Shown: piece after piece, positions 1 to 64,000 of the stretch | How positions within the stretch are numbered: the stretch's first letter is position 1 | Layout of the letters: the number at the start of each line of letters is the position of its first letter | Origin: Callorhinchus milii | Taxonomy: Eukaryota | Direction of reading: 5' to 3' | DNA length: 64,000 bases | NCBI RefSeq assembly: GCF_018977255.1 | Contig: NW_024704742.1 | Location: 119,290,001 to 119,354,000, forward strand | The notes under the pieces: generated by a model | What the model was told of the DNA's origin: nothing | Seen by the model: the letters and a program-made list of their open reading frames with translations, nothing else | Databases searched by the model: none | Made by a program: the position numbers and the translations under genes

Positions 1-194
1 GTAGCTCAGTTCCACACTGGACACAGCTTTACTAACTGAAACATCAGTGGACTATTTTTTAACTAACTATAGGAATATGGCAGAGGCAAAACAAACACCA
101 ATAGATGAAAATAATATTGCACCCATTTCATTGATTGGTGTGGTCGGAAGGAATGCGATGCCATGTTCAGCAGCACAGAGAAGAATAAAGTCAG

Positions 195-313
195 ACTTAA
201 GGGATACATAGTACATAGGTAGTTTGGGAAATATGTGCATGCGACTGCCAGTAAGGTGGAAGGTGAACTAGATGGACCTTGGTCTTTTTTTGTCTAGCAT
301 TTCTTATGTTATG
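195..313 (+). mobile_element. CR1 LINE 3' end relic
   Basis: Ends in gatggaccttggtc...ttcttatgttatg, a CR1-type 3' UTR and tail. Confidence 0.6.
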
Positions 314-1464
314 ATAGAATTTAATGTGTGGGTCAATGAAGTAACAGGCATTTCCAATAAAAATGGGATTTCGTCCAATTTATTGGTAAAAGGAGCCTCA
401 TACCAAACATGAATTATTTGTGCTGCCCTTAATTGGAAATGTTGCTGTTGAATTAATCATTTACCAGACCACACTTCAGTTTAATACTGTCACTGCAATA
501 TCCTCTTTTACATGTATATACTAGTCATAGATTTTCTTGGTAGTCAACTGCTTATTATTTCTTGTTAACACAGAAGTAACAATATCACGTGTGAATGTTC
601 CCCAGTCTTTGAAGACACAGAGCACAAGATCGCTGTTATAAGCGCTGAAAACCAACACTGACCTCAGGATGTGCCTGAAACTGAATCGACTCCCAATTTT
701 ATTATAAAATAAACAAGCAAATCCTTAGGAGTGATTTTTCAGGGTGTCATTCAATCTCTGTGTTCAGACAACAGTTATAAATCGTTTTGCTTTTATTCCT
801 GCACTCGATACTCTCATGAGGACTGCTTGATTGGATTACAGCCTTTATTCTTTGTTATGTGGGTGTTCATCAATCACTGCCAAGCCTTCCAGTCATTCAC
901 TGCAATAAACTTAAAAATGTACTACAGTAAATTCTCAAGTATCAGTTTGATCCACGAGTCACATTTCAGAATTAGTGTAGAAGCTGAGAAGATGCAGCGA
1001 TTGAATGCATGGGGTAAAACACAGTCTCATTGTTGCAAGACTGCACTCTCAACCCACGATGGTGAAGCTCAAGGACTTTAATAACATCACATCAACCCCA
1101 AGATGTGTTATTGACTTGGAAACATGCCACAGAAATATGACTCCATAGAAATGTGTAGCTCTGTAGATTTTGTATGCAGTCTTCATTTGAGAAAACTTTT
1201 TAAAAGCATCCACTGTCACCACATTTTCTGTTTTAATTCAGTATTAATTTTACCTCAATTAAAACTGAATTTAAGAATTTTTCAAAATACTGTGGAAAAT
1301 TTTAACCCCATGGGCCTTAAGCACACGGACATGAGCAATTTCAGGCCTGTGATCGTCTACCTCTTTGAAGCTTTCCTGAATGCCTCACATATGGCAAAGC
1401 CTTGATGTCTCTGATGTTGATGGAGGTCACTGTAATGGTTGTTAGAAATATATCACAGAAATGT

Positions 1465-1695
1465 ACAACAACAACTTGCACTATACAGTGGCCTTCACAT
1501 GGGGTAGCTTCTCAGAGTGCTTATCAATGGCGTAATTTGATGACTACCTGGGGAAAAAAGTAAGGTGATTCGTTCGAAGAGGAAAGTCTTCAGGTGCAAT
1601 TTGAAGCTGGGCAAAGAGGGGCAAGTTTGAGGGATTAAGGCAGGGAGTTCCTGAGGTTCGGGGGTAGGACCTGAAAGCACTTCCCCTCATTTGGG
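1465..1695 (-). mobile_element. L2 LINE 3' fragment
   Basis: (CAA)n tail on +; minus ORF has the L2 C-terminal motif SLPSFKLHLKTFLF. Confidence 0.75.
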
Positions 1696-1699
1696 TTCT

Positions 1700-1910
1700 C
1701 ATGCTTGCGCTGGCTCTCTTAAAAATCAATCCCTTTAGTGCCAATCTCCTGCCTTTTCCTATGCCCTTTTTCTGTATCAGCTTTTCATGCACAGGTATTT
1801 GTTTAATTCCCTCTTTAAAGCTTATATGGATTCGGCCTTGAACAAAGTTCAAGATAAAATATTCCACATTCTAACAACCCCCTTTGTCAGCACATTTCTG
1901 TTACCTATTC
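1700..1910 (-). mobile_element. Old CR1 3' fragment
   Basis: attccacattctaacaaccc motif, similar to the CR1 at 18650-19495. Confidence 0.55.
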
Positions 1911-2314
1911 TAAACAACAGCAACAACAAGACTCTACCCCTTCATGCGGGATAGCGTCTTAGAGCACTAAACGGATTCCTTCATAATCAGGTCAGACCCC
2001 AAAGAATTACATTGTACCTATAAAGATACTATGACCATGGAAAAGTGGTTTATAAGATACTACTTTTACTTAAGAAACAATCCACCAACATCATATTTGG
2101 AGTCTCAAAGAAACATTTAGAAAGCTGAGATGTGCTTTGGGAGACGAGTAGATAGGCTTTGTTGCTTGACAATATTTGTCACACTCTGATATTTGGCTCC
2201 TACCCCCAGCTCAGGTGTCAGCCAGTACTCTTAAGTGCTTAGGAATATCCACCTAACGTGAAAGACACAATATAAATGTAAATTTGTATTATATTTGTAT
2301 TGCATTTTATAATA

Positions 2315-2605
2315 ATACTTGTGTTTGAAATAGCATCTATCATGTCATCGAAACAGCTCAAAACATTTCACAGAATTTACTGCAAAGTGCAGTGACTGAG
2401 TATTTTTATACACAAACATGGCAATCAATATGCACACAGCATTGGCCCACAAACAGCCATGCCTACCTGAACAGCAGACAGCACCTCAATTTATTGTCTC
2501 AGTTGAAGGTCAGCTCCTCTGACAATGCAACACTTCTCCCCAGTACTGCACTGGAGAGTCATCCTATGATATGAGTTCAAGATCACAATGTGGGGCTTGG
2601 GCCTG
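2315..2605 (-). mobile_element. Deu-domain SINE (SacSINE1/AmnSINE1-like), degenerate
   Basis: Reverse complement of tccagtgcagtactgggg...tgttgcattgtc and ggctgtttgtggg motifs. Confidence 0.65.
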
Positions 2606-2679
2606 CTCTTATTTTGCTATCCAATTTATTGATTCGCACAGAGATAAGCAGATGCTGCTCAAGCTTCACATCTAAAACC

Positions 2680-3632
2680 AGTGGAGCCATCGCTCAATGG
2701 GTAAGGTTGTGTGTCTGAACTGTGGACAGGAAGATGGTGGCAATGCTTTCACACATTTAATGACTCCTCACCAAAAGCTTGCAGGCAGTTCCTGGTACCT
2801 ATCAAAGCTCAAACCTGTTCTTGTTGGATGCCAAATGATCAAGTAATTCTTGGGGGGAGGTAAGCAGGGTCTCATTGGAGCTGAGCTGGCTTTGCATTGA
2901 CATGCTTGGCAATGGAAGGTTGGAATTGAGTCAATCCTCAGAGGCAGTTCCTAAACGAGGCGGATCCACAGTACTCCAAGCACTGCTAGTAACAGAGCAG
3001 CCAGCCTGGTTGATCATCAGGTTAAAACTTAATCTGCGAGCCAAAGCCCTAACAGGTAGGATGGTCCCAGCTAGACAGGCAGTGGGAAGCTTGCCAGACA
3101 GTGAATGGTTTCAATGGCAAACTCTGCACATAGGGAAATTTCCATGTGTAGCAGAGTATATACCCTTGTTCTCACCCTTGTTTTCAAATCCCTCCACTCC
3201 CCTGCACCCCCTACCTCTCTGACCTCCTCTCTCCTCAAAACAGTGCCTGTTGCCTTCGTTCCACCAGGTCTGGCCTCCTCTTTGTCCCCCGAGTCCTCCG
3301 CTCTACCCTCGGCAGCTGTGTCTTCAGCCACTATGCCCCAAGGCTCTGGAACTCCCTTCCTCACTCCCTTCGCCTTGCTCCCTCTCTTCCTATTTTCAGG
3401 TCTTGGCTGAAGACCTTTCTTTTCGACTGCACCTTTGGTCACCTTCTTCCCTCTCCCCCTGGCTCGGCCCCGGGATCCGTTACTGTGAAGCGCTCTGAGA
3501 TGCCGTCTGGCGTGGAGAGTGCTATATAAATCCAAGTTGTTGTTGTTATACATTATGCAAACTGTCTGATGTGAATGCTGTTAAGCATGGTGATGGATTT
3601 CTGGGTGTGTCAGACACCCAGCTGACCAAAAA
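2680..3632 (+). repeat. Unclassified interspersed repeat ('family X'), split by an L2 insertion
   Basis: Shares ctgc(g/a)agccaaag(c/t)cct, aatttccatgtgt and tgtcagacaccc..tgacca with copies at 14.4k, 37k, 38.3k, 38.7k, 41.3k and 48k. Confidence 0.7.
3164..3546 (+). mobile_element. 5'-truncated L2 LINE
   Basis: L2 ORF2 C-terminus (LVLTLVFKSLH), (TTG)n tail, TSD-like tatac at 3159-3163 and 3547-3551; close to 16205-16608. Confidence 0.85.
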
Positions 3633-4084
3633 CAACCCCACAACCTCCTGACTCAGTGGCAAGAGTGCTATCAACTGCGTCAGGCCAACACTTAAGTATA
3701 AAGAACTGCCCCAAAGATAAAGCTTCATAGAGCAGTGACATTAAAGTATAGGTCTGGAAGTTGAAATTCAACCTGAGATTGGAAGGAGCCTGAAGGAAAC
3801 ATCAGTTCAATTTGAACAATGTTGGGAATCCAGTGAGTCTGGGAGGGCTCTGTACCTCTACCTGATATTGGCTGTCAAGGGCTGAAAAAAGGTGAGATTT
3901 CACTGTGCACAGGTGCTACTTGTTGACTTAAATCATCATTATATTTTAATTATTCAGACACAGAGATAAACAAGCTCACAGAGACAGGATGTTCCATTTA
4001 AGAAACCTTTATCTAGCATTGTGCATGATATAGAAAGGTACACAGTAAACCTCACATAAGTCATATCAGTTGGGAACATACATT

Positions 4085-4407
4085 TAATAATAATAATAAT
4101 AATCCTTGCATTTGATATAGCGCTTTTCACGTCGGGAGGATGTCCCAAAGCGCTTCACAGAACACACTGTAAAGTGAATTGACTGTATATTTGCGGGCAA
4201 ACACGGCAGCCAATTGCGCACAGAAATGTCCCACAAACAGTCATAGATTGAAAATGACCAATTTATTATTGTTTTTGGTTTTTGGAGGGATTATTATTAG
4301 GCGTGTGGAGTAAGGAAACTTGCCCAAGGTTTCGCCCTGCCTGGAATTGAACTCAGGTCTCTCGCTTGCAAAGCGAGTGCTCTAACCACTGAGCTACAGG
4401 ACTCCAC
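4085..4407 (-). mobile_element. tRNA-Ala-derived SINE, short form, full length
   Basis: Head gtcctgtagctcagtggttagagc...ttcaattcc with A/B boxes and TGC anticodon; Deu 3' part; L2-type tail and (ATT)n. Confidence 0.9.
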
Positions 4408-5259
4408 TATTTAATATGACTTATGCTAAGTATGAGCTATGTCAAACAGATATATGACTTAGGTGATTATATGATTTATAGAGATCAGACTTATGCAAGT
4501 TTTACTGTAATTACCAATTCGGAGAACAGAAATAGTCACAGGAGTTTCTTCTACTTTATCTTTTCTTCTTTGTCTTTGTTTCTTTTCTTCTTGTATTCTT
4601 TATTTCTAAGCTTTTTCTTCTTCTTTCCTAGGTCTATTCTGAAGAGCATCAGCTACAACAACTACATTTATAACCACTTGGTTGTTTGATCCTTCCTTCA
4701 ACTCTAGCCATCTACAATAACATCAACAACAACTTGCATTTATAAAATGCCCTTCATGTAGGGTAGTGTCATGGAGCATCTAGCTTATCTCACAGATATC
4801 ATTTCCTTAATTTCACTCTTTCAATTTCCTTCAATTTATGACCCAAGGCCATCCTAATACCGTTCCTTTGTTATACCTCTCATTCGAGACATGAACTATT
4901 TGGTGACATCACTTCTCCTCATTAACTTATCCAACTAAGAAAGGAAAGGACACAAACCTATAAATACTTAACAAATACAATCCACTTAAAACTTGCTTAT
5001 AATGCTTCATGCTGAAAGGTTTGGAACGTTTCAGTCATGAAGTTTGCAGAATTTTACGATAAGAACAACCCAATGGCTGATATCAAAGCCAACATGAATC
5101 TGATTGAACTTAACTTTTTCACACCACCTTTGCAAGTGCCGAATTCTTCAATGCACCTTAACAGTCACATAGCCATGGCTACATAATCCCCCCCAATCCC
5201 CCCCACTCTCCAATTGGTCATTCGCTTCACGGCTGTTTGTGGAACACTGCTTCAGGCAT

Positions 5260-6310
5260 TCAGAATATTGGTAGGACTGGGATCTTAACTGGAGGAGAAA
5301 AAATAGATTTGAGTGCCATCTGCATACATGTAGAAGTTAACCTCATGTCTGCAGATGATAACACCAAGAGGTAGAATGTACAGTAAATGAGAAAAAGGAG
5401 GGGGGCTGAAAATAAAGCCTTGGAGTACACCACAGGTGTCCTTGCAGGGACGGGAATAGAAACTATAAGACGAGACAAAATGGTAGTAGTGGGTAAAGTA
5501 GGACTTGAAGGCAGTCCAACTGAGGTGGATGAGGGAGGAGAGGCAGTCAATGAGGTTGGCAAGGAGGATGGCATGGACCACTGTGTCAAAAGCAGCAGAG
5601 AGGTCCAGGAGGGCAACAACAACTTGCATTTATATAGAGTCTTTCACTCAGGTAGTGTGTCAGAGTACTTGATAAAGAGGAAGAGGGAACCTGGTCAAAG
5701 AATCATTTGTAATCTTAACAAGGACTGACTCAATAGTGTGAGTAGGGCAGGATGGACTGGTGGAGCTTACGAAGGGAGTAGAAGGAAAGGTGTGAGCAAA
5801 GTTGGGTGGCAACAAAACATTCGAGGATTCTAGAAAGGGTCAGTTTGAGATGAACCAGTAGTTTAAAAAGTTTGACGGATCAAGGATGAGTTTTTTGAGT
5901 AAGGCAATATTGACAGCGGCTTTGGTGGGTCACAGGGAGAGAAAGTACTGGAGGAGAGGAACAGGTTGACTACATCTACCATTAGGGGGGATAAGGAATG
6001 ATTGTTTAATGGTCAGCAATTGGGTGGGGAGAGAATCGAAAGAGTTGGTGGTGGGTTTCATCTGATTTATGAGTGATGAGGTAGAAATGGGGGCAAAGGA
6101 GTGCAGGGAGGGAGTAGTGGTTGTGGCAGTAGAAGAAGAAATAGGAGATCTAAAGGACATGGGTGGAGACGTGGAGGGCGGGGTTCCTCCTAGGAAGAGG
6201 AAACAGCCAAGCAGCTGATATCTATTTTGAAAGTGAAGAAGTCTATGATCTCTTCGCATTTGGCATCTGAGTTGCGGATGGAGGTTCCTTCCTTCCAATG
6301 ATACCAAAGT
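5260..6310 (-). mobile_element. Decayed L2 ORF2 (RT region)
   Basis: LLDLSAAFDTV, GVLQG and YADGTQ motifs; NPQL, MKPTT..DSLPT upstream. Confidence 0.85.
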
Positions 6311-6366
6311 AAAGGCATCTTCTGGGCCCTTTAGTGACAGCTACATGTTACTCTGACCAATATATA

Positions 6367-6457
6367 GGCTGAAATTTCAATTAGGGTTATGTCTAGCGCC
6401 TTTGGTGATGATCGTTTGCTAATGGAATCACACATAATGTTGACCAAAATTTCAGCC
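6367..6457. mobile_element. Tiny TIR element (MITE-like)
   Basis: Perfect 11-bp inverted termini ggctgaaattt / aaatttcagcc. Confidence 0.5.
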
Positions 6458-8392
6458 CATTAAATTGATAACGAGTCCTTCCCCCAACCACATTATTCCA
6501 GCTGCAATTTTTTTAACACCAGCTTTTTAGATGCTTGGTCTAAATTGCATTTGTTCCACTTAATGCTGTCCAAATGTGGTTTAGTGCCAGTGCAAATAAT
6601 AGCAGGCTAGACACTTAGTGTTTCTTTACTTTAGTAATAATGCATTTCATCCTGTAGTTTTCCACCAGGGAATATCACGTTTTCACAGAGTAGAGCTAGG
6701 AAGGATTAGTCACATCCAGGTTGTAGGTGTCAGGGTCACTTGATAAATTCCATCAAGCTATTGAGCTAGTGCATGAAGAACTGGTCTGACTAGGTAGGTT
6801 GCTTTACACAGATTGAGAGGGTTGTGAAGATGTAGAATTCTCTGTCCCAGAAAGCTGTAGAGACAGAATCAATAAGGATGTTTAAAAGAGAGATCGACAA
6901 ATACTTGGGCAATAATAATAATAATCCTTGCATTTGATATAGTGCTTATCAAGTCTTTGCGATGTCTCAAGGCTCTTCACAGAATATACTGTAAAGTAAA
7001 TTGACTGTATATTTTGTGGGCGAAACGCAGAAGCCAATTGTGCACAACATTTGGATAACACCCAAAACTATTTTTCCTGCTCTAGTCAAAACTCCAGTTC
7101 TACCAATATTCTGAAAGCCAATTACAAACTAGTTCCTGTTTTGCTGTGTTCCTAGGTATTTATTTGAGATTCAGAAACCAAGAAAGCAAAAGTAATTAGG
7201 GTTGTGTCAAATGACTCCTTTAAGAAAGAACTCAATCAGTATCTGGTTGAAAACAGTTTTGAAGGTTATGGGGTGAACAACTCATTTAGAGAGCACAGTG
7301 ATTGGGAAGGAAGGAGAAATGTTGACTCTGGATGGAAGTAGGCAGGGATGTAACCAGGATCTTTAAAGTAACACTGAAAAAAAATGGATTCAGTTAACTC
7401 AAACATTGATGTTTGATGTCAGGACACAAATTCTGAGCAGGAGCAGGCTGAGCCTAAGCAGGAGGGAGCCATGTAAGCAAGGTAGAGCAGAAATCATAGG
7501 AGGCAGTCCTAACAATAATAATACTGAAATAATAATCCTGTAAGAATTTGTACATTTGATTTAATGACTATAATGTCAAATGTCCTAAAATCTTGCACAA
7601 GTAATTGTAACGTATAGTAACTGTGCATTTGTAGGCCAACATTGCAGCCAATTTGTGCCCAGCAATGTCCCGCAAACAGCCATGAGGTGGATCAATTTAT
7701 CTGGAGATCTCTTTTTGAATAGGGTCTAACTGAATAGACAGACAAGACCATGGTTTAACATCTCGTCTGAAAGGCAGGCAACCTTGTTGCATTGAAAGTT
7801 GCTCCTCAAGAAAACAATAAAAGCTTCATCTAAAGCCCTCGAGCCATCCTTTGGATCAGTTGAGAGGTTTTGAGAGAAGATTGGAAAGAGGAAACAGTCT
7901 CATTTTACTGGATTTACACTGTAGTGATTATGCTGCCAAAACCACCTCCAGGCGGTGATCTCACCAGCAAATTGCAGCGCAATTTATTCCCAGATCATGT
8001 TGCCTAATCGATATTTATATAGTGCTTTTCATATTGAATTATTGAACATTGAAAATAGTAGCTACTACATTTGCTACAAAATATATTCTAATGTTGACTA
8101 TTAGCAAGGCAAGCATAAGAAGGATTCTAATCAATACCCACAAATTTGAAGACTGTGGAGAAATTAGGAGCAAACAGAGTGGGGCGTTGATCAAGCACAA
8201 CCAGGCAATTAACACAGGAGGGATTCAAACTACATGAATGAAATGCAAATAAAAGCATCCAAACACTGGCTACAGTAGATAATAATAATCTTTGCATTTG
8301 ATATAATGGCATATCACATCATTGAGATGTCTCAAAATGCTTCACAGAATATACTGTAAAGTGGATTGACTGTATTTTGGGGGCAAAAAGTG

Positions 8393-8877
8393 ATGAATTG
8401 TACAAAAGGAGAAGTACAGGCTGAATGCACAATGATAGTTTTGCTTATAAACAAAGTGAAAAAAGACCCAATTCTTGGCCACTTAATATTACCCACAACA
8501 TAGCAATATTTTGTATAGAAAATCAAACCATTAAAAAGATCATAAATCAATATTAATTTTGTATTGAAAACTGAGAATAGTTTGCTACAAAATAAAATGG
8601 CAGTATTATCATTATAATAAAGTGGTAGTATTAATTATTAATACTATTAAATCACATTTTAAATGAATTGATGTTGACTTGCAAACAATATGATTAATAA
8701 TAATATCTTTGAGACTTCTCTCAGTTTCCTCTTTTGATTCATCAATTTCTAGGGAAGAACAATCTTGAGTCTATTGTATTATTTTAAAGTAGCTGAAAAA
8801 TGTCTTGTCTAACATGCAGAAAAAAGACAAGATGTAGTTATGCATCCAGCCTGCATTTCTCCTTTTGTGCAATTCAT
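8393..8877. mobile_element. Probable non-autonomous DNA transposon with 37-bp inverted repeats
   Basis: 8393-8429 and 8841-8877 are reverse complements at 33/37. Confidence 0.6.
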
Positions 8878-9808
8878 GTATTGCAACCAGTCTTTATTTG
8901 CAGTGTCATGTAGGTTTCAATCCCTCCTATATTAATTGCCTGTTTGTGCTTGCTCAATGCCTCACTTTGCTTGCTCCTAATTTCATTACAGTTTTCAAAT
9001 AGTGTGGGTATTGATTAGCAACATTATGGTTTATTTCTAATAGTCAACTGATAATTTCACATTTGGTGTTTTTCTTAGACATTCCAAAACACATTTGTGC
9101 TGGTAAAGACGGATAGTAAGTTGAAAGTTCATGTGCTTTCATGGTCCTCTCATTACAATCTTGGTTCATTCCAAGTAATTCAGCTCTTTATGGCACACTG
9201 CCAATAAAATACAAGCCTTTGTTAACTAACTACAACTATCAATGAACATACAATTAAATGTGACTGGCTATTATTTTGTTTTATTTCATGATAGTTCAAA
9301 GTTACTTTTTTGCTAATAATTTTTTCCCGTTACTAAGACTAATTTCACAGCAGGAATAATTTAGTCAGGCCTATATATATTTTTGCAGAACCTCATGTCA
9401 AAGCAATTACATAGAGAGAACATAGAATTACCAGATAGCTCAGTGTAAATGGACCAAAAGCTGGAATCCTTCATGGTTTCAAAGTGCTTCACAGAATATA
9501 CTGTAAATTAAATTGAATGGAGAAATGTGGATATATTACAATGGGGGCGGTTGGGAAGTTTCGGCAACCAAGGTGGAATGTGGGAAATACCTCAAAACAC
9601 TAGTTGGTAAAAGTAAGACTTCAAATGAATGCTCAGAGAGCAATGAACCTAATGACTAAGGTTTTCCTATGGCTTAACTCCTGTTTCTTCATGTTTTGTT
9701 TCCCCTCTTTGACCAGGACGGATAAGGTCACTTAAAGCTTCCTGCTGCATAGAGTTAATTCGACTGCACTTACATCAAAATATTCAGGAGAGGTATTTAA
9801 ATAAGGCT

Positions 9809-10141
9809 ACTAGCTCCCCTTTCTCCTAAGTTCACACTTTATTTGTGAGTTATGCAATGATTAATGTGGCTATTATTTTTTTGTGGTGTGACATTGTATT
9901 GTCCAATTGCACCGTTCAACTAGTGTCAATTTTCTCTTTGTTTTTACTGGTGTTGTTAACAAATACAGCTCAATTCCTTATCTATAATTGTCATAATTAG
10001 GTCCCTTGTGCAATTTTTCACAGCAGTTGTGGCCAGCATTGTTTGGTATTAATAAGCATCTGTTATTAATGTAATTTTTCTCTTGCTAAATGGGCACATA
10101 GTCATTGCATAACTCACAAATAAAGAGGAAGAGGAGCTAGT
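9809..10141. mobile_element. Palindromic MITE-like element
   Basis: Perfect 24-bp IR 9837-9860 / 10102-10125 plus outer 9-bp IR actagctcc / ggagctagt. Confidence 0.65.
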
Positions 10142-11139
10142 GCCACTATCTTGAAATGTTAGGCCCCATGGTAACTGCCTGGCTTCATCACAGACCAGTT
10201 TGTAATGGAAAGGTTAGACCTTCAGCAGAAGGTTACACTCAGCAGAGAAGAACTGATTTGAAGGAAAGAGCTCTGTTGTATTTGGAGCATTGGCTGCTCT
10301 AAGGAACGGATTGCAAGACTTGTTTTGTCTGGTGTCGTTCAAGCTCCGTCGAGGAATTTCACAAGACTCACTCAATCAGCTATGTATAGGAATATTCGGC
10401 CAGCACATTATAGCTGCATCTGTAAAGGCAGCAGACAAAGAGATCTGTTTCCCTTCAAGTCAGCAGCAGGAAGAACAAACATGGTGTCCGTACTATGACA
10501 TTGCTGGATTTTTCAGGCCTGCTAACTGCTATCAATTGCAAACATAAGGAACCACATGTACTTTCACAGAACTAGGTTTCTTATCACAACCAAAAATGGC
10601 ATAATTCTATGAATAAGCAGATAGTGGGAGATGCCAAAAATATCATCACACATCTATTAGTAAAATTCCAAGGATGCGACCATCAATCATTTGTTTTGTC
10701 TCAACCCAGCCTTTCCAGGAAGTCTGGCAGCGAAAGCAAACTACAAGGCTGGTGACTGGGTGCATGAGAGCATAAGTCAGGGCCGGTCATGCCCTCCCTA
10801 ATCTTTATCACCAGACTCTTAGAGATACAGTGTAGCCCAATGCATTAACCAACTTGACAAATTGTACAAAGGATAATTTGAACATTCAAAGTCTGCTTCA
10901 GGTATATTGATATCATGCTGGTGTGTGACATTGTTACCCTTTGAAGATCTGACATATGTCAATTGGAGATCATGTGGTTCTAACCATTGTGATTTGATGT
11001 GGATGTAAAATGGATCTACATGCAGATAGTTGAGCTATGGGAATTGAAACAGCAAGAAGCTGAATGTCTAGAAAGAACAATAATGTTGAGGGAACCATGT
11101 TACCACAGTCAAAGCTCATCTAGTATAGTACATCACCTA

Positions 11140-11480
11140 TAAATTTTTTCACGCTCAAACACCTCCCTATCTCTGAGATCTTCTCCAACCCCACTCCTCT
11201 GCTTGTGCGGTCCGCTTGGACCACAAGCAGTAACTGTGTTTTGCGAGACAGATATGCTCCTAACCTCTGGAACTCTCTCCCTCTACCCCTTCACTTCGCC
11301 TCCTTTCTATTTCCCTTTAAATCCTGTTTTAAATCTTTGAGCCCTTCAAACCTACCCCTTCATGCCTACGGTTAGATTCCTCTTCCCCTCTCCCATGATT
11401 GGCATCTGACCCAATCTTTGTAAAGCACTCCAAGGCATTATCCTAGATGAAGGGTGCTATATAAATATATAAATACTAGT
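11140..11480 (+). mobile_element. Old L2 3' fragment
   Basis: ctctggaactctctccct (LWNSLP) and gaagggtgctatataaat tail. Confidence 0.65.
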
Positions 11481-12818
11481 TGAGTAGGAATTGGGATCTG
11501 AACGATGCATCTGAGTCCTCATACATCTGCACTGAAGACATGAAATAAATACAGTAAAGAACAGTTACATTGGTCATTCACCTCTGGGCTGTTTGTGGGA
11601 CATTTTGGTGCACATAATGGCTGCTATGTTTGCTTATAAATGCAACTCTTATTATAACATCAGAAAAATTGTCAAAAGATTGATAGGATCTTATCTTCCC
11701 ATCAGTTTATACACATTTTTTGTTGTATTGTGCACAGGATGATAGAGCTTGTTTCTTACAAAACACTCTCTATTCTTGATCGGTGATTAGAGACTTTATC
11801 CCTGCATGTGCAGGATAATATGCCCCCTGCATAACCAAACTCTCTCAAAATCTCTTTCTTACTTAGTTGGGGTGTTGTCTATGGCAACACAGTAAGTATG
11901 GACAATGCATGATTGCAAAGATTTATCTGCCGATTGAGCTGGCTATGTCAAATTATGCAGGGTATCTGTTACACATCGCACGCCATTCAAAACACATGCA
12001 TTCTTGATGACTGTATTGATAAAATATGTAGAGATAAAATAAAGGTGCGATATAGTAAACCAGACTCCTTGTTTCAGAATTGGGTGAACCTAAGATTTGC
12101 TTTAATCCTTGCAGACCACCCAACAGAATAACTCTTTCTTTGCTTGAAGTAAGGCTCAGCATTAGAGGAAAACTTCCCTGTGGATTAGCCACTATGTTTG
12201 ATGTACTTTTGGATTTAGAATTATTTAATCAGGTCATTATACCTTTTCTCATGTTTTGTTACCCGCTTTACTTATAATTCAACATTAATCAATGTATTGA
12301 TTTGTTGCAAGCTGTAAATCATGTTCTAAGGCTAGGAACAAAATATAGTCCTTATTTCCCAAAATGTGTTTTGATACCTCAGAGCCTCAACTATTATTAA
12401 ACTCACTTGACTGTCTGTGGATTTTTTTTACTGTCTAGCATTCAGAGACAGATTTCCCTTCGGGTGATAGTATGGCCCATTTAAATAAGCCCCTGTGAGT
12501 TCTGCTGCATCCACAACATTGTGATCAGTCATAGAACATTACCACATGCAATCATAATTGCCAAAGTGGAAGTTAAAATAGCAGTACAGCATTAAATGGG
12601 TGGATTCTGAGTCGTTTGAACTTACCCAGTAAATCGGATACTATCAGATTGTTCTGAACTTTTTCAGCTTTAATTTGAAGGATTGTCCCTTATCCACCTT
12701 GCCTCTACTCTCTGGAACGCTCCGTCTTGCACTCAACAACAACAACTTGCATTCATACAGCGCCCCTCACCCAGGGTAGTGTCCCAGAATCCTCAAAATC
12801 CTCCTAAAAGAACTATTT

Positions 12819-13212
12819 GTGGAGTCCTGTAGCGTAGTGGTTAGAGCACTCACCCGCAAGCGAGGAGACCTTGGTTTGATTCCTGGCAGAGCGAAACCTT
12901 AGCCAAGTTTTCTTACTCCGCACGCCTCTGTTTACCTAGCAGTAAGTAGGAACTCGGTTGTTAGTCGATTGGCAGATTACTTTTCCAGTGGTAATAATCC
13001 CTCCACAAATAAATAAAAATTAATAATAATTTGGTCTCTCATTCCAACTGGTTGTGGGATACTGCTTTTCGCAATTGGCTGCCGCATTTCACCCACAAAA
13101 TACACAGTCAATTCACTTTACAATATATTGTCTGAAGCACTTTGAGACTTCTCAAAGACGTGATAAGGCACTATATCAAATGCAAGGATTATTCTTCTTA
13201 TTATTTCTTATT
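12819..13212 (+). mobile_element. tRNA-Ala-derived SINE, long form
   Basis: Same head and tail as 4085-4407 plus about 65 extra nt (ctgtttacctagcagtaagtagg...). Confidence 0.9.
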
Positions 13213-13414
13213 AGTTCACTCACCTCCGTCCTACACTGCCCCCCCAATCCCCCACTACTGTGTCTCCCATGGGCTCTTTGAAGTGCTTTGAGATGTTTAA
13301 CTATATTGAAGGACATTATGTAAGTTCAAGTTGTTTTTATTCCTTGTGCCTCCCCCCACAGTCTGTATGGTACTCTTCAGAATCAGCCCTGTCGAGGAAT
13401 CCAATGAAAAATAA

Positions 13415-13545
13415 TAATTTATAGGGTTTGCAGAAAAGACAGGTAAATGGAACTGAATGGATTACTCTTCTAAAGAGCCAGCACAGACATGATGGGCCAA
13501 TGGACGTCCTCTGTGCTGTAAATCTCTATGGTCCTATGATTCTAA
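13415..13545 (+). mobile_element. CR1 3' UTR fragment
   Basis: gagccagcacagacatgatgggccaatgg...ctctgtgctgtaaa.tctatg tail. Confidence 0.7.
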
Positions 13546-14419
13546 GTGAAGGGTCTTATAACTGATTCGGGACTCGGGTTCCTGGGTGACACATTGTTGG
13601 TGGCTTAGTTTAGGTCCTTTGTTGCCTGAAGATTCTCTTGTGTCACCGATGAATCAAGCATTGCTTCAACAGAACATTTTTGTTTCCTCCAATGGTCTCT
13701 TATCTTTCTTTACATTCTAACTCAAATTTGTCTAGCTCTCGATGGATCCAGGTTAATCACTTATTCAGATCAGTTGAAACCATGCTTTATTGAGGCATTT
13801 TTTAAATCTGGGAACTGCTATTGTTCTACAACTTGGACAAGAATCAGAATTTTACATTGGCATAATTCCAGTATCCTTCCTTGGCTGTTTTATTAGAATC
13901 ATAGAGGCATAGAAATTTACAGCACAGAAGGAGGCCATTTGGCATATTGAGTCGCACAAGCTCTCAAACAAGATGTTCATTCAGTCCCACAACCCTTCAA
14001 ACCTCTATCTTTCATATATGTTTCCATTTCTCTCTTGAAACCTGTAATAGACTCTGGCTCTACAACTTTATTTTGTCCTCCCGACATGAAAGGCGCTTTA
14101 CAAATGTAATTTTGTTGTTTTGTTGTTTGTTGTTTACTTGGCATGGCATTCCGCATCCCAATAACTCCCTGAGTGAAAAAAATTATGCTTTCCCTTCGCT
14201 CTTCTTGGGACTATCTTATAACGATGGCCCCCTAGTGACTGAGATCCCTCCTGGTGAAAATAGCAATTCTCTCTCTTAGTTTTTCTTTTTCTTCTTCAAC
14301 AAATAAAGAGAAAGGAAACTGTAGCATGGGATGATGGTTGTTAGTGCCCTTGGACTTGTCAAACTCTAACTTGACCTGAGAGGTCAGATTCCCAAAGCTT
14401 GCATATTAAACTTGCATAT

Positions 14420-14945
14420 TAAGCTGGCTCCATAGTGATGTGCTTGGTAATGGAAGGTCAGAATCGAGTCAATCTTCTGGTTCCTCAATTAGGTGGGTCC
14501 TCAGTAATCCGCTGCTGATGACAGACCAGCCAACCTGGTTCATCAGCAGAACTTGGAGGGGTAAACTGAGAGCAGGGATTCGTTCCACTCAGCTCCTGTT
14601 AACTCTGCAAGCCAAAGTCCTACTGGGTAGGGTGGCCTAGCTGGACAAGCAATTTGTCAGACATAGCTCTCAATGGAAGGCTATGCTGTTTTCGCTGGTA
14701 AAACTCCCAGCAGTATCCCAACCTCATCTCTGGGTCCCAAGCCTTGCCAATCTGGGGCTAATACTCTCTGGAATTAGATAAGCAGGGGACATCCTTCCAG
14801 GGAGAAAGTAAACATTCTATTCCAGTCTCCAGCAAATTTCCATGTGTAGGTGTTATATATACGGAACACTCAGTCTGGATTGGATATTTTTAAGCATTGA
14901 CATGTGTTTTGCATGTATCGGACACTTGATGACCAGAATAAAATA
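14420..14945 (+). repeat. Family X copy
   Basis: Colinear with 2880-3160/3550-3632 and 36965-37490. Confidence 0.75.
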
Positions 14946-15179
14946 CTAAGGCTGAGGGTTACATATTTTTTAATTCAATCTCGAATACTACATTAACAAT
15001 GTGTTAACAAAACACTAGAGCATGAGGGATAATACATTAAACAAACTAATTTATGAGAAAATAAGAAGATTAACTGATTAGGATACGAGCATTTATAAGT
15101 AGGCTTAGTTTGAATAATTAAATTGCCAAGTGAAATTGAAGTTTAAAGTGATCTGGTGCTAAACCACAATAATAATAAC

Positions 15180-15580
15180 CGCAACAGTTTTACATTTATA
15201 CAGTACCTTTCACCTGAGGAGGACATCTCAAAGTGCTTCACAGAACCGACTGGGAGCCCAAGCTTGTGATGGGGGGAGCTGAGGAAGGTAGGGGAGAATA
15301 GGTGACCAAAAGCCCCAGTGGGATCAGAAAAAAAGCTCTAAAGGTGCACTTTAAAGGTGGGCAGAGATGAGACGAGATGGAGGGACTCTGGGATGAGTTT
15401 CCAGAGAGCGAGGGTAGGTTGGCTGAAAGCTCATCCGCCGATGATGGGGTGGGATAGTTAAGGATATGAAGCAGCCGGTATTTGCTGAGAGGAGAGCATG
15501 GCCGGGGTGGAAGGGATTTAGGAGGTCGCAGGGTGGCACCAGGATGTGAAGGGATTTGAACGAAAGGATAAGGATCTTGA
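15180..15580 (-). mobile_element. L2 3' fragment
   Basis: FKILILSFKSLH in minus ORF; L2 tail stem-loop. Confidence 0.75.
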
Positions 15581-16204
15581 ATAAATAGTCTGCGATAATT
15601 TTTCCATTTACAGTACAGTATTTACACATGTTGCTACTCCATGCTCTTTTGAAATAAAGCATTCTTCTGGAGCAAGTTATTTCTGTGAGGGTTGGCACAA
15701 AGCAGATTTGCATCACCTAGCTGCTTCTAGTTAATGCTATAATTCCCCAAATGCCTACATCACTCACCAAGCCCTAAAATTTGATTGGGGCTTTCAATCA
15801 CAAGCAGCCTTATGGAAGGTTGAGTTGACTGCAATTACAAATGATAGGTCAAAACAGTTGGCAAGCTTTTATTATAAACAAAGTAAGAAAAACTGATGGA
15901 ACGAGTTATCCTGTTAGTGCCCCCTGCATGATAGTTCCAAAATGAGGTAACTTGCTTAAGACGTTCCAAAGTTAGCAAAAGTGGCTCTGCTGTTCGACAT
16001 AATGAAGGAGAGTACAATCAGATAAGCTTTGGAATTTGGGTTTTGTTTATTTATGCAGTCAGTTTAAAAATTTATATTCCTTGCATTTAATATAACCCCT
16101 TATTGAGTTGTTGAAACATCTTAAAGTGCTTCCCAGCAATTTGTGAAGTGAAGTGTCCATCATGTTAATGTTGTGCTCTGTATGTAGGACTTGCAATTAA
16201 TCAT

Positions 16205-16608
16205 TGATTTTTGGCAACTTTAAGATCCTCACTCTTGTCTTCAAATCCCTCCACTCCTCTGCACCCCCCTACCTCTCTGACCTCCTTTCTCCTCACAACA
16301 GTGCCCGTTGCCTTCGCTCCACCAGGTCTGGCCTCCTCCTTGTCCCTCGAATCCTCCGCTCCACCATCGGCGGCCATGCCTTCAGCCACTACGCCCCGAG
16401 GCTCTGGAACTCCCTTCCTCACTCCCTTCGCCTCACCCCCTCTCTTCCTATTTTCAATTCTCAGCTGAACACCTTTCTTTTCGAGGGCACCTTTGGTCAC
16501 TTTCTTCCCCCTCCCCCTGGCTTGGCCCCGGGATTCGTTACTGTGAAGCGTTCTGAGATGCCGTCTGCCGTGGAGGGTGCTATATAAATCCAAGTTGTTG
16601 TTGTTGTC
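16205..16608 (+). mobile_element. 5'-truncated young L2
   Basis: FKILTLVFKSLHSSAPPYLSDLL...GGHAFSHYAPRLWNSLP; (TTG)n tail. Confidence 0.9.
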
Positions 16609-16770
16609 GTACTGTTAAAATAATGGGATAAAATTTGCAGGAATTCCTTTGTCTTAATTTGCACAAAGAATGCAATTAGGAACACTACAGATTTTACCAC
16701 ATATTGATATTTTGTTGAATCCTCAAATGGATTGTTATATCACACAGATAGAAATAGCAATCAGAGCTGT

Positions 16771-17215
16771 GTATCAGCCTGGCTCAGTATTAACACTTTC
16801 ACCTCCAAGTAAGAAGATTGTGGGTTCAAGCCCATGTCGGGACTTCGAATCACACAGTGTAAGCTGACACTCCAATGCAGTGCTGGGGACGTGTTGTATT
16901 GTTGGAGGTACTGTCCTTTGGATGAGATGTTAAATCGAGGTCCCGTCGGCCTGTTCAGGTGGATGTTAAAGATCCCACAGCACTATTCCAAAAGTGATTA
17001 GAATTTCTCCCAGTGTCCTGGCTAACAATCTCCCAAATAAAATTGGTCTCTCACTTCATGACTATTTGTGGGACATCGTTGTGCGCAATTGGCTGCCATG
17101 TTTTGCCCACAAAATGCACAGTCAGTCCACTTTACAGTACATCCTGTGAGGCATTTTACGAGATCTCAAAATCATGATAGGGCGCTATCTCAAATGCAAG
17201 AATTATTATTATTAT
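16771..17215 (+). mobile_element. Full-length Deu-domain SINE
   Basis: tRNA-like head (ggctcagt, gggttcaagccc), Deu core gatgagatgttaaa.cgagg...tcaggtggatgttaaagatccca, L2 tail and (ATT)n. Confidence 0.85.
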
Positions 17216-18649
17216 AGCGCTCTATCCAATTATTGTGAATACTTGTTATTGTAAGTATTTTAAATGATTGTACCTGACCCAAGCAAACTATCTAAATGAA
17301 AGAACTGAGAGACTCAGTGGACACATGCGCAACATAGTAATGAATGGGTTAACATGCTCATTACATGAATATCTCAAACCCTTATCTAATGTTTGGAATC
17401 TCAGAAACTAAGTATATGTTAAAAGTCTCATGTTTGACATTAACTTTGTAACTCACAAGATCTTGAATAGGTTAGGTATGTCAGATCACCAGTCAAATAT
17501 TTTCCATATTAAATGGATTCCTTCGGGGTTCTATTTTTGTTTAGCCCAGGCCTCTGGGTTTAATTATTTTTCAAAGGGAGAATTATTGGTGGAGATGGTA
17601 GAGACAGCTTCAGATAGTACAGTCAGAGTCAATCCAGTCACAAATCCAGTTTGGAGGGGAAAATCCTGCATGGGATGGAGACTTGAGACCTTCAATAGGT
17701 AATTGAGTCCATTCCACCATTGATATTACTGTTTGCAAACTAAATTGCAATCTCTTCCCTGAATCCACAGAGTAGTGCCGAGGTGTAAACCTAGGTAGGA
17801 AAACCCACCAAATGGAATCTTTACAAAATCAAAGTAAGGAAAACTGATGGAAGAAGTTATCCCAAATGGAATCTTTGGAGCAGAGGGACTTTGTGAAATG
17901 TGGACTGCAGAGGTTATGGGTATGAACACAAAATATCTGAAAATTGATCTTTCACTTGAAATCATGAAGAGGTTTGAGACAGTAATGGACAGCTCTTATT
18001 GAATGCTGCATTTGCATCAAGGGCTCTAATAATAAAAATCCTTACATTTGGTGTAGTGCTTTCATGCTGGGAGGATGTCCAGTGATTCTTATGTGAGTGA
18101 ACTCAAAGTTATTAGAAAAAGCATAAAGAAGGAGATTGGAAAAAAATCTTCACATAAAAAATTATTAGGATGTGGAACACATTAGCACATGTGGCTGCTG
18201 AACCTGAGCCCATGTTATTATGTTATTTAAAAGGAGCTCCAGTGGGGAGGCATAGCCATAATGAGCTCAATCAACCTGCTCTGTGCTGAAATTCCTATCA
18301 TTCTACACTGTACTGTATTCACTTGTATACAGAAAGAAGTGAAAGAAGTTATTGCCTGGTAGAGCTCTGATCTAAGTGATTTGACCATCACTGATGCTAA
18401 AGTTTGAGTTTTTCCTGATGTTCGGGCCAACAATCCTCCAGATACAATCAATACTTCACTTTGTGTCAGTTTATGGGACATTGCTTATGCACAGATTTGC
18501 TGTCACATTCACCTATAAATACGTGATCACCACACTTTACAGTAAATCCTGTGAAACGCTTTGTGAGTTTTTGAGGGCATGATAAGGCCCATCAAATGCA
18601 AGGATATTGTTATCACTATTAATATATACAAAACCAACAAGTAAAGCTT

Positions 18650-19495
18650 AAACATACAAACATAGAAACAGGAGTAGGCTATTCAACCCCTCGAGCCATG
18701 TTATAAGATCATGGCTGATCTGTACTTCAAGTCCAGTTACTTGCCCTTGCCCCATAACCCTTAATACACTGACTTAACAAATATCTATCTACCTCCGTCT
18801 TGAAAATGTGAGTGGATCCAGCATCCACAGCATTTTGGAGGAGAGAGTTACAGATTTCCACAACTCTTTGGGTGAAAAACTGCCTCCTAATTTCACTTCT
18901 AAATGGCCTAGCTCTAATATTAAAATTATGCCCCTTTGTTCTGGATTCCCCTACCACAGGAAATAGTGTATCTGTATCTACCCTATAGAATCCCATTATT
19001 ATTTTAAAAACCTCAATCAGATTACCTTTCACATTCTAAACTGAAGGGAATAGAGACCAAGTTTTCGCAACCTGTCATCATAATTTAACCCTTTAAGCCC
19101 TGATATAATTCTTGTGAATTTTTGTTGCACCGTCTCCAGAGACAATACATCTTTGCTGAGGTGCGGTGCCCAAAACTGAACACAGTAATCCAGTTGCGGT
19201 CTGTCCAAGGCTCTATATAGTTGAAGCATAATTCATCTCCTTTATATTTTAGCCCCCTTGAGATAAAGACTAACATTCCATTAGCCTTTTCGATAACTTT
19301 TTGCACTTGTGAGCTTGTTTTTAGTGATTTGTGTATGTAGACACCCAAATCCCTTTGCTCCTCCACAGTTCTTAGATTGTCCCCATTCAGAAAATATTCT
19401 GTTTTGCTATTTTTGGATCCATAGTAGATGAACTCATGCTTCTCCACATTGAATTCCATCTGCCACACTTTTGCCCACTCACTTAAACTAACTAA
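18650..19495 (-). mobile_element. 5'-truncated CR1 LINE
   Basis: Frameshifted ORF2 end: WQMEFNVEK, KANGML, LYRALDRPQLDYCVQFWAP, FFTQRVVEICNSL. Confidence 0.92.
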
Positions 19496-20630
19496 TCTAT
19501 TTTAAGGACTGAACTTGATGCATTTCCCAATGGAAAGCCATTCATAGGTACATGTTTCCTGTTCGAATGTGCATTCTCTTACATTTGCCGATATTGAAAC
19601 CCATCTGCCACTCCTTAAGTTATCTATGGAATTGGTCCATATTTCTTGCATTCAATTTGACTGTGTTTCTGGTTATCTTTCCCCTCATAGCCCCTCAATC
19701 CCAAACCCCAGCTCAGGTGCACGTTCAGCACTGTGAAGCGCATCCTCCTGACATGAAAGGCGCCATATAAATGGAAATTGTATTGTATTTATCCTCCGTA
19801 GATTAGTTATTTTCTTTCAAAATAGCTCGATATCTAATAAATTTGACAAAGTTAAAATACATTTTCTTCTCTAAGTCAATAGTGTGCACAGCAAAGGATT
19901 AAGGACAGGACCTTTGTACAATGGGACTAATTATTACACCTTCAGCCAGCCAAGCTCTTTACATCTATCATTACTTTCTGTTTCTTGTTGCTGAAAAAGA
20001 TTTCAATCGAGTTTGTTTACTTCTCATAATTTTAGTTTCACATGTGGGACTTTAACATGTATCTATTGCATACGTCAACAACAACTAACAATAATCAGAT
20101 GTATTTAAAATATAGCGTAGTCACTGTTGCATTAGTCTATTAAAGGCTTCACAGAAGCTTAGAATATTTATTTTCATTCCTCTGCTAGTCACGCTAGCTT
20201 TGATGAAAGTTATGAGTTCTTCGAATAAAAGGAACACGAGATTTAGGATATAATTATGGAAATATTTTGTGGATTCTTTCTTTTCATGGTCCTTGTAATT
20301 TTGACCACATTGTGAATTTACAGCATGTTTTTCATTTCAGAGTGTTTCCTATTTCTGCCTAGCTAAATAATTTGGAAGATTGTGACACAAATGTCACGAA
20401 TACAGCAAAGGGAACAGATGGGGCTGTAGTCCTGCTAATTGGATCAGTTGCAGCTTCAAACACTGAAATGCACATGGCAAGTTTTACACAGGTCAATACA
20501 GGCCCATAGAAATATTCTGCAATTCTGAGATTTGGAACAACCAACTTTTACTTCAAAGAGATAATTTCAATGAAAGTGTTAAGTGGGACAGTGTGTCAGT
20601 GTGTCCCACATTCATTCAAACAGACTGTAA

Positions 20631-20813
20631 TGCTCTCTGTTTGGAAACTTTGTCAAATTTGTCCCTACTGTTTATAAATAACTCTAATGCAATTTTAAAG
20701 TATAAATAACATGAGGTTAAAGATGGAAAGTGAACGCATACTTTTAAAATTACATTCAACTTATTTATAAGTACACGGGGACAAATTTGTAAGACTTACC
20801 GAACGCAGGAGCA
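20631..20813. repeat. Degenerate 183-bp palindrome
   Basis: Nested IR blocks caaatttgtccc/gggacaaatttg, ttataaataa/ttatttataa, tgctc/gagca. Confidence 0.65.
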
Positions 20814-22074
20814 AAATGCAAACTGATCAGAGCTGAGGCCTGATCCTATGTTTAGAATGTACTAAGCTCCAGTTGACATTCTATCTTTCCTGATGAAAAT
20901 GTTTCCAGCTTTTGTAGCTTTCTTTAAGCGTTCGTGTGAAAAATGGAATGGTAAAGATGTACAGCTTCTGAAAACATCTTGTTATATTTTGCAGCTATAA
21001 AAGATTGTCAGTGTTACTTATTAAATGCAGTGAGTTTTGTTATTCAACCACGAGTATTTTAGACCAACTTGCAGCTGCAGTGACACAATAGTCATGTGGT
21101 TCATAAATTTTGCTGTGCTCAGTACCCTGAAAGAAAGCTTTCAGCGGAGGCTGCCTGACTGGAGCTGAAATGGCCGATTTGATTTACCTCTTCCCTATGA
21201 CTCCATCCCGCTGAGATTTCTCAAGCTATGATATCACTTTTAATGGCTAGCTGTAAAACAGACAGAAACCAGAGAGAAAAAAGCCTGGTCAGAAGAGGGC
21301 TAAGAGCAGCAATTTAACGATACATAATTTAAAACCTAAGAGAGGACATCTTACTTTACCTGAAAAGACATGGGTTACAATGAGGTTCAGTCAGTGGTGG
21401 AGGACAGGGATGAAAATAAGTAAATGTTTTGACAAATGGCAGCTCAGAGCAGATGAAAAGCTGTGAATTCGGAGATGCCATTTCTTTTGCCTGTGGGTAT
21501 TAATGATTCATTTCACAAGCTAAGAATACGTTAATTAAAGATGCTGTTTACTATTTAATTTAAACGTCAACACATGTGATGTAATAACACTGAGTTGAAG
21601 CAAACCAGTCTCTAATTCGATTTAATTACTAAGACAATAATAATCATATTTATTGTGTTTTGGTCATCTTCAAAGCTGTCAGTCAACTACGTGAGCGTGG
21701 TCAGGAACAAAGAACTGATGGCAGACTTGAGTCTGTGGGTCCTAAGCTTGTTCGTCTGTAAACTAAACACTTTAAATTGAGAAACAAATACAACAAATTT
21801 TACATGACTACACCTTGTAAATAAAAGGGCATTGAAAGCTATTTTGTTTAATATGTAATGGCCCTTTCATTTTGATTCTTTTGATCCGCACAAAAGAAAA
21901 TTGTAACATTGCGCAGTTTCATTGCAATAAATATGAAAACAATAAGTAAATAATTAGTCTATTTTGTGCCATGTATAAGCTGTGTATAATCACATGCAAA
22001 TTATGAGCCATGTGTAAATCATGGGTACAGTTGCAATTATAAATGCTCTTATTAAGAAGCAATTACATATTTAT

Positions 22075-22265
22075 TATTAATAATAAATAATCTTTGCATT
22101 TGATGTGGTGCCTTATTAAGTTGCCAAGATGTCTTAAACCACTTCACAGGATTTACTGGGAAGTGTAGTGAGTGTGTATCTGTAGACAAATGTGTCAGTC
22201 AATTTGAGCACAGCAATATCCCCAAAATGATGTGAAGTGTAATGAACAATGAATTGTTTTATTGG
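22075..22265 (-). mobile_element. Old SINE 3' fragment
   Basis: (AAT)n then ctttgcatttgat and Deu 3' motifs. Confidence 0.7.
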
Positions 22266-24657
22266 TTGTCAATTACACAATTCAAGGACACCTGTAATTA
22301 TAGGGACAGTATAACTCACAATGGATTTTTTTATTTAGCACTATATTTTGCGTGATGACCAATTGTCTGTATCTACGGGTGGGGGCAGGTTGGGGTGGGG
22401 GGGGGGGGGAATTATGCAGATAGTCTGCTCTCCACTATACTTTAATCCAAATTCCATGTTTCTTTACTGTGCCCTTGTGCATTGTTCCTCACATTGTTCC
22501 TCCTCAGTAAGTGTTCATTCATATTAACAAGGTTAAAACAATTCTCCTAGACAAAAGCATTCTTGATCAAGTAAACCTTACGAGTGCGTATTCTCTTAGT
22601 GTTTTTGTGGAAAGCCAGATGTCTGGCAGAGTCTACTGACTTGCGTTACATAATGCCACATCATGGAATCCCTGTGTCATATGCAGCATAAGCTGCTTTT
22701 ATTAAAAACAAATGATGAGTGGAACAGAGGCAGAGGGTAGATCAAAAACACCTTTCTGGGTGAAATCTTGTGGTCACCATAAACCAGATGAGATGGTTTC
22801 TGAAGAAATTTGTAACTTTGAACTCACCATCATATGCCTCCAATCTGTTATTAAATAAATAGAGGCCCCTCATCGATGCTACAAAAAGGATTCTTTGAAA
22901 AGTTGGCAGCTTTCCACAGTCTACAAATGTGGTGCAACTCTTGCTGGCAGTGAAGTAGTCAAATTTTTAAAATAAGAAATAATTTACATAGCAAGTAGAA
23001 ATCAATCTGCCAAACATTCCCCAATCAATCTGCTTCACCCATAGAAAATGTCACGATTACATTGAAATAAATTGCCAATTTTACAAAGAGAGCCAATTTG
23101 ACATTTTTGCCACACTGCATCAACCTCTTTTGCTTACAGCATATAGCGTGCTACAAATTATTTAGTATTTGGGTTCAAACCAAAGTGTTTTTTTTCCCCC
23201 TGAGCCCATAGGACCCTGCCCTTGGCTGTATGAATGTGTGTCAGAGTGTTCAAAATTTATATGGTATCATAAAGCAACTGCTTAGGAATTTATTTGTTAT
23301 GAAATAATCTGTCCCAGGATGCCAGGTCAATGGTACGCTTAAGATCACAGATGTGATGGTCCAATTAAAGCCCTTTGGCACCAAAACCATTTTGAAACTT
23401 TTTTTTAAAAAGGCAGGTAAGTAATGTTTTTTTTTACTTTGGTTCCAAATAAGTGAGGTTATAAGTGGGGCAACCCAGTCGTGAGCAGTCAGTGACCCTA
23501 ACCTAGCACGTAGCTTTCAAGTGCCTACAACACTGTCTCCTTCAATAAGTTTGAGGTGCGCTTATTACTCATTATACTGTACATGCTGTGTACCTCACAA
23601 TATTCAAAATATGGATTCCATTATCAAACGTGTGTATTGAGGATAGATCAATATGACCATTCAAAAAAGAACTGGATATGCACTTGTGTGCAGTTAAACA
23701 CTTAAGACATATGAGGAAAGAACAAGAGAGTTGGGTTAAAAAAAAGAATAGTTCAGAAAAATAGGTTACAGAGGCACAGGCATCATGGGTTGATTGGCCT
23801 GCCCACATTGAAAGAATGAATGTTTCCAACACAGCCGGCAATAGGAAAGTGAGTGCCATTTGTCACTGGAGATACAACAATAACGGTAAATATCATTTTT
23901 TAAAAAAATATTGATGCGTACAGCTGGAATTCTAGGTACAATACAGTATGTTTGTGCAAAAGAAAAATTAAATGATTTAAGGCACTTGAGAGTATTGTAT
24001 GGATCTATTTGATAGTTGATACAAGTACTTGAATGAAAATGAATAACCGTTATAGGTAGAGGTGTTATTACTTTGGCTTTTTGTTCACTTTGGATAAACT
24101 TGAGTCGGTTCTGGGAACTTGGAGAGACCCAAGACGTTTCAAAGCAGTGAACAAAGAGCTGAAGCTGCAACACCTCTGCCTGTAGTGGTTATTGATTTTC
24201 ACTCAAGCACTTGTATCAAACTTGTATCATCATAACAGCCTCGGAATTAGACGGGAATGGTGACTTCTGTGTGAGAAAGTACTCAATCCTGTTGTGTTAA
24301 TATCGTCCCGAGCTGAAAAAGGTAGAACTTGTCCTTTGCGACAGCATTCTTGCTATCTCCTGGCTGGTATCTATTCATCTGATTTTTGGTAAACTATTGG
24401 CAAGAAGAGAACCAACAGTGATGTAAATGTGCAATCCACAGAGACACATCAAATGTCCCAAATTGCACCCAATCATAACCAAGAAGACCATTTTGTCTTA
24501 AGCTGTGCAAAATTGTGCAAAATAATTAAAATCATTTTTTATTCTGGAGGACAGTTCTTATCATGAAAGACTGCAAAAAACAACTTCCAAACTTAGAAAC
24601 AAATTTAAGAATTTGCACCATTTTACATGATGTAAAATCTTAGGAAAAAATGATTTT

Positions 24658-24983
24658 GTGAAGTCCTGTAGCTCAGTGGTTGAGAGCACTCACCTTGCAA
24701 GTGAGACACCTGGGTTCAATTCCCGGCAGGGCGAAACCTTGGGCAAGTTTCCTTACTCCACATGCCTAATAATAATCCCTCCAAAACAAAACAATAATAA
24801 ATTGGTGATTTTCAATCCATGACTGTTTGTGGGACACTGCTGTGCGCAATTGGCTGCCGCAATTCGCTCACAAATATACAGTCAATTCACTTTACAGCAT
24901 ATTCTGTGAAGGCCTTTGAGACGTCTAGAAGACGTGAAAAGCACTATATCAAAAGCAAAGATTATTATATTATTATTATTATT
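24658..24983 (+). mobile_element. tRNA-Ala-derived SINE, short form
   Basis: Cloverleaf-compatible head with cttgcaa anticodon loop; (ATT)n tail. Confidence 0.9.
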
Positions 24984-25894
24984 TTACAGGCTTAGACTAG
25001 ATGGAATTTCAGACCTCCAGTTGGGGTTTCTATCAAGTTATCACCACCAGCGACCATCAAAGGGAATACAATATGCTGGGACATTTTACCATTATAAATG
25101 TATATCATGACGTGTTGCCCAAAGATCCAATTTGTTATCACAAAATATTTCCTAGGATTCATAAAAAAGCAAAACAAAGCCAGATCTCCAGCAAACTGGA
25201 ACAAATTCCTGAACTATCTTATCTGATCCTATATGAAATCCAGCTGTGAACATGTGTTAGAAGCACTGTCCTAAACAGGCGACAGCTTTTTACAACAGCA
25301 GACAAGTACTGACAGGTCTGAAGCTTCTAGTGCCTAAGTCCTCCCTCCACCATCAGCACAGTGCATGAGATATATTATCAGGGATATGCAACTGAGAGCT
25401 GCTTTCACTGGTCTGGGGGTATTGGCCTCAATATCAGCTCTCCTTAACACTTTCACAGAAAATCCTAACTTTCCCACCATTCCTTCCTAAATTCTTGGTT
25501 CAGCTGAGTGTAATGATAGTATTGGTGATCGCCGCCACCACTCATTATGACCAAATGGAGCGTGCAATTGATGCTACTTCTGCCAGAAAGGGATACATCA
25601 GCCAAAAATGAGAACCTTTTTTATGTTAGCAGTAACTTTGCTCAAATCAAAATTCCAACAGGAAACTCTTTACCCAGTAGTACTGCTTTCATAGTTTTAG
25701 TCCATACATTGAGAGCTAGAGAAGAGATAAAATAAGATGATAAATTGATCTGTTGTGGCGAACATAGGACTAACATTTATGAAATTAAGAATACAGTGCA
25801 CAATTGGCTGCCGTGTTTCACCCACAAATTACAGTCAATTCATTTTAGGTGTATTCTGTGAAGTGATTTGAGATGTCTCAAGGACATGATAAGG

Positions 25895-27235
25895 AAACAA
25901 CAACAAGAATAAAATTACATTTGTACAGCGCCTTTCACGTCAGGAGGATGTCCCAAGGCGCAGGATAATCAGTCTTTCGGACACGAGCTGGGGGTTGGGA
26001 TTAGGGAGGGTGGAGGGCAGGGGTGGAAGCAGGATGAGCAAAACAACAACAACAAAATTATATTAGTATAGCGCCTTTCATGTCCGGGGGACATCTCAAG
26101 GCGCTGGGCAGACAGAGTTATGGACCTGAGCTGGGGGTCAGGGGGAGGGTGGAGGGAAGGGGGGGAAACAGGGAGATCGAAAGCACGGTTGAAGAAGATG
26201 GTCTTGAGATGGGTCTTGAAGGTTTCAAGGGAGGGGGCGAGATGGAGGCACTGCGGGATGGTGTTTCAGAGGGTGGGGGCAGAGTGGTAGAAGGTCCGCA
26301 CACCAATGGTGGGGCAAGCGAGGTGGGGGACATGAAGCAGGCCGGAGCCCGCTGAGTGAGAAGGATGGTAGGGAGTTAGGAGGTCGCAGAGGTAGGGGGG
26401 AGCAAGACCGTGGAGGTCTTTGACGGTGAGGACCAGGATCATAAACTGTATCATCTGTGAGATGGGAAGCCAGTGGAGTTGGGCAAGGATGGGGGTGATA
26501 GGGTCGCGGGAGAGGACACGGGCTGCAGAGTTCTGAATGATCTGCAGCCTGTGGAGGGAGGAGTTGGGGAAGCCGACAAGCAAGGAATTTGCATAGTCAA
26601 GCCTCGATGTAATGAATGCACGTATGAGAGTTTTGGCGGCCTGTGGTGTGAGACAGTGGCGGAGTCGGGCAATGTTGCGGAGGTGGTGGAAGGCAGAGCG
26701 GGTCATGGCATAGATGTGGGATAGAAAAAACATTTGAGGGTCGAACAAGGTTCTGGATTGGCTTAGCAAGGTGGAGTGTGCAGCCATGGATGGTGATTCT
26801 GTCAGAGCCTGAGGTGTGGAGGCGCTGACATAATAATAATAATAATAATAATAATCCTTGCATTTGATATAGCGCTTTTCACGTCGGGAGGACGTCCCAA
26901 AGCGCTTCACAGAACACACTGTAAAGTGAATTGACTGTGTATTTGTGGGTGAACGCAGAGCCAATTAGGAGAGCCTCGATCTTGTTGATGTTCAACTGAA
27001 GAAAGTTAGCTCTCATCCAGGACTTGATGTCTGACAAACATTCTGTCAGGACAGCAGTGGTCCTGGAGTCAAGGGTTTGAGGCAGAGAGATAAAGTTGGG
27101 TGTCATCCGCATACAACTGGAAGTTGACCTCATGTCTGCGGATGATGTCACCAAGAGGGAACATTATAGATTTTGAAGAGGAGGGGACCAAGGACAGAGC
27201 CCTGAGGAACTTTGCACAAGACAGTGCGGGGGCTA
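25895..27235 (-). mobile_element. L2 LINE (RT C-terminal half and 3' end) preceded by a second short L2 3' end
   Basis: [35 protein letters not shown] motifs; two (CAA)n tails near 25896 and 26043. Confidence 0.9.
26830..26963 (-). mobile_element. 5'-truncated young SINE nested in L2
   Basis: Near-identical to 4085-4210 and 29534-29670; interrupts the L2 reading frame. Confidence 0.9.
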
Positions 27236-27462
27236 GAGGCACTATATCAAACGCAAGGTTTATTATTATTACTGTATTAAGTACATAACTCATTTCTGGC
27301 TGTTGTTCTACTCAATTGTCAGGAATATTGGTTGACAGATCTAATAAATACAATGTGGTCTATACTACACACACCAACTTTCTTTAAAACAAATAAATTC
27401 TACTTTTTACAATAGTGACAATCTGGCACTGCTTAAATACTTCAATATTATTCATGTTTTAT

Positions 27463-27880
27463 GTCAGTCCACCTCAGTTGGTACCATTCTCACCTCTGAG
27501 TCAGAAGGTTGTGGTTTCAAATCCCATGTTAGGGCTTTGAACTCAAAGAGTTTAGGTTAACATTCTAGTGCAGTGTTGGGGGAGCTCTGCATTGTTTTCC
27601 TTCAGGTGAAATATTAAACTGAAGTCCCAGCTGTGCTTGTTCAGGTGGATGTCAAAGAGCCCATGGCACTATTTGAAAAGAGGAGTTTCTCTTCGTGTCC
27701 TGGCCAACAATCCTCAAAATAGAATTGGTCATTCAGATCATGGCTGTTTGTGGGACACTGCTGTGCACAAGTTGGGTGATGCATTTGGCTGCAAAGTACA
27801 CAGTTAATAGACTTTATAGTAAAACCTTTAAAGTGCTTTGAGACATTTTTTCCCACATGAAAGGAAAGGATTATAATTAT
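27463..27880 (+). mobile_element. Deu-domain SINE
   Basis: ctcagttggta..ctctgagtcagaaggttgtgg head, Deu core, tail. Confidence 0.8.
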
Positions 27881-29074
27881 AAATGAAACTGTAACATGCT
27901 TTTACCAACTGATTCCAGAACGGAATTTAAACAGGAACTGAGTAGATATCCAAATGGGAACAACCCCTTGATTACATCGAGGCTTGACTATGCAATTTTG
28001 TGGAATATTTCTTCCCTTGGCAAGCAGCGAAGAAATATTCCACAAAATACAATGGTGCTTATTTGGTGCTGGGACCATTCTCTATAGAATTATCAACTCA
28101 GATGGAGCGACTTTGCAGCGAGTCATTGGCAGTTTCTAAAAGCAAACACAAGACAGCTCTGTGATTATTCTCAATATTAGAAAGCCCTCACTATAACCGC
28201 CCTCACAGTAACTCCCACTAAACATTCTAGAGTGTCCACAATCCAAAGAAAAAATATCTTATTTTGCATAATTCACCCACAAAAATATCTGTCCAATCGG
28301 CAAGAAATCTACTCATCCACTTAATAAAGTAGAACCAAACAAAACTCTTCAACTAAGACAGCACGTTATAACCAGCACACCTACACACATTCTATCAATG
28401 TGACCACCACAAAGATTCAATGCCAGCTAAATGCTTGCATGAAGAGAACAATCCTACGTATGATGAGGCAATGCTACTTTCTCCTTCTGGCTGCTAAACA
28501 AATCAATGCTGCCCTGTCACAACTTACCAAGCTAAAATACAAGTAAGAATAGAATTTAACTTTTTGTGCATGTAGACATCAGATTTAAAATATCACATCA
28601 AGAATCGCTAAAAATTTAAGACTTGGGATGTATAGTGTGGTACTCTGGATTCTCTGGGTGAAATGTGTTTCAGACAGATAAAACTTTATTTAACATTAAT
28701 ATGTTACTTATCATTCTTGTTGTGGATACATTCTTTAACTCACTGACACATGATGAGGGTGGGTTATTGCGGATAGCTGTAAGCTACCCGCGACCTTGAT
28801 CTGCTCTGTGCTGTAGCTGAATATCATCTAATCCAATGAGACAACTACAGAAAATTGATTTCAGAGAATTATGTCTAGATCATCCCACTCGAATAATATT
28901 CTTTTATTTTCAACTACATTTGAAATGATCTTTAATTTGTTGGAAATTATCTTTAGGATGGTGAAATCCAGATTGTCAGGCTTGTGAGTTCAAAATCCTC
29001 ATCCTCACTTTCCTGGCTCTCCAGGGCCTTGCTCCTTCCCATCTCTGTGACCTGCTAACCCCATATCAACCTGT

Positions 29075-30060
29075 CATACGAATATAGGAACAGGAGGAGG
29101 CCGTTCAGCCCTTCGAGCCTGTTCTGCCATTTAATTAGATCATGGCTGATCTGTATCTCAAATAATCCTTTCAATTCCAATTTCTCACTTTCTCCCCATA
29201 TCCCTGACCTACCAAAAAAACTTTGCTCTTGAAGGTATGGTTGGATCCAGCATCCACGGACTTTTGGGGGAGAGAATTCCAGATTTCTACCACCCATTGG
29301 AGTGAAAATATGCCTCCTGATTTCACTCTTAAATAGCCTGAATCTCATTTTAAGACTATGTCCTCTTATTTTGGATTTGCCATCATAGGAAATAGCTTTT
29401 CTTTATCTATCCTATCAAATCCCTTTATCATCTTAAGTACCTCAATCACCCCTCAACCTTCGAACCTCAAGGAAATACAATCCAAGTTTATTCAGCCTTT
29501 CCTCGTAACTTAACCCTTTAAGGCATGGTGACATTAATAATAATAATAATAATAATCCTTGCATTTGATATAGCGCTTTTCACGTCGGGAGGACGTCCCA
29601 AAGCGCTTCACAGAACACACTGTAAAGTGAATTGATTGTATATTTGTGGGCGAACGCGGCAGCCAATTGCGCACAGCGATGTCCCACAAACAGTCGTAGA
29701 TTGAAAATGACCAATTTATTATTGTTTTTGTTTTGGAGGGATTATTATTCTGGTGAACCTGCACTGCAACCCCTCTAGGGCCAATGTATCTTTCCTAAAG
29801 TGAGGTGCCCAAAACTGAACGCAGTCTCCAGATGGGGTCTGACCAATGCTTTATGCAGCTGAAGCATCATTTCTTCCCCTTTGTATTCCAGGCCCCTTGA
29901 GATAAAGGCCAACATTCCATTCGCCTTTTTGATTACTTTTTGCCCCTGGGAACTAGTTTTTAGTGATTTGTGGATATGGACACCCAAACCCCTTTGCTCC
30001 TCCACAGTTCTTAATTTCTCCCCGTTAAGAAAATATTCTGCTTTATCTTTTTTTGGACCA
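29075..30060 (-). mobile_element. 5'-truncated CR1 LINE
   Basis: EYFLNGEKLRTVEEQRGLGV, KKANGMLAFISRG; same subfamily as 18650-19495. Confidence 0.9.
29534..29749 (-). mobile_element. 5'-truncated young SINE nested in CR1
   Basis: (AAT)n tail; body near-identical to 4085-4300. Confidence 0.9.
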
Positions 30061-32479
30061 TTGTAGGCCCCATTTTCTGCACTTTGTGGGTTTCTCAAAC
30101 AGCTGACTTACTGAATTCTGCTTCTTTATAAAAAAGTTCAGTTAATAGGTGACAAAATTAGCAGCTGCTCTCTCTGAGTAATTACATGGCCTTGGCTATA
30201 CTGGCAACATTACATTATCACTTTCAACCAGAATGATAAATTGTCCCTGAGCTGCTGCAGGTTGGTCATTGTCCAAATTTACTGGGTACTTCTAGTGATC
30301 AGCGAGGAGACTGGAATGTGTGCTCCCAGCCAGTGTTCCCATCTCACCCTGTGCAAATCTATAAAAGTACTGTATTCTAATTGCGTTAGATATATTTACA
30401 TTGAGACTTCCTCCTGTTCGTCAGAACTGTTGAGCTAATACCATACAGTCCCACATTACCACATAGTGACTGGGTGTGCCCAAAAGTAAGTTTCAATATG
30501 AATGTAACTACCTCGACTTGTGGTCATAATGTGATTAAAATAACATTCCCACACTAACTGTAGACTACTGAATAGGAGATGTAGATTCAGATCCTAGTTC
30601 TGATTGACATTTGCATTCAAATTTTATCAATCTCCATCAAATCTTTAATGGGAGGGGAAGAGCTCACTGCAACAACCTCCCTTTGCGCTTCCCAAAACTC
30701 CACATCTAAATTGTTTTATGGCTTTTAACTGTACAACACAATGGGTACACATTTGTGTTATCCAAAGAGTATACTGGATGCGAGGCCCAAAAGTTTACCT
30801 TGTCTTAACTTAATCGCTATTTTGTCTTAAGGTTTAACATCCTCCAAAATTGTGAAAAATTCTGAAACTCAATTTTAATTTGGAGGTTGTTCTTTCTACA
30901 GTTTTTTTAAAAAATAGTCCTTCTAAGTTAGGATGGAATTGAAGAATTTCCATGATTCTTCTAACTTTTAAATTTCAAGACAAAATTATTTTATTCCCCA
31001 GACCAGGTGGAATTTCAGGCCTGTGGTACTGCTGAATAAAATGGCTGTTCCACTCATGAAGGAGACTTGAATATGTGCTCCACTTTCATCATTCCAGTGA
31101 TTTGCTGGAAAAACCTCATGGGTCCACTATAAGAAAGCAATGTGCGCCAGCAATCTTGCAAGGTTCACTCTGCAGCCTGACTGCCAAGATCACACAGAGG
31201 ATAGCAATGTGCTCCTCTGAAAATCCACTCAAAATCAGTTCTCCTTAAATGTTCTTGGGGCCATGGAACATTGTTAAATGTTATGCCAGGTAACCTGCAC
31301 TTTAATAACATAAAAGATCTAACCGTGTAATGTAGAGCTCAGAGCATGGGCCTAGTTACCCATTCACAGAACTCTCCTCAGTCCTCGATTACATCGATTG
31401 GGAGCAAGAAGTGAAAATCCTGACCATTTCTCTAGATTACTCTACTCCTAGAACTGATCCTGCTGCATCTCTTCAGTACTGCTGTATAAACAAGGACGGG
31501 GTCTGCATGCATAATTCGAATATAGTATCCTGGATGTTGTTTTTTTATGCACTACAGCTTTACATAGGTCAATTTGTGGATTATTTAAGAAATATGTCAT
31601 TTTGAAAATACGTTGTGCACTTGGAGCAAGGATATTTAATTTAATTTATGTGCAAGGAATGCATCAGGAAATTATTACCTAAAGGTAAAATTAGCAAGTG
31701 TATTAGTGACTCGCCTTCAGAGTGCTGACTGTGTTGTTTGCAACCTATAAATTTGTCCATTAGCTTGACATGGTCCCTTGACAGTAGCACATTACTAGGA
31801 ATCATTATTGATCATTGTGTGCCATGTGTGACTTCACTGCATGCGTGCACTCCTGCCAACAGCAAATGCTAGCCAGAATTACAAGATGTACTGTGATTGC
31901 AAATATACTTTTGTTGTTTGACTTGGAGCAAAACCAAAACCACCTAATTCAACTTAGTTTGGATCGGATGATCTTTGTTTCTTAAGTTGCTGAAAACTGC
32001 TTGCCAATGATTTGATTCTATTGAGATTTTTTTTGCTAACAAATATTTGCCTGGGAACTTGAATGTTTATTCAGTATTTCTTTTCATGGTAAAACAGAGA
32101 ACTCTTGTTTTTTCCTCTCTAATTCTGTGTTTGTTGTAAATGAATACTCAGTTACATTCAGTGTATCTTTTCGTATTGCTTTCTGGTGATATTTTAGTCT
32201 GTGGTTACAGGTCCCTATCACAACTCAAGGTACTCTGCGTATTCTGGTCAAAATGTCACAATGAATGTTAAAATAGCAACCTGACTCTGTTGATGCCTTC
32301 AGTAAACAAAATATTTCACAAGTTTAATAAACCATTAGTTACAGTAAGCATATTTCATCATTCCCAGCCAGATCATGGAAATCAATTGGAAAAATACACA
32401 ACAATAGTCCCATATTCAGCCTAGCTCAGGTGGTAGCACTCTTGCCTCTGAATCAGAAGATTATGGGTTCAAGCCCCAT

Positions 32480-34130
32480 GTCGAGAGGATCGAAGGAATT
32501 TTTGCAGCATTAGACAAACAACTGGGGAGAATCATAATGAGGATAACAGGAGCAGCAATTCCATTCTAAAAGAGAGCTCAGGCCTACTGATCACCAGGAA
32601 CAGATAAGAAAAGTTGAAACCATTACAGACCAAACTATGGGGGAAATGCCTAAATCCAAAATGCAAGGAAGGATTCTAGAAAGCATCAGATAGTAACACC
32701 AGGCAATCAGATAGAAAATGGGAAAATGGGAAAAAAGTATAATTAAGTGCATATAAATGCTAGAAGCATTTGTAACACAATTGTGGAACTAGAGGAACTA
32801 GTGGTAATGAGTAATTAGAATGTAGGCATCACAGAGACATAGCTAAACCAGGTTGATGGAAGTGAATATAACTTACGAGGACACAGGCTATTCAGGAAAG
32901 ATCAGAACGATAGGAAAGATGGAGGGGGTTCCATGTATGTAAGAGTTACCTGGAAGGTTAAGTCAGTTGAGCTAACATTGAAGGATTATTCATGATGTGA
33001 AATCATCTGATAAGATGTGCTCAACGAGAGAAAGGCATTTGGGGCCTACTATAGACCACCAGGCCAAAGCAGGGAGAATGATTTGGCACTATATGATAAT
33101 GTCAGGGTGAGTGTGAGAAAAAGAAGGTAGTACTGATGTCAGCTTATACAATCTGGGATTCCCAAGGTCGAAAGTCTGTGAGCTTGTAAATGTAGTGCAT
33201 GACTGCTTCCTGACTCAGTATATCAAGGAGCACATGTGGAGCACTTCCCTTCTTGACGGTTCTAGTCAGGGACCCGGATACTATTCAGGAAGTGGAAGTA
33301 ATTGATTCACTAGGGGACCGTGACCACAGCTCAGTCTAACTTGAGAAAAAGCTCCAGCACGCAACCAATCTCCATGGTTCATCGGTAGGCAGGCAAACTT
33401 CAGGAGTACGTGGGATGAGCTAAGAGACTAGGGAGGCTTTACTCAAGGACAAATCTGTTGAGGATGAATAAATATCCCTAAAGAATATTATGCACAGAAT
33501 GTAGGACAAGTATATACTCAAGAATAACAAGGTAATAAACAAAAACACAATCAAATGATCAATACCAAAATAAAATGGGAGATAAAGAAGAAAAGAAAGA
33601 TTTATCAAGCTTGTAGGGAAAATGAAGAGGGTGACTATTGGTCTGAATATAAGACTGTACAGAAGGAAGTTAAACAGAGATTAGAGAAGGCAAGAGAGAA
33701 TTGGAAAGGGACATAGCATTAAATGCAAAACATAACTCCCCCAAATTCTTTCAATATTACAACAATCATAAGAGTGTAGTTATTTAGGGCAGATGTTAAA
33801 ATCCTCAGGAATCCAAATTGGATTGAAAAAGCAATTGAACAGGAGATAGCAAAACATATTATATGACTACTTCCTGGAGCTTTTTTTTACCACTAAAAAC
33901 ACGCCCCCCAACAGCCAGCAAACATTGCTTGAGCTCCAGGACTTAAACATAAAGGAGGCTAAGATTCTGGATAGGCTCAAGGGTCTTAATACTATTAATA
34001 ATACTTATTATTAATAATATTAATAATACTTAAGGGGATTAATAAATCCCCTTGGGCGGATGAACTGTAGCCCAGGGTACTTAGGGAGACAAGGCAGGAG
34101 ATTTGTGCAGCACTGACAGACATAATGAGT
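32480..34130 (+). mobile_element. Heavily decayed CR1-clade ORF2, endonuclease to pre-RT region
   Basis: Relic codons for NARSI, GITET, FRKD, YYRPP, GDRDH, KSPWADELxPRVL with many stops. Confidence 0.75.
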
Positions 34131-36964
34131 CAATCAGATGGAACCTTGGTTTAATGTCTCATCTGAAGGACGGCACCTCCAACAATGAAACACACCCCCA
34201 GCACTGTATTGGAGTGTCAGCTTATACTATGTGATTCCAAGTCCCAGCTTGTGCACTGTCAGATGTCACCCAGACTCGTGACAATGTCAATCACATGAAA
34301 TATCTACAGAAACCTGAGCAATTCAACAGCAGTAAACATGTCAGGACAAACGGACATCGGAGTCAATTTGGTGGGATCGAAAGTAGTCTGATGTACAGGA
34401 GGCAGGCGTTCTCCCCCCCAAACTGTTTTCAGCAGGGAAGTCTTTGAAGCTTTTGGCTGTCCATTGGTAGGTTTACTAAACAAACCCCCTGTAATACTGG
34501 AAACCGGGAGTCCAAGTCAAATGTCTATTGGAGTGTGCCCGCCTTCATGCCTTTGCCACTACAAATGGCACTAGCAAGGAGAAGGAACCGTGTCCCACAT
34601 ATCTGGGTACATTTGATGCACTGAATATTGAATCTACTGATGCACTGATTCCATTGCATTCTCTATGAATGCATCTGTTTCACAAACCTCAATAGCATCC
34701 TCCAGCACATAGGGAGCTCAGAGAAAGTAGCTCTATCCACGAGGAAGGCATGTTGGACAGCAAGTTCAGAATTTGCAAGTTCACAGATGACATATGCCTA
34801 AACATATATTCTGTGAAAACAGAAGGCAAAAGAGAAGCCCTCAAGGAAACAGTACTAAGGCATCAACAGGATAGCTTGTCAGAGATTAGGATCCTTTCCA
34901 GATTGGTTTCCACCAGCTGGACAGCTGTTTTGACAGATGCAAACCATGCGCAGAAAACATTGGGACTCTAAAGGAGAATGATAATGCTCAGTTCACTGAT
35001 TTGCCTTTGACCGTACCCAGGAGCATATCAAGTAACCATTGATTCCCCATACAGATGGATTCAGACATCTTTTTCTTTGCTGCACAGACATCAGCCAGTA
35101 CAGCTGCTACATCTGTTATCCCACGAATCTTTACTACGAACATTCACCTGTTGATGTTACTCCTTCCTTGTTAGGTAGAGCTGTGGAGGTGGCTCACTAG
35201 AGACACAATTCTTTACTGGTGGGCACTCAGTGAAAAGGTGCATTGGGATTAATAGACATAAAGCACATTAATACAGTCACCCTGCACATTGTGTAGAAAT
35301 TTAAAACATTTACTCTTAACGTCTTATATTTGCACATGCGTTTCACATGATTTTTACTGGTTGGCAAAACTTCACAATTGGCACAATTAAACAAGTTGAC
35401 GAGTTCAACAACATGAAACTTTTTTTTCTTTCAACTTCTTCAAATGTTGCACAAAAGTTTCTATGATAATAAAATTGTGCAGTTATATTAGTCAACGTAA
35501 AATAAAACCATGATGTAAATTACATATGCTAAGCCAACCCTGTAGTAAAGACTATGTAATGTGATGCAAGAGCCAAGTAGGAAGCATGCCAGACAACCAG
35601 TGACCTAACCCAACTGCAATCCCATACAAGACAGTCATATGCCAACAGACCTCTCTTGGCTATCTCCAGCAGAGACTACCAACAAATTAGCCTAATCCTG
35701 AAACATGCAACATAACTACAACCAGGACATACTGTATGCTAATATGTACCAGTATATAATAATATACCAAAAGACCAACTGCATATCAATATGAAAGATT
35801 CATTGCATTTGATATAGCAACTTATCACGTCATTGAAATGTCTCAAAGTGCTTCACAGAATTTCTACTGTAAATGCAGTGACTGTGAATGTGGTAGCCAT
35901 TTTTTCACCAGATCCCATTAACATCTATGAAGTAAATGGGCCATAGTTAGGTGGGCTGTAGGGAGAAGCTTCCTTCTCCTTTCAAATAGCATCATGATTA
36001 TTTGGCTTGGACCGTCCTCCCGATCTGTAAGGCACTATATAAATGTAAATTTGTTGTGTTTGTATTTGTATCATTGCATCAGGACTTTCAACTCACAATC
36101 TAGGCTGACCTTCCAGAGCTGGGGATGCGCTATCCTTCAAATGAGATGGTAAACAGAGTTCTCATCTGCTTGTTCAGGTGGACATTAAAGAGAAGGCAGT
36201 TTCTCCCTGTATTCTGGCCACCAATGAAAATTAATCATTCACTTCATGGCTGTTTGTGGTACATTGCTGTGTTTAAATTAACTGCCTCATTTGCCTACAA
36301 ATTACACAGTATTACACTTTACAGTATATTTTGTGAAGCGCTTTGAGGCGTCCTCCTGACGTGAAAGAGGCTATACCAAATGCAAGCATTATTCGCCCAC
36401 AAAATATATAGTTGCGACTGTATATTACCCATTGTGCCCAAAAAATACACAGTCAATTCACTTTACAATATATTCTGTGAAGCGTTTGAGATGTCTTGAA
36501 GACATGATAAGGCGCTATATCAAATGCAGGGATTATTATTATAATAATCAGTGTTGTAGCTCAATGTGCTCAATGATAGAGTGAACCTTATATCCAAAAA
36601 TACCCATCTTTCATGTTGTTATATTTAAAAAATTGCAACTACTTCAGAGAATTATTTAGACTCCCCAATGGACCAGTTAATGAATTGTTTAATAAAAGTC
36701 TCTTCTCCCTGATGACTCAGAGCTTTTAGAGTTTCTTTAGACTCTTCCAAATTTCCACCCAATTAACATCTTGAATTGTCATAAATTAGCAGCACAGCTC
36801 AGAGACACACACCAATGACTGGGGATAACAACAGCAGCAATCTACATTTATAATAGTGGTTTGAACACTGGGAGAATCTTTCCAAGTGCTTCATTGCGAT
36901 TGCTGATTGCGAGTCTGAAGTATACAGCAACAACAATTTTACATTTATATAGTGCCTGGTACAT

Positions 36965-37490
36965 TGGAAGCTGAACTGGCTTCATGTGATATATTTGGCA
37001 ACGGAATGTCTGAATCAAGGCAACTCTCAGTGACGGTCCTGTTAGTCCAGTTCCTGAACTACGCGGGTCTGCAGTATTCCAGGGCACTGCTGGACAGATC
37101 AGGTAACCTGTCTCTTTGGTAGAACTTGTAGACACAGACTGGGTTCACTGGACGTGACCATTCTTCCCACTAGCCCCTGTTAACCCTGCAAGCCAAAGCC
37201 CTAACGGGTGGAGTGGTCTTTCTGGACAAGCAATGGGAAGCTTGCCAGAAAATGCTTCAATAACAAGCTTTGCAGCTTTAGCTGGTTAAACCACAACATA
37301 ACCCAACACACACTCTGGAGTGCCCAAGCCTTGGATCTTGCAAACCTGAGCCTAATACTTTCCAGAAATAGTTGAGCAGAGTGTGTCCCCACAGGGAAAG
37401 AGTACACATTCCATTCCAGACACAGGGAAATTTTTAATGTGTAAGTGACATACATGTGTAGAACTCTCAAGTAGAGATACGATATTTCAG
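36965..37490 (+). repeat. Family X copy
   Basis: ctgcaagccaaagccctaacgggtgg...ggacaagcaatgggaagcttgccaga. Confidence 0.75.
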
Positions 37491-37504
37491 GTCTCTCCAA
37501 GCAC

Positions 37505-39235
37505 AGTATAAGTATGAGTATAGTTTAATTCTCACAGTGTTCCGAGAACAGTAATCACATTAAAGCATCACATCAAGAATTGATAAAAATGTGAGACTTG
37601 GGATATGCCATGCTGTGTTCTGGGTGAAATGTGTTTCAGTCAGATAAACCTTTATTGAACATTCATATGTTAGCTATCATTCTTGTTGTGGGTACATTCT
37701 TTATCTCACTTACACATGATGAGAGGGTGGGTTATTGAGTACAGCTGTCAGAGACCTTGTTCTCACTGTGTTTTAGTTGAATATCATCCAATCCAATGAG
37801 ACAACTGCAGCAAAATACATTTCAGAGAATTATGTCTAGATTTTCAACCACATTTGAAATGATCGCAACTCTTTAATTTGTTGATTATGATGTTGAAATC
37901 TAGATTGTCAGCCTTGGGTCTACATTCAGGCCACATTTTCTGCACTTTGTGGGTTTCTCAGACAGCTGATTTACTCAATTCTGCTTCTTTATATAAAAGT
38001 TCAGTTAATAGGTGACAAAATCAGTAACTGTTCTCTCTAAATAACTATATGGCCTTGGCTATGCTGGCAACATTACATTATCACTTTCAACCAGAATGAT
38101 AAATTGTCCCTGAGCTGCTGCAGGTTGGTCATTGTCCAAACTTACTGAGTACTTCTAGTGATCAGCGAGGAGACTGGAATGTGTGCTCCCAGCCAGTGAG
38201 TGATCTGTTCCCACCTCTGTGCAAATCTATCATTTTTTTGAGGGCAGTCAGGTGTCTCTGACACATGCAGAAACTCATCATAGTGCTTAAGAGTATCCAA
38301 ACCACGCTGAATCTTCTGCACATTTATAACAACTACATGTGGAAATTTCCCTGTGTCTGGTATGGATTGTGCACTCTCTCCCTGGTGTGAAGTAACCCTG
38401 CTTACCCCATGCCTGAGAGTACCAGGTGCAGGTTGGCTAGAGCCAAGCCTTAGAGACCCCAGTACAAGAATTAGGGTATTGCTCAAACAGCTAAAACCCC
38501 ATATCTTGCCATTATCTGGCAAGCTGCTTGTCCAGCTACAACCACTATTAGGGCTTTGACCTGTAGAGGTAACAGAAGCTGAGTGGGAAAAATCCCTAGC
38601 ATTCTACCCCTTTAGGTCCTGCAAAGAAGCTATGCGGTTTATATTGGTTAGACTCCAGCAGTACTCCAAAGCACACTCTCTGGTCCCCAAACGTTGGGTC
38701 TTGTTAGTCTACATCTTCAGAATTAGGAAAGCAGGATGTATCCCTCCAGGGAGAGAGCGCACACTTCATGCATCCCACATGGAATTTCCATGTGTAGGTG
38801 GGATGCATGGAATTCTCAGCTTGGTTTGGATACTCTTAAACATGGTGATTAGTTTCCAACATATGTCAGACACCCACTGACCAACCAAAAAAGGCAAATG
38901 AGGTGGTCTGTCATCGACAGTGCCTTAAAGTACTGCATCTTCACCTAGCTCAGAAACACCGAAACCGTCACAGAGAGTTGACTTGATTACGACTTTCTGT
39001 TGCCAGGGATGTCAATTTGGAATCAGCTCAGCTCATGGAGATGTCAATTAACTGCCCTGCCACCACCCCACAAAGAGAACAACGAGAAATTTAAAACAGT
39101 ATTCAAACTGCATGAGAGGCATTTACCCACTTTGGGACTTCCTCTCATGTGTCAGAACTGCTAACACATGCTACATGTCCTACAATGCTAAATAGTGACT
39201 GGAAGTCTCAAAAAGTAAGTTTCAATATGAATGTA
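37505..39235 (+). repeat. Local duplication, copy B
   Basis: See copy A; lacks the L2/CR1/SINE insertions but carries family X insertions. Confidence 0.85.
38250..38892. repeat. Two family X fragments in opposite orientation
   Basis: 38250-38610 on minus, 38640-38892 on plus; shared 3' motifs. Confidence 0.65.
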
Positions 39236-39720
39236 GAGTCCTGAAATTCTGGTGAAATGTTGAATGTTTGCAGGTTTTGTTGGCCTGCTTTAGTCATGCA
39301 CTGAAATTCCAGGGGAAGCAAACGTATTTCTGAGAAATGTTCAACAAGTGGAAAGTGGCTGCGAATTTACAGCCCTCCATGTAACAGTCACTTGTAAATG
39401 TGCCAGCTAAGAAGCTTTCGACTATGCAAAGGGAAGGAGCTACAAAAGACTGGAGTGCAGAGCATTTCACCCCGTTCCGCGGCAGCATACTATTTGAATC
39501 TGGGCATGCTCTTTTGCCTTCCGAAGCCGTGCAAGCTGGCCACATTCAGATCAACTTCAAGATCCTCACACTCGTGTTCAAATCACTTCATTCCCTGGTA
39601 CTTCCCTACCTCTCCGACTTTCTCACTCCCTAATCCACAACCCAGTGTCTCTACTCGACTGGCACCGGCCTCCTGCTTGTCCCTCGCACCCTCTGCTCCA
39701 CCATTCAAAGTTGTGCTTTC

Positions 39721-39952
39721 AGTGAATTGACTGTGTATTTGTGGGTGAAACGCGGCAGCCGATTGCACAGAGCAGTGTCCCACAAACAGTCCTGGATTGA
39801 AAATGACCAATTTATTATTGTTTTGTTTTGGAGGGATTATTACTAGGCATGTGGAGTGAGGAAACTTGGCCAAGGTTTCGTCCTGCCTGGAATTGAACCC
39901 AGGTATCTCGTTTGCAAGGCGAGTGCTGTAACCACTGAGCTACAGGACTCCA
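39721..39952 (-). mobile_element. tRNA-Ala SINE short form, tail lost
   Basis: Head and body as 4085-4407. Confidence 0.85.
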
Positions 39953-41239
39953 AAGATCCTTCCTCATCATTACAGCAAGAAAAGTCTGTTTGCTGCTCAG
40001 GCATTTTGAAGAGAGCTTTGCGTCAACAACTTGCATCTATATAGCACTTTTCATGTGAGATAGCGTCTCAGAATGCTGGAGAACGCTGTGGCAACAGAAG
40101 ATGTACCGGTCTTTTCTGGAAGAAGCCGATTTGATGTTTTTTCAATGCAGCTATTCTTGCACTCTCCTTCCCAGTGCCTTAGGGTGTCCTCCCGACGTAA
40201 AAGGTCATTGCAATTTGTTGTTGTTATTGTTCTTCAACATGGCTTCTTTCAGAAGTTGGGAGTAATATGAGAACTGAGTGATCACGTTCTCCCGCTCCCT
40301 GTGGAATGTCTAGCACCCTGCTTACCTAAATCTGGAGAGTATTAGGTAGAGTTTGGAAAGAACCAAATCTTGGGGACCCAAAGCAAATGTGATCTGGTAA
40401 TCTGTGTATGTCCTAAATGTGAAGCGAAACATTCTCAGTGGCAGCCTACAAAATACACAGTCACTACACTTCACAGTAAAATCCTGTGAAACGGTTTGAA
40501 ATGTCCTCGTAACTGAAAGGCAACATATCAAGTGCAATATTTTTAGAATGGAGTGTTAGGTGTGACTTCTCCATGGCAATGTTTTAAAAAATAATCCTTG
40601 CATTCAATATAGCATCTTTCACATCGGGACGACACCTCAAAGTGCTTCGCAAGATTTACTGTAAAGTATAGTGACTGTGTAGTTTGTAAACAAAAGTTCT
40701 CAGGGCTTTTTTTTCAGGCCAGCAAAGTGAGTGGGAGTTGATAGCTTCTTTGTGCCAACTATAGAGAAATGTCTGATAAGAGGAGCTGCACCTCACTGCA
40801 CACAGAACAAATTCTTATCTTAGAGACAGATATTTATGGCTAAAGGCAGCAATAGCTGAAAATAAAAAACACTTTCTCTTAAAGGAACATGTACCCTGTC
40901 TGCTGTCCAAACCATATTGGTCTCTTCTGCATCCTGTAGTGTACCCCAACATATATCAACTATAATTCAGCACTGGTCTTAAAGTAGTCTAAAAAGCTAC
41001 AAGATACAAAACAAACTATTAGTGGAAAGGCCTTCACTTGTTAATGAGATCCAAATAAGGTTTCGAGGGGATAACATAACATTTTTACGCTACAAAAAAC
41101 TATGGTATTTCTTTAGGAATTTTAAGACAGATTGTGTTTACTCTGCAAATTCTATCATTAACTCTACAAATGTAAAGATGGAATTTCAGGCCCTAAATGC
41201 CTCCACCTGTAGTCATGACATGGCTGACTGACTACAACA

Positions 41240-41497
41240 CAAGCTAGTTGGCTGGTTAGACTCCAGCAGTACCCCAACACCCACGCTGGAGTCCCCAATT
41301 CTTGGGTCTTTCCAACCAGCGCCTAATTCTCTCTGGAATTAGCTAAGCAGTGAGTTTCTTTGCAAGGAGAGGGGATGCATTCCATTCCAAAAGCAGGAAT
41401 TCCCATGTGTACGTGGGATGCATGGAACCATCAATCTGGTTTGGGTACTGTTAAGTTTGGGTTTCCCCGTGTGTCAGACACCCTGCTGGCCAAAAAT
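41240..41497 (+). repeat. Family X 3' fragment
   Basis: ggttagactccagcagtac...gtgtcagacaccc; close to 38645-38885. Confidence 0.7.
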
Positions 41498-42357
41498 ATC
41501 ACGAAGATTCTGATTCCAGTTTTATTTTGAGTGACATTTGCGCTTTATCACTACCAAACAAATTGTGAGTAGAGGGTGTGGAGGGAGAGAACTTGGTGCA
41601 GCTACGTTCCTGTACTGCTCAAGTATGTCTCCTAGTGAGTTGATCGAGTGTGACGGGGTTCTGCCTGACTGAGAAGCAGATGTAGAGCCAGATTAATAGG
41701 AGCACATTAGGGACATATGCCCAGGCACTTGTTTGTTTTAGACCCACCAAAATTTGCAATTAACTGTAATTTTGAAAAAACAGCTGACCGTGCACTCGGG
41801 GCCTGAAATCCCGGATGTGTGTTGAGACACCCCCACCCCACCCCCACCCACCGTTAGTTTATGTTTTGATTGGCTGGGGCCTCAACTGGAACGCTTGTAA
41901 AACAACAGTACAAAGAGAGTGACGCTAAGACCCAGGCCTTCAGCTTAGCCCCCGCTAGCCAAAGTCCTGATCCCCAATATTTTGGTGGATATCTGGGTGA
42001 GAGAGGATGACTAACACTATGAAAAGGAAAACGGACTGGGACTATGAACTATGGAGGCAGGAGAGAAGGGCTGGAAATGCTGGGAGAGAAGAGTTTGTAA
42101 TGTGGAGAAGTTGGCACAGTGGAGAGAGGACTGGCGCTGTGGGGAGGTAGAAGAGCTGGCTTTGTGGAGAGATAGAAGGGTTGGCACTTTGGGAAGTGAG
42201 AATTGCCGGTACTGTGAAATACAGAGAGAGAAGAGCTGGTATCCTGGGGGGAGAGGACTGGATGAGGGAGAGAGAGGGATTGACAATCTTGCAATGAGTG
42301 AAGAGTTGACAATGGGAGAGCAGAGGGCAGAAGGGCTGGCAATATGCTCTACTAGAT

Positions 42358-42805
42358 GTAATAATAATATTTATCCTTGCATTGGATATCATTGATAATA
42401 ACATCGTTGATACGTATTGAAGCATTTCACATGAATTTTACTGTAAAGTGTAATAATTGTGTATTTGTAGATGAACATGACAGCCACTTTCCACACCGCA
42501 ATTTCCACAAACAGCCATGTTTATTCAATATTATCTGGAGAATTGTTGACCAGAACATTGGGAGAAACTCCCTTCTCTTTAACATCCACCTGAACGGGCA
42601 GACATCACCTTGGATTAATGTTTCATCCAAAGGACAGCACCTCCAACCACCCTGTGTGAAGGCCGCTATATAAATACAAGTTGATGTTGTTAATACTTTG
42701 GAGTGTCATCTTGGACAATATGAGTTCAAATTCCTGATGTGGGGCTTAAATCCATGATCTTCTGACTCAAAAGCAAGAATGCTATCAACTGAGCCAGGCT
42801 GACAC
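42358..42805 (-). mobile_element. Deu-domain SINE
   Basis: Reverse complement of head, Deu core and tail. Confidence 0.75.
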
Positions 42806-43192
42806 TTAAATTTGGGTCTCCAGTTGGGAATTTTTTCCAAATGGTTTCCATAATGGAGCTGCTGTTGATCAAACAAGCCTGCTGGGATTAATGGTTTGCT
42901 ATTAAACTTCTAAAATATTCTGAAGTAACCCTACTGCCAGTAGTTTAACACCTTCTGTTCTTGCTTTTCAAAGCATGTTATAACTGCTGTCAAATCAAAT
43001 TGGTTCTACATGTACTTAAATAAGTAGAAAATATCTTTCTGGATTTCTTTCATTGGAGAAATTCTAAACAGTTTTTTTTTAGCAAATCCAGCTTCATCAG
43101 CTATAGTAATTTGCCAGTGCAACATGTTTGCATTATCAACTTCAAAACATTTCTGGGGGAGCTAAATGGGCTTCTAGTTTCACTGAAATCTT

Positions 43193-43494
43193 AAACAAAA
43201 ACAAAAGTCCCTGGGAACACTCAGCAGGTCAGGCAGCATCTTTGTTTTGCATGCCTCTTTGACCCATCATCCCCTGTCCTCTACCACATTTTCTCCTTTG
43301 TCTTCCTTGCGCTGCCTCCCCCCTCTGTTAGCTCTTAAAAGCCTCTCCCTCCCAACATGCCCCAGTTCTCACGAAGGGTCGTGGACCCGACACGTTGATT
43401 CACTTTCCTTTCTCCATAGATGCTGCCTGACCTCCTGAGTGTTCCCAGCAACTTCTGTTTCAGATTTCCAGCATCTGCAGTATTTTGCGTTTTG
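43193..43494 (+). mobile_element. Penelope-like element pseudo-LTR fragment with inverted 5' segment
   Basis: pLTR motif gatgctgcctgacct.ctgagt; 43211-43241 is an inverted copy of 43419-43449; 14-bp flanking duplication ttcactgaaatctt (43179-43192, 43495-43508). Confidence 0.8.
43368..43400 (+). ncRNA. Degenerate minimalist hammerhead ribozyme motif in the PLE pLTR, probably inactive
   Basis: ctCacga-a-gggtc-gtg-gaccc-gaCacgtt versus canonical CUGANGA-stem II-GAAAC. Confidence 0.55.
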
Positions 43495-44934
43495 TTCACT
43501 GAAATCTTTTCTTGTAGACCCATGTGATAGCAATGTCCATTGAACCATAGAAATTTACAGCACAGAAGAAGACCATTCGGCCCATTGTGTCTGTGCTGGC
43601 TCTTTTAAAGAGCAATCCTTTCAGTCCCATTTATCTGCCCTTTCCTCTTAATTCTGTAGTTTCCTCCTTGTCCTGTACAGCTTTGTGTAAATTGTTTTTT
43701 GAGGAGAGAATTGGTGACTTTTAGAAGGACAGGTGCAGTTTTTTGATGTCTAATTTTTTATTGAAATCTATATATTCACTGTGGATTGTCTAAAAAACCT
43801 TGGAAAGTTACTGATAATATTTAAAATGTAGATCATGTTTCCCATTGAAGTGTATAGCAAGTACAGCCTTTCGAGTTGCAATGCTGCAATGATAACACAG
43901 TATAGGAATATTCCAACAGTGATGCAGTCAGTCAGAGGTAATTCCTTTACAGCCAAAACACATTTATCAATAAATCACTTATTCTCTAACTCTTCACTTT
44001 AGAGTCAAGGTTATGTCTGGTATTTAGTTACAAAACATCTTTCTCAGTGATTTGGCGCTATCAATAGAAAAATGTTTACCAAATACCATGCACCTCCTAC
44101 CTTATAATGCTTTTGATTCGTTGAAAATGATCTGCTACACCAGCGGTTATCACAAGCAAACCTTCCAATCTGGCAGTTACTAAGCTACTCCAGGGATAAA
44201 CACATCCTTTACTGGAAGGGAAGAGTATTTGCAGCTATAATTTCCTGCTCTTCTCTTAGTGAAGCTTCACTAAATTCTGTTTCAATCAGCTTTTCTCAAT
44301 TATTAGTCGTAAGAGACCTTTTCATATAATGCTTACGAATGTTAGGATAACAGTCACTACAATTTATTTGTACTGGATTTGTTGTGCATTTATTGAGCTT
44401 TTTTTTTTGGAACCACCTTAGTATGGGAATTATAATGCACTATTAAACCACTTTGTGGCAAATCTATTTTCAGATGTCTTTGCAATGATAAAGTAAGAAG
44501 GGCAACGGCACCACTTAAGAATTTTTTTAGTTCGAAACCTCATCAAAGTAAAACTTTCCTATGCTAAACATTTTCTTTCATACATAGAATAAGCCTCACT
44601 ACCCACTCCATTCTTGTCCCTANTTTTTGGAAGCGGTTATAATGAACCACTGCACTAGGCTCGGGTAAATTCCTTCTGTGTTTCCTGAAATGATTATTTG
44701 TCCATTTGGAACGTCTTTCCACTTTGGCCCAAAGCCAAGAAGTCCAGAGAGGGTTTGTGGCAGATTATGAATTTCCTCCACATCTTTTCTGGACACAATC
44801 CTCCTGGCATTGACTCCAAAGGAAGTACCCACCCATTGATCTAGGCAAATTGGACAATGTGTGTTCCGAAGAACACAAAAGAGTATGAGGCTGAAAACCC
44901 AGTAAACCGCCTATTTAGCTTCAATATATAGTGG

Positions 44935-45260
44935 AACAGGGGTCCTATCTTCTTGTCAGGTGGATGTTAAAGATCCCATGGTACGGTTCTTTTTTACTTT
45001 CTTTATCATTAATTTTTTTGTAACTATTCGAAAAGAGAAAGGAGTTTCTCCCAGTTTCCTGGCCAACAATCTTTTAAATAAAATTGTCCATTTGCTTTGT
45101 GAATGTTTGTAGGGCACTGCTGTGTAGAAATTGGTTGCATGTTCTCCTACAAATACACAGTACAGTATATTCCAGTATAGTATATTAACAGTTTATCCAG
45201 CAAAGTACTTTGAGATGTCCACCTGACATGAAAGGTCTCAAAAGTAACAATCATTATTTT
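44935..45260 (+). mobile_element. Deu-domain SINE, 5'-truncated
   Basis: tcaggtggatgttaaagatcccatgg core and tail. Confidence 0.7.
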
Positions 45261-46166
45261 TACAGTTCAAAAAGAACTATTATCCCATGACAAAAGATAC
45301 TTTCCTCCAATATACTTGAACAGATACTCAAACTAACCCCTAACACCAGAACCATTTCAACAAGAGTAACACTTTAAGATTATCATTTAAGAGGAAGCTA
45401 AATATACACATGAGGAGAAGAAAATAGAAAGCGATGGGAGAGAGTAAGGAGTGTAGCAGAGGCTTGTGTGGAGTATAAACACTGGCACGGACTAGTTGGG
45501 CCAAATAGCCTGTTTCTGTACTTTACATTCTAGGTATATCTATGTAAACAGTGGTTGTTTTGCTGGAAGGAAAATTCTACTTTTTATAGTAATTTTGTTT
45601 TTCAGGAAGTTTTAACATTGTGCTTTACATATGTTTTTGATATCTTGTAGGAAGTCATCCTCCCAATATATACGTCTCACTGTCCAAACAGATGGTTTTA
45701 GTGTCACAGACATGGAATGCTCTGCCCCAAGGGAACAAAATACCCTGAGACCTTTTCCCCTCACTGTTAAGAGTGCACATTATGTTGTTAGACTCCTTTT
45801 TAAGAACTGTCTTTAACCTGAAACTAAATGTAATTGTCCTCTTTCAAGACAAATAATGGTCAGGGCCACATCCAGCTCCCCACCCCTCCAGCTCTGGGTA
45901 CCAGCATGCACCAGGCTGCATTTTCCCACCGAATGGCTCATTTAGTGAAACCGAAGGGCATTTCTCCCGATGACCTAGTGAACAATTCCCCCCAAATATA
46001 ATTGGCTATTCACTCCATTGCTGTTTGTGGGACATCACTGGGTACAATTGGGCACAACTGGACACAAACGTAATATACAAGCAATCCACTTTACAGTATA
46101 TCCTGTGAAGCGCTTTGACGTCTCAATGGCATGACAAGGTGCTATACCCAATGCAAGAATTATTAT

Positions 46167-46301
46167 GAAACAAAAACAGAAGTCAACCCAAAACGTTGAC
46201 TCACTTTCCTTTCTCCATAGATGCTGGCTGACCTGCTGAGTGTTCCCAGCGACGTCTGTTTTTGTTTCAGGTTTCCAGCATCTGCAGTATTTTGCATTTT
46301 G
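46167..46301 (+). mobile_element. Second Penelope pLTR fragment, inserted in a SINE tail
   Basis: Matches 43385-43494; 46167-46184 is an inverted copy of 46251-46268; flanked by gcaag(a/g)attattat. Confidence 0.75.
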
Positions 46302-47924
46302 GCAAGGATTATTATTATTCCTAAATGCTAGAACCTGTTCCATGAGATCTAAAATGCGTTTGATAGCTTTCTCATGATTATTGGGTGAAGCTATCCTGGA
46401 TATCTCTTTTTTAAGCATTGTGCAGTTGCACCTGAACAAAAATCCCCACCCATTGTGATGAGAATTCATTGGAAGTGCAGGAGGCTGGGCTCCTAAGGAG
46501 GTCTGTCCTGTGCAACTAGTTGTGAAGTTGTCATTGACTTGCTAGGCCTCTCATTTCCTCTCTTTTATTATATATATATTCCAGTTTGCTGTTTGCTCGA
46601 TATAATAAAAGCTATAAATAAAATTAATTTCCAGAATTCTGCACAATCTTACATTTTAAGAAAGCGGTCTTAAAACTAAAACCATAAGGGTTTACAGACC
46701 TGAGGAGCTGGGAACCTTGGCTGTTTTCACCTCTTTGGGAGATCCTGGGGCTATTTGGAGCACTGCCACTGCTTCCCTGACTGTTTGCAGTTAACTCAGC
46801 AAAGAGCAGAGATCAAATTATGTATCTTCCAATATGGACCAGTTACACACTAGGCAGGGAGCTATAGCAACAGCAACACTTTTCTAGGTCATTTCCTTCA
46901 TCGCTTGCTTTTGGTTGTCTTTCAAAAATGGAATTGGGGCAGGGGAGAGGATTACATAGTATTGATAGCACTGAAACAGGCCACTTGGTCCAACTGGTCT
47001 CTGTCAATGCTTATATATCACATGAACCTCCAGCGACCTTAATCCCCTAGCCTCCCTTCCCCAACAACCATTCTATTCCCTTATGTCTCATGTATGCATC
47101 AGGTTTCCTCTTAAATGCATTAACTGGATATTCTAACATCAAGCTCTTCCCAATTCTACAACCATTGTGAAGTCAGTAAAAATAGAGAACTTGCTGTAAA
47201 ATCAATTGCCATTATTGTTGAGCAAATGATTTGGTTTACTGTTTCATCCACTTCATTTGGCAATAAAGCATAACATGGTAACATTAAACTCCTCCTAACT
47301 CCACAGGAAACAGCATAGCACCTCTGGGATATCTACATTGAAATCATGGAGTAAATTAATAATTCTCCTGTTATGTAATCTGACTCTACAGGCAGTTGAA
47401 TCAGCACAGGTGTCGATTCGAGGGCTTTGCACAAAATTTGTTGTAGATTGTTAAAATTATTTTTTTAAAAGACCACAGGTGTGTTAAATAGAATAAAATG
47501 TTGCCAATGGATTAAACTAGAATTCCTTTGAAGATGAATGGTGTTACATAGGGCCAGGAATTCCTAATTTTATGAACAGTAGGGAAAATATAGATATAAG
47601 AATATGAAAAAGGAAAAACTTGCAGGGCTATGGAGTAAGAATGGAAGATTGGGACCAGTTGGTAGCTGTTTCAAAGAGCCAGAACAGGCACAAAGGGCCA
47701 AATGGCCTCCTTCTGTGATGTAAGATTCTATGATTCTAAGAAAATAGCAACAGACAAAAGGATTTTGTACTAATGGAAATACCTGAAATTCTTGCCCAGT
47801 AAAAAACTGTGATAAAAGGCCGATTGAGTTGATCAAGGCTTGGTCCAAAGCGTTTAAGTAGGATTGTACGCACAATTGAAAGGTGCATCAGAAAGTAGAT
47901 ATATCACCCCAGCTCAGCCTTGCT

Positions 47925-48230
47925 TTTGGTCATCTGGCTATCTACCACATGCAATCACCATGTTTAAGAGTAACCAAATCAGACTAAAAGTTCTACAAAA
48001 GTATGCCACCTTCACATGGAAATGTCCATGTTCTTGATGGAATGTGCCTTCTCTCTCATGAGGGATGCAATTACTTAATTCGAGACAGTACTTGTCGCAG
48101 CTTGGCAAGAGCAAAGGCTTGGAGACCTTTGGAAGATATATCAATTTCTTGCTCCCAGACAATTTTGTCTATGAAAACAATCTCGCCCAGCTGGGCATAT
48201 TTCAATTTGGTTGGAATAAGCTTGGTCTGA
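47925..48230 (-). repeat. Family X fragment
   Basis: cacatggaaat and catgtttaagagta.ccaaatcagact are reverse complements of the family X 3' part. Confidence 0.55.
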
Positions 48231-48709
48231 TAGTTTGTTTAATTTCACTGTTGGTTCTAAGCTTACCTCAGAATTGCACCAACTCCAGTGGTTGATATTA
48301 AAAATCTCTTGACACTATTTGAAAAGAGGAGGGAATTTCTCCTGGTATCCTGGCCAATAATTCTCAAAACAAATTGGACATAACACCTCAAGATAGTTAG
48401 TGTAACACTACTGGCAAAAAAGACTGCTACGACTGCCAACAAAAAACAGTCTCTACACTGTACAATAATTATTTGTGAGGTGCTTTCAGAAACTGTGAGA
48501 AGCCATGTAATGTTATATCTGTAGACGTCCAAAAGGCATTTGATAAAGTACCATACGAAAGACTACTCCACAAACTCTGGTCTCTGGTTATCAAGGGCAA
48601 GACATGGATGTAGATTTGGAAGCAATTTGGAATTTGGAAGCAAAGAGAGCTTGATCAGGTATACCCAATGGGCCATTAAGTAGCAAATTAAATTCAATAT
48701 TGATAAATG

Positions 48710-49170
48710 CAACAACAAGAATAAAATTACATTTGTATAGCGCCTTTCACGTTGGGAGGACATCCCAAGACACTGGACAGTCAATGTTTCAGACCCAAGC
48801 TGGGGGTCAGGATTGGGGAGCTTGGAGGGCAGTGGAGAAAGGATGGTGATCGAAAGCATGGTCAAAGAGGAGGGTTTTGAGATGGGACTTGAAGAAGGCA
48901 AGGGAGGGGGCGAGGTGGAGGGACTGCCAGATGGAGTTTCAGAGTGTGGGGGCAGAGTGGTGGAGGACGTGAAGAAGGCCGGAGCCCACTGAGCAGAATG
49001 GTAGGGGCTTAGGAGATTGCAGAGGTAGGGGGGAGCAAGACTATGGAGGGCTTTGAAGGTGAGTACCAGGATCTTGAACTGTATCCTCTGTGTGATGGGA
49101 AGCCAGTGGAGTTGGGCGAGGATGGGGGTAATAGGGTCATGAAGCCTGGTGTGGTAGAGGACACGGGCTG
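48710..49170 (-). mobile_element. L2 3' fragment
   Basis: Same subfamily as 26043-26530. Confidence 0.85.
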
Positions 49171-49518
49171 CAACCTGGGTGTTTGGTGTGTCAGCTTGCT
49201 CAGTGGTAACACTCTTGAGTCAGAAGATGGTGGATTCAAATCCCACATCGGGACTTGAATTTTCAATAGTCTAAGATGACACTCCAATGCAGTGTTGGGT
49301 GTGTGTTGTACAATCGGATATGTCGTCAGTTGGATGAGATGTTAAACTGAGGTCCCGTCTGCCTGTTCAAGTGGACATTACAGATCGCATGGCACTATTT
49401 GAAAAAAGAAGGGAGTTTTCCTGGAGTGCTGTGTGTTTGTAGTACTGGCCACAAACCCCCCCAAAAAATTGGTTATTCATTTCATGGCTGTTTATGGGCC
49501 ATTGTTGTGTGCAATTAT

Positions 49519-52169
49519 CAACAACAACAACAAGATTGCATTTATAGAGCACCTTTCACGTTGGGAGGACGTCCCAAGGCGCTGGACAGTTGGATCGGGA
49601 CCCGAGCAGGGGGGGAAATGGTCAGGGTGAGGGGAGGGAAGGGAGGGGGCAAGGAGGGGGTAGAGAGTTGAGAGGGGAGCTGAAGGCACAGTCAAAGACC
49701 GGTCTTGAGACCGGCCTTGAAGGAGGAAAGGGAGGAGGTGGCGAAGGCACTGGGGGATAGAGTTCCAGAGCCTAGGGGCTGAGAGGCTGAAGACCCGGCC
49801 ACCAATGGTAGGGCGGTTAGGACGGGGGATGTGGAGCAGACCGGAGCCAGAGGAACGGAGGGTACGGGCAGGTAAGTAGGAGAATAATAGGTCGGAGAGA
49901 TAGGATGGTGCAAGGCCGTGAATGGCCTTGTAGGTGAGGATGAGGATCTTGAATTCGATCCTCTGGGGCATTGGGAGCCAGTGGAGGCGAGCGAGGGTGG
50001 GAGTGATGTGGTCCCGAAGCCTGGTGCGGGACAGTACACGAGCTGCAGAGTTCTGAATGACCTGCAGCTTGTGGAGGGAGGTGCTGGGAAGGCCGACGAG
50101 GAGAGAGTTCCCATAGTCCAGCCTTGAGGTGATAAAGGCGTGGACCAGTGTTTCAGCAGCGTGAGGGGTGAGGTAGTGCCGTAGTCTGGCGATGTTTCGG
50201 AGGTGATGGAAGGTGGTGCCAGCTGTGGCGCGGATGTAGGGAAGAAAGAACAGCTCAGGGTCGAACAGGACACCGAGGTTCCTGACTGTCTTTGAGAGGT
50301 GGAGAGTGCAGCCTTGGATGCTAATGCTGTCAGCGCCTGAGGTGCGGAGGCGCTGACGCGAGCCAATCAGGAGGGCCTCAGTTTTGCGCACGTTGAGCTG
50401 AAGAAAGTTGTCTCTCGTCCAGGACTCGATGTCGGACAGGCAGCTGTCAGGACATCGGTGGTCGTGGAGTTGAGGGTAGAGGAGGAAAGCTAGAGTTGGG
50501 TGTCATCCGCATACATGTGGAAGTTAACCCGATGTCTGCGGATGATGTCACCAAGGGGGAGCATATAGAGGGTGAAGAGGAGGAGACCGAGGACAGAGCC
50601 CTTAGGGACACCACATGAGACAGTGCGGGGGCTGGAGGAAAAGCCATTAGTGGAGACAAAATGAAGATGGTGGGATAGGTAGGACCTAAACCACTCAAGG
50701 ACAGGGCCTTGAAGGTTGAGGTGGGAGGACAAGCAGTGGAGGAGGATAGAGTGGTCGACCGTATCGAATGCGGCCGATAGGTCGAGGAGGACGAAGAGGC
50801 AGAGGGAGTCCTGGTCACAGATGGTCAAGATGTCATTGGTGACCTTGACCAGGGCGGTTTCTGTGCTATGGGCAGCACGGAAACCCAACTGGAGGGGTTC
50901 GAAAAGTGAGTGGGTGGAGAGGAAAGAGCGCAGCTCGGAGGCGACGCGTCTGTCGAGAACCTTGGACAGGAAGGGGAGGTTGGAGATGGGCCGGTAGCTT
51001 GATAGCTGTGACGCATCAAGGGAGGGTTTTTTGAATGTGGGAGTGATGGTGGCAGTTTTGAGGGGAATGGGACAGAGGAGAGGGACAGGTTAATAGTGTC
51101 TGTGAGAAGTGGGACAAGGAGGTGGAGCTGGGAGATAAGGAGTGGAGTGGGGATGGGGTCCAGAGAGCAGGTGGTGGGTTTCAAGGACAGGATGAGTTTG
51201 GTGACAGAGGGTGGGGAAACGGGTTCGAAGGTGTGTAGGGGAGGATGGGTAGGAGTCGGAGTGTGGGAGGGAAGGGGTGGGGGGTGGGTGGAAGTTGGAG
51301 GGGCAGTGACCGCAGAGCGGATTCCCTTGATTTCGGATTTAAAGAAATCCAGCATCTCCTCGCAGTGAAGGTTGGAGGAGATGATCTGCGTGGGGTGGCG
51401 GGGGGAACGGAGGAGTCGGGATGTGGTAGAGAACAAAAGCCTGGGGTTGTTCTTCACCTCCAGGATTATCCTGGAGTGGAAGGACGACTTTTGAGGAGGT
51501 CCAGCCAGATTTGTCGGTGGACTGTTAGGCCAGATTTGAGGCAGGTGCGTTCAGCGGCCCGCACCTGGCTCTTCAGTGAGCAGAGGTGGGTGGTGAACCA
51601 GGGGGAGGAGCAAGAATAAGAGACAATACGGCAGGTGATTGGGGCAAGAGTGTCGAGTGTGGAGGAGAGGGTGTTGTGGAGGAGGGTGAGAGCAGAAGAG
51701 GGGTCAGTGAGGGATGAAGGCCAGAGGGAGAGGAGTTCAGAGGACTCCAAGGCAGCAGTTAGGGATCGTGGGGGTAACTTCTTCCAGGGGCGGTAGAAGA
51801 TGGTGGTGGGTCTGGTGGAGGTAGGGGGTGGGGGGGGTTGACATGGTAAAGGCGATGAAGTGGTGATTGGAGACGGCCTTATCGGTAATGGTGACATCCG
51901 AGACACTGAGACCCCGGGTGATCACCAAATCGAGTGGGTGGCCATGAATGTGAGTGGCAGAGTTGATGTGGAGGGAGAGGTTGAGCGAGGAGAGGAAGGA
52001 GGAAAGGTCCGAGGAGATGGAGCAAGAGGAGGTGAAGTGCAAGTTGAAGTCGCCCAGGATGATGAGGCGATCAGAGCAGAAGCAGAGAGATGTTAGGAGG
52101 GTAGAAATATTCGAGATGAAGGTGGGAGAGGTTTTAGGGGGGCTGTAGAGGAGGAGGATTTTGAGTGAA
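49519..52169 (-). mobile_element. 2.65-kb 5'-truncated L2 LINE; frameshifted ORF2 (APE endonuclease C-terminus and RT)
   Basis: ILGDFNLH, GHPLDLVIT, GFRAAHSTETALVKV, LLDLSAAFDTVDH, GVPKGSVLG, YADDTQL; (TTG)n tail; TSD aattat at 49513-49518 and 52170-52175. Confidence 0.95.
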
Positions 52170-52275
52170 AATTATGCTGCCATGTTTGCCTACAAACAGA
52201 CTGTCACTCCATTTCACAATAAATCCTGTGAAACGCTTTGAGAAGCCCTTCTGAGGTGATAAAACGCCATGTCAA

Positions 52276-52590
52276 ATAATAATAATAATCCTTGCATTTG
52301 ATATAGCGCTTTTCAAGTCTTCTCAATGTCTCAAAGCGCTTCACAGAATATGCTGTAAAGTGAATTGACCATCCATTTGTGGGCGAATCCCAACAGCCAA
52401 TTGTTCACAGCAGTGTCCCACAGACAGTCGTGGATTGAAATTGACTAAGTTATTGTTTTTTGTTTTGGAGGGATTATTATCAGGCATGTGAAGTAAGGAA
52501 ACTTGCCCAAGGTTTCGCCCTGCCTGGAATTGAACCCAGGTGTCTTGCTTGCAAGGCGAGTGCTCTAACCACTGAGCTACAGGACTCCAC
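52276..52590 (-). mobile_element. tRNA-Ala SINE short form, full length
   Basis: Head, body and (ATT)n tail. Confidence 0.9.
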
Positions 52591-52629
52591 TTTCAAAGAT
52601 TGCAAATGCAAATATTATTTTTATTATTA

Positions 52630-52985
52630 AACTTGCCAAGGGGGAAGCTAAAAGAGATTTAGCGGTGTTAGTTAACTCATCGCTCAATATTTCAAAACAG
52701 TATGAGATAGCAATAAATAAGACAAACAGGAAGCTGGGCTGGGTTGCTAAATCGGTTGACCTTAGATCCCCAGATGTGAGTTTCAGGTTGTACAGTGTTC
52801 CGGTCAGACCACACTTTGAATACTGAGTGGAGTTCCGATCATCACAACATGAGGGACTATACAGGCCCTAGAGGCAGTGCAGAAGAAAACATTGAGAATG
52901 TTCCCCAGTGTTAGAGGAATGAGCTATGAGCAAAGACTAGACAAGCTGGGGCTCTGCAGTCTTGAGGAAAGATGACTGACCTTGC
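52630..52985 (+). mobile_element. Old CR1 ORF2 C-terminal fragment
   Basis: Relic VRPHFEY, LEAVQK, GMSYEQRLDKLGLCSLE codons. Confidence 0.7.
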
Positions 52986-53203
52986 GCGTGGCACACATGG
53001 TCCCTCTGCAGGAGATGCATTGCGGAGTGTTGTGGATTGGGGCCCAAAAGGCAATGACCTGCCTAGAGCTGTCAGGTGGCCCCTCTTCACTGTTATCCCT
53101 GTCACACCAGTGCCTGCTGCTTGTGCATCCAACACAATATGAAATCTCCCACATTAGAATGGGAAGACGTTCCACCAGGGTCTAGATTCACTCTAATTAT
53201 TTT

Positions 53204-53319
53204 GCATTTTAGAGCATCTAGAATTTGTCAAATTTTTATGTATCATCTTATTTTCAAAGTTGAGTTCGAAATCAAAATTGAATGATATAATTTGTCAAAT
53301 TCTGGATGTTCTAAAATGC
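53204..53319. repeat. 116-bp hairpin (31-bp IR)
   Basis: 53204-53234 vs 53289-53319, 28/31 complementary. Confidence 0.7.
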
Positions 53320-54172
53320 TACATCATACATAATAATAAGTAGTACATAATAATAAGTAATAATAACAATCTGAGAAGGGCACTACATCAAATGTAATGA
53401 TCATTTAACGCTTTATAGGATTTTATTGTAAAATGTAATGACTATTTTGTAGGTGAATGTGGCAGCCGATTTACCACACAACAATGTCTCACAAACAGCC
53501 ACAAAGTGAATCCACAATTTTTTGGGGGAATTGTTGGCCAGGACACCGTGAGAAACTTTCTTCTCTCTTGAAATAGTGCCATGGGATTATTAATGTTCAC
53601 CTGAACAGCCAGACAGGGCTTGGATTAATGCCACATTTGAAGGTTCCAGGTCAAATTTCCCCCCGTCTCTGAGCTGGTCCTTGCATCAAACTAAGTGGTG
53701 ACTGTTGATGGTTGGGTGTGGAACGCTCCTGTAGTGCAGCAGATTGTCCAGAGTATTCCCTTTGTTCTATGATGAAAACAGATGAAATATTATCAGTACA
53801 TTGCACACATATCTTTTTGGGGCACTGCATTGCACTATTCTCCTGCCATGACACAACTACAGATTAATATTACATTTTGAAAACAATATATTCTTCTTCA
53901 TTTATTATATACTCCAGCACTCGTTAAACTTTGGATGACATGTTAAACCAGGTGTCGGTCTGGCTGTTCAGGCAGATGTTAAACACCCCATGGCACGATT
54001 TGAAAAAAGACAGGAGTTTCTCCTGGTGTCTTGGCTAATGATCCACCAAATAAAAAATTAATCACTCACTCCATGGCTCTTTGTGGGACATTGCTGTGCA
54101 CAAACTAGCTGCCATGTTTCACCCACAATATATACAGTCAATCCACTTTGCAGTATATCCTGTGAAGTGCTT

Positions 54173-54202
54173 TGATATGATATGATATGATATGATATGA
54201 TA
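54173..54202 (+). repeat. (TGATA)6 microsatellite inside a SINE tail
   Basis: Direct reading. Confidence 0.9.
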
Positions 54203-55169
54203 AGGCAATAACAAACAACAACAAATTACATTTGTATAGCGCCTTTCACGTCAGGAGGATGTCCCAAGGCGCTGGACAGTCAGGGATCCACACCCGAGCT
54301 GGTGGCTGGGATCAGGAGAGGCACTATATCAAATGCAAGGATTATTATTATTGTTACATTTGGTGTAAAGCAATTTGAATGTAATTCATTTGCTTAATTA
54401 GACATCAAACAAAATTTGCCTACAAATACACACTACACTTTTCAGTAAATCCCATGAAGCGCTTTGAGACATCCTCCTGACATGGGAGAATACGTTATAT
54501 GGAATGCAATGATTATTATCATTTTATTGTTATAAAATATTCTGTCTTTTGTGCATAGCTTACACCTCAGGGAACCGTTAACAGGGTCACTATTCCCAAT
54601 GACATAATTTGGCCCCACCACAACTCATAAGAAATGCCCAAAGTGTTGTATGTGTCAGTTGCTGCACATAAATCACAGGCTGACTGAAATGGCTATGGCA
54701 GGCTGAGTGGTTCAAAATATATCTATCTATCAGACAGACTGCATCTGTACATTGGCTGCTAAAGTCTCTCAATAAATGTTCTAATTTGAACCTAAATAGA
54801 ACCCACAATGCAACTGGCGGCCTAAATTGTGTTTATTCATGACACGAAGAATTACGATGTAGTTAATCACATTTTTAGCACTTTATTGGAGACAGGGCAA
54901 CATAGTTTCAGAGAGAGTGAAGCTCAGCAAAGATTTATTTGGATGATACTACAGTTGAGAGGGGATAGTTATGTAGAGAGACTTGAAAAGTTGGGACTGT
55001 TTTGCTGGAGCAGAGAAGGTTGGAGGTAAACAGTGAGATAATAACATCTATAATGATTTGAGGTGATATTGAACGTTTACAAATTTGAAACATCAACAAG
55101 CGGAACTGGTGAAATTCATATAACATTTGAATAAGTTCTTCTAGTCCATTGTCTACAGTAACAAAATGT

Positions 55170-55520
55170 TCAACAACAATAGTCAATTACATTTATATGG
55201 TGCCTTTCATATAGGGAGGATGTGGCAAGGCGCTGGGAGCTAGAGTTGGATTCGGGAGGGCTGGTAGCCGAGGAGGGGGTGGGAGGGAAGTTGACCAAAG
55301 GCCCAGTCAAAGAAAGGACTGGGGTGGAGTTCCAGAATGTAAGGTCAGGCAGGCTGAAGGACTGGTCGCCAATGGTGCGGGGGAAACAGGCCAGTTTTGC
55401 CGAGCAGAGAGACTGGGGGAGTTGGCAACGTTTTAGAAGGTAACAGAGGTCGGGCGGGGCAAGTCCATGCAGGGATTTACAAGTGAGAATGAGGATCTTG
55501 AACATGATCCTCTGGGGCTT
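55170..55520 (-). mobile_element. L2 3' fragment
   Basis: PQRIMFKILILTCKSLHGLAP; (CAA)n tail. Confidence 0.8.
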
Positions 55521-57079
55521 CAACTGACATCCTCCCACCTGTACTCCAAGACATTATCCTATGTGAAGGCCTCTGTATAAATGCAAGTTGTATTTTCATA
55601 CTTCTTAGTATTGTTGCCATAACGCTGTCAGCGCAGTTTCTTATCATGTGACTTTCCTGAATATGACTGTATGTCATAAAATTCTGATGGCTTCAGTTCA
55701 TTACTGGACGAACAAGGGTTTACAATGCCCCATACAGAAATTTCCTATTTTATTGATGCATTGTCGTCCACTCCCCCCCACAGCTGCATTAACAGACTGG
55801 TCTCCTTTGAGAGGCCTAATTGGCACACTAAGGTAATGATTAGTCATTCATTTCTCCTCAGTCTTTTGACATTTTCTTAGTTCGGAGGTAGACTAGGAAG
55901 GTCAACAAGTGTATTTCCCTGCTTCAGTTCTGAACTACCATCATTTCAAATAATATTTTACGCTACAAGATGAATCGTACAACCATAGAAATGTCCGACA
56001 CAGTAGGAGACCACTTGGCCCATTATTTTGTGTCTGTGTTTGCTCCTCCAGTTATTCTTCAATCAGCATATTGCCACATGCTGAGGTGCACATTCATTTT
56101 ATTCTAGTTCTGTGAAGTGTTGAGGTTTTGGTTTCAAAAGCAAGAAATTAATTTGCATCATTGCACTTATTTCCTGATCATTAACATCCACAAAACATCC
56201 TGGCCAGTTTGGCTTTGCTACAACAGGGAGCTTCTCTCAGGCTACAGGAACAGATGGTATCCCACATGTTGTACATTATGAAAATAGTAGATTGAACAGA
56301 ATATTAACAGAGCAGATCAATAATGTGATAAGAACATAGCAGGAATTGTGACAAAAAATAAAAACTGAAGCAGAAATTTACTGTATGATTTCAGGACGTC
56401 CACTATCTTATTGTCCTTGTTGAAAGCTAAGCTTTGAATTTGTCAAGATTGAAACAATAACAAACCAGAAACAACAGCAATTTTGTTAACACAATACAAA
56501 TGGATGTGGGCTTAAGCTCAATTGAAGAGGGAACGCAAATTGACTGATTGGATTTCAGTAGTTTATACAGAGATTGGTGAAAAGAGACGGGTGCCAGGCA
56601 GTCCCTGGGAGATGGTGGAGGCAGATGGTACCAGGATATTCAAGAGGGAAGTGGATCGCGATCTAGCAAAGAAGTTGGTTGAAGGGTATGAAAGATGGAA
56701 TAATGCACGATTTTTACTTTAGGATCGGCCCTCTGGATCACAGTGGTCTGTATCAGTCCTGCACATTCCTATGTTCTTCTGCATCTGGTAATACCTACAG
56801 TATTCCCACAGTGGAGGCACGTTGTGAAAGTAACCCTTTTTGCAGGACCCTGTTTTGCACAATTTGTTAGATCTGAGGATAATTGAATGTGAGAAAGTAA
56901 TTACATAAGGAGATATATTTTAGTGCAAATATATATTGGTCTTTGGAATAATATATGTATATTGTCGTTTATTGAGTGCCTATAAATAAAATGTAATAAT
57001 TTCACCAACATTTGGCTGTAATGGAATACTTGTTTAAACATGTAATTCTCTGAAGATCAGTAAATGTACTGATGTCTCC

Positions 57080-57217
57080 GGAAGAAACGTTATATTTTCC
57101 ACTGCTGTGTAAATTTATGGACCTTGGAGGTGTAAATGTGTGCTGGGATTTTCCCCATTATAAAATCGCACGGACAGAGTCTGTAAATTTACAGACCAGT
57201 GGGTATTATGTTCTTCC
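57080..57217. repeat. Degenerate palindrome with a perfect internal 18-bp palindrome
   Basis: ggaagaa..ccactg..tgtaaattta vs taaatttaca..cagtgg..ttcttcc; gtctgtaaatttacagac at 57179-57196. Confidence 0.6.
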
Positions 57218-59596
57218 CCTAACAAAGTCTATAAATTAAGCAACTATCAAAAAGATCACCCCCTTGTTGTAGCTTTCATAGATTGAATGTTATAAAGTGT
57301 ATCATGAACCAGCAGGAGAATGGATTTTGGATTCACAGGTATTGGAGAAGATGAAGCCGCAGCAAGTCTTCACAGCTGAGCAGATATTTGGATAGGCACA
57401 ACAACAGCTTGAATATTAATTAGAAAGCACTCCTCGGGGAAATATTGTGGTTTTTAGGGTCTCGCCAACACCATTTGTGTGATACTAACACTTTTGTTGA
57501 TGTTGCCTCTATCAGCTTCTAATTTTTTTTTGCATGAGCCATTAACAATAATAGATTATGAACTGCCAGCTTTCAATTTTAGATTGGATTTTGAGCCCAA
57601 TATTGTAGCTTTACAATACAGTAAACTGCTGATAACTTAGCCCTGTCTTAACTTGTCACTATCACTTAAGTCATCATGCTGTCACTATCCCAGCTGCATT
57701 TATTTATACATATTCCTAACTCTCCACTCCGGATAAATTGTCACTGAGCTCTTTTACCTCAGAGTGATAAGCTATCAGGAGTTTACTGTAATTAATAATT
57801 ATCCTTGCATTTGATATAGTGCCTGATCAAAACGAGGCAACTTAAAGTGCTTCACAAAGTCTCTTTCCGCGAAGCATAGTGACTGCCTAGCAGCCAATTT
57901 GCACACAGCAATGTCCCACAAACAGCCATGAAGAAAATTAGCAATTTTATTTGGGGGATTGTTCGCTAGGACACCAGGAGAATGTTCCTCTCTCTTTTCA
58001 AATACAGTAAACGTCTGGCTCTGCCATGCATCTGGAATTCAGAATTAGCCTGACCGGGTCCAAAAAAAGGACTCCCACCAGCCCAAGTGATGCCCATAGC
58101 TTGACACTGATTGATTTAGCTGAGGGCATCAACAGAGCTGCATTGTGCCAGCCGTGAGTACAGAACTATTATTATTTTTTGTTTTTTTGTCTATTTTATT
58201 TATTTAAAATTCATAGATGTTGGTTAATAAATTTTAAATAAATAAAACAGGTAGATGAGATCTTTGTGTTTAATGTCTCATCTGAACGGTAGCAACTCTG
58301 ACAATAGAGCATGCCCACAACACTGCACTGGTGTCAGCCTAATCCCCAACAGTGAACTTGAACCCACAAAGTTCTGACCCAAAGGTAAGAGTGCTATCAG
58401 CTGAGCCAGGATTTCATACCCATAAAAGACACATGTGACAATGCACCATTATTGTCTCTGCTATTGTAAATATTAATTATGATTGAAAACCTACAGAGAA
58501 CAAACCTGAACAATAAACCACGCAAGATTGGTTTCAACCACCGGTACTGATAATGTAGCAAATATTACCATTGGCAGAGACCACACATACATCCTTTCTC
58601 ACTCACACATGTGCAACAACAAGCATTTGCATGTATGTAGTGCTTGTTATAATAATTGCATTTGATATAGTGCCTGCAATTTTGAAAGTAGCAGTCAAAA
58701 GAGTGATTGTGTATTTCTAGCAAATGTGGTGGCCAAACTTGTGTATGGTAATGTCCCACAAACGCTGTGACGTGAATGACCAATTTTATTTGGGGAATTG
58801 TTGGCTGCGATACCGGGAGAAACTATCTTCTCTTTTCAAATTGTGACATAGGATTATTTAACACCCGACTGAACAGGGACCTCATTTTAAAGTCTCATCC
58901 AAAGACTGCAACTCCAACAATGCAGCACTCCCCCAGAATTGAACTGAAAGGTCAACTTGGAATATGAGCTCAGAGTCTTAACGTAGAACTTGAACCCACA
59001 ACCTTCAGACAAAGGACCATCATAAAGCACTTGACAAATCATGTTCCCTGAGCAAGGAAAAGAGACACTGTATTTAAAAATAGTAACTGGAGTCATGGTT
59101 GAAGAGATATATGTTTAGGAGGACTTTGAAAACAGCTTGAGAGCAAAGCAAAGTTATTTTGGAAGAGAGTTATAGGGGACAGGAAAATGGAGATTGAAGA
59201 CTTGGTCATTGATTGTGAAGTGTTGGAGGGTGGAAAAACTTCAATTAATAATTGCTTGACATTCACAAGATCATAACATTGGATTGGATAAAAATAACAT
59301 TGGTCCATGTCCTGGTCTCAACCACCCTTCCTGGCAACCTGTTCCAGTCAACCCTCTGAGTTGTCTTTTCTGAAGCCTGAAGAGCCCTAGCTTGTATAGT
59401 CATTGCCTATCAGAGTTATCGTTCATTCCTTTTACCCTGGGAATCATCCTTGTTGCTCTCCTCTGCATTGCCTCTAGGGCCTGGACCCCCTTATGTTGTG
59501 GTGACCAGCACTATACACCAGCACTATATATAGGTGAGCTTGACTAGAGCATTATACAGATTGAGTATGACATCTGGGTATCTAAACTCAATTGAT

Positions 59597-59971
59597 GTGG
59601 AGTCCTGTAGCTCAGTGGTTAGAGCACTCGCCTCTCAAGTAAGAGACCTGGGTTTGATTCCCGGCAGGGCAAAATGTTGGGCAAGTTTCCTTACTCCATA
59701 CGCTTCTGTTTACCTAGCAGTAAGTAGGAACCCGTTCGTTAGTCAATTGGCATATCGCCTTTTTGGGGATAATAATTCCTTTAAAAAAATAATAATTGGT
59801 CACTCAATCCACGACTGTTTGTGTGACACTGCTGTGCGCAATTTGCTGCTGCGTTTCACCAATACAATATACAGGCACTACACTTTATATTATATTCTGT
59901 GAAGCACTTTGAGACATCTCAAAGAATGATAAGGTGCAATATCAAATTCAAGGATTATATTATATATTATT
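59597..59971 (+). mobile_element. tRNA-Ala SINE long form, inserted in an old CR1
   Basis: Extra ctgtttacctagcagtaagtagg segment; TSD-like attgat at 59591-59596 and 59972-59977. Confidence 0.88.
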
Positions 59972-61873
59972 ATTGATTAAGCAATACAGTCCAACATTCT
60001 GTTTGCTTTGTTTATTAATGCCTCACACTATTTTGATATAGTGAATGACGTTCCACCAACACAACTAGATCTCCTTCATTTTCCCCTTAGCAAGTTCTAT
60101 CCCATTCTTGGAGTACTTGTGTTTCCTATTCTTACTTCCTAAATGTAGTACCTTGCATTTATCAATATTACAATTGATTAGATTGAAGTTCTATAACAAC
60201 AAACTATGTAAATCATAATGTATTTATACTGATGGGGGGGTGGGTGTTACATTTTGTTACATCCTTGGTTCCAGCTGAAGTGGTTTCTGTTGAACACTTC
60301 CGGGCATGGATCATCCTTGCTTGATGCAATTTCCCTAACATTGTTCGTTCCATCTACAGAGGATGTCAGTCTCAACTTTCTTAAACTGAAAACATTTTGC
60401 TTTTGTAATGACCTTGAAGGTGTACATGACCAGAGTCACTATGGTGACAGTCATGAATGGTAGTTTCCTTCATGGTATGAAGTTTCTTAAGTTGATGTCT
60501 TTCAGTAAGCAAATATAATACTACTACAGGGCTTGTTTTTAAAATCTGTTTGCCTTTCTGCAGTCTGTAGTATAGGGTTACTAATGCAATGTGGGAAGGT
60601 CCTGATTTCCCAGTCTAAAGCTCACAACCTTCCTCTTTTGTTACTGTGTTTGAATGGAGTGTTGGACACAGGTGGGTACAACAAAAACACTTTATTTAGA
60701 AGCACAAAAAACGCTCCAGCCAGACCACATGGCGCGCTGGAAGACATTACATTACACCATGCTGGGAACAATCTCAACAAAACCTATAATTAATCCTAAT
60801 TCAGCAGGATTCATTCCGTTCACAATTAAACAAAGCAATTTAAACCAAATAATTACCAGGCTGAAAAAGCTGCCCGAGAGCCATGACTATACTTACCTAT
60901 TCTCCCTCCAGCCCATGGCCAGATGCCAGACCCAAGTTGTGGGCTACAGAAAGCTGGAACAATGAAATCTCTCTCATGGAAGGGAGGGAGGGGCAGAGTG
61001 AATGCTTGCATTGCATTGAGTCTCCAAAGCTGCTTGTCCATATTCCTATGGTGGAACCTCAGGAGGCAACTAAAAGTCAGTCACAAAGACGTCTAGTGCT
61101 AGAACATATATTTATATAGCACCTTTCACATCAAATAACTCCTCCGAGTGGTGGAATCCAAAGCAGCATTTGGTTATATAATGCATAGTTCCAAACTGGG
61201 AGTTTAATTTTCTGGCAGCAAACTCTGAGGAAAGTATATACATATCAGTATATCCTTGCATATGATATAGCCTTTTAATGTTATCAAAACATTTCAAAGC
61301 ACTTAGCAGGAATTTCTGTATATTTTGCAGGCAAACATGGCAGCCAATTTGTACACAGGAATGTCCCACAAACAGGAAAAGGGGGTGATATCAACAATAA
61401 CAACAACATTTATATAGATAAAGTGAATGACCAGTTTTATCTGGGGAATCATTAATCAGAACATCAGGAAAAGCTCTCTTCTCTTTTCAAATAATATTGT
61501 GGGATCTTTAACGTCCATCTAAACAGAGAGATAGGATCTCAGTTTAACATCTCATGCGAAGGGTATCACCTTCAACAATAATAATAATACTTGCATTTGA
61601 TGTAACGCCTTATCACATCTTCGAGATGTCTCAAAGTACTTCATAGAATTGACTATTAAAGTGAATTGACTGTATATTTTGTGTGTGGAAATAATGCAGT
61701 GTTCCCCACATTTGAACTGGAGTATCAGCCTAGACTCCACATTGCAGGCTTGTACAGGTGAACTTACATTTCAGAAACGTCTGGAGATCAGAAAATAAAT
61801 GGAGACAATTCCAGTGTACAGGAGGGAATTGTTTTGCCGTGCTGTGCAGAACGTTATTGTCTCCAGATGGAAT

Positions 61874-62261
61874 GTGGAGTCCTGTAGTGTATTGGTTAGA
61901 GCACTTGCCTCGCAAGCGAGAGGACCTGGCTTTGATTCCCAGGCAAGGCGAAATGTTAGGCAAGTTTCCTTACTCCACACGCCTCTGTTTATCTAGCAGT
62001 AAGTAGGAACCCGGTTGTTAGTTGATTAGCAGATCCCTTTTCGGAGGGTAATAATCACTTCAAAAATACAATTAAAATAAAGAAATATAATTTGGTCACT
62101 CAATCCGCGACTGTTTGTGGGACACAATTGGCTGCCGAGTTTCACCTACAAAATGAAGAGTCAATTCACTTTACAGTATATTCTGTGAAGTGCTTTGAGA
62201 CGTCTCAAAGACGTGATTAGGCAATATATCAAATGCAAGGATTATTATGACTATTATTATT
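61874..62261 (+). mobile_element. tRNA-Ala SINE long form
   Basis: As 12819-13212. Confidence 0.88.
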
Positions 62262-62557
62262 AAGACCCATTTCATGAGGTATTGATAAGCACTGAACCTG
62301 TTGACATGAACATTCTAAAAGAAATGAAACAGCTGCTGCAATTCACAGTTTATTGTTTAGCAAACACATAGTTAATATATTTTTTTACCACAGGAAGGAT
62401 ACTTTTAAATGAGGCTTTGCTTTTGATCACGAGGCACAAACTGCTCTCCATGTGACACATACAGTCTACAATCACGAATAGTACTATGTGATTCAATGAC
62501 CACTATTTTAACAGTAGTTACTCTGTCTCTATTTGTGAAGGGAAAAGGGGGTGATAT

Positions 62558-63085
62558 CAACAATAACAACAACATTTATATAGATAAAGTCTCGGAGTGC
62601 TTTCCGGGTGCGGGAGGGGGGCGGGATTGGATGCCAAATAAGGAAGAGGGGGAAGTGACAATAGATGAGGTTGAGGAAGTAGATTTTCAGGTGGGATTTA
62701 AGGAAAAATAAGAGTTTGAGACAGAAGGATTGAGGCAGGGAATTCCAAAGATTAGGGGGGTCGTAGTGGCTGAAGGCACAGCCACCAATGGTGGCACAGA
62801 GGAATCAAGGGGCCGCAACAGGCCTCTGCTAACTGAGCGAAGTGAGTGAGCAGAGGAGTGGGGTATGGGCAGGTCAGAGAGCTAGGGAGCTATTAGGGTG
62901 TGAAGTGGTTTGTACGTGAGGGTGAGAATCTTGAAGTTGATCTGTTCAGAGACAAGAAGCCAGTGGAACCTAATGAGAATTGGAATGATGGGCATGTGGA
63001 GTTTGGCGTAGACGAGGATATGAGCAGCAGAGTTTTATATTAGCTGGATCTTGTGGATGGTGGAACTGGGGGAGACCAGTGAGGA
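62558..63085 (-). mobile_element. Old L2 3' fragment
   Basis: (CAA)n tail; reverse complement of FKILTL, HWL and LWNSLP codons. Confidence 0.75.
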
Positions 63086-64000
63086 GTGTGAGGACTGCAA
63101 TATCAAGAGAAATATGAATTGCAAAAAGCTGTGATTTTGATTTGAATCAATTTATACAAAATTTAATGGATGTCAGATTTCAGAACTTATCTGGAAGAAA
63201 TTACATATCTTTAGCTATCAATACTTTGTACATTTCTATAAAGTTCATGACTTTTTTGGGTGATGTGTTTGTGAGATCAACATATAAGAGGACATTAAAA
63301 ACATCTGTACTAATGTACTAATGGAATGCTTATTTTTGATGAAGATAGATCTTTGTAGTCTCCCATTGAAAATTAAACAGAACTTGCAACTGGTCATTTG
63401 TCCCTTTCACCTCAGTTAAAATCCAGTCAATATTGATAAGATGTGCTCTACAACAACAAAAAAATTACATTTGCATACTGGTTGTAAGATCCGATGTAAA
63501 ATAAGCTTGGGTACTTGCATGGTTTCATAAGACAAAACTGCTTTCATAATGTGACAATTTCAGAATGGTCCCTGTAGGAAATGGAAAACTCGAGTTTGTG
63601 CTTAGCAGAAGAAGGAACTTTACTCCTAATCTTATTTTCCATAATAGACCTGGGAACGCTTGATCTTGAAAGTGGGCGGTCAGCCAAGAGGGATGATTTT
63701 CAATGCTGAAAGGATGTCTGTGATCTGCATTGTTTTGCTGCAAAATGAATTTTTCAATGTTCTTCTAGCAAATGGCTGTGTTTCCAGATTGTAAATATTT
63801 CAAGATTGTTTCCATTTAGGGCAGAGTTAAAATTAATTCCATTACATTTAATACATAAACTGCGCTTACTATAGTGCCTATAATGTGAAAATTTCTCAGG
63901 CACTTACTTCATAAATAATTGCTGTGAAGTGAAGTAATATGTGTATTAATAGGAAAACATCGCAGCCAATTTGCACATCAGTGTCCCACAAACAGCTATG

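What the first reader, a model, noticed from the sequence alone, without database searches (positions are those of the whole stretch)
61375..61424. Exact 50-bp copy of a site 1.17 kb downstream pasted into a SINE
Seen: 61375-61424 is identical to 62541-62590. The donor spans a unique-DNA/L2-tail junction, so it is not a free repeat. The recipient SINE motif cacaaacag[ccatg]aagtgaatgacc lost about 5 nt and shares aagt microhomology at the right junction. Inference: a recent locally templated repair insertion. With 17830 and 27971 this gives three events in 64 kb with donors 1.2-2 kb away, hinting at a frequent germline kb-range template-switch process.
Basis: partly seen in the sequence, partly recalled or inferred. 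Interest (0 to 1): 0.7.

Follow-up and report, generated by a model that had tools for sequence, protein, structure and literature searches.

The report
Local copy-paste repair scar in SINE
A 50-base piece of DNA was copied from 1.2 kb away into an old SINE repeat, most likely while a chromosome break was being repaired; it is real but an ordinary example of a known vertebrate process, and only its frequency in this fish lineage is still open.

Summary
In detail: 61375-61424 equals 62541-62590 (50 of 50, same strand, 1,166 bp apart, unrelated flanks). The left copy interrupts an old SINE, with about 5 nt lost, 4-nt and 1-nt microhomologies, and no target-site duplication or poly(A). The right copy spans unique DNA and a decayed L2 tail, so it is the donor. 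Contigs of 4 of 4 public runs (one study) break where a two-copy 50-mer predicts, so it is very unlikely to be an assembly artefact or a common repeat; polymorphism is unresolved. This is a repair-mediated duplication as defined by Pace et al. 2009 (interrupted TE, donor under 5 kb, peak near 1.2 kb, microhomology plus deletion), so the process is known. The two other events (17830, 27971) are real, but at 33 and 25 bp they lie below the published 50-bp floor. One selected window cannot show an unusual rate. The scan noted similar local copies before, in this genome and in others (unchecked notes). A genome-wide, age-normalised count is the open test.

The parts
61375..61424 (+). Acceptor: 50-bp copy inside the SINE; first letter and last 4 letters are shared with the SINE (microhomologies), net new DNA 44-45 nt, about 5 SINE letters lost
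   Evidence: right junction on contigs 61395-61512 of runs X14 and X17
62541..62590 (+). Donor: about 17 nt of unique flank plus the last about 33 nt of a decayed L2 3' end
   Evidence: contigs end at 62570/62571 and restart at 62561; run X14 reads another letter at 62541
61252..61575 (-). Host: old SINE-family copy with an L2-like tail; a younger SINE 3' fragment starts at about 61574
   Evidence: self-BLAST, alignment with 7 paralogues; 5 related copies elsewhere in the window carry tRNA heads (Rfam RF00005); ends approximate
62558..63074 (-). Decayed, 5'-truncated L2-type LINE 3' end whose tail is part of the donor
17808..17876 (+). Second event: 33-bp copy (17830-17862) after 7 nt of mostly filler, between two exact 15-bp direct repeats (17808-17822, 17862-17876)
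15879..15911 (+). Donor of the second event (30 of 33 identical, 1,951 bp away)
27971..28048 (.). Third event: inverted 25-bp copy (27971-27995) abutting a perfect 20-bp-arm hairpin (27995-28048)
26589..26613 (.). Donor of the third event, inside an L2 copy (25 of 25; the only other L2 copy covering this site in the window matches 19 of 25)

Best explanation
A germline repair-mediated duplication. A break or stalled fork occurred inside an old SINE. One 3' end annealed through a few bases of microhomology to DNA 1.17 kb away on the same chromosome (sister, homologue or the same molecule), copied about 45 nt, came off, and was rejoined to the other end with about 5 nt lost. The 4-nt match at the right junction is the likelier priming end and the 1-nt match at the left the resolving end. 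Shown: identity, direction, junction anatomy, presence in other runs. Inferred: the break, the order of steps and the pathway (SDSA-like repair and fork template switching leave the same scar). It has no sign of function.
For: Exact two-copy match with unrelated flanks. Acceptor interrupts a SINE that resumes in register; it is the one clear near-donor case with a non-family donor among 66 repeat interruptions examined. The donor is a unique/L2 junction in its native context. Contigs break at 62570 (X15, X16, X17), restart at 62561 (X14, X15, X17) and 61395 (X14, X17), the places predicted for a 50-mer present twice with 31-letter words; in X14, which differs at 62541, the break shifts to 62571 as predicted. 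PMC2671141: 824 of 1,136 human TE-interrupting duplications have the donor within 5 kb, peak about 1,200 bp, and microhomology plus deletion without poly(A) is a standard junction class. Of 10 two-copy pairs with unrelated flanks in this window, 6 lie under 3 kb apart (P about 9e-5), 3 of them of this type.
Against: No empty allele or outgroup site was seen, so the lost bases and microhomologies are inferred from paralogues. No listed contig crosses the left junction, and the two that cross the right junction have 30 letters on the insert side, one short of the tool's 31-letter rule. The left microhomology is 1 nt and that donor letter is itself variable (X14). The other 3 of the 6 near pairs are short-spaced inverted repeats of another kind, and with a looser repeat mask the near enrichment vanishes at low scores. 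The enzyme pathway cannot be read from one junction.
Confidence: 0.85

Rival explanations
1. RNA-templated patch or extreme L2 3' transduction: a transcript through the donor L2 tail and its 3' flank was reverse-transcribed and inserted, or nascent RNA patched a nearby break.
For: The donor is exactly an L2 3' end plus about 17 nt of its 3' flank, the anatomy a 3' transduction would have. Class 2 templated sequence insertions show microdeletion and microhomology and are proposed to come from RNA (PMC5110952).
Against: No target-site duplication and no poly(A). The donor L2 is truncated and decayed, and the acceptor copies its decayed state. Retrotransposition gives no reason for landing 1.17 kb away; in PMC2671141 none of 39 proximal cases had poly(A/T) tracts. 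The two side events do not start at LINE tails.
Confidence: 0.06
2. Canonical polymerase-theta end joining with a templated insert.
For: Microhomology of 1-4 nt, a small deletion and a templated insert are its signature (PMC4490562; PMC11541566). The snap-back hairpin at the third event resembles foldback synthesis.
Against: In human cells those templates were typically under 10 bp and peaked within 20 bp of the junction (PMC11541566); here the insert is about 45 nt and the template 1,166 bp away. Pol theta could still take part in a longer-range version.
Confidence: 0.05
3. Assembly artefact, or two members of a common repeat.
For: Part of the 50-mer is a simple L2-tail repeat; no long reads were available; the listed contigs do not span the whole acceptor.
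Against: Contig breaks in 4 of 4 runs fit two copies; the right junction lies on contigs of 2 of 4 runs with no differences; depth over the donor bin is 35-55 against about 5-20 in single-copy DNA and up to 1e6 on SINE parts.
Confidence: 0.02
4. A tandem duplication later pushed apart by insertions, or gene conversion between older similar sites.
For: The 1.1 kb between the copies holds several repeat insertions; the separation model is mentioned in PMC3248578.
Against: The acceptor sits inside a SINE that continues in register on both sides, the elements in between are far more diverged than the two copies, and the flanks share no homology (local scores 6 and 5).
Confidence: 0.02

Closest known systems
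Repair-mediated duplications (Pace, Sen, Batzer, Feschotte 2009; PMC2671141; read: parts 1-5 of 8 of the whole text and passages of Methods)
   Same: Insertion found as a TE interruption, one donor under 5 kb (peak about 1.2 kb), microhomology plus 1-15 nt deletion, no poly(A); microhomology with target-site duplication (as at 17830) is also among their classes.
   Different: At the lower size limit (50 bp matched, 44-45 net; their mean is 162 bp). Their survey covered mammals, chicken and zebrafish; the word 'shark' does not occur in it. No empty orthologous site was checked here.
Doublets / short paired duplications (Thomas et al. 2004 PNAS; not held, not read; known from Pace's description and from recall)
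   Same: Short exact pair, non-tandem, about 1 kb apart, same strand (size range, spacing and strand bias are recalled).
   Different: The third event here is inverted and carries a hairpin; their densities could not be read for comparison.
Pig Tex14 51-bp insertion (PMC3248578; passages read)
   Same: 51-bp same-orientation copy of downstream DNA (360 bp away) with little damage to the target.
   Different: That one hits an exon and causes infertility; this one sits in a dead SINE; no host-gene domain was found in 140 frames scanned.
Templated inserts of polymerase-theta end joining (PMC4490562, PMC11541566; passages read)
   Same: Microhomology-primed copying with a small deletion; foldback products.
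   Different: Templates there are mostly under 10 bp and within about 20 bp of the junction.
Class 2 templated sequence insertion polymorphisms (PMC5110952; abstract and section 9 read)
   Same: No target-site duplication or poly(A); microdeletion and microhomology.
   Different: Their templates are distant and proposed to be RNA-derived; here the template is local and polymorphism is not shown.

Membership tests
Repair-mediated duplication (PMC2671141) | Acceptor interrupts a TE whose two halves resume within 30 bp of consensus position | tested here: met
   About 5 nt missing against 7 paralogues; recovered by chained self-BLAST with 5 supporting copies
Repair-mediated duplication (PMC2671141) | Donor on the same chromosome, more than 50 bp and less than 5 kb away | tested here: met
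   1,166 bp
Repair-mediated duplication (PMC2671141) | Junctions with microhomology, deletion or filler, and no poly(A/T) tract | tested here: met
   4 nt right, 1 nt left, about 5 nt lost, no tract; read from paralogues, not from an empty allele
Repair-mediated duplication (PMC2671141) | Exactly one other copy in the genome | tested here: inconclusive
   Two copies in the window; low contig depth excludes a common repeat; no whole genome is held, so a third copy is not excluded
Repair-mediated duplication (PMC2671141) | At least 50 bp (the authors call this a limit of their method, not of the process) | tested here: inconclusive
   50 bp matched, 44-45 nt net
Repair-mediated duplication (PMC2671141) | Empty site in an outgroup or in other individuals | tested here: inconclusive
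   No empty allele among the listed joints of 4 runs, but 1,236 joints were not shown; the X16 piece that starts at 61420 could be a variant or an empty allele; no outgroup was laid
Doublets (Thomas 2004, recalled) | Exact 25-100 bp pair, same strand, about 1 kb apart | tested here: met
   the definition is recalled, the paper was not read
Canonical polymerase-theta templated insert | Template short and within about 20 bp of the junction | tested here: not met
   About 45 nt from 1,166 bp away against PMC11541566
Canonical polymerase-theta templated insert | Dependence on POLQ | not testable with these tools
   Needs mutant germlines
LINE-mediated insertion (class 1 TSIP, 3' transduction) | Target-site duplication of 5 bp or more and a poly(A) tail | tested here: not met
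   None at 61375-61424; features from PMC5110952
Class 2 TSIP | Distant template and presence/absence polymorphism | tested here: not met
   Template is local; polymorphism not shown

The most novel reading that the evidence does not exclude
This cartilaginous-fish germline makes kb-range templated insertions at a rate, per substitution, many times that of mammals and zebrafish, in direct, target-duplicating and snap-back inverted forms. The window holds 3 events in 64 kb (47 per Mb, 95% interval 10-137) against 0.08-0.65 per Mb of TE DNA for events of 50 bp or more in the published vertebrates. The genome would then be the best natural catalogue for asking what sets the 1-2 kb reach, and local copying of exons and splice sites would be a steady source of intronic antisense and decoy elements.
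Probability: 0.25. Interest if true: 0.55.

Novelty: new member of a known kind. Interest (0 to 1): 0.22.

Why it matters
As a single event it matters little: a clean, read-supported example of a repair-mediated duplication in a lineage that the published survey did not include, with no sign of function. It would matter if a genome-wide count showed a real lineage excess after correcting for age, since the published densities vary only about eightfold among vertebrates and the cause of the 1.2-kb peak is unsettled (the authors say it may be an artefact of looking inside TEs). The second and third events here lie in unique DNA at 1.4 and 2.0 kb, which is what a TE-independent test of that peak would collect.

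Tried and rejected
No whole genome is held for this window, so the genome-wide scan could not be run. A looser pair scan (160 of 1,308 pairs kept) was swamped by SINE-tail fragments: no near excess at score 14 or more (16 under 3 kb, 14.7 expected) and a modest one at 22 or more (7 of 23, 2.1 expected); the stricter third-copy filter was set after seeing this, so its P value is indicative only. Dropped as further events: 8393/8841 (part of a longer inverted repeat with 8093-8253/8893-9048), 9837/10102 and 24016/24169 (short-spaced inverted repeats, perhaps element ends), 36030/36930 (two retroposon tails), 43385/46186 (a fold-back repeat with a third partial copy, 87% alike), 38645/41253 (family repeat), 26834/29535 (101 bp exact at 2.7 kb, but a young SINE family with 3 differences further on). 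One search returned nothing because of unsupported BLAST gap costs and was rerun. Pfam on 140 frames (135 of 151 non-repeat frames of 55 aa or more plus 5 repeat frames) found only two LINE domains, which does not exclude short exons. Thomas et al. 2004 and Abyzov et al. 2015 are not held, so no baseline for 25-50 bp events could be read. Paper searches found nothing; one search (83 papers with 2 of 3 terms, 20 listed) listed none with 'templated insertion' and shark. These searches found no survey of such duplications in cartilaginous fishes, but the library lacks most subscription papers. Supplements of PMC2671141 were not opened; its Table S1 would give the size spectrum near 50 bp.

Full report
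Observation. The stretches 61375-61424 and 62541-62590 are identical over 50 of 50 bases, on the same strand, 1,166 bp apart, and the match stops sharply at both ends. An iid match has an expectation of about 3e-24 in this window, and 8 Markov-4 simulations of the window gave only 2 pairs at score 18 or more, best 19. The best third site matches 29 of 50 letters.

Direction and junctions. The left copy sits inside an old SINE-family element on the minus strand. Of 29 hits of the flanking SINE motif, only this one is followed by the 50-mer. In an alignment with 7 paralogues the SINE resumes directly after the insert, about 5 nt short. The last 4 letters of the 50-mer are also the SINE's next letters, and the first letter is the SINE's last letter on the left, so 44-45 nt are new. 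Two paralogues have a variant that would make the right microhomology 5 nt and the loss 4 nt; without an empty allele this stays open. There is no target-site duplication and no poly(A). The right copy begins in unique DNA and runs into the 3' tail of a decayed LINE that continues to about 63074. A junction of this kind is made once, where that LINE landed, so the right copy is the donor. A long copy of the same LINE family encodes RVT_1 and endonuclease domains; the label L2 is recalled.

Is it real? I laid 4 of the 23 listed runs (X14-X17, one study, contigs only). A 50-mer present twice should break a 31-letter de Bruijn graph at 62570 and restart it at 62561 and 61395 (the word length follows the tool text and recall). 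Observed: left donor contigs end at 62570 in X15, X16 and X17; donor contigs restart at 62561 in X14, X15 and X17; acceptor contigs start at 61395 in X14 and X17 and run to 61512 without a difference. X14 reads another letter at 62541, and its contig ends at 62571, the shift expected if the acceptor keeps the SINE's own letter. Depth over the donor bin is 35-55, against about 5-20 in single-copy DNA and up to 1e6 on SINE parts, so the 50-mer is not a common repeat. Limits: no listed piece crosses the left junction; the right-junction pieces hold 30 insert letters, one short of the tool's bridging rule; most pieces and 1,236 joints were not shown. X16 has a piece that starts at 61420, which could be a variant inside the insert or an empty allele. 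The runs differ from the window at 11 listed single-copy sites, so they are not simply the window's haplotype.

Age. Zero mismatches in 50 bound the divergence below 5.8% at 95%, while the host SINE's right part is 68-78% identical to 6 paralogues. The event is much younger than its host, but two copies are implied in all 4 runs, so it may be fixed. 'Recent' holds only in that sense.

The other two events. 17830-17862 matches 15879-15911 at 30 of 33 (direct, 1,951 bp) and lies between two exact 15-bp repeats with 7 nt of mostly filler. 27971-27995 is an exact inverted copy of 26589-26613 (1,382 bp), where the only other LINE copy covering the site matches 19 of 25, and it abuts a perfect 20-bp-arm hairpin; copies of that LINE outside the window could not be checked as donors. 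Of 673 pairs at score 18 or more, 48 beat any third copy and 10 also had unrelated flanks; 6 of the 10 lie under 3 kb apart (P about 9e-5), 3 being these events and 3 short-spaced inverted repeats. The filter was set after a looser scan that showed little enrichment. A Pace-style search of 66 repeat interruptions flagged 6 rows with a better near than far match; only the 61375 event has a donor that is not a family repeat or a longer inverted repeat. No fourth convincing event was found.

Mechanism. Most likely a broken or stalled 3' end annealed by microhomology to a template 1.17 kb away, copied about 45 nt, disengaged and rejoined with a 5-nt loss (0.85). The 4-nt side is the likelier priming end (inference). 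SDSA-like repair and fork template switching cannot be told apart here. An RNA-templated route deserves mention because the donor is a LINE 3' end plus its 3' flank, but there is no target-site duplication or tail, the donor was already decayed, and proximity is unexplained (0.06). Canonical polymerase-theta inserts are mostly under 10 bp with templates within about 20 bp (PMC11541566) (0.05). Artefact and separated tandem duplication are each about 0.02.

Comparison with what is known. They link these to the doublets of Thomas et al. 2004, which I could not read. A 51-bp same-orientation copy from 360 bp away disrupts pig Tex14 (PMC3248578). The finding meets every tested positive feature of a repair-mediated duplication; genome-wide uniqueness, the 50-bp floor and the empty site are inconclusive.

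Frequency. With about 37% of the window in repeats, the human density predicts 0.015 events of 50 bp or more here and about 2.4 in 161 windows (161 is the number of windows with notes in this genome). One chosen window with one such event is therefore no excess. The 25- and 33-bp events are below the published floor and have no baseline that I could read. The repeat landscape (L2, CR1-like, tRNA-derived SINEs) and contig totals of about 0.9 Gb fit a cartilaginous fish; earlier notes call the genome elephant shark (unchecked). [quoted passage not shown] As a lead only: the scan's notes on this genome list several further local copies of 51-205 bp, seven of them touching exons or splice sites, whereas 8 of 824 human donors did so (Table 2), and one note describes an inverted copy beside a snap-back hairpin like the third event here. 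I did not check these notes, and readers select for exon-touching cases, so they do not enter the score; they say where the genome-wide test should look.

Verdict. Observation confirmed; interpretation partly supported; a new member of a known kind; interest 0.22. The boldest reading left open is a lineage-wide excess of kb-range templated insertions (probability 0.25, interest 0.55 if true).

Noticed in passing
window 27995-28048: Perfect 20-bp-arm hairpin with a 14-nt loop directly beside the inverted 25-bp copy; looks like snap-back synthesis in the same event. A shorter similar palindromic stretch lies near 20258-20282.
   Followed up: partly
window 17808-17876: The second templated copy is bracketed by an exact 15-bp duplication of the target.
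   Followed up: partly
window 8093-9048: Long degenerate inverted repeat (8093-8253 with 8893-9048 at 80%; 8393-8429 with 8841-8877), one arm interrupted by a SINE at about 8279-8388; possibly an old non-autonomous DNA element.
   Followed up: partly
window 9837-10125 and 24016-24219: Short-spaced inverted repeats in otherwise single-copy DNA (24 bp exact; 51 bp at 86%), element ends or old inverted duplications.
   Followed up: partly
window 26830-26957 and 29535-29657: A truncated SINE tail inside an L2 copy is identical over 101 bp to a SINE 2.7 kb away and shares 6 flanking letters with it, but differs at 3 places further on; ordinary retroposition is likelier than local copying.
   Followed up: partly
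window 43185-43494 and 46167-46301: Fold-back repeat family: one copy has internal inverted arms, a 135-bp piece sits at a SINE tail; a Penelope-like origin is a guess from recall.
   Followed up: partly
window 54173-54320: An L2 tail fragment with a short 5-mer tandem array interrupts a SINE (supported by 11 paralogues).
   Followed up: no
window 28585-28984 / 37560-37916 and 30065-30506 / 37928-39235: Two blocks are duplicated 8-9 kb apart at about 90-94% identity in their best parts; a low-copy element or a larger local duplication.
   Followed up: no
window 61742 and 62379: Indel variants among the runs laid: 8 letters missing in X16, one extra letter in X14, X15 and X17.
   Followed up: no
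window 44623: The only N of the window.
   Followed up: no
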